Origin: a virus
Lineage: Duplodnaviria > Caudoviricetes
IMG/VR virus record: IMGVR_UViG_3300020044_008144
Location: 1 to 30,021 of that record
Length of the DNA stretch: 30,021 bases
Reading direction: 5' to 3' (one strand)
The position numbers and the translations under genes are program-made. Position 1 is the first letter of the stretch, and every line of letters begins with the position of its first letter. Positions 1 through 30,021 of this stretch are shown piece after piece. Below the pieces are notes generated by a model. That model had not been told where the DNA came from. It ran no database searches and was given only the letters and a program-made list of their open reading frames with translations.

Positions 1-112
1 TGTTGCCACTCTGGTCTGTATACGAATCAACCGGATCGTCATTCGACAGCGAAAGCGAGTCCGCTTTTCCCCATCGAATCAATCCAGTTATGTCGGACGG
101 TAAAAATGGCAC
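1..112 (-). CDS. 5' fragment of a probable virion lectin/LamG-like (fibre or spike) protein, runs off window
   Basis: Not in ORF track. GTG at 112 preceded by GAGG; reads MPFLPSDITGLIRWGKADSLSLSNDDPVDSYTDQSGN, resembling the 'GL..W..AD...V..W.D.SGN' start of concanavalin A/LamG-like phage proteins. Confidence 0.6.
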   Translation of the reverse strand, partial: MPFLPSDITGLIRWGKADSLSLSNDDPVDSYTDQSGN

Positions 113-193
113 TTGTTACCCTCAATAAGCAGCGCAGTCACTTTTTGACAATTAGCAATGTTTTTAGCGCCGAGCGGATCAACAGATCCGATC

Positions 194-466
194 CTACTTC
201 CCGTTATCCAATCGCCCCTCAAGACGCCCTAGCGTTTGGCTGATATTTGTTATTCGTTCGCTCTGTTCATTCAGCCGTCCGTGAAGTGCTTTGCGGTCTT
301 CTTCGCACTCAGATGTGCGTTTCTCTAGTTTGTCATTTTGCTTCTGAAGCTGCGTGACTGTATTGTTGTGAAGTGCCCGAACGTACTTGAGTAAAGCTCC
401 ACCAACTGTCACGCCAGTTCCTCCGACTGCGGTGATAATCACCATTGTGGTTGCATCGACCGACAT
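194..466 (-). CDS. Small membrane protein with coiled coil (holin-like/XhlA-like)
   Basis: N-terminal hydrophobic segment then heptad coiled coil ending LGRLEGRL; abuts neighbouring gene. Confidence 0.6.
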   Translation of the reverse strand: MSVDATTMVIITAVGGTGVTVGGALLKYVRALHNNTVTQLQKQNDKLEKRTSECEEDRKALHGRLNEQSERITNISQTLGRLEGRLDNGK

Positions 467-469
467 GGA

Positions 470-880
470 TTATGCCTTTGCTACGCCGCACGCTTTCGGA
501 TCTAAAGCGATGACAGTGGTTGAGGTTGCAAAGCCAAGGAAGTGTGGAAAGTCACCAGTTGCAAGGTCAGATTCAAGACAGATTGATCCTGCCGTTGTTG
601 AAACGTAGTACGCCACGCCAACCGCTACAGTGGCCCCGATCGTGATGTTTCCGTATCTCTGGTACGTGACAGGTTGCCCGGTCGATGCTGCGTTCAACGC
701 AACGCCAGTGGCGGCAGATGATGCCAGCACGTCAGCATCAGCGAGCTTGACCGTGTTTGTTGTCGAGTCGACGTAAACGGCTTGCCCTTGGGTGATTGTC
801 GCTCCGGCAAGATATTGGTTCACCAGTGCCGCGTTACTGCCTGCCGCAACGCTCGCCGCTGTGATTGTTAGGTTAGCCAT
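470..880 (-). CDS. Capsid decoration/cement-like (DUF2190-like) virion protein
   Basis: AGATITQGQAVYVD...GVALNAASTGQPVTY..G pattern; Ala/Thr/Gly rich; RBS AAAGGA. Confidence 0.65.
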   Translation of the reverse strand: MANLTITAASVAAGSNAALVNQYLAGATITQGQAVYVDSTTNTVKLADADVLASSAATGVALNAASTGQPVTYQRYGNITIGATVAVGVAYYVSTTAGSICLESDLATGDFPHFLGFATSTTVIALDPKACGVAKA

Positions 881-891
881 CGCTCAATCCT

Positions 892-1239
892 TTATGGGGC
901 TTTGTAGAGAATGTGGGCAAGGACATCGCCGGAAGTCGCCCCGGTCGTGCCAGCGTCCGCTGCTTCCGTCACGCATCGTGCGGACAGTCCAAGCGGGAAG
1001 TTCACGCCTCCGGATGGATAGAACGTCACGGTGGAAAGCGTAGGAATCCCGATCGTAAAGACTGGGGTATCTGCCTGAGTAGCGGCAGTTGCTTTGTTGT
1101 ACAGCTTCAGGTAGCGAATTGTTCCGGCTGAGTTTGTGAGGCTCCAGCCAAAGACGCGAGTTGCTGCTGCTGTGACGGCTACGCCGGTGCTATTGAGTGC
1201 AAGCGAGCGGTAAACTGTGGCTTCCGGTGCCGTGTTCAT
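892..1239 (-). CDS. Small beta-rich putative virion structural protein
   Basis: ATG at 1239 with AAAGGA RBS; YLKLYNKATA...PVFTIGIP...GVNFPLGL pattern recalled from phage structural modules. Confidence 0.6.
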   Translation of the reverse strand: MNTAPEATVYRSLALNSTGVAVTAAATRVFGWSLTNSAGTIRYLKLYNKATAATQADTPVFTIGIPTLSTVTFYPSGGVNFPLGLSARCVTEAADAGTTGATSGDVLAHILYKAP

Positions 1240-1279
1240 TCTCAATCCTTTGAAAATGCCTGTTTATGTGGGTGGTATT

Positions 1280-3493
1280 CTACAACCAAGAGTCCAACGC
1301 TGTCCAGAAGCTGAATGCTGTTTGTGACCTCTTGCCGTGGAATCGAAGTTGTTCCTGCCTAAAGTAGCGGTCAACCATAAGGTTCAGTGAGCGTTTACTG
1401 AACGGCATCCCGTCTTCAGGTGCGTCGTATTCCTGCTGAGGCTGGCTTGGCATTGATTGTTGTCGCTTGAATTCCTCGACGTGTCCGTTAATCCAGTCTT
1501 TGTCATGTGCTCCGGGTTTTGGTGGCGTATCTTCTCGCACCATTGCCCATGCGTTCTGTGCCCATTCACCGTCATCGCTGCCGAGGAACTCGTACAGATC
1601 AGAATCATCCACGCTTCCTTTAAGCTGGTCTGCTCCGAGTAGATTCGAATGGTCCTGATTGCGGTTTTCCATTCTTTTGAGAGTGGACCTATCAGTGTTC
1701 CATGCCTTCAGAATGTTCGATTTCATCTTCTCGCGGCGTTCCCACTCGCCTTGTTCATGACGCTGCATCTCGTCGATATGGTCTTTGAACTGCTCTGGCA
1801 AGAACTCATTTTGCTCAGCAGCCTGATAGATGTTTTCTTCAGGATCGTCCTGAACTGCTTTCTTGTTTTTAGAGTTGAGGCGATATCGCTTGGCGTTCCA
1901 TTTCTGCATTGCCGATTCATATGTTTCCGGCTTTGTTTTTCGCCATTCGGCAAGCTCTTGTGGATCTTCCGACGCCGGTCGTCTTGCTCGGTAATCCTGC
2001 ATTTTCTGGAGTTGTTCTGGCGTGTCGAACTGGTCTTCTGTCGGGGCAGGAACATCGAACTCTTCACCTCCGGCGAATTCCTCTTCGCCTTCCGGTTCCG
2101 CGAAGTCGTTCACGTCAAAGCGGGTAATCCTGTCGAGTTCCGCTTTCTCCTTGCGTGCTTTGGCGGCAGGATTCTGGAAGATATCCCCATCGCTCGATTG
2201 GGCAGGCATGTCGAGCAATGACGGCTTGGTCGGTTTGGCGGGCTTCTCCGCTACTGGCAGTTTACCCATGCCAAGATCCTGCGGATTGTAATCGGGATTA
2301 TCTGAGCCATCCGGCAGAATCTTCTTGCGTGGGTTCGGGCCTGCTGGTTGAGTCTTCAGCTTCCCGAGAACGTCCGCTGTGAATGATTCAACAGTGTGTA
2401 CCTGCGGTGCTTTCGGCTTGAGATTATCTTTATTGAACAGCACATGCTCTTTCGTGCCGTCCGCGTGCGATACGACAATACCGTCATGTCCTTTCGATTC
2501 CAGTTGCTTACGAAACTGTGCAGATTTCTGAAATGAAGCGTCAAAACCTCTATCCAGTGATCTGAACTCGGCGGAACTCATTTGATACGGATTCTGCATC
2601 GTTGCCGTGTATTCCCCCGGCGTTCCGTACTGTGCGGCGTATTCTTTATTGTCTGTTGCGAAAACGTCTCCAAGTCCAGCAGTTGCGGCCCCTGATGGCT
2701 TGCTTGATCCTGTTTTTGGACTGTGCCACACATCGAAAGTCTGTGCGGATGGAGTGGTCGCGTCAACGTCCCATATCTCGGCAATGCGTGCCGTGTTAGC
2801 GTCCTTCGGCGTCTGCACTGGTGGTTTCTGTGGTCCCGCATCGCGAGCCTTCATTTGCTCCATACGTGCCGCCTTCTGCTCTGGCGTGCCACGTCTCGGA
2901 TCTCGATCGTATTCCGTCACGTCAGGTTTCGGCGTTCCCGGTTCTGCAAGCCACGGTTTAGGTGTGACGGGGGCTTGCTGCTCCTGCTGTTGCGTTGGTG
3001 GCGACTGCGATAACTTAGGCTTCTTGTCAGGGCGTTCCGTTAACGGACGTACTTCACGGGGTTTCGGTGCTGAAGACTGCTGCTTCTGACCTTCTGGCTT
3101 TGCCGTGAACTGCCCCGGCTTCTGACCACTGCCGGGAGTCTGTGCCCGTGGGTGGAGCTTCTCGAAGTCCTGATTGCTCGGTGATGACTGCTGAGCAGGT
3201 TTCGGCTTTTGCGGAGATGCTTGCGATTGGCGTGACATGACATGGTTCATGGCGTGCATCGCCAGAACTGACATTAGCAGTTTCATCACATTGCGGCCCA
3301 TGCCGTACCGTTCAACGTCAATGCCGTTGTGTCGCAGGTATTTCTCAGTCTCCTGCTCTACGATAGGGTGGATCTTCGGTGCAAACTGCCCTGCGTGCTT
3401 TGCTCCATGATTAGTCACTTCCCGAGGGTGCATCGAGTTGAACAGCCCGCCAATCTTCGGTTCCGCTTTCGGTGGCTCGAAGATAACGCCCAT
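1280..3493 (-). CDS. Large low-complexity polyvalent-type protein with ADP-ribosyltransferase-like (ART-PolyVal-like) domain at ~2417-2737
   Basis: VWH...GLGDVFATDNKEYAAQYG...MQNPY...LESKGHDGIVV...KEHVLFNKDNLK matches the ART-PolyVal motif layout; two HPR..GQF motifs; frame open upstream to at least 3637. Confidence 0.7.
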   Translation of the reverse strand: MGVIFEPPKAEPKIGGLFNSMHPREVTNHGAKHAGQFAPKIHPIVEQETEKYLRHNGIDVERYGMGRNVMKLLMSVLAMHAMNHVMSRQSQASPQKPKPAQQSSPSNQDFEKLHPRAQTPGSGQKPGQFTAKPEGQKQQSSAPKPREVRPLTERPDKKPKLSQSPPTQQQEQQAPVTPKPWLAEPGTPKPDVTEYDRDPRRGTPEQKAARMEQMKARDAGPQKPPVQTPKDANTARIAEIWDVDATTPSAQTFDVWHSPKTGSSKPSGAATAGLGDVFATDNKEYAAQYGTPGEYTATMQNPYQMSSAEFRSLDRGFDASFQKSAQFRKQLESKGHDGIVVSHADGTKEHVLFNKDNLKPKAPQVHTVESFTADVLGKLKTQPAGPNPRKKILPDGSDNPDYNPQDLGMGKLPVAEKPAKPTKPSLLDMPAQSSDGDIFQNPAAKARKEKAELDRITRFDVNDFAEPEGEEEFAGGEEFDVPAPTEDQFDTPEQLQKMQDYRARRPASEDPQELAEWRKTKPETYESAMQKWNAKRYRLNSKNKKAVQDDPEENIYQAAEQNEFLPEQFKDHIDEMQRHEQGEWERREKMKSNILKAWNTDRSTLKRMENRNQDHSNLLGADQLKGSVDDSDLYEFLGSDDGEWAQNAWAMVREDTPPKPGAHDKDWINGHVEEFKRQQSMPSQPQQEYDAPEDGMPFSKRSLNLMVDRYFRQEQLRFHGKRSQTAFSFWTALDSWL

Positions 3494-3615
3494 CTTCTCT
3501 CCGGTGCGAACAGCATTACTGATGGCATCTCTCCGGTCGTGACCGTAAACGCGAAACTCTTTGCCGTCCTTCAGAACTGCCGATGCAATCCACCCCTCGT
3601 CAGTTTCGACAACTT

Positions 3616-3789
3616 TCAGCAGTGGATTACTCCCGCCTTTGGTGCAAACTGACCGGGGTGTCGATTCGGATTCGGAATGTTGTCCCTCTCGCGTGCGTGC
3701 AGTTCCTCGCGGAATCCTACAGCGTGCGGGACGGCTGGAGTATCACCGAAAAGCGTCTTTTGTGCGGCATACTTGTCGATGTCACTCAT
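3616..3789 (-). CDS. Short ORF, probably the N-terminus of the 1280-3493 protein split by a -1 frameshift
   Basis: Start overlaps portal stop (ATGA); has DKY and H.RE..GQFAPK motifs; the -1 frame after CCA AAG runs without stop into the 737-aa ORF. Confidence 0.6.
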   Translation of the reverse strand: MSDIDKYAAQKTLFGDTPAVPHAVGFREELHARERDNIPNPNRHPGQFAPKAGVIHC

Positions 3790-6700
3790 TGGCAGCACTC
3801 TCCTGATTCAATCCATGACTTGAATTCCGAGACGGTCATCGGCACGATCTCGCCACACTTCCAGCCTTTCGGGTAGTGAGACAAGTAAAGTTGTCGGGCC
3901 TGCGATTCATTGATACATCCGGCCATGACTTTATGTTCATCGAATTCACCATGCTCATCGCACTGATGAACTACAAACACGATATCTGATTCAGGCTGCT
4001 TGCCCATGAAGATATCAACGTGATCCCCATCCGATCCTTCCGTTCCAGAGATGTAGCCATAATGGGCACTCATGTCGGAACGCCAGATGCTTCCACTTGG
4101 TGAAACACCTCGCCGGGTTGATCCTCGCGGGTTCTCGATGACGATCGTCATGCCGTTCCAGTTGAAGCGGCCCTTCTTGTAGTTCCCTGCTTTGATTTGA
4201 GCATCCGATGGGTCTGTCTCCGTATATTCGGCAGCTTCGCGGATAACGCGATCCTGACGACGCTCATAGCGTTCTTTTTGGAGTTGCTGGATCTCATTGC
4301 GGTAGTACCGCATAACCATTGCCCGAACTGCTGCGTACTGATCAGGTTCGATGAAACTGCCTGACAGTTGGCTGAGTGCTTCGATGGCTTTCTTCTGGAG
4401 CGTTGGCTTACTGATGGATTTCCCGGTTCGAGATATCCATTCATCCATAATTTTGTCTTGAGTGATCTTTTCTCCCGACTCGTCTTCGCCGGTGAACCAT
4501 GCTCGAACAAGCCACCGCGTGTGCGGATCTTTGATCGTTTCGAATGCCTTTTCGAGTGCGGCTGTGTGTTTGTCGCTGTATGGCTGGTCGTTGCCCTTGG
4601 ACGCTACGCCGGAAAGCAGGTCGTTTCCTTCACCGTCATCAGTGGCAGATGCGTTGCTGGTCATCTTCACTTCTTTGCGTCGGTTCAGGTTCTTGATCTC
4701 CTGAGCCATATTTCTGACAGCAAACTTCTTGAAGTCGCCTTTGCTTTCATCGTACCACTCGGCAGATTTCATCAGGCCGTCCATTGCCGCGTCTGTAGCA
4801 GCGTGGTCATCCCTGACGGACCATCCCTTTTTCTGCATCATGCGGACAACCTGATCCACGAGCGTGAAGTGATCCGTCACAAGCTGGTCACGTTTTGATG
4901 TGCCGCTTGAGGTGACACGTTCGGGTGATGTGTCGATATTTGCAGGCTTTTGTGACACGTCAGACTTCGGCGCTGATTTCAGCGCCGAATTTTCCTGTAC
5001 GGCTGTAGCCGGTTGGTTAGTCGGCTCCGGTACTGTTTCCACGCTTGGTGGATCAGCTTGTTTCTGGCCTCTCATTGCACTAATTATCGACGGTTTGTTC
5101 TTTCTTATTTCGCTAGCCAATAGCTTCCTGTCATCGCGAACATTGAGGTCTAATGGGTTGCCATTGAATGAAGTCTTGTTTTCAAATTCCTGAAGCGCAC
5201 GATCAAAAGCGACTTCTGCGTTCCCGGATATCAGGCTGTGCCTGATTGTGTTTTCAAGTATCTCGGACGGCCCATGTGTTCTCACGCCCTGCCAGATCCT
5301 TGTTGCTATAGGCTGTATCGTCTTGTCTATTGCAGACAGCGTTGAATCGGCGTTTTCTACTAAGCTAGATACTCCTTTCTTTGCGGCATGTTTCATGTCC
5401 TTAATTCCAGCCCTCTTGGCAATTGGGTGGATTTCCGCAGGTATGCTTTCTGGCTTAGATTCTTGTGGTGCAGCATCTTCGCCGGATTGCCGTGGCTTAG
5501 GCTGGACAGGTGACGCGGCTGGCTGTGCGAGTGCCTTCATACTGTCGGCACTTCCGCCCATCATACGACGTTTCGTAACAGGGGCTGTCGTCGGTGCGGG
5601 AGTAGCTGTTTCCTGAATTACAGCCGGTTCTGGCTGTGGTTCAGGCTCACGGACTGGCTCAGGGGCAGGAGGCTCGACAGTGGCTTGTGTCTCAATTGGA
5701 TCATCGAAGTTTAACCGCCCCTGCTTTGTTTCAGCGTGCTCCGCAAACAGGCTACGGATTCGATCGTTCAACGCCTTCCGGCTTGAGCGTGGTTTCCCGG
5801 AGAATCGCCCTGACTGCCGTGCTGCTGGCTTCACACCTTCAAACAGGCTTTTCTGTTGTGGTGCAGTCTTCTTGGATGTGAACTGACCGGCCTTGTGGAC
5901 TGTATCTGTAGATGACTCGCGTGGATGAAGATTCTCTTCCCAGTTGAAACTGCCCTGAATTGCGTACTTGTCGCGTTCCAGTTTCCGTGCGTACTGGTCC
6001 AGCATCGACCGAATCAGGTCAACAGGATCTGGCTCGCCATCCTCGTCAGTTTCTGGATTATCGCCGTTTTCCTGATCGGGAAAACTACCCCCCTCTGGAA
6101 ACCCATTTGGGTCTGAATTGTCCCCATCGGGAATTCCGCCCATTGCAGGGTCCATGCCGGGCATTCCAGGCATACCGGCAGGCTGCTGAGACTGCATGGA
6201 AAGAATTTTCTCCCCACTTGTCGGGGCAGATAATCCGAGAGTTTTGAACACTTCCGACTCTGCAATTCGTGCCCCCATCTGGTAGGCAGAATTCAGGGCT
6301 TCCATTCGCTCCTGTGTCTTGTCGTCCTCAGTCTTCAGGCTCATCCGCATGTGCCATCCCATTGTCTCAGGGAAGTTCAACTGCTGGATATACCGCACCA
6401 GTTCATGTGTCAGCGTCTCTTCCAGATTGCGTGCATCGAAGTTCACGATCTGGCTGAGAGTATCCATGTGGGCTTCAGCAACGCCCGAACCCATGCCGGT
6501 CGCCTTGGCTTCTGTGCTGAGTTCCTGACCGAGAATGTACCGCTTCAGCCGACCGCCGAAGTAGTTCTCGATAATGTTCTGCATGATGTCAAGCCCCATC
6601 GCTCCCGGCTCGATCACCTCAAACTTGTACGTGTCGCTGTCGTCTCCCATTGGCTTCGGGAAGAACACAACATTTCGACCGTTGGCCATCTTTTCGCGTG

Positions 6701-7679
6701 CGGCCTTCTGCGTGGCAGCGAGGGCTTTCGGGTCGCCCATTGGGTAGGTCCAGACTTCAATGCCTCCCGCTGAGCGTTCGAGGTACTGCATCAGGAATGC
6801 AAAGGCTTCCTGCTTCAGAAACCATTCCCAATAGATTTTGGATCTGATGCCTACGCCGTGAATTGAACCAGCGAAATAGCTGTGATGGAAACTGGCGTCT
6901 TCCACCATGTGCTTGTGAACAACGAACGTATCCCGCTCGTACTGCTTCAGGAACAGAGCAAGTCCGTCATAGACAGGTTCTAGCTTGTAAGGTCTGTGAA
7001 TTCTCAGGTCGTGGCCTGCTGGATTCATGCCGACGCGAATACCCATCTGGTGTGGGTAGGCTGAATCGTCCTGATAGCTGAACCCGTCTTCATAGCGGAA
7101 CACCAGCTTATCGCCATTGATTGGCATCCACCCGTTATGGTCCCGGTGGAGCGGTGTCGGCATGATACGCATGGCCCCGTTGACGCGGGTGTATCCGTAC
7201 TTATGCTGAATGCCTGACTTGCCGTACCAGATGGCTTTCATCAGCCACATACGGTATTTGGTGAAGTTCCTGATTCGGCTGACGATCCGCTGAAGCTCCT
7301 GAGCCAAGCTGACTTGGTACTGACACTTCTCGTCTTCCGGCTTAATCTCCCAGTCAAGCAAAGCTGTCAGGCGTTGACGGCATTCGACTGATTCCAGAAG
7401 GCCAACATCCTTCTCCATTAGGTGGGCGTTCTCGATGGAATCCCGAACCGCTTCGTCAGGGTTGGTGTACGCTCGGGAGAATGTGCCGATCAGTGATTGA
7501 AACGTCAATAAGTGCGGAACAGTATCGTTGCCGAATAGCGGTGGTGCTCCCGGCGTTTTGCTGGCCGGATCGGTCGAGTTGGCGAGCTTTTCAGAGATCC
7601 AGTTGGCTACGTGCTCCGCATTTTTACTCTGCGGATTGATCATGAAATGAAAATCAGTAGCGGAGGGTTCGGCCATCAT
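3786..7679 (-). CDS. Portal protein (Mu gp29/DUF935-like, ~6200-7679) fused to sigma-70-like (~4365-4892) and inorganic pyrophosphatase-like (~3810-4220) domains
   Basis: Portal motifs RQRLTALLDWEI, AIWYGKS, ILGQELST, GSGVAEAH...DARNLEETL..ELVR.I..LNF; sigma region 2/4-like text; InPase-like AGNYKKG..IENPRGS.R..YGYI.GTEG.DGDHVD..FDEHKVM. Confidence 0.85.
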   Translation of the reverse strand: MMAEPSATDFHFMINPQSKNAEHVANWISEKLANSTDPASKTPGAPPLFGNDTVPHLLTFQSLIGTFSRAYTNPDEAVRDSIENAHLMEKDVGLLESVECRQRLTALLDWEIKPEDEKCQYQVSLAQELQRIVSRIRNFTKYRMWLMKAIWYGKSGIQHKYGYTRVNGAMRIMPTPLHRDHNGWMPINGDKLVFRYEDGFSYQDDSAYPHQMGIRVGMNPAGHDLRIHRPYKLEPVYDGLALFLKQYERDTFVVHKHMVEDASFHHSYFAGSIHGVGIRSKIYWEWFLKQEAFAFLMQYLERSAGGIEVWTYPMGDPKALAATQKAAREKMANGRNVVFFPKPMGDDSDTYKFEVIEPGAMGLDIMQNIIENYFGGRLKRYILGQELSTEAKATGMGSGVAEAHMDTLSQIVNFDARNLEETLTHELVRYIQQLNFPETMGWHMRMSLKTEDDKTQERMEALNSAYQMGARIAESEVFKTLGLSAPTSGEKILSMQSQQPAGMPGMPGMDPAMGGIPDGDNSDPNGFPEGGSFPDQENGDNPETDEDGEPDPVDLIRSMLDQYARKLERDKYAIQGSFNWEENLHPRESSTDTVHKAGQFTSKKTAPQQKSLFEGVKPAARQSGRFSGKPRSSRKALNDRIRSLFAEHAETKQGRLNFDDPIETQATVEPPAPEPVREPEPQPEPAVIQETATPAPTTAPVTKRRMMGGSADSMKALAQPAASPVQPKPRQSGEDAAPQESKPESIPAEIHPIAKRAGIKDMKHAAKKGVSSLVENADSTLSAIDKTIQPIATRIWQGVRTHGPSEILENTIRHSLISGNAEVAFDRALQEFENKTSFNGNPLDLNVRDDRKLLASEIRKNKPSIISAMRGQKQADPPSVETVPEPTNQPATAVQENSALKSAPKSDVSQKPANIDTSPERVTSSGTSKRDQLVTDHFTLVDQVVRMMQKKGWSVRDDHAATDAAMDGLMKSAEWYDESKGDFKKFAVRNMAQEIKNLNRRKEVKMTSNASATDDGEGNDLLSGVASKGNDQPYSDKHTAALEKAFETIKDPHTRWLVRAWFTGEDESGEKITQDKIMDEWISRTGKSISKPTLQKKAIEALSQLSGSFIEPDQYAAVRAMVMRYYRNEIQQLQKERYERRQDRVIREAAEYTETDPSDAQIKAGNYKKGRFNWNGMTIVIENPRGSTRRGVSPSGSIWRSDMSAHYGYISGTEGSDGDHVDIFMGKQPESDIVFVVHQCDEHGEFDEHKVMAGCINESQARQLYLSHYPKGWKCGEIVPMTVSEFKSWIESGECCQ
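4967..4988. repeat. 22-bp palindrome TCGGCGCTGA-TT-TCAGCGCCGA, copy 1 (in portal gene)
   Basis: Identical to 21773-21794 and 25386-25407; encodes SALKSAP. Confidence 0.9.
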
Positions 7680-7757
7680 TACTCATCCATGAGTGCGGGT
7701 AGGCTATCGTAGCCGTGATATTGTCCTGCATTTCTGCCCTGATGAACAGACGCCGGA

Positions 7758-8003
7758 TCACTTTTTTGCCTCGTAGAGTGGGCATTTTTCGCAAACTTGA
7801 ACCATTTCATCCCATTTCTCGTGCATAGCGGACGGACTGGCGTCTTTAATAGCGATGTTGACACGCTCTGTCGGGATGCAATCCATTGGGGTCGCTCCGT
7901 CAGGCTGCATCAGCTTTCGGCAGATGTAACGGCTGATAGCTTTGCCGTCGCAACAGCCGACTCTACGCTGTGATCCGCGATGTTCGCAGGGTGCTGGTGT
8001 CAT
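7758..8003 (-). CDS. Small Cys-rich hypothetical protein
   Basis: 81 aa; C.HRG, CC and terminal C..C motifs; co-oriented with operon. Confidence 0.6.
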   Translation of the reverse strand: MTPAPCEHRGSQRRVGCCDGKAISRYICRKLMQPDGATPMDCIPTERVNIAIKDASPSAMHEKWDEMVQVCEKCPLYEAKK

Positions 8004-8036
8004 GGTTTAACTGCCCGTTTGACTGGAGTGTTTGAG

Positions 8037-8312
8037 ATGACTGTAAAGACCGTATTTGGCGTTCTTATTGGTATTGTGGTTGCCGCTAGTATTGGTTTCG
8101 TTGCTGGACGGAATGAGAAAAATTCTACCATGATCGAATGCACTGTTACCCGTGTTGTTCGCTCGAATGACCAAGAACCACTAGCGGGCAAGAATCCAAA
8201 CATACCTTACACTGTTCTTTCGTATTCTCCCTCTTGGAAGGTATTCATCCTTCCAGGTATCGCCGGAGAAGACGGCCAGACTGTTCGCATCTCGCCTCAA
8301 CTGCTCAAGTGA
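8037..8312 (+). CDS. Small membrane-anchored protein on the strand opposite the operon
   Basis: GGAG RBS before ATG 8037; N-terminal TM helix (VFGVLIGIVVAASIGFVAG) then short beta-rich domain; fills the gap between two minus-strand genes. Confidence 0.55.
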   Translation: MTVKTVFGVLIGIVVAASIGFVAGRNEKNSTMIECTVTRVVRSNDQEPLAGKNPNIPYTVLSYSPSWKVFILPGIAGEDGQTVRISPQLLK

Positions 8313-10083
8313 TGTAATGAATTGCATCTTTTCCAACCCATAGCCGCAGTTGCGATGTTCCGACATCCTTTGCGGCTGATTTACTTGGCCTCCATCCTCG
8401 TGATTGTCGCCCCTCAACGCCCTTGATTCCAACGCACAGCGATTGCGTCCCGGCCTCATCACGCCATGAAAGTCTTGATCCTGCCCATTTCTCCCATAGT
8501 CTTAGGTCGATAGATGGGTGGTAGCCTTCCGCACATTCCAGTAGTGTCGGCAGAACATTGACATTCATTCCTGTCCGGCAGAGGCTCGCGTGATTTTCCG
8601 TTTGCACGTTGTGCCTCCACATCGCGTGCCGCAGGTAATAGTATTTCGCCCCGAATTCACCCACGAGGTCCGCGTGCTGAAGCCTCCCAACCATTGTGCT
8701 GATGTAGTGCGGGTGATAGTAATCATCATCCTCAATCACAAACACGCATTCGCCGGTCACGTGCGGGACTGCTGCCCTGATATTGCGGCAAAGTGAATGC
8801 CTGTTGATTGGTGCCTCTCGGATGTATCGTTGGCCCATTGTTACCGTTGTCGGCTTCTTGCCGTCGTCCACGACAATCCACTGAATCTCTCCGGTGTAAT
8901 CCTGCTGGCTCATCCACCGCTCGCACAGTCTGAATGATCCTTGCCTGTCTCCGGTCGGTGTAATGATCGTTACTTTTGGCGGCTTGACGGTCGTTGTCTG
9001 TGTCCAGTCTTTAGCCATCCTGATATCTGTGATCTTTCGATTCTCGTATATTGCTGGGGTGTCTCCAGTGTGCTGACAGAGTGACGGATTGTGTGTCTTC
9101 AGGTCGAGCTTGAGTTCACGAGTTGCGGCCCGGATAAGTCGGTCAACGCAATCAGGCTTCGGCCATGTCTTGTAAACCTTTGTACTCATGATCTTTCGCA
9201 GTGTCGATCGTCGCATCATCATTGCCAGCGAGCCGACAAACGACGGTCCGCAATTGCTCCAGCCTTTTGCGTCCTGCTGACGTGGACCTGCCGTGTAGAG
9301 CGACAATACTTCATCTGTCACATTGAGCGTCCGCAAATAAAACGATGCGTGATCTGAGAACGCAACGTCATCTTCACAGAGTAGTAACCATTCAGAATCC
9401 ATCTTCACAAGTCGATCGCACATAGCCTTGAATGAGCCGATCGCACCTAGTTTCTCCTGCCACACGACGTCAGCGTCAAATCCTGTGCCGGGTTCAGCGA
9501 ATACAATCGGCTTTGGAAATCCTGCGTTCGTCAGGCTGGCAATCGTTTCTTCTAGTCGTGGATTCTTTCGCGGTGCCACCCGAATCGCCACAGTAAGCGA
9601 CGTGATGAAATTCAGCGGGAAGACTGACGGGGCAATAATTGACGGCGTGATAGACTCTTCAATCCACGCCAGAACGCGAGCCTTTGCATAATTTGGGGCG
9701 ATCTTTGCCCCCCATCGCTGCCACCATTTTGCGGCCCTTGTCTTTGCTCGCTCTACGATATTATCCGCAATCTGGCTTCGGTTTTCTCGAACCTTATCAG
9801 CCGTCATGAGGTTCAGTTTTGCGATTTCATCTCGACACTCGCCGCAAGGTGAAGCTCCGACCTCTCTTGTGATAATGTCTTTCAGCCGGTCTCCGACACC
9901 TGATGATTTGATGGGGTCAAACGGAGATGGATTAAGTTCAATATCATCTGCACTTACGCCTAGCCTCATAGCCAAAAGCTCTTTGCGGTCTTCCAGCGTG
10001 TGCCGCTTTCCGTTGGCTTTCTTATGGTCGCCAGTGCAGATTGCTTTCCAATGTCCCGGAAGATTGTCGCAGTCGATAATCAT
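8305..10083 (-). CDS. Protein with N-terminal C..C domain and two tandem GT-A (GT2-like) glycosyltransferase domains
   Basis: Domain 1: VAIRVAPR..LEETIASL..WLLLCEDD..PSLCQHTG. Domain 2: VTIITPTGDR..WIVVDDG..VFVIEDDDYYHPHYI. Confidence 0.8.
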   Translation of the reverse strand: MIIDCDNLPGHWKAICTGDHKKANGKRHTLEDRKELLAMRLGVSADDIELNPSPFDPIKSSGVGDRLKDIITREVGASPCGECRDEIAKLNLMTADKVRENRSQIADNIVERAKTRAAKWWQRWGAKIAPNYAKARVLAWIEESITPSIIAPSVFPLNFITSLTVAIRVAPRKNPRLEETIASLTNAGFPKPIVFAEPGTGFDADVVWQEKLGAIGSFKAMCDRLVKMDSEWLLLCEDDVAFSDHASFYLRTLNVTDEVLSLYTAGPRQQDAKGWSNCGPSFVGSLAMMMRRSTLRKIMSTKVYKTWPKPDCVDRLIRAATRELKLDLKTHNPSLCQHTGDTPAIYENRKITDIRMAKDWTQTTTVKPPKVTIITPTGDRQGSFRLCERWMSQQDYTGEIQWIVVDDGKKPTTVTMGQRYIREAPINRHSLCRNIRAAVPHVTGECVFVIEDDDYYHPHYISTMVGRLQHADLVGEFGAKYYYLRHAMWRHNVQTENHASLCRTGMNVNVLPTLLECAEGYHPSIDLRLWEKWAGSRLSWRDEAGTQSLCVGIKGVEGRQSRGWRPSKSAAKDVGTSQLRLWVGKDAIHYIT

Positions 10084-11789
10084 TCGCTGATCGTTATTCT
10101 GATTCTTGTGCTTGCAATGACAGATCCAGCACCGGCAACATAGCAGATTGGAATCGTGATTTCGTACTCTAGATATAGCGGATCACAGCAAGAAACACGG
10201 CGGTTCTGTGTTGCAAGTGCTGTGGAAATCGCACCGTCACCATTAGCCCCGTCTCGATAGTAGACGACAAGTGACATAAGCGGTCCCAGTGCCCCGCTAC
10301 CAGATCCGGAACCGCTGCCTGAGCCACCGTCTCCGCATGTTGAGTCTGCTGCCGATGATCCGCATGTCAGCAACATATTCACAATCGCTATTCGCGTCGG
10401 ATAGAATGGCGGATCAGGCAGGGTGCTTGCACATGTTCCTAGTTCCGGTGGAGTCGTACTTGTCAGGTCATAGGCAAACCATCGAGTGTTCGCTGCACCG
10501 TCGCAACTGGTCGCTATTCCCTCTTTGGTTAGTGTGACTGCGAATGACGCTGGCAAACCGCACGGGCAATCTGTTTCAAGAATCTCGACCGTTGCTGACA
10601 GTCCGTTCGGCATTTCTGAGCACAAAAGACCACAACACGGTGGGCCTTGCGGCGGAACCTCATCGCACGGGAATGCACAGTCCTCTTGTATGCACGCCCG
10701 AATAATGAACCACTCGACTGGATCGGTCCCATCAAGTGCCGTGCGACCAGCAAGTCCACCTGGTATTTTTGCAATAATGACACGGGTGCCAGCATCCAGC
10801 GTCGGGAGTCCATTGGCTTCAGCAATAACCTCATCAATCACTTCATCGGCAAACTCTGTGCATGGATCATCGTTTGGATCAATAATAGGCGGTGCCCAAA
10901 TCAGGACGCGATATGCACACCCTTCATGTGTGAACTCTATAACTGCCTCAAACCGGCAATCAATGCCAGATCCAGAACCAGATCCTGAGCCACTACCGGA
11001 ACCGCTTCCGGTACAACAGTAGCACGACTCAATTCCACCGGAAATCAGCGGTTCGCATGTGCATGTCTCATAAGGATTGCAGCACTTTATCGAAATTATT
11101 GTTGCCTGATTCCCGAACGCAAATGCTTCCCAGTCCTCAATATCCTCAAGCAAAGATCCCTCTGTAGACTGACAACTTAGCGTCAATCCCATCGGGTTAT
11201 TACCAAGTGCCGTCGATACTGGGTCGAGAAGGAATTCATCACAAGCCCGATATGATCCGCATCCGTCCGGAGTTACGGATACTATCCTTGCTCTGAGCTT
11301 CACATCCTTCAATGAGTTTCCGCAGCATCGGCATTCATTGCTTGGACCAAAAAGCGGGGTGGTGCTGGAGCTTCCGAGAACTCGCAGAATGTGCCATTGG
11401 CCGTCGATCTTGCCGACAATCACAGAAGATCCGAGGCTACCGCTAATTACATAGGTACAGTTAAGCTGGCAACCGTATGCTGTGATTCCGACACCCGGAT
11501 AGACCGGAGGAGTAGCAGGGAAAGGTCCGTCAGGAATTGGTCCATCATCAATAGGCGTTACCGTATCGCACTCTGTGATGTTAACGCCACCCCAATCATC
11601 AGCCCCAACTCCGGCTCCAGAATCACCCGAAACCTGTAATGGCCAATGTCTCCCGTCGATTAAAGAAAGGAGCATCTTTAACCCGGCAGGAATAATGTCA
11701 CCGGGAGCGTATGGCGGGCCAACGTATGTCACTGGAACAGTGCCACTTATGTCGGACCTGACACCGCAGTCATCAGTCACAGTAACCAT
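10080..11789 (-). CDS. Cys-rich putative tail tip/spike protein with GS linkers
   Basis: ~35 Cys in 569 aa (hand count); GS runs at 10965-11009 and 10293-10328; position at end of tail module. Confidence 0.65.
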   Translation of the reverse strand: MVTVTDDCGVRSDISGTVPVTYVGPPYAPGDIIPAGLKMLLSLIDGRHWPLQVSGDSGAGVGADDWGGVNITECDTVTPIDDGPIPDGPFPATPPVYPGVGITAYGCQLNCTYVISGSLGSSVIVGKIDGQWHILRVLGSSSTTPLFGPSNECRCCGNSLKDVKLRARIVSVTPDGCGSYRACDEFLLDPVSTALGNNPMGLTLSCQSTEGSLLEDIEDWEAFAFGNQATIISIKCCNPYETCTCEPLISGGIESCYCCTGSGSGSGSGSGSGSGIDCRFEAVIEFTHEGCAYRVLIWAPPIIDPNDDPCTEFADEVIDEVIAEANGLPTLDAGTRVIIAKIPGGLAGRTALDGTDPVEWFIIRACIQEDCAFPCDEVPPQGPPCCGLLCSEMPNGLSATVEILETDCPCGLPASFAVTLTKEGIATSCDGAANTRWFAYDLTSTTPPELGTCASTLPDPPFYPTRIAIVNMLLTCGSSAADSTCGDGGSGSGSGSGSGALGPLMSLVVYYRDGANGDGAISTALATQNRRVSCCDPLYLEYEITIPICYVAGAGSVIASTRIRITISE

Positions 11790-13420
11790 TACACACCGCT
11801 TCCTGATCCGTCACACTGAGGCGTGAGGTAGCGGTGTACTCGCTGAACACGGTAGGTTGAGCATGTCAGGCTGCACTGCTCAATGATAATCCCGTGACAA
11901 AGTTCTATCCCGCTTGATGATGGCGTTACCCATTCCCCTGTCATATTCGGCTGTCGACTACAGACTCTCGTGTAGGCGTCATAGCCCTCCGTCTTTGAAT
12001 TCCACGTCTGACGGATGACCATGTAATCGTCGAAGTACGTCTGCTGCCACGGCTGGACACCAGCGAACGTGTAATCGAACTGCCGGTAGAACTGATAGAA
12101 GTAATCCCGGCCAAGCTGATCCTGCATTCCAGTCGGCGGGGCCTCATTGAACTCGGTACGCCAGATTGCTGTAACGGCGGCTGTCTTGTACTTGCCTGTC
12201 TCGGGTGTCTTATTGACGTAGGTTCCGGCAACAGTCTGGATATCAACTGCTGATGGCGTTGATGCGTATGCCGTGTAGTTCTGAACGGTCCCATATGAGG
12301 AACTGACACCACCAGCAACAATGAACGGTTTTCCGACGTTATAGTCACCCGCTGATGCGTTTGGCGTGGCATTTGTTGCACTAACCCATGTGCATTCACG
12401 CAAGCCGAGCTTACCTTCAATAGCGTTATCAAAAACTGAAATTGAATTCAGCCCATCAATTAACGCCCACCGTGTTTCGCCTCCGGGGGCAGTCGTAAAC
12501 TCAATCTGGTTATATTTGCCTGTGACGGTGTTATAGCTCCCAATATCAGCTACGAGCCTCTGGCCGTAATGTGTCAGAATACTATCCAGCACAATGGGCA
12601 GATTCTCGTAATCATTGTTTGTAATGCAGGATGGGATTAGCGTGTGGGCAGAGTTCACACCAACATTGATGTAGTCAACGCCCAACTGGTCTAGTAGCAG
12701 TTCAGCCGCATCATTCGGGTCCGTAATTACTGAATCAGAAACAGTCACCGAAAGATCGGCAGTGTGTGCGAACTGCCAATAATATCGCTCATCAACGACG
12801 GGGATCAGCCATAGCTTATTGATTGAAGTGTCATCGGATGTAGGAGACAACTGCCGAGGCGGAAGAACTGCAACCGTTAAAGTGATTGCGTGCTCATGTT
12901 CCTGCCTACCCGTGATCGGAGAACCAAATATCAGATTGAGGTTTGTTGAGCCGTTATTGCAGGCTGTGTAGATGGCGTTCTTTCGCTCATCGTCAGCCAA
13001 AAGTAGACAATAGCTCCAGCGAGTTGCCCCGGTTGGAATTACAAGCTGATTGATCTTTGGCGTCGGAAGCGGCTCGTAGTTGTGAAGGATGCAGCCGTTT
13101 CCGCGATTGATAGCTACGGCAGCATTCTGGCAGAGCAGGCGTGACAGTGATTGCGTGTGGTATCGCTCTACGAAATCATCGTAGATACCTTCCGGATCTT
13201 GTAGTAGCGTGTGGATGTATTCTGTCGGCAGTGGCTGAATCAGGGAGCAAGTTCCGGTTGCGGTGTCGCCCGGTGTTGTTCCGCTAGTAGTCGGCTGAAC
13301 TGGTGATCCGTTCGTGCAGCTATTGGTTGTCAGCGACCATGCAGATCCTGACCACGTCCACAGGCTTGTACCTTGCCCAACGTCTTCGGTCCCTGTTAGG
13401 TTTGCCAGTGCGATCGTCAT
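11789..13420 (-). CDS. Putative tail tip/baseplate hub protein
   Basis: 543-aa Thr-rich ORF in tail module, TAATG-coupled to next gene; function from position only. Confidence 0.55.
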   Translation of the reverse strand: MTIALANLTGTEDVGQGTSLWTWSGSAWSLTTNSCTNGSPVQPTTSGTTPGDTATGTCSLIQPLPTEYIHTLLQDPEGIYDDFVERYHTQSLSRLLCQNAAVAINRGNGCILHNYEPLPTPKINQLVIPTGATRWSYCLLLADDERKNAIYTACNNGSTNLNLIFGSPITGRQEHEHAITLTVAVLPPRQLSPTSDDTSINKLWLIPVVDERYYWQFAHTADLSVTVSDSVITDPNDAAELLLDQLGVDYINVGVNSAHTLIPSCITNNDYENLPIVLDSILTHYGQRLVADIGSYNTVTGKYNQIEFTTAPGGETRWALIDGLNSISVFDNAIEGKLGLRECTWVSATNATPNASAGDYNVGKPFIVAGGVSSSYGTVQNYTAYASTPSAVDIQTVAGTYVNKTPETGKYKTAAVTAIWRTEFNEAPPTGMQDQLGRDYFYQFYRQFDYTFAGVQPWQQTYFDDYMVIRQTWNSKTEGYDAYTRVCSRQPNMTGEWVTPSSSGIELCHGIIIEQCSLTCSTYRVQRVHRYLTPQCDGSGSGV

Positions 13421-13432
13421 CCGTGCCTCTCA

Positions 13433-13966
13433 TTACGCGGTCAGATCCCAGTGGAAATCAGTTCCAAAAGTGACCGTCAAAACAGCCTTTGCCATGTCGC
13501 CGGTGGGAGTCTTTCCAAATACACCGTCAGTTGATCGTGTTGCCTCAGTGTCATTCATGACATACAGGCATTGCGTCAGAATTGGGTCATACGCGACATT
13601 GATTCCCGGCAACAGGGAACCAAGCATAGCAGAGAGGATGTCGCGTTCAAGGTCAAACAACCCTGTAGACTCGGTTAATAGTGCGTCTTTGTCGGTCCCT
13701 TGCCGATCAGTCCGGCAGGCGTGCCATACGCTAACCGCCATCGTGCCCTGATACGGGACCACATTCTGTCCGGCGGCAGCTTGTTCGTTGTAGGAGAACT
13801 GACCAGACAACGAAACAGTCAGCAGGTCGTGATCGTTGACGTTAGGCGGCAAGTCGCTGCCACTCATCACGAATACGCGATGCTTGTACTTAGTGTTAGA
13901 AGTCTCCAGCAAAGCTACTGCCCGCTGGAGAACTTCCCGTTTCGTTGTATGGCGGATCGCTCCCAT
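13433..13966 (-). CDS. Putative tail completion/terminator-like protein
   Basis: ATG at 13966 overlaps upstream TGA; size and alpha/beta pattern (GLFDLERDILSAMLG) resemble tail-completion proteins. Confidence 0.5.
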   Translation of the reverse strand: MGAIRHTTKREVLQRAVALLETSNTKYKHRVFVMSGSDLPPNVNDHDLLTVSLSGQFSYNEQAAAGQNVVPYQGTMAVSVWHACRTDRQGTDKDALLTESTGLFDLERDILSAMLGSLLPGINVAYDPILTQCLYVMNDTEATRSTDGVFGKTPTGDMAKAVLTVTFGTDFHWDLTA

Positions 13967-14508
13967 CACACCCTCAGATTGCTGGCAAAATCTTCGCACC
14001 AGTCGACAAGTGCCTGCTTTGCCATCGTGATTGATGCGGTAGGCACTTGAGGAATTGCAGCATAGGCTGAGGTGATCGTCAGCGTTCCGACTGGAGAACC
14101 TCCCGTCATTCCAGCAACCGACCGTGAGACGGTGATGTCTTCTTCCATCCCAAAGAACGTAATCGTATGGGTGAAGTTTGGCGTCGTTCCGCTTGCTGTG
14201 ACAGTCGTCAGGCTGAAGCCAGTACCCGTCAGAGCACGAATTGCAGTCTGAACCGTTGCGGCGGCTGCGTTGTATGCAAGCGTGATGGTCTGCGTTGCGT
14301 ATCTCGTTCCGGTGAACGTCAGCGTGTACGTTCCGCCGGTCGGGGTTCCGCTGATTGCGAACGTCTGAGCTTTTACCTGCCCGCTGTCGGCAGTCGTCTT
14401 GAACGTGTCGATCGCTGTCATCAGCGTATCGACAGCGGTTCTCAGGGTAGTTTTTGCAGCAGTCGCTGGAGCGTGTGCGAATGCGGTCGTTGGTGTCATG
14501 TCAGCCAT
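13966..14508 (-). CDS. Virion structural protein with 'TGGTYTLTF...LAYNA.AA.VQ.A' domain
   Basis: Motif recognised from phage tail/decoration proteins; AAAGGA RBS. Confidence 0.7.
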   Translation of the reverse strand: MADMTPTTAFAHAPATAAKTTLRTAVDTLMTAIDTFKTTADSGQVKAQTFAISGTPTGGTYTLTFTGTRYATQTITLAYNAAAATVQTAIRALTGTGFSLTTVTASGTTPNFTHTITFFGMEEDITVSRSVAGMTGGSPVGTLTITSAYAAIPQVPTASITMAKQALVDWCEDFASNLRV

Positions 14509-14523
14509 TGAAGGAATCCTTTC

Positions 14524-16635
14524 CTATGTGTTCCACGTCGTCCCAAGTGTTGAGGCAACAAAGATGTCTGAAAGAGCGAAGTTGTATTTGGTCGTGTCGG
14601 TTAAAGAGTCAACCGTTCCGCCTGAAGTTGTCGGCTGGATGTAATCTGGAATCCCGAAACGATGCTTTGCAGGCTCTAAGTCCTGCGAATAGTCAAGATC
14701 CAAGTAAGAAGTATACATCAGTGATTGACCATCCGCCACAGGGGCTGGATTCAGATGCTGGACCTTCGAGGAAATCAGGGTATTTGTAACCAGTTGGCTT
14801 CCACCTCCCGGAACGTACGCAGATGACTCAGTGAACGATGCGACGGGTTCCGGAAGTCTCGGTGGGCTTCCAACACGTTCCGCCTCAATCCGGATCTTTC
14901 GCGTCGGCTGTCTCGGCCCGATGGAAACCAGAACATTCGACTTGATGTTGTAGCCGTAGGTCTGAGCAACCGGCAGCGGGATATTCAGCGTCTGAAGGCC
15001 GTAACTGGTCGTGATATTGTAGTGGCTGTAAAAGAACGTAGCGTGCTGAGTGCTGTACGTTGCCAGAACAGGGCCGTTTGCCACGTTATCATTAATCTCG
15101 ACCGTGACGGCGGCTGGGTAAGCCTGATACATTGATTCTGTGTCGTAGTCTGGCTGTGACTCTTCCAAGTCGTCAATCCGTCGAATTCGCTGTGTTACTT
15201 CCTCACTGGTTGATACTGCACCTGATGCCCCGAACGTCGTCGTGCAGGGAGTCGTCAGGAATGTGTGCAGGATACTGATAGCCGGAATCCCGCCCTCTGT
15301 GTCGGGCTGTTCTCCGAGTCGATTCCCGCGAGATAGGACGTTATTGTAGGTCGATAGTAATGCGGCAACATTGCTTCGAACTGGACGCCAGCAGAGACTG
15401 CGTGACATCGTCTGTGCCCTATTGAGGGCGTTTGGATTTGCCTGGTCGATCGCGTGCCGTTCACCGGATACAACCAAGGTCATTGAGTGATTCTGGTCTG
15501 TCCCCTGCTCGGATGTGTAATCCCATCGCCTGATTAGACACGCTGCCAGTGTGTTTTTCACTAACGCCTGATCGAGATAGAGCCGTTGTTCGACAATTGC
15601 ATGTCCCAATTGCATCAGGTCGTACAGTCGGCAATTCCTGTCACCTGACATTGTCACTCGGACGGTAAAGTGTACCTTGGACCCAAATTCCAGAGCAGAC
15701 TCATTGTGCGAGATGTGAATGTTTCTGGCGGGGTCAGGGGCAGTGACCGTAACTTCTTCATCCGTAACGCTGTATCGCAGTGTCAGGTTATCCTCTGACG
15801 CCACATACTCGATTGCCTTACGCATCATCCCCGGAACGATTGGCGGGACCGTGATTGCCCTGAAGTCGTTAGGGTTCCAGTTTGGATTAGCGAGCGAAAC
15901 GCTACCCGTGTAGGTTCGCGTCGTGTATCCGTTATCATTGATTCTGTCGATGCAAGACCACCGATGACCAAGAACTCCGAACTGACGTTGCGTATTGGTG
16001 AAGTCTATGTCTTCTGGAAGAACAGACTGTGAATCCAATGGTGAATTTGGGTTGATTGAGTCACCATCAACCACATAGCTATTATTAATACACTGAGGAA
16101 TCGTCGCAAACTCAACAGAGAACTCCACTTTCCAGACGTGGTTGTTTGCTACGTGCGTGACGTTCACTTCGACAGGGTACGGACCACCATGAACATCGTT
16201 TCTTGTGTTCATCTCAACGACAGCATCGACATTATCGACCAGATCAGATTTGGCAGGCTCAATAACAAAAAGAGGGGTGCCGATTGCCGGGTCAAGGAAC
16301 GGGGCGTTTGCTCCAAGTTGAATCTGATTCTGAACAGATCCGGTGCAGAGTGTTGAGTAGATCAGTCTGCGTCGTGGCATCTCAAGGAACTGCCGGAGTG
16401 CCGAAAACTGCTGAGACGAACCTTTATCCCGCCCGTTGCCGGGATATTCGGAGAACTGAGGCTTGATGCCAAGTGTTGCATGATCGTCGAGCGTGAAGTA
16501 GCCGACCACCTTGAGCTTCGTCTTGGTGAACTTGTAGTTGCGAGCGTCATCGAGTTCTGGCGTCTCGATAAAACTCAATGTCTGGCAGTTCTGAAGACGA
16601 ACGCCGTTATATTGCAGGATCGTTTGAGTTGTCAT
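14524..16635 (-). CDS. Putative distal tail/tail-tip protein
   Basis: 703-aa beta-rich ORF immediately after the tape-measure candidate (ATGA overlap). Confidence 0.55.
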   Translation of the reverse strand: MTTQTILQYNGVRLQNCQTLSFIETPELDDARNYKFTKTKLKVVGYFTLDDHATLGIKPQFSEYPGNGRDKGSSQQFSALRQFLEMPRRRLIYSTLCTGSVQNQIQLGANAPFLDPAIGTPLFVIEPAKSDLVDNVDAVVEMNTRNDVHGGPYPVEVNVTHVANNHVWKVEFSVEFATIPQCINNSYVVDGDSINPNSPLDSQSVLPEDIDFTNTQRQFGVLGHRWSCIDRINDNGYTTRTYTGSVSLANPNWNPNDFRAITVPPIVPGMMRKAIEYVASEDNLTLRYSVTDEEVTVTAPDPARNIHISHNESALEFGSKVHFTVRVTMSGDRNCRLYDLMQLGHAIVEQRLYLDQALVKNTLAACLIRRWDYTSEQGTDQNHSMTLVVSGERHAIDQANPNALNRAQTMSRSLCWRPVRSNVAALLSTYNNVLSRGNRLGEQPDTEGGIPAISILHTFLTTPCTTTFGASGAVSTSEEVTQRIRRIDDLEESQPDYDTESMYQAYPAAVTVEINDNVANGPVLATYSTQHATFFYSHYNITTSYGLQTLNIPLPVAQTYGYNIKSNVLVSIGPRQPTRKIRIEAERVGSPPRLPEPVASFTESSAYVPGGGSQLVTNTLISSKVQHLNPAPVADGQSLMYTSYLDLDYSQDLEPAKHRFGIPDYIQPTTSGGTVDSLTDTTKYNFALSDIFVASTLGTTWNT

Positions 16636-18365
16636 CGCCCTGCCCCGTTAGGATTTACCGGCTGTCGCGGTCGATTCTGTAACCTGCGAGCTATGTCGAT
16701 TGCATCTGGAGCATTCATGCCGAACTGCTGATTGAACTCCTGCCAAGGCTGTGCGTTGCCCTGTCCGGGGTTCAAGAATCTATCTGCCGCATTTAATATT
16801 CCAGCTTCACCCTGATCGCCTGGAATCATCATAAGCAGTGAGGCGTGAACCTTCATCGAATATCCGATGATAGTGTTGAGTTGTTCAACAATTTGTGCCA
16901 TTGCGAAGTCAATTGCACCGCCCAGAATACTCGATGCGTTCGTTCCCATCGTCTGCCACGGGGCTATTGCATTTTCCAGCCTGTTTCTTTGGCCAACGTG
17001 GAATGCTCCGAATCCCTCATTGCGTGCGGCAAGTTCAAACTTCCGCATCGTCCGGCCATATTCGAGCATGGCGTTAGCGTGGGAAAGTCCGACATTGTAT
17101 TCGGCAAGTGCAAGCGTCGTGTGCAGTGCTGCTGACGAGAACTTGTGGAGCGATGAGATTGTGGACGTAATAGCCTTCGTGAACATCATGGCGGCTGTTC
17201 CGATGATCGGAATAGCTTTTGCAACGATGCCGATGGCTAACGCAGGGCCAGCGACTGCTCCAAATCTTGCGGCGGTTAATGCTGGGATTCCAAAACGCTG
17301 GGCTAGACCGGCCATCGCGTTCGTGCCGAATCTCGCTGCGGTCGTCCTCCATCGAGAGGGGACCATGTTTGTGATCCCATTCAGGACCGGCCTGAGTCGT
17401 GCTGCAATCCGTGTAGCAGTGGCCATTCCACCGCGTCTGCCTCTGCCGCGTGAAAAGAATGACCGGATGCGTGCGAATCGTCCCTGCGGTTGTGCTGGAT
17501 TAGTGCCAGATGCCCCGTCAGTCGCTTCTGTTAATCGGTCGATGGATCGTCTCAGGTGTTCCTGTGCTTCGATCGTGGCTGCTTCCGTCTCTCGTGGGAC
17601 GTTGAAGTAGTCGGCAATCGTGTCCATCAGGTTCGCAGCGTGACCGGCTGGACCGTTTGGCACGTTCATGTTGTTGTTGCCGCCGATGATGTTTGTCGCA
17701 TTCATCGTCAGGCGTGACATGATGTTTGCCAGATCACCGAAGTCTATGCCTAGCAATCTGCGTAGATACTCCAGCAGCATCCGCTGGATATTATTGTCGT
17801 CATCGTCCGGTGGTTCGGGCGGATCGGGTGGGCCGTTGCCCGGAGGTGCCGGTGGGATATTCCCATTGGCAGCAGCAGTTGCGGTCGCGGTGTTTGCGAT
17901 ATCCTCAACGATCCTGCGTGCTTCTTCTGCGTGGCGAGATGCACGATCCGGCGATGGAGTTGGAACAGCATCGCCGTGTTCATCTACTTCGTAGTCTTCA
18001 ATAGTGTCTTGGCGAAGAGCGGGCGGGATATACCTTGGCGGATTATTCAGGTCCGGAATGTCGTCCATATTCACGGACGGCTGGAACGTATGCCCCGGAA
18101 GAACATTGCCGGAAATATTGCTTGCTGCTTGAGCTTCGCTGGCAGTATCGCCTCGCGATCGTGAACTGGATGAAGTTCTGCGTGTGGCGTTTGTTATCGT
18201 CGGTGCGATCCGCTCAACGACAGCGTCTGCAATAACGCCGGTGAACTGCTCGGTCGTCTGCGTGACGTTCTGCTGCCATTGCTGGTTGTCACCACCTGAC
18301 GTTACCGCTTGGCTTAGCCCGCTAATGGCGTCTGCGATTGGGTCTGTCAATGGTCGTCTTGCCAT
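16632..18365 (-). CDS. Short tape measure-like protein
   Basis: Starts 1 nt after the frameshifted chaperone stop; Ala/Gly-rich helical C-half with hydrophobic segment. Confidence 0.6.
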   Translation of the reverse strand: MARRPLTDPIADAISGLSQAVTSGGDNQQWQQNVTQTTEQFTGVIADAVVERIAPTITNATRRTSSSSRSRGDTASEAQAASNISGNVLPGHTFQPSVNMDDIPDLNNPPRYIPPALRQDTIEDYEVDEHGDAVPTPSPDRASRHAEEARRIVEDIANTATATAAANGNIPPAPPGNGPPDPPEPPDDDDNNIQRMLLEYLRRLLGIDFGDLANIMSRLTMNATNIIGGNNNMNVPNGPAGHAANLMDTIADYFNVPRETEAATIEAQEHLRRSIDRLTEATDGASGTNPAQPQGRFARIRSFFSRGRGRRGGMATATRIAARLRPVLNGITNMVPSRWRTTAARFGTNAMAGLAQRFGIPALTAARFGAVAGPALAIGIVAKAIPIIGTAAMMFTKAITSTISSLHKFSSAALHTTLALAEYNVGLSHANAMLEYGRTMRKFELAARNEGFGAFHVGQRNRLENAIAPWQTMGTNASSILGGAIDFAMAQIVEQLNTIIGYSMKVHASLLMMIPGDQGEAGILNAADRFLNPGQGNAQPWQEFNQQFGMNAPDAIDIARRLQNRPRQPVNPNGAGR

Positions 18366-18366
18366 G

Positions 18367-18932
18367 TCACTTGCCCTTTCGCTTCGCTGCGGTGACGGCC
18401 TTAGCTACCGTCGCCTGATTCTCATAAAGCTGTTCGAAATACTCTTTGCTGGCCGATCCGAGGGCTAACCCAATACCCTGTGCAATCGCCATCGAATCCC
18501 ACGCTTGAACACGTTCGAGATTCAGGTAGAGGCCGAATCGTCGCTCGTGCTCGGTTCTTCTGTCGAGTCGTCCGACAACTCCGATTCCGTAAGTGGCTGC
18601 GATGTCTGCATCTGTTCGCCACTTTTTTTTTGAAACCCAGAGTACAGCATGAACGCCTTGAGTAAATCAAGGCACTCAAGCTCTGTCAGGCCACCTTCAT
18701 AAACCGTCTTCAATTCAAACACTTCGCGTGTAATGCCTGCAACCTTACCGATGATCTTATCCCGGAGTTCTTCACGCTTCATCAGCTTGAAGTCATCTTC
18801 CCGGAAGTCTTCGTTAGATTGCAGTGCCCTCCAGATAACCATCGGATCAGCGACTGCCGTCCGATGGCCATTCCAGAATTTGAACACGTATCGGCTGCGG
18901 TTAAACAGCCAGCGTTTGAATAGGTTCAGCAT
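18367..18932 (-). CDS. Tail assembly chaperone gpGT-like (-1 frameshift product, ~188 aa)
   Basis: The -1 frame after A AAA AAA reads KWRTDADIAATYGIG...AKRKGK with no stop until TGA at 18367-18369, just before the TMP ATG. Confidence 0.8.
18522..18932 (-). CDS. Tail assembly chaperone (gpG-like)
   Basis: Between tail tube and tape measure; contains CAA AAA AAA slippery run near its C-terminus. Confidence 0.8.
   Translation of the reverse strand: MLNLFKRWLFNRSRYVFKFWNGHRTAVADPMVIWRALQSNEDFREDDFKLMKREELRDKIIGKVAGITREVFELKTVYEGGLTELECLDLLKAFMLYSGFQKKSGEQMQTSQPLTESELSDDSTEEPSTSDDSAST
18624..18630 (-). promoter_or_regulatory. Programmed -1 ribosomal slippery heptamer A AAA AAA
   Basis: Nine-A run 18623-18631 in X XXY YYZ phase. 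Confidence 0.8.
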
Positions 18933-19564
18933 TAGGTTTCAACAGCTTGAGTCGTGCCAGCATAAGTGGCGAAGTTTGTGACAACGTGAGCGTTCTGCAT
19001 CCAGAGATACGTTTTGCCGTCTCCGGACTGAGTTGAGTCAGTTGTGAACGGCAACGCTTCGATATCAAAGTCGATCGTTGTGTTCTTGGATGCTAGGTTG
19101 AATCTGATCGGCCCGGCATACCAGCAGTTCGGCAGGTTGAGATTGTCAGCCAAGACAGCGGCTCCAGCGTCAGCAGCAATCGCTGCGGTATCGGCTGCAC
19201 CAATAAGCAGAACCTGAAACGCTCGCTTGCCGCAGCTAACAAGACCGCCGATATTCGTGAGCGTTCCAGCCGCTCCGGTTGACCAGTTTGTCGATGCTTG
19301 GCTTTCGCGTAGCTTCTTGGCTACCGCCATTGCTGGCTCAACAATCGACAGGCTCAGCTTGACAGACTTACCCATGAACTGACGATCAACCGCCGGGCCT
19401 GCTGTCCCGCCGTACTGGTCAGAGTGGATCGGATTCGTGAAGACTGTCTCTTCAATAGAAACGCCTTCCGTGGTGTAGCCAAGACTTACAAAACCGTTTG
19501 TGTCCCGCAGGTTGACTTTCACCAACACCGGGCCAGAAACGTATGGGCAAAATTGACCAGTCAT
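18932..19564 (-). CDS. Major tail tube protein
   Basis: LGYTTEGVSIE...DQYGG...G..VKLSLSIVE pattern, 210 aa, directly upstream of chaperones. Confidence 0.7.
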   Translation of the reverse strand: MTGQFCPYVSGPVLVKVNLRDTNGFVSLGYTTEGVSIEETVFTNPIHSDQYGGTAGPAVDRQFMGKSVKLSLSIVEPAMAVAKKLRESQASTNWSTGAAGTLTNIGGLVSCGKRAFQVLLIGAADTAAIAADAGAAVLADNLNLPNCWYAGPIRFNLASKNTTIDFDIEALPFTTDSTQSGDGKTYLWMQNAHVVTNFATYAGTTQAVET

Positions 19565-19576
19565 GTCGGCAGTTCC

Positions 19577-20077
19577 TTATGGGTATTTTCTGGCTGGAAA
19601 GTATCCGGTCCGTTCTCGCCAAAGATTGAGGCCGTCCCACTCAACCAGCGTCGGACCTTCGTTTGAGATTGCCCCGGCTTCAGCCGCCGCTGGCTCATCT
19701 CCCGTGATTACAGAGTTTCCGTCTTGCAAGTCCTTAATGTGGCCCTTGCGTATGTCTTCGTAGAATTTCAAAACGTCCGGATTGACTGTGACTCGCCTTC
19801 GAAACAGGTGAACCATCGCGATCTCGCAGATGATTCGTTTCAGGTAGTCGAGATCAGTCCCGGCGAGTGCTGCCAATTGCTCGGCTTCATATCGACCGCC
19901 CTTCCTAAGAGCCGCAATGACTTCGCCTTCTGCTGCTGACAGTGCTCTATCAACCCGTGCATTGTCGGTTACATCGACAGTCGTACTGTCTGATGAATCG
20001 TCGATGACAAGTTGCTGGATGTCCCGTTCATCGAAGAACAGGATCAAGTCAGCAGCAGTGACGTAGGTTGCGGCCAT
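19577..20077 (-). CDS. Head-tail adaptor, Mu gp36/DUF1320-like
   Basis: YVTAADL..F....QL...VDRALSAAEGEV...RY...LKRIICEIA..HL...YE....IKDLQDG; follows MCP. Confidence 0.8.
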   Translation of the reverse strand: MAATYVTAADLILFFDERDIQQLVIDDSSDSTTVDVTDNARVDRALSAAEGEVIAALRKGGRYEAEQLAALAGTDLDYLKRIICEIAMVHLFRRRVTVNPDVLKFYEDIRKGHIKDLQDGNSVITGDEPAAAEAGAISNEGPTLVEWDGLNLWRERTGYFPARKYP

Positions 20078-20172
20078 TAGGAAGTCCCCAGACTGGTCGA
20101 ATGAGATGGCTTGTTCATAGACTCATGAGACAAGGATCACCGCCCTTCTGGTTTCGATAGAGTCGCTTATTC

Positions 20173-20212
20173 AAAGCAGTGGCCAGCAGGGGAGGCGTCC
20201 TGCTGACCACTG
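20173..20212 (-). terminator. Probable intrinsic terminator/stabilising hairpin after capsid gene
   Basis: CAGTGGTCAGCAGG / CCTGCTGGCCACTG 14-bp stem then CTTT; preceded by CATGGC-TTCG-GCCATG hairpin at 20217-20232. Confidence 0.65.
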
Positions 20213-20237
20213 GAAACATGGCCGAAGCCATGATGAA

Positions 20238-21284
20238 TCAGACTGCGTTCTGGAACATAACGGCACCTTCCTGACTCGTCAGGATGTACACGTAGTCTTC
20301 AACTACGCGGCCAGATGTGCGGCGATTGTCCTTGTCCTTCTTTGTCTCAGTGCTCATCTCTTCATACATGAAGCCGGTGATTGCACTGAAGTTCGGGCCA
20401 CCGAAAGGAGCTTCCAGTGAGCCGGGGCGAACAGTCATGAACGGAGTAGCAGTCGGCAGAACGTAGCTCTTGGCTGACGTTGCTCGCTTCTTGCTGGTGA
20501 CGCGAACCGTCTTCTCGACAATCAGGTTCACACCGTAAAGTTTCTGTGGCAGGCCGAACATTGCGTTCTGGTTGCCACCGGACAACTCGCCCTTGATCTG
20601 TGCCAGTGCATCAGGTGAACCCTTGATGTACTCGACGATCTCCTGACACTCAGCAAGCTGTCGAGCCAAGGTTGGATTGATGACCAAGTTCAGGTCGTCA
20701 GCGTCGATCGCTCCAAGGCTGTCCTGAATCATCGTGTCGCGGGCAGAGTTCAGGGACCGCTTGATGTCCTGACGATTGCTCGTCGATGCGGCCCATGTGC
20801 CAGTGTTACCAGACACCGCAGAGATGTCGATGACGTGGCTGGACAGGTGGTTTCCAGTCGTCAGGACAGACTTCAGGGCCAACATTGTGCGTGCTGTCAT
20901 AGCTCGCTGAGCCTGAGCAGCCGCGTGTGATGCCACGATGTCCCAAGTTGCCTGAGCGACTGCCTTGTCTCCCAATGTGAATGGGTAGACGTAGCGGCGA
21001 GTCGTGCCAGCAAGGTATTCGAATTCCTTGCCGTTGGTTCGGCCACCGGGAGCCGCTTCACCGTCCTGCCACTCGTTATCCAAGTTGCTGGCGTCGATGA
21101 TGCGACCGTTCTCGTCGAAGTTCATCTTCATGTAATAGAAGATCGACTTATCGACCTTCTTTACCTGAGTGTACTGGTTGACCGCAAACTTCTTGATGTT
21201 GCGGGCGTAGTCGATAACCAGAGATCCCGAAGCCTCGTGACTTGGGACGAAGGTGGAATTACCACCTGGAAGAACTGCTGTCAT
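20238..21284 (-). CDS. Major capsid protein
   Basis: 348 aa after protease/scaffold and decoration gene; HK97-fold-type features (LVINP, FGLP.KLYG, V.EDY); strong RBS; downstream hairpins. Confidence 0.8.
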   Translation of the reverse strand: MTAVLPGGNSTFVPSHEASGSLVIDYARNIKKFAVNQYTQVKKVDKSIFYYMKMNFDENGRIIDASNLDNEWQDGEAAPGGRTNGKEFEYLAGTTRRYVYPFTLGDKAVAQATWDIVASHAAAQAQRAMTARTMLALKSVLTTGNHLSSHVIDISAVSGNTGTWAASTSNRQDIKRSLNSARDTMIQDSLGAIDADDLNLVINPTLARQLAECQEIVEYIKGSPDALAQIKGELSGGNQNAMFGLPQKLYGVNLIVEKTVRVTSKKRATSAKSYVLPTATPFMTVRPGSLEAPFGGPNFSAITGFMYEEMSTETKKDKDNRRTSGRVVEDYVYILTSQEGAVMFQNAV

Positions 21285-21302
21285 TTGTGAATCCTTTCAC
21301 AA
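21281..21302 (-). promoter_or_regulatory. RBS hairpin TTGTGAA-AGGA-TTCACAA of capsid gene (21-bp repeat with 21731-21751)
   Basis: Identical 21 bp upstream of both capsid and decoration genes; SD sits in the hairpin loop. Confidence 0.75.
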
Positions 21303-21335
21303 GTTGTTTCAAAAGAACCTACCCATCAGGGCAGA

Positions 21336-21734
21336 TTATGCTCCGTAGTAACCGAAGAGTGGGCGAACTCGGATTGCTTCACCAGCAGATCCGGACTCAA
21401 GGGCAAGTGCCCCGTAAACGTCGTTGTTGCTTGCGACAGCAACACCGGCACCGGCAGAGTCAGACTTCAGCAGTCCTCCCTGAGTGGCCCCGCCAGAACC
21501 GAGGACTAGCAGAACTGGACGATCTTCTTGCTGTCCGTCGCCCAAGAAGATGATTGAGCATGGATCGCCGGAAGCGGCTGCATACTCAGTTTGTCCTGGA
21601 ATTGGTGGATAATTGCTGCCTTCGGCACTGATGCCGATCATGACTTCGCCCGCACCAGCTTCCGCTACAGTGTTGGCTCCAGATCGCTTAACAAAGCGGG
21701 ATGGGCGAATATTGCCCGATGCCTGAAAACTCAT
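21336..21734 (-). CDS. Capsid decoration/cement protein (DUF2190-like)
   Basis: F.ASG.I.P.RFVK...IGIS...G..LKSD..G..V......G.ALE....GE.I.V; between scaffold and MCP. Confidence 0.75.
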   Translation of the reverse strand: MSFQASGNIRPSRFVKRSGANTVAEAGAGEVMIGISAEGSNYPPIPGQTEYAAASGDPCSIIFLGDGQQEDRPVLLVLGSGGATQGGLLKSDSAGAGVAVASNNDVYGALALESGSAGEAIRVRPLFGYYGA

Positions 21735-21751
21735 TTGTGAATCCTTTCACA
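21731..21751 (-). promoter_or_regulatory. RBS hairpin TGTGAA-AGGA-TTCACA of decoration gene
   Basis: Direct repeat of the MCP initiation region. Confidence 0.75.
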
Positions 21752-21772
21752 GTGTTTCGATGTTTGAAAGAG

Positions 21773-21794
21773 TCGGCGCTGATTTCAGCGCCGA
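21773..21794. repeat. 22-bp palindrome copy 2 (intergenic, just after protease stop)
   Basis: Identical to copies 1 and 3. Confidence 0.9.
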
Positions 21795-21802
21795 AGTCTG
21801 GA

Positions 21803-23341
21803 TTAGCCTGCGACGGTCCCGCGTGCCTTCTTTTCAACGGCGTATGCGTTGCGGGCTTCGACGTAGCTCATGTGGTTCTTGGCGGCGTATCGCTTCACGT
21901 CTTCCACGTCTGACGCGGAAAGCTGGTCGATGCTGTCACCGTCTTCCGGGGCGTCTGCTCGTCGGCCAACCCCAGCGATACCGGAGAAGTCAGCGACTGA
22001 TGCCGGAGACTTGCGGTAATGTTCTCGGATGGTTTCGACATGATCCGCAAACTGCTCATCTGACTGGGTAGATACGCGACCCAGTTCCTTGTTCAGATCG
22101 AACTCGTAACCATCAGCCTTCAGGCTCGACAGCTTGCTGTATCGCTCTGAGCCGATCAGCTTGGCCTTGAGTGAGTTCTTCTCTGCTTCCAGTGCTTCGA
22201 TGCGGGCTTCAAGAGCCTTGAATCCTGCCTCAGCCGAATACTTGTCATTGTCTGCCATTGGTTTCTTTTCCTTTGCGAATGGCGGTTGATTTAGATCACC
22301 GCCAGCGTCCTGCTGAGGCGGTTTCATTGGTGCGTCTGCACCCATATTAGAACCAGCATCGGGCATTCCTCCCGGCTGGGGTTGTCCCGGCATTCCCGGT
22401 TGTGCTCCCGGTTGCTGTTCAGGATCTTCAGTAGGCATATCAGCCATTTGTGGCGGCTGATGAATCATTGGCGTAACGGCCCCTGATTTTCCGTCTTCCT
22501 GCATCTTTGCGATCAAATACTGGAACGGTTCCGATGCAAAGATAGCCTCGCAAACAGACTTCACGACACCCTGCGGTAGCTCCTGTTCAGGAGAACTGTC
22601 GCCGTACTTGTCGGGTTTCATGTTTGTACTTGGCATGAACGTCGCGTTTCCGCCCGGTAGTCCCATCTGGTAACGCTCCACTTCAATGATGTTTCCTGAT
22701 GCGTCGATGCGGTTGCAGTAGCGAACAGGCGGCAGATCCAGCCTTGGTTCCTCTGCACTCAGGACCGCGATCGGGTAGATTGTTCTCTGATGTACGTCAG
22801 GTAATGGAAGCACTTCAACGCTGCGGCCTACGCTGTAGCGGAAGACGTTTTCCTTGTCCTTGCGATGATATTCGTCGGTGAAGATGGCAAACTTTGGGTT
22901 AGTCTTCCCGGCCATCCCGAGACGATATGCCCCCGTGAATCCGATAACTTCCGGCTGCGGTGCTGATGCGTCTTCGCTGGTATGTCCCAGCGTCAGAGGG
23001 CAACACTTGCCGACTTCAAGCAGTTGGCCGTTCATGTTATTAACCATGCTGGCCAGAGCGTACTTGTCGTACTTAACACCCTTGCGGAACTTCCCGTTGC
23101 CAAGTTTCTGGCTAGGGATCTCATGTTCCTTGAACACACAGGCGTTGCGTAGTTCCTTGAAGTCGGATGCCTTATGGTATCGACGGGCTTCGTCTACTTC
23201 TTTTTCGCCGGTGTGGTCAGCCCAAATCTCAAAACACTTCTGATTCCGTTCATCAGTGTCTTGGATTTCCGACAGCATTGTGTCGTGAAACCGGATAGCA
23301 AAATCCGGTTGGGTTTCCCCATCCTTGGGTTTTAGGTTCAT
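21803..23341 (-). CDS. Prohead protease-scaffold (Mu gpI/gpZ-like); possible internal scaffold start at 22258
   Basis: PLTLGH, GRSVEV, IAVLSAEEP motifs; Pro/Gln linker; C-terminal coiled coil starting MADNDKY with an AAGGA RBS; ATG 23341 preferred as start. Confidence 0.8.
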   Translation of the reverse strand: MNLKPKDGETQPDFAIRFHDTMLSEIQDTDERNQKCFEIWADHTGEKEVDEARRYHKASDFKELRNACVFKEHEIPSQKLGNGKFRKGVKYDKYALASMVNNMNGQLLEVGKCCPLTLGHTSEDASAPQPEVIGFTGAYRLGMAGKTNPKFAIFTDEYHRKDKENVFRYSVGRSVEVLPLPDVHQRTIYPIAVLSAEEPRLDLPPVRYCNRIDASGNIIEVERYQMGLPGGNATFMPSTNMKPDKYGDSSPEQELPQGVVKSVCEAIFASEPFQYLIAKMQEDGKSGAVTPMIHQPPQMADMPTEDPEQQPGAQPGMPGQPQPGGMPDAGSNMGADAPMKPPQQDAGGDLNQPPFAKEKKPMADNDKYSAEAGFKALEARIEALEAEKNSLKAKLIGSERYSKLSSLKADGYEFDLNKELGRVSTQSDEQFADHVETIREHYRKSPASVADFSGIAGVGRRADAPEDGDSIDQLSASDVEDVKRYAAKNHMSYVEARNAYAVEKKARGTVAG

Positions 23342-23390
23342 AGCGTCCTGCCTTGACCTTGAATTGCCCAATCCGTTGGGCAGTTTCTAA

Positions 23391-23419
23391 ATTGTCCAGC
23401 ATACAGGGCAGTATGTCAA
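23391..23419 (-). promoter_or_regulatory. Sigma70-like promoter for head genes
   Basis: TTGACA-17 nt-GACAAT upstream of protease, downstream of a terminator-like hairpin. Confidence 0.6.
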
Positions 23420-23451
23420 TCAGGCAGACCGCCAATATTACGGCACGCACG

Positions 23452-23480
23452 AAAAAAGGCACACTGTTACGCCTGCCTTT
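23452..23480 (-). terminator. Possible intrinsic terminator
   Basis: AAAGGCA...TGCCTTT stem running into a T tract right after the 23480 stop. Confidence 0.5.
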
Positions 23481-23749
23481 CAGTTCTCCGAGAAGTCGCT
23501 ACCGGATTTCTTCTGTGCCGACAGTGCCGCAATGACTGCATCCATCATCTCGACGACAGTATTGTCGAGCGATCCCACACCGCTGGAAACCTTTGCGAGG
23601 GACAGGGCGAAGATCCGCGTATTGACGTTGGCTAGCTTCCAGCACTCCGGGCATATCGGGATTTGCGTGCAGTTATCTGGGCGATGCGGTGCGTGCCATT
23701 TCTGACACGATCCGCACAGATGCTTTTCGCCTTTAGGTCCGGTCGCCAT
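23480..23749 (-). CDS. Small zinc-finger-like protein
   Basis: C..C..WH...C....C..C; TAATG-coupled to KTSC gene. Confidence 0.6.
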   Translation of the reverse strand: MATGPKGEKHLCGSCQKWHAPHRPDNCTQIPICPECWKLANVNTRIFALSLAKVSSGVGSLDNTVVEMMDAVIAALSAQKKSGSDFSEN

Positions 23750-24831
23750 TACCTGCCCCGATTCGGTCGCTGTGATCCACGGTCAGGATTGCCGCGATTC
23801 GGCCCTGCTCCGTTACGTGGACGATACGGACCAATCACCTTCTCTTGCAACTGCGAAACCACTGTCCGACCTGACTTTGCTTCAGTCCGCTTCCGTCGCT
23901 TCAGGATCTGAATCCCGTTCACGATGACGGCACGACGCGGGACGTAGCCACGGGAAACTGAATCGAGGTAGTATTCGTACTGGCTCCCGGCAACCGTTCC
24001 TCGAACTCTGAGGCGATCCCAAACGAACCCACCCTTGGAGTTAGCGGCCAGAAACTCCTGAAACAGCCGAGGATGGACGTTCTTGTAACCATATGTCGGG
24101 CCTGATCCCAACTGACCGCCGTTGCCGTACTTCTGGAGATATTTCACGAACAGCGTTGATGTCAGGGGATTCTTCAGGTTCATCTGAAACCCGATGCTAT
24201 GCACGTTACTGGATGTTACCGGGACCATCTTGCCTGTGATGGCAGGATCATCCATGAAATACCGACCGCGAAAAGACGGCGTTCTGATCTCAACCCGGTT
24301 TCCATCAATCAGCCGCATTCCCTGCCACGTAGCAGGTTCGGACGGGAGAATCCTGCGTTGCTCAGGCTGAGTGTCAACCCGCGTGCCTCCAGCCTGCTCC
24401 GGCGTCTTGGTTTCTCCACCGAACAACTGAGGCGTTAACTGCTCGATCAGGTTGACGGCTTTCTCAACGTCGCCGCCAAGGTTCTTCAGTCCAGCGTTAA
24501 GCGTGCTAATCAAAGCAGAGCGGGCACGAGCAGTGGAAGAACTTCCGGAACCCGTCAACAGTTCCAGAACATCCTTAACCTTCTGCCGTGCCCCTTGGTG
24601 AACCTGAATGACGTTCTTCTGTGCGTCGTTCGCTAACTGGCTGAGTGTCCGGTCAAGCGTCTGATTCTTGCCCCTCAACCGCTGTCTCAGGCTGTGAATC
24701 AGGTGCATCAACCGGACTCGGTTCTGTGGCTCCGTCCGCGTAGATAGCTTCCGGATTTCCTCCAGGCTGGTCTTCGTCTGCCGGTTCTCCTGAGAGTTCT
24801 GGTTGAAGTTGGGGAACAGCGGATTGGCCAT
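23749..24831 (-). CDS. KTSC-domain nucleic-acid-binding protein with helical N-terminus and Arg-rich tail
   Basis: M.PVTSSNVHSIGF...LFVKY...YGYKNV....FQEFLAANSKGGF matches KTSC; GGAG before ATG 24831. Confidence 0.75.
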   Translation of the reverse strand: MANPLFPNFNQNSQENRQTKTSLEEIRKLSTRTEPQNRVRLMHLIHSLRQRLRGKNQTLDRTLSQLANDAQKNVIQVHQGARQKVKDVLELLTGSGSSSTARARSALISTLNAGLKNLGGDVEKAVNLIEQLTPQLFGGETKTPEQAGGTRVDTQPEQRRILPSEPATWQGMRLIDGNRVEIRTPSFRGRYFMDDPAITGKMVPVTSSNVHSIGFQMNLKNPLTSTLFVKYLQKYGNGGQLGSGPTYGYKNVHPRLFQEFLAANSKGGFVWDRLRVRGTVAGSQYEYYLDSVSRGYVPRRAVIVNGIQILKRRKRTEAKSGRTVVSQLQEKVIGPYRPRNGAGPNRGNPDRGSQRPNRGR

Positions 24832-25066
24832 CAGTGAACTCCACGGCTGCAAAATACGGCTTCAGGAATTCCAGAATTGCAGCCTCCCCCTTCTCCGCGA
24901 CGGGTGCAAGTTCGTTTGTCGGAATACTGAAGACGCCTATTTTACCAGTTGCTTCGTGAACTGTGTAGACGGTCGCAGAATTCATGTCGTCATAGGTCGC
25001 TTCAATGCTGTGTATCCCATACCCGCGTTGTGCCAGAATAGGGGCTGCGGTCCAGTTCATATTCAT
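24653..25066 (-). CDS. Hypothetical protein with acidic tail
   Basis: Starts 2 nt after upstream stop; globular N-half; acidic tail overlaps the next gene by 179 nt. Confidence 0.5.
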   Translation of the reverse strand: MNMNWTAAPILAQRGYGIHSIEATYDDMNSATVYTVHEATGKIGVFSIPTNELAPVAEKGEAAILEFLKPYFAAVEFTDGQSAVPQLQPELSGEPADEDQPGGNPEAIYADGATEPSPVDAPDSQPETAVEGQESDA

Positions 25067-25068
25067 GG

Positions 25069-25605
25069 TTAAAAGTCCGTTCTAAATGATTCGACCGACT
25101 GAGACACCTCAAGCACGCTCTCAAGGCTATCTCGCAGGTCTTTGTTCTTCTCCAGTATCCACTGATTTGCGGCGATGAATCGGCACAGGCCCGACATTGC
25201 TTCCGTCAGTTTGGCTTCTGACTTCAGGCTGGCCTTCTTTTTCAGGTCGATGATTTCGTGAGACTTCAGGTTGTTGTCGGCAGTAAGAACAGCGATGCGT
25301 TTTGTGAGTGCAATTTTATCATCGTGCAGTGCTGAGTTACTTCCTCGAAGTATCGTCAGTTCGCTCGCCAACTTCTTTTCCAAGTTCGGCGCTGATTTCA
25401 GCGCCGACATTTCTTCCGTTAGTGAATGGTAATCCTGCTGCCACCGCACGCATCGTTCTTCAAACCAATCACGGTCTGACTTAGTGGTTTTCAGTTGCCA
25501 CTGAAGCACGTCAATCTCAGCGACACGCTTGAAATACTGAACCACTAGCCCTGCGATGGATACTAGAGAAACACCGCACAGCATGTACGCCGCGTATTGG
25601 TCCAT
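25069..25605 (-). CDS. Membrane-anchored coiled-coil protein
   Basis: N-terminal TM then long coiled coil; GGAGG RBS; abuts terminase stop. Confidence 0.65.
   Translation of the reverse strand: MDQYAAYMLCGVSLVSIAGLVVQYFKRVAEIDVLQWQLKTTKSDRDWFEERCVRWQQDYHSLTEEMSALKSAPNLEKKLASELTILRGSNSALHDDKIALTKRIAVLTADNNLKSHEIIDLKKKASLKSEAKLTEAMSGLCRFIAANQWILEKNKDLRDSLESVLEVSQSVESFRTDF
25386..25407. repeat. 22-bp palindrome copy 3 (in coding region)
   Basis: Identical to copies 1 and 2; again encodes SALKSAP. Confidence 0.9.
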
Positions 25606-28347
25606 CTACCTGCCTCCTTTTCGATTGCTCTTGTGCTGCGTCGTGAATCCACGCAAGCCACGCTCGGGAAGATACTCGCCTGATGTCTGGGCAGTAATCT
25701 CGGAATGAGATTTTGCGGAAGAAATTGTTGAGTTCAGCATCGAATCGGCAGAAAAGAGGGCATACCTCATTCCGTCGACTTGGTGATCATTCTTCTTGAG
25801 CGGGCTTCTCGGTGCATCTTTTGGATTGCGTCCAGCCTTTGCTTTCGGATCTGCCCCACGCATCCATCGGTAGGTCTTCATTTGCTGGACAAGTTTAGGG
25901 CAGTTGTAACGGTGGATGAATAGCTTTGGCTCCATTCGAATCTTCACCTTGCCGGTTTCCGGGTCGATGATCGGCATTCCTTTCTCATCCACCATCGGGA
26001 CTGGAATCTGTGGCTTTAGCAGATACTGAACGTGCTCGATCCCTTCAATGACGGAGTTCTTTCCTCGCATCATGTGAAGATTCTCCACGGCTGGATTGTA
26101 GACGCTCAGCTTATTGGCAATGCGGATGTTGTCAGGGGAAGACGGGTCACAGAAAGACGGACCATAAGCAGACGTGTCAGGCCATTCCCACTGCTCATAG
26201 ACTTGGCTCAGGTGATCGACGGTGGTTTTCGTCTGATCGTTACTGCAATACTCGTCGTAGATGAACCACTGACCTAACCCGTTGCGTGCGGCCCATGTGC
26301 AGGTGAAGTCGTTTTCCGGCCCTGCTCCCCAGTCAATACCACGGAAGTGCGTGCAGCCTTTGAGTCGTGACCAGATTTCATCTCCCATGCAGTGCGTTGC
26401 GGTATTGAATTCCTTATAGATGACACCCTCAAACGATGCAAACATGCCAAGCATTCGCACGTCTCGCATGTCTTCCGGAACCATGCCAAAAAATTCCTCA
26501 AACCACTTCGCATCAACGTGACCAGCTTCCATCGCACACATGGTGTTCGCATGGTAAATCTTCCAGTTCTTTGGCAGGTATCTCAGGCCGGGCTGTCTGC
26601 CAGTCTCAGGCTCGTACCCGTTCTCTATCATCTCTTCGATGTCGATTGATAGGTCTGGATCTACTGGCGTGTATTCAACCAGCTTACTGCCGGGGAAGTT
26701 ATACTCGCGGCAACCTCGCAAGACTTCCTCGAATACACCCCAAGGGAATTGCTCGACAAAGGCAAAACCGCCGATCGCCTGAGCCATCATAGCTCCGATG
26801 CCCTGCTCATACGATCTGAATTCCAGCATCCAGTTATTGCCCTTTGCGTCGGGCTTCAGAGGGACCGAATAGGGTAGTCTCTGCTTTGACTTGTACCAGC
26901 CGACACGCGGCCAGTCGACATCCTTGTCGAGTATATGCCCCTGCCCGTACAGCTTTTCCTTCCAGCAGGTTTTCGTCACCTGATCGTAAGACTTGGCAAT
27001 AACCCAAAACGGAGTATCCGGCCTTGGCGGTGGCGTCTCGTAAATGAATCGAGCGACCTTAGCCAGAAGCGTTGTCGTTGTGTTGTGGTTCCATACTCCA
27101 GCCATCCAGTAATTTTCGTACTCCGGGACGTGGAAGTCCCAGTATGAATCTCGACGAATGAATTCAATGGAGGTAATATATGCGGGTTTAGATTCCGTTT
27201 CCCCCGAAAGGATTAGACAAGATGGCGACACAGAGGAAGCCTTGGCCGATTGCAGACATGATTCGCATGTACGATGCAGGCAAGAGCCTTGAAGAACTGG
27301 CTGAGGTTCTTCGCTCGGAAGAGTGGCAGCAATACTGGATTCAGCACACTGGTACGAATTACTACCCATCTCAGAAGGTAGTAAACAAGGTAATGAAGAA
27401 ACATCATATCCTTCGCGGTCGAGGTGCACCGGGCGAACGCAACGGATCCTGGAAAGGCGGCGTGCGTGTCGATCGTCGCGGCTATGTTCTTGTTTACAAA
27501 CCTGATCATCCCTTTGCAGCCTCAAACGGGTGCGTTCGGATGCATCGACTCGTTGCAGAAGAGAAGCTAGGCCGTTACCTGACTCAGGATGAGGTTGTTC
27601 ATCACAAGGATGAAGATCCCGGCAACAACAGTCCGGAAAATCTGATGGTCTACGAGACGAATGCAATTCACATTGCTGAAACGCTTTCTGGCAGGTCAAC
27701 AGACGGGCAAAAGAAAGGTCTGTCGCGTGCTCACGCCACGAAGCGGCAGAAGTTCGATGCGGATAAATACTGGCCGTTTGACCTTCTCGACTCACTTCGT
27801 GCAGATGGTCTGTCGACGTATCAGATTGCCGATCTGATGGAGTGTGATCGCCGCACTGTGTCACGCCATCTGAAGCGGCATGGACTGCCTGAGAATGTTG
27901 TAAAAACTGGCGTGATAACTGACCATCATCGCGAACAATGTCGCCAATTTCTCGCCAGCCTTCAGCAGTCAGAAGACGATGCCCAAGCGTTGCACGAAAT
28001 ATCTGCCCATTAGACAGGGTGATTTCGTACAAATCTTCCGTGCCGTAGATTCGCGGTTGTTCTGCTTTTGTGACAACCGCACGGCCATCTTTGCTTCGTG
28101 CGATCACATGGAAGTCAGATTTGATATCTGAAACTGTGCGGTAGCAAGATTCTATTGGGTCAAAAACCAACTGTTCGGCAGCTAGGCAACCCGCCCCGTT
28201 GCCCCCAATCATCCAACCTACACCATCACCCTTACTCTCATAGAACGCCGTCTGCTCGTCGAAGCGTTCCGGCTGGTCTGGTCGTGGCGTGAAGTGCAGG
28301 TACGCCGGGAAGTCTCTGACGCTTCCTGTCTGTGATATAGCAACCAT
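25606..28347 (-). CDS. terL: Terminase large subunit, intein-containing (913 aa precursor, 544 aa spliced)
   Basis: P-loop region GGNGAG, YTP motif, RNase H-like nuclease motifs GIDWG, CDPS and NDHQVDGMRY; AAAGGA RBS. Confidence 0.9.
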   Translation of the reverse strand: MVAISQTGSVRDFPAYLHFTPRPDQPERFDEQTAFYESKGDGVGWMIGGNGAGCLAAEQLVFDPIESCYRTVSDIKSDFHVIARSKDGRAVVTKAEQPRIYGTEDLYEITLSNGQIFRATLGHRLLTAEGWREIGDIVRDDGQLSRQFLQHSQAVHAASDGVTQCGDHTPSDRQSDTSTDHLHEVSREGQTASIYPHRTSAASWREHATDLSFARLLTCQKAFQQCELHSSRRPSDFPDCCCRDLHPCDEQPHPESGNGLASLLQRVDASERTRLRLQRDDQVCKQEHSRDDRHARRLSRIRCVRPVHLDREGYDVSSLPCLLPSEMGSNSYQCAESSIAATLPSEEPQPVLQGSCLHRTCESCLQSAKASSVSPSCLILSGETESKPAYITSIEFIRRDSYWDFHVPEYENYWMAGVWNHNTTTTLLAKVARFIYETPPPRPDTPFWVIAKSYDQVTKTCWKEKLYGQGHILDKDVDWPRVGWYKSKQRLPYSVPLKPDAKGNNWMLEFRSYEQGIGAMMAQAIGGFAFVEQFPWGVFEEVLRGCREYNFPGSKLVEYTPVDPDLSIDIEEMIENGYEPETGRQPGLRYLPKNWKIYHANTMCAMEAGHVDAKWFEEFFGMVPEDMRDVRMLGMFASFEGVIYKEFNTATHCMGDEIWSRLKGCTHFRGIDWGAGPENDFTCTWAARNGLGQWFIYDEYCSNDQTKTTVDHLSQVYEQWEWPDTSAYGPSFCDPSSPDNIRIANKLSVYNPAVENLHMMRGKNSVIEGIEHVQYLLKPQIPVPMVDEKGMPIIDPETGKVKIRMEPKLFIHRYNCPKLVQQMKTYRWMRGADPKAKAGRNPKDAPRSPLKKNDHQVDGMRYALFSADSMLNSTISSAKSHSEITAQTSGEYLPERGLRGFTTQHKSNRKGGR
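27151..27179 (+). promoter_or_regulatory. Candidate sigma70-like promoter for the antisense HNH gene
   Basis: TCGACG-17 nt-TAATAT, ~40 nt upstream of ATG 27222; RBS AAAGGA at 27207-27212. Confidence 0.45.
27222..28013 (+). CDS. HNH homing endonuclease with HTH domains, nested antisense inside the intein
   Basis: N.SWKGG...GYVLVYKPDHP...MHRLVAE..LGR.L...EVVHHKD....NN.PENL (HNH_3-like); C-terminal HTH GLSTYQIADLMECDRRTVSRHLK; RBS present. Confidence 0.92.
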   Translation: MATQRKPWPIADMIRMYDAGKSLEELAEVLRSEEWQQYWIQHTGTNYYPSQKVVNKVMKKHHILRGRGAPGERNGSWKGGVRVDRRGYVLVYKPDHPFAASNGCVRMHRLVAEEKLGRYLTQDEVVHHKDEDPGNNSPENLMVYETNAIHIAETLSGRSTDGQKKGLSRAHATKRQKFDADKYWPFDLLDSLRADGLSTYQIADLMECDRRTVSRHLKRHGLPENVVKTGVITDHHREQCRQFLASLQQSEDDAQALHEISAH

Positions 28348-28378
28348 CCTTGGTTCCTTTGGTTATGTTATTTCAAAC

Positions 28379-28556
28379 GCGGAGTTCCGATCCGATGTTG
28401 ATCTGATGGCAGCACAGGAAGAATCTGGGCCATGTTAAGGAGTGATTCAGGGTCCGCACACGACCGTTTCCGGCTACGGCTCCTACTCAGTTTTCTGATC
28501 ACTCCATCATCGTCCCAGATTCCTGCTGTGCTGCGCCTATCGGCATGGTTAACCGC
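28379..28556 (-). ncRNA. Candidate ~180-nt rod-like structured RNA upstream of terL
   Basis: Nested stems of 9, 11 and 8 bp plus an inner GAAA-capped hairpin; G-U pairs favour the minus strand. Confidence 0.55.
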
Positions 28557-28558
28557 TG

Positions 28559-28771
28559 TTATTTCCATTCCACTTCGGGTGCGTCATCGTCTTCGCTTGG
28601 CGGCTTTGCGGCCACTAGCTCAACTTCGTCGCATTCCCAGTCTTTCCCAATCGCACACATCGCCCTCTGAAGCAATGCGGCGTCCCGGCTGGTGATCTCA
28701 TCCGGAACATTTCGGACGATCACAGTGCAGGATTCTTCCTTCACGAGCGTTACGACCAAATCACGCGGCAT
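28559..28771 (-). CDS. Small acidic hypothetical protein
   Basis: AAGGA RBS, overlaps upstream gene end. Confidence 0.55.
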   Translation of the reverse strand: MPRDLVVTLVKEESCTVIVRNVPDEITSRDAALLQRAMCAIGKDWECDEVELVAAKPPSEDDDAPEVEWK

Positions 28772-28982
28772 TGTGCGAATCCTTAACCGACAGCGCCTGC
28801 GGTGGGCACTGCTGAACCTGCTTCCTTATTTCGTCCGTCGTCGCCCCGTTCATGTTCACCCAGGGCTTTGCCTGTGGATCGAAAACGAAAGGCAGACCAC
28901 GCCAACAGGCTTCGCAGTGCTCGCACTTCTCCGAGTCCCACAGGACCGTCAAGCTGTCTTTTGTGTACTCACGCTTTGCCAT
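28761..28982 (-). CDS. YjdI/Fer4_19-like divergent 4Fe-4S protein
   Basis: Y....LTV.WD...C.HC..C.RGLP.VF....KPW.......CP..AL matches the YjdI family layout. Confidence 0.8.
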   Translation of the reverse strand: MAKREYTKDSLTVLWDSEKCEHCEACWRGLPFVFDPQAKPWVNMNGATTDEIRKQVQQCPPQALSVKDSHNAA

Positions 28983-28994
28983 GATTGAGGTTCC

Positions 28995-29324
28995 TCATTT
29001 GTTGCCGTGAAATCGAATCGCCAACTGCGTTTTCACGATCTGATTCATCAGTTTCATGTGTTCAATGATAGCCTGCGGAAACCAATCTGGAGGGTCAACT
29101 GGCAGTCTCCGCTGAATGTCAGGCAGTGCCCCCTTTGGCCTGTTCATGATCTCCGTGTACGTTCCAGGCGGATTGATTGGCTTCCAGTGAGAAATGTACT
29201 CACTGTGATTCAGCCATCCGTCTGACTCGGTGTAAGTGTCGTCAGCGACTCGCATTCCAAACGGAATCAGGACGATAACCCGCTGGCCGTCCGCCGGTCG
29301 ATGCGTTTCCATGTCGTTCCACAT
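28995..29324 (-). CDS. DUF551-like phage protein
   Basis: W......P..GQ.VIV...ISHW.P..PP pattern. Confidence 0.6.
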   Translation of the reverse strand: MWNDMETHRPADGQRVIVLIPFGMRVADDTYTESDGWLNHSEYISHWKPINPPGTYTEIMNRPKGALPDIQRRLPVDPPDWFPQAIIEHMKLMNQIVKTQLAIRFHGNK

Positions 29325-29370
29325 ATCACTCGCCCCAAAAAGACTAGAGGACAGTTATTCCGATCCTCAT

Positions 29371-29460
29371 TTGACCGGGTGGGAGTCGAACCCACAGCCG
29401 ATTCCTCGGCACCACACTCCCGGAGTCGCGTGTACTTTGCTTCTCCGACACCATCGGTCA
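29371..29460 (-). tRNA. tRNA-like element with long variable arm and aberrant anticodon arm (pseudo-tRNA)
   Basis: T arm GTGGG-TTCGACT-CCCAC; acceptor TGACCGA/CCGGTCA; D stem GTGT/ACAC; variable arm GCCGA-GGAA-TCGGC; no encoded CCA. Confidence 0.6.
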
Positions 29461-29607
29461 ACCCAACTCAGCTTTAGTTGGCATGGGATCGTTTCTAACG
29501 TAAAGGGTATCAACCTCGGAGAAAACTATTTTCCGCCGTCGATCTCAAGCTCCGGCAACCCTGATTAACGCCGCAGGGAACGCGATTCCAAATCAACAGA
29601 GGTAGCG

Positions 29608-29877
29608 TCACTCCGCGTTTGAAATGAAATCTAACACTGCTTTCAAATCCGCAATGAACTCTGGCTGCTTATCATGGCCGAAGTCACGAACCCATGCGCG
29701 TAGTCTACCTGCACAAGTTAGAAGCGGATTGATCTCGTAAATAACTGGAAGAACCTCGGTCACGTCATTGTGGTGGATCTGATACGGACTTCCGTCTGTG
29801 TCAATGATCCATTCCCCAAACATCGGCTTGCGAAATCCAGCCAACTTCCACCCATTTGGAACGCCTGTAATGCTCAT
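29608..29877 (-). CDS. Hypothetical phage protein
   Basis: GVP.GW.L.GFR.P..GEW N-terminus; AAAGG RBS. Confidence 0.6.
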   Translation of the reverse strand: MSITGVPNGWKLAGFRKPMFGEWIIDTDGSPYQIHHNDVTEVLPVIYEINPLLTCAGRLRAWVRDFGHDKQPEFIADLKAVLDFISNAE

Positions 29878-29918
29878 TTCAATAACCTTTCCAAGACGAT
29901 CGGAGTACCAGACCGCTG

Positions 29919-30021
29919 TTATTGTTCCGCCTTTGCGATGGCCGCCGCCACCTGGGCCATACGGCTTTCGCTGTCGTCAATTCGCCCGTGTTGCAGGACC
30001 ATTTTGAGCGCCTCCAGCATT
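29919..30021 (-). CDS. 3' end of a phage hypothetical protein (partial)
   Basis: Reads MLEALKMVL...AAAIAKAEQ-stop, a common C-terminal motif of small phage early proteins. Confidence 0.55.
   Translation of the reverse strand, partial: MLEALKMVLQHGRIDDSESRMAQVAAAIAKAEQ

Follow-up and report, generated by a model that had tools for sequence, protein, structure and literature searches.

In the window, i.e., the whole stretch of viral DNA analysed here (30,021 nt), the gene for the large terminase subunit (terL) is interrupted by an intein, and the strand opposite to this intein holds an HNH endonuclease gene. Are the two coding sequences a single mobile unit, and how could both stay open over the same nucleotides? 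We consider it very probable that they form a two-gene selfish element, composed of an intein in the P-loop with predicted self-splicing and an antisense HNH gene that would spread the unit into intein-less terL. TerL would be made as a 913-aa precursor from which splicing removes the intein, with a predicted spliced product of 544 aa, and the 232-codon antisense stretch would form a disordered loop where inteins usually have their endonuclease, excised together with the intein. A sigma70-type promoter in the intein C-terminal coding strand would drive the HNH gene independently of late terL expression. The HNH protein would work like I-HmuI, an intron-encoded enzyme that nicks DNA, by nicking or cutting intein-less terL close to the P-loop codons; with the invaded allele as repair template, the intein would then be copied into the empty terL. 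The unit would go back to a single old event in which an intein captured a free-standing HNH gene, and would leave by in-frame deletion to mini-inteins or, rarely, as a split intein.

The interrupted terminase gene

The following features were assigned to the host gene and its intein (positions in the window):

25606..28347, minus strand: terL precursor ORF, 913 aa (PHROG terminase large subunit, E 2.5e-12)
28189..28347, minus strand: N-extein, aa 1-53, ending in the P-loop GGNGAG (empty alleles read GGNGAG directly followed by TTTTLL)
27082..28188 (1107 nt), minus strand: contiguous class 1 intein, 369 aa, terL aa 54-422
27979..27990, minus strand: intein block B (TLGH), antisense to the HNH tail
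25606..27081, minus strand: C-extein, 491 aa, beginning with Thr+1

The insertion site is the conserved P-loop, and the in-frame insert is absent from homologues, whose empty terL alleles are 540-545 aa long (e.g., P0125, L009, L010). The preliminary description had placed an intein with all splicing blocks at exactly these coordinates, and its splicing residues are C1, T67/H70 (block B), D351 (block F), H368-N369, and T+1, each of them invariant in 25/25 aligned inteins. The terL frame has no stop across the intein, compared with 10 and 23 in the other two minus frames. The match to Pfam Intein_splicing (E 2.8e-5) was under the family cutoff, and the predicted model was confident at both ends (pLDDT 92-98 for aa 1-90 and 95-97 for aa 341-369), with a HINT fold that Foldseek matched to the Mtu RecA intein (E 6e-7, rmsd 1.6, N-terminal 86 columns) and also to the DnaB intein. 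In sequence and predicted fold the element has the features of a class 1 intein, and splicing itself is predicted. Its centre was described beforehand as rich in Ser, Arg and Cys and without a nuclease motif; the composition (13% Ser, 10% Arg, 5% Cys) bears this out, the terL frame of the intein gave no Pfam or PHROG match to a nuclease family, and most of aa 130-331 is predicted to be disordered (pLDDT <50). The window intein is not of the canonical bifunctional type with an in-frame endonuclease domain; its HNH is encoded on the other strand.

The antisense HNH gene and its overlapping frame

On the plus strand, the following features were assigned:

27222..28013, plus strand: antisense HNH endonuclease gene, 263 aa (Pfam HNH_3 and HTH_38/HTH_23)
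27225..27425, plus strand: N-terminal helical HTH-like domain, aa 2-68 (pLDDT 88-93 for aa 11-60)
27432..27689, plus strand: I-HmuI-like nuclease core, aa 71-156 (motif HRL...HHxD....N...NL........H)
27777..27881, plus strand: C-terminal helix-turn-helix, about aa 186-220 (Pfam HTH_38, E 5.8e-8)
27208..27212, plus strand: Shine-Dalgarno-like AAGGA, 9 nt ahead of the HNH ATG
27169..27191, plus strand: upstream GGAGG with an in-frame ATG (27180), closed by TAG after 3 codons
27151..27179, plus strand: candidate sigma70-type promoter TCGACG-17-TAATAT (score 6.7)

The clean 263-aa HNH frame with a ribosome binding site that had been reported earlier was recovered with its AAGGA and with matches to HNH_3 by Pfam (E 7.5e-10, over the family cutoff) and PHROG; its codon positions 1,2,3 pair with terL positions 1,3,2. 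The core motif is intact in the window and in 102/109 nested representatives, and H108, R109, H127, H128, N136, N140, and H150 are invariant in 25/25 sequences. The best PDB match of the core was 1U3E (I-HmuI; VIA Z 7.0, rmsd 3.5, 78 aa), also ranked first by Foldseek (E 0.043), and a PDB sequence search with the HNH protein gave no real nuclease match and did not recover I-HmuI; the likeness of the modelled core to I-HmuI is modest. The N-terminal domain had weak HTH-fold matches (Z 4-5.5) and, going by the model, likely binds DNA, as does the C-terminal helix-turn-helix going by its Pfam match.

The HNH tail does overlap block B, as stated in the preliminary description, and this is usual in the family, where 67/94 members cross the antisense of block B in the same way. 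The tail looks like a run-on to the first stop; a function for it was considered and dropped, as homologue ends vary and pLDDT is <50 for aa 253-263. The frame of the upstream ATG is open in two relatives (L001 and P0001), where it would give a 14-aa extension, and this ATG is probably not the true start because most homologues have a Met near 27222.

The absence of terL-frame stops had been given a chance of about 1e-5 from (61/64)^230, which we recomputed as 1.6e-5. In a null model that kept the HNH protein and redrew its codons (20,000 simulations per model), 8.6 stops were expected with phage codon usage and 8.9 with its own codons shuffled, against 0 observed, and neither codon model gave a single simulation without a terL-frame stop (0/20,000); 35 sites were at risk of a stop, none of them forced. 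The idea that the nested phase just stays open more readily than the others was rejected, as antisense stop density in ordinary window genes is highest in this phase (4.39 vs 3.57 and 2.99 per 100 codons). Free-standing HNH relatives had 139 stops in 3,880 codons, and among loci with intein N and C matches flanking the HNH gene, 145/146 were open and 1 was broken. The family-wide total of 0 vs 335.6 expected stops was set aside in favour of this count, being circular because the class is defined by its open frame. Both frames are open far beyond chance, and the avoidance of terL-frame stops that the preliminary description had proposed to check is borne out in the window and the family alike.

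An independent contig (L001) has this 1107-nt intein too, aligned without gaps at 86% identity to the window, and the locus is no artefact confined to a single assembly, such as the chimera that had been named beforehand as a possible refutation. Between these two alleles the HNH frame had a dN/dS of 0.10 and the terL frame of the same stretch one of 2.7-3.7, compared with 0.05-0.07 in the exteins and 0.11-0.18 in the splicing ends, and 65/91 HNH differences fell at third codon positions. The frame-wise comparison suggested in the preliminary description thus demonstrates purifying selection on the HNH protein and none on the antisense peptide. The constraint was weaker between the HNH genes of the cultured phages Taid and Ymer (7/7/12 differences at codon positions 1/2/3, 14 of 232 aa changed).

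We find it hardly credible that the antisense ORF merely mirrors the terL frame, that it is a decayed leftover, or that the locus is mis-assembled. Against these readings stand this selection, the intact catalytic motif, the independent allele together with six proteins related to the window HNH at 72-92% identity, and the recurrence of the layout across 109 clusters and the genomes of cultured phages. In their favour, no contig from 4 runs spans the HNH part of the window allele, and an upstream ATG with the stronger ribosome binding site is closed by a stop in the window.

Expression of the HNH gene uncoupled from terL had also been proposed, and a separate promoter signal is present across the family and weak in the window. 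The mean best promoter score was 7.44 in 102 family regions, compared with 5.05 in shuffled sequence, 5.32 on the opposite strand, 2.65 in exteins and 3.1 within HNH genes. Among the 68 scored -10 boxes, 46 fall at four positions and 17 sit 6 nt ahead of the start codon; four family promoters are a perfect TTGACA-18-TATAAT, and the candidate in phage PHS3 reads TTGACA-17-GATAAT. The window candidate overlaps the intein C-terminal coding sequence, at a position where 11 scored family members have theirs. Conserved host codons (Tyr-Ile) coincide with its -10 box, and a strict consensus scan did not call it, which leaves it a weak candidate. A plus-strand terminator-like hairpin at 28042-28057 was not above chance (3 vs 1.6 ± 1.2 expected).

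Alleles at the terL site and the wider family

Empty, full, part-deleted, and mini-intein alleles all occur at the P-loop site of terL, which agrees with the intein-less and mini-intein alleles anticipated in the preliminary description. One mini-intein allele, on a contig from run X4, defines the exchanged block:

27157..27940: HNH cassette, 784 nt swapped for 88 other nt in the mini-intein allele

The net loss is 696 nt (232 codons), and the flanks match the window on both sides. Another relative (P0122) has a 137-aa mini-intein instead of 369 aa, with the same net size change; its C-extein is 99% identical to that of the window (100% over the first 300 aa), and the N part of its intein only 78%. 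Between the window and L001, divergence steps at the C-side splice junction: 38/66 four-fold sites differ in the C-extein, 2/18 in the intein C end, and 24/84 at HNH sites that the stop constraint does not bind (Fisher p 4e-4 vs the C-extein), and in the first 47 intein codons 7/16 differ at 65% nucleotide identity. The divergence step and the allele swapping fit homing, as seen from few alleles, and these signs of lateral movement (the step at the junction and the intein swap in P0122) agree with the mobility that had been ascribed to the unit; a constraint imposed by the promoter, and not transfer, could account for the low divergence of the intein C end (18 sites). That the intein might mimic its target site with an internal GGNG was considered and dropped; this motif is not general in the alignment.

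The same data bear on a second reading, in which the HNH cassette is a parasite of inteins that moves between splicing domains by recombination in conserved blocks, can convert mini-intein alleles, and has a target that need not span the insertion site. It would explain why the first 47 intein codons of the window and L001 have diverged like the exteins, with the HNH gene and C end closer, why the sequence flanking a clean 784-nt block is shared by the mini allele and the window, and why distances between HNH proteins and between splicing domains are weakly correlated across the family (Mantel r 0.18-0.24). We nevertheless think it unlikely: the C-side boundary lies at the splice junction, as whole-intein homing predicts, for 45/95 HNHs the nearest neighbour also ranks within the top 3 by splicing domain, and the divergence pattern comes from one allele pair with few sites.

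Starting from one query, 145/215 HNH-related loci were found to be antisense inside open inteins, all in one phase and in 109 clusters, with terminases, DnaX, helicases, and SMC and AAA ATPases as hosts. Of the parsed inteins, 102/105 have C...HN followed by S/T/C. The cultured Pectobacterium phages Taid and Ymer and Pseudoalteromonas phage PHS3 carry the layout in the TerL P-loop, from which we infer that those inteins splice. The host frame is broken at one locus (L102), which looks like a split intein, and probably at another (L083); a further locus (L195), located where a contig begins, was excluded because it duplicates L192 with a frameshift.

Retention of the HNH gene for a phage function (packaging nuclease, DNA-binding regulation, or exclusion of competing phages), with the intein no longer mobilised, would account for the strong purifying selection and the two HTH-like modules, and phage HNH genes are described as often adjoining terminase genes in the available text of PMC3592412. 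We regard it as very improbable, as close relatives lack the HNH gene (the mini-intein of P0122 and the empty L009 and L010), deletion series show its repeated loss, and the same family occurs in DnaX, helicases, SMC and AAA ATPases, hosts for which a packaging role makes no sense.

In a FastTree phylogeny of the nuclease core only (152 rows, 15/167 representatives dropped for short matches, low resolution), free-standing HNHs were interleaved with nested ones (15 label changes vs 26 when shuffled). This tree and the weak Mantel correlation do not establish a single origin of the family. The broader form of the selfish-element reading seems to us about evenly balanced: one old HNH lineage, with antisense nesting as the norm, in one phase and with its own sigma70 promoter (often giving leaderless mRNA) placed in the coding strand of the intein C-terminal splicing region, that can swap between splicing domains, yields mini-inteins and natural split inteins, and inhabits P-loop inteins of terminases, clamp loaders, helicases, SMC and AAA ATPases across phages and bacteria. 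The interpretation in the preliminary description is supported as a whole, with the correction that the invasion of a mini-intein by an HNH gene most likely took place elsewhere than at this locus; the arrangement is old and widespread, and the mini-inteins at the terL site may have arisen by deletion instead of being ancestral.

Relation to known inteins and nucleases

According to the available text of Gosselin, Arsenault, and Gogarten (bioRxiv 10.1101/2025.01.02.630785), actinobacteriophage inteins can have anti-sense LAGLIDADG or VSR-like nucleases, such layouts are called extremely rare (63 of 784 are non-canonical), the second ORF is usually located outside the splicing domain, and TerL is among the host types listed for non-canonical inteins. 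The window element shares with them a contiguous intein, an open host frame, an opposite-strand nuclease ORF, and a terminase host, as well as the invasion of a free-standing nuclease as proposed origin and signs of continued transfer. Its nuclease is neither LAGLIDADG nor VSR-like; it is HNH_3/I-HmuI-like, whereas the HNH inteins in that text are in-frame only, and the 109 clusters with 67/94 HNH ORFs running through block B differ from that account, whose available text mentions no promoter.

A cyanobacterial DnaX intein with a +2-frame LAGLIDADG (Phillips, DeSimone, and Gogarten, bioRxiv 10.64898/2026.09.14.751524), a case first noted by Gorbalenya 1998 as cited by Gosselin et al., is similar, as far as the accessible text goes, in its separate overlapping ORF, disordered host-frame loop, coexisting empty, mini, and full alleles, and an omega that is <1 for the nuclease and >1 for the host frame. 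It differs in the nuclease type, in being known from one host gene, and in its +2 frame (Gosselin et al. give the Synechocystis case as anti-sense). The ShiLan-type insertion also hides an HNH in another frame of an open host gene, on the same strand and with no splicing domain, in contrast to the opposite strand and full splicing domain here; its HNH is distantly related in sequence, with about 38% over 78 aa when compared with the Taid HNH. Fractured genes, i.e., split inteins whose halves enclose a free-standing endonuclease (Dassa et al. 2009, PMC2677866), likewise have an endonuclease gene between intein N and C parts, and L102 resembles one; those in the available text have three ORFs on one strand, a split intein, and GIY-YIG or Vsr-like nucleases, whereas the window host frame is open and the intein is contiguous in 145/146 flanked loci. 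The nuclease core fold and HTH-type DNA-binding modules are shared with I-HmuI (1U3E) and with the HNH_3 homing endonucleases placed in group 2 in the accessible text of PMC5714182.

The preliminary description knew of no described case. This does not hold for the layout, with antisense LAGLIDADG and VSR-like nucleases published, and it stands for HNH: no report of an antisense-HNH intein was found in the literature searched, which covered few subscription journals and no bioRxiv supplements. Any surprise is tempered because antisense or out-of-frame intein nucleases have been published for LAGLIDADG, VSR-like, and EndoVII types; the nuclease found here belongs to a large, apparently undescribed family. 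A layout called extremely rare thereby becomes a large family with cultured members, in which questions of origin can be tested. It bears on whether inteins became mobile by taking up free-standing nucleases, as in the 'splicing first' model, on the rise and persistence of long overlapping genes, and on the birth of mini and split inteins. If the lineage reading is true, many inteins whose nucleases are now taken to be decayed would be two-gene mobile elements that are still active.

An annotation blind spot is exposed as well: in GenBank, the TerL proteins of Taid and Ymer are recorded as hypothetical with no HNH annotated, and the TerL of PHS3 is truncated to make room for the HNH gene.

The terL intein and the gene opposite it

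The window probably derives from a phage, as portal and head-tail adaptor genes are present, and the insert at the P-loop of its terminase large subunit gene (terL) is a class 1 intein by all sequence and modelling tests run.

25606-28347, minus strand: terL precursor ORF, 913 aa, C-terminal part matching terminase large subunits (PHROG E 2.5e-12)
27082-28188, minus strand: class 1 intein, terL residues 54-422, with C1, T67-x-x-H70, D351, H368-N369 and T+1
27222-28013, plus strand: HNH gene, 263 aa, with HNH_3 and HTH domains (Pfam)

The preliminary description had placed an HNH gene on the strand opposite a terL intein, and its coordinates, splicing blocks and HNH nuclease were all borne out, with splicing and nuclease motifs intact and both frames open. 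The predicted intein structure has pLDDT >90 at both ends and <50 in the centre, and its fold resembles the RecA, DnaB and DnaE inteins; the top PDB fold match of the HNH protein was I-HmuI (1U3E), with a modest score. In this TerL family the P-loop (window 28189-28206 and 27070-27081) has a deviant Walker A, GGNGAG-TT, in which Thr replaces the usual Lys; none of the empty TerL alleles listed has the Lys, and more distant terminases read GNGSGKT. A small divergent 4Fe-4S ferredoxin-like gene (28761-28982, minus; Fer4_19, Pfam E 2e-18) lies directly upstream of terL, a similar ORF also precedes terL in contig L020, and the Mu-type portal protein (3786-7679, minus; 1297 aa) carries an InPase domain fused to its C terminus (Pfam E 8e-37 and 3.4e-53 for the two parts).

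HNH codon positions 1, 2 and 3 lie opposite terL positions 1, 3 and 2. With the HNH protein held fixed, 8.6-8.9 stops were expected in the terL frame, while none is seen and no zero-stop outcome arose in 20,000 simulations, in agreement with the stop avoidance suspected earlier. The second full allele (L001) has an intein of 1107 nt, ungapped against that of the window at 86% identity. Between the two, HNH is 90% identical (dN/dS 0.10; 65 of 91 differences at third positions), which shows selection in this frame, and the terL-frame peptide opposite it is 72% identical (dN/dS 2.7-3.7). Since dN/dS is low in HNH as well as in the exteins and splicing ends (0.05-0.18 for the latter two) and high in this peptide, the host frame appears to be selected for openness only, not for sequence. 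Constraint on HNH was weaker in a second allele pair, phages Taid and Ymer.

Distribution of the nested layout

An alignment of 25 HNH proteins was used as query against three collections, and the best 80 of 211 viral, the best 80 of at least 462 metagenome and all 55 genome loci were kept (n = 215) and classified with intein profiles built from TerL inteins. HNH was nested antisense within a single open ORF with both intein ends in 145 of these 215 loci, always in the window's phase; 13 others had one intein end, 5 lay in a long antisense ORF without intein match, and 52 were free or unclassified. Clustering at 95% identity gave 167 clusters, of which the nested loci occupy 109. The layout is real, under selection and widespread. 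NCBIfam searches of 33 host ORFs gave independent intein-related matches for most and identified PBSX terminases, DnaX gamma/tau, SNF2-type helicases, Rad50/SMC, AAA ATPases and a ClpX-like protein as hosts. A Walker A-like segment follows the insertion in 105 of 108 cases (69 distinct flank pairs), and the isolate Polaromonas sp. CG9_12 (L192) is among the genome loci.

At L189/L136 (1937-5428, minus), a same-phase antisense HNH lies in an open 1164-codon ClpX-like frame that matched neither TerL-derived intein profiles nor NCBIfam intein models, being either a divergent intein or nesting without an intein. The same broad family has an in-frame counterpart in the conventional HNH intein of a helicase-like gene (L003, 3269-5998): across 69 aa, its nuclease and that of the window share 46% identity.

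Among the GenBank phages checked, Taid and Ymer (Pectobacterium) and PHS3 (Pseudoalteromonas) have the nested layout in TerL, in the window's phase, and six further Ymer-genus records, compared for HNH, contain a copy 94-100% identical to that of Taid. In all three phages only 40 nt separate the HNH stop from the intein start, therefore the N-terminal splicing domain is mostly dual-coding. The open 708-aa TerL ORF of PHS3 (KX912252.1; L241, 488-2614) was deposited as a truncated CDS (488-1663), and TerL of Taid and Ymer (L239, L240; 347-2611) is annotated as 'hypothetical', with no annotation for the antisense HNH; these TerL records are annotation errors. The words 'intein', 'HNH' and 'endonuclease' are absent from the main text of the Ymer paper (PMC11445585).

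Alleles, expression signals and proposed mobility

Alleles at the terL site are patchy: among the best 120 of 231 TerL homologues, most lack an intein there, six (P0127, P0129, P0166, P0179, P0188, P0204) carry inteins of 367-369 aa compatible with an antisense HNH (81-100 of 100 positions, vs. 38-43 for inteins at two distant sites), and others form an in-frame deletion series (269, 208, 206, 196 and 162 aa) or are mini-inteins of 134-138 aa. The C-extein of P0122 is 99% identical to the window's and its intein is a mini-intein whose N part is just 78% identical. In sequencing-run contigs, X4 has 88 nt in place of window 27157-27940, and X19 (depth 3) a 636-nt in-frame deletion. Four-fold-site differences between the window and L001 show a step at the splice junction (C-extein 38/66, intein C end 2/18, HNH 30/108, first intein codons 7/16, N-extein 10/24), a pattern that, for this single allele pair, fits a laterally moving cassette.

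The 100 nt 5' of HNH were scanned for sigma70 promoters in the 102 of 109 nested representatives with enough sequence. With approximate weights, scores averaged 7.44 and 43% reached ≥8, compared with 5.05 (13%) for shuffles, 5.32 (13%) for the opposite strand, 2.65 (2%) for extein DNA and 3.1 (4%) inside HNH. Four promoters in the family matched the consensus perfectly. Of 68 scored -10 boxes, 46 fall at +92/93, +110 or +113 relative to the intein C end, and 17 sit 6 nt before a start codon, which suggests that some HNH mRNAs are leaderless. The window's candidate promoter is weak (TCGACG-17-TAATAT), was not called by the strict consensus scan, and its -10 box falls within the block absent from the X4 mini allele.

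We consider the following scheme, taken as a whole, quite likely: the antisense peptide would form a disordered loop removed by protein splicing, HNH would be expressed from its own promoter and act, in the manner of I-HmuI, on empty alleles close to their P-loop codons, and the intein would then be copied into these alleles by repair. A free-standing HNH gene may have been captured by an intein, after the models of Dassa and Gosselin. The phase shared by all nested loci suggests a single capture, although neither the HNH tree nor HNH/splicing-domain distance tests proved a single origin.

One exit from the nested state is deletion to mini-inteins. Homologues with host-frame stops had been named as grounds for rejecting the layout; among loci with intein ends on both sides in any frame, 145 were open and one (L102, 1802-3808, minus) was broken, and the latter looks instead like a rescued derivative. 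Given six stops between its two intact intein halves, and a separate AGAGG and ATG (candidate RBS and start) belonging to the C half, it is likely a natural split intein whose halves flank an antisense HNH. L083 (480-773), with a stop immediately after intein-N, is a probable further example, and P0189 begins inside an intein C part.

Published layouts and further intein sites

The supposition that no such case had been described needs narrowing. Gosselin et al. (bioRxiv 10.1101/2025.01.02.630785) report, in the part of the preprint consulted, contiguous inteins with anti-sense LAGLIDADG or VSR-like nucleases and out-of-frame EndoVII, calling such layouts extremely rare and listing HNH in-frame only. 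Antisense-nuclease inteins are thus already known, and the window's intein would function like them, yet lies outside their LAGLIDADG or VSR types. In the literature searched, which included the preprints' main texts as far as consulted, no antisense-HNH intein was found, and this version apparently was not previously described. In Phillips et al. (10.64898/2026.09.14.751524), a DnaX intein with a +2-frame LAGLIDADG has the same selection pattern as the window's. ShiLan has an out-of-frame HNH without an intein, whereas the window's HNH sits in a full one; fractured genes (Dassa, PMC2677866, as far as consulted) are split and on one strand, unlike this contiguous intein with HNH on the opposite strand.

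In close terL relatives, inteins also occupy a second site, shifted upstream by two residues (GGNG|C...N|SG); there too an antisense HNH_3 gene is present, in the window's phase and of different sequence (P0123, P0124, P0126, P0146-P0148, P0173, P0177, P0232). At a third site, close to the C end of TerL in this family, the intein has an HNH_3 ORF on the same strand, out of frame and with a Cys-rich tail.

L005/L006, 2322-3494: second-site intein; HNH_3 ORF at 2509-3372, minus strand (287 aa in L005, E 7.2e-9)
L015, 4964-5713, plus strand: third-site HNH_3 ORF (E 5.7e-14)

The intein types described in the consulted parts of the literature compared do not include one with an out-of-frame HNH. 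Similar Thr/Ser/Cys-rich intein centres occur in P0135, P0137, P0138, P0140, P0141, P0144, P0150 and P0151.
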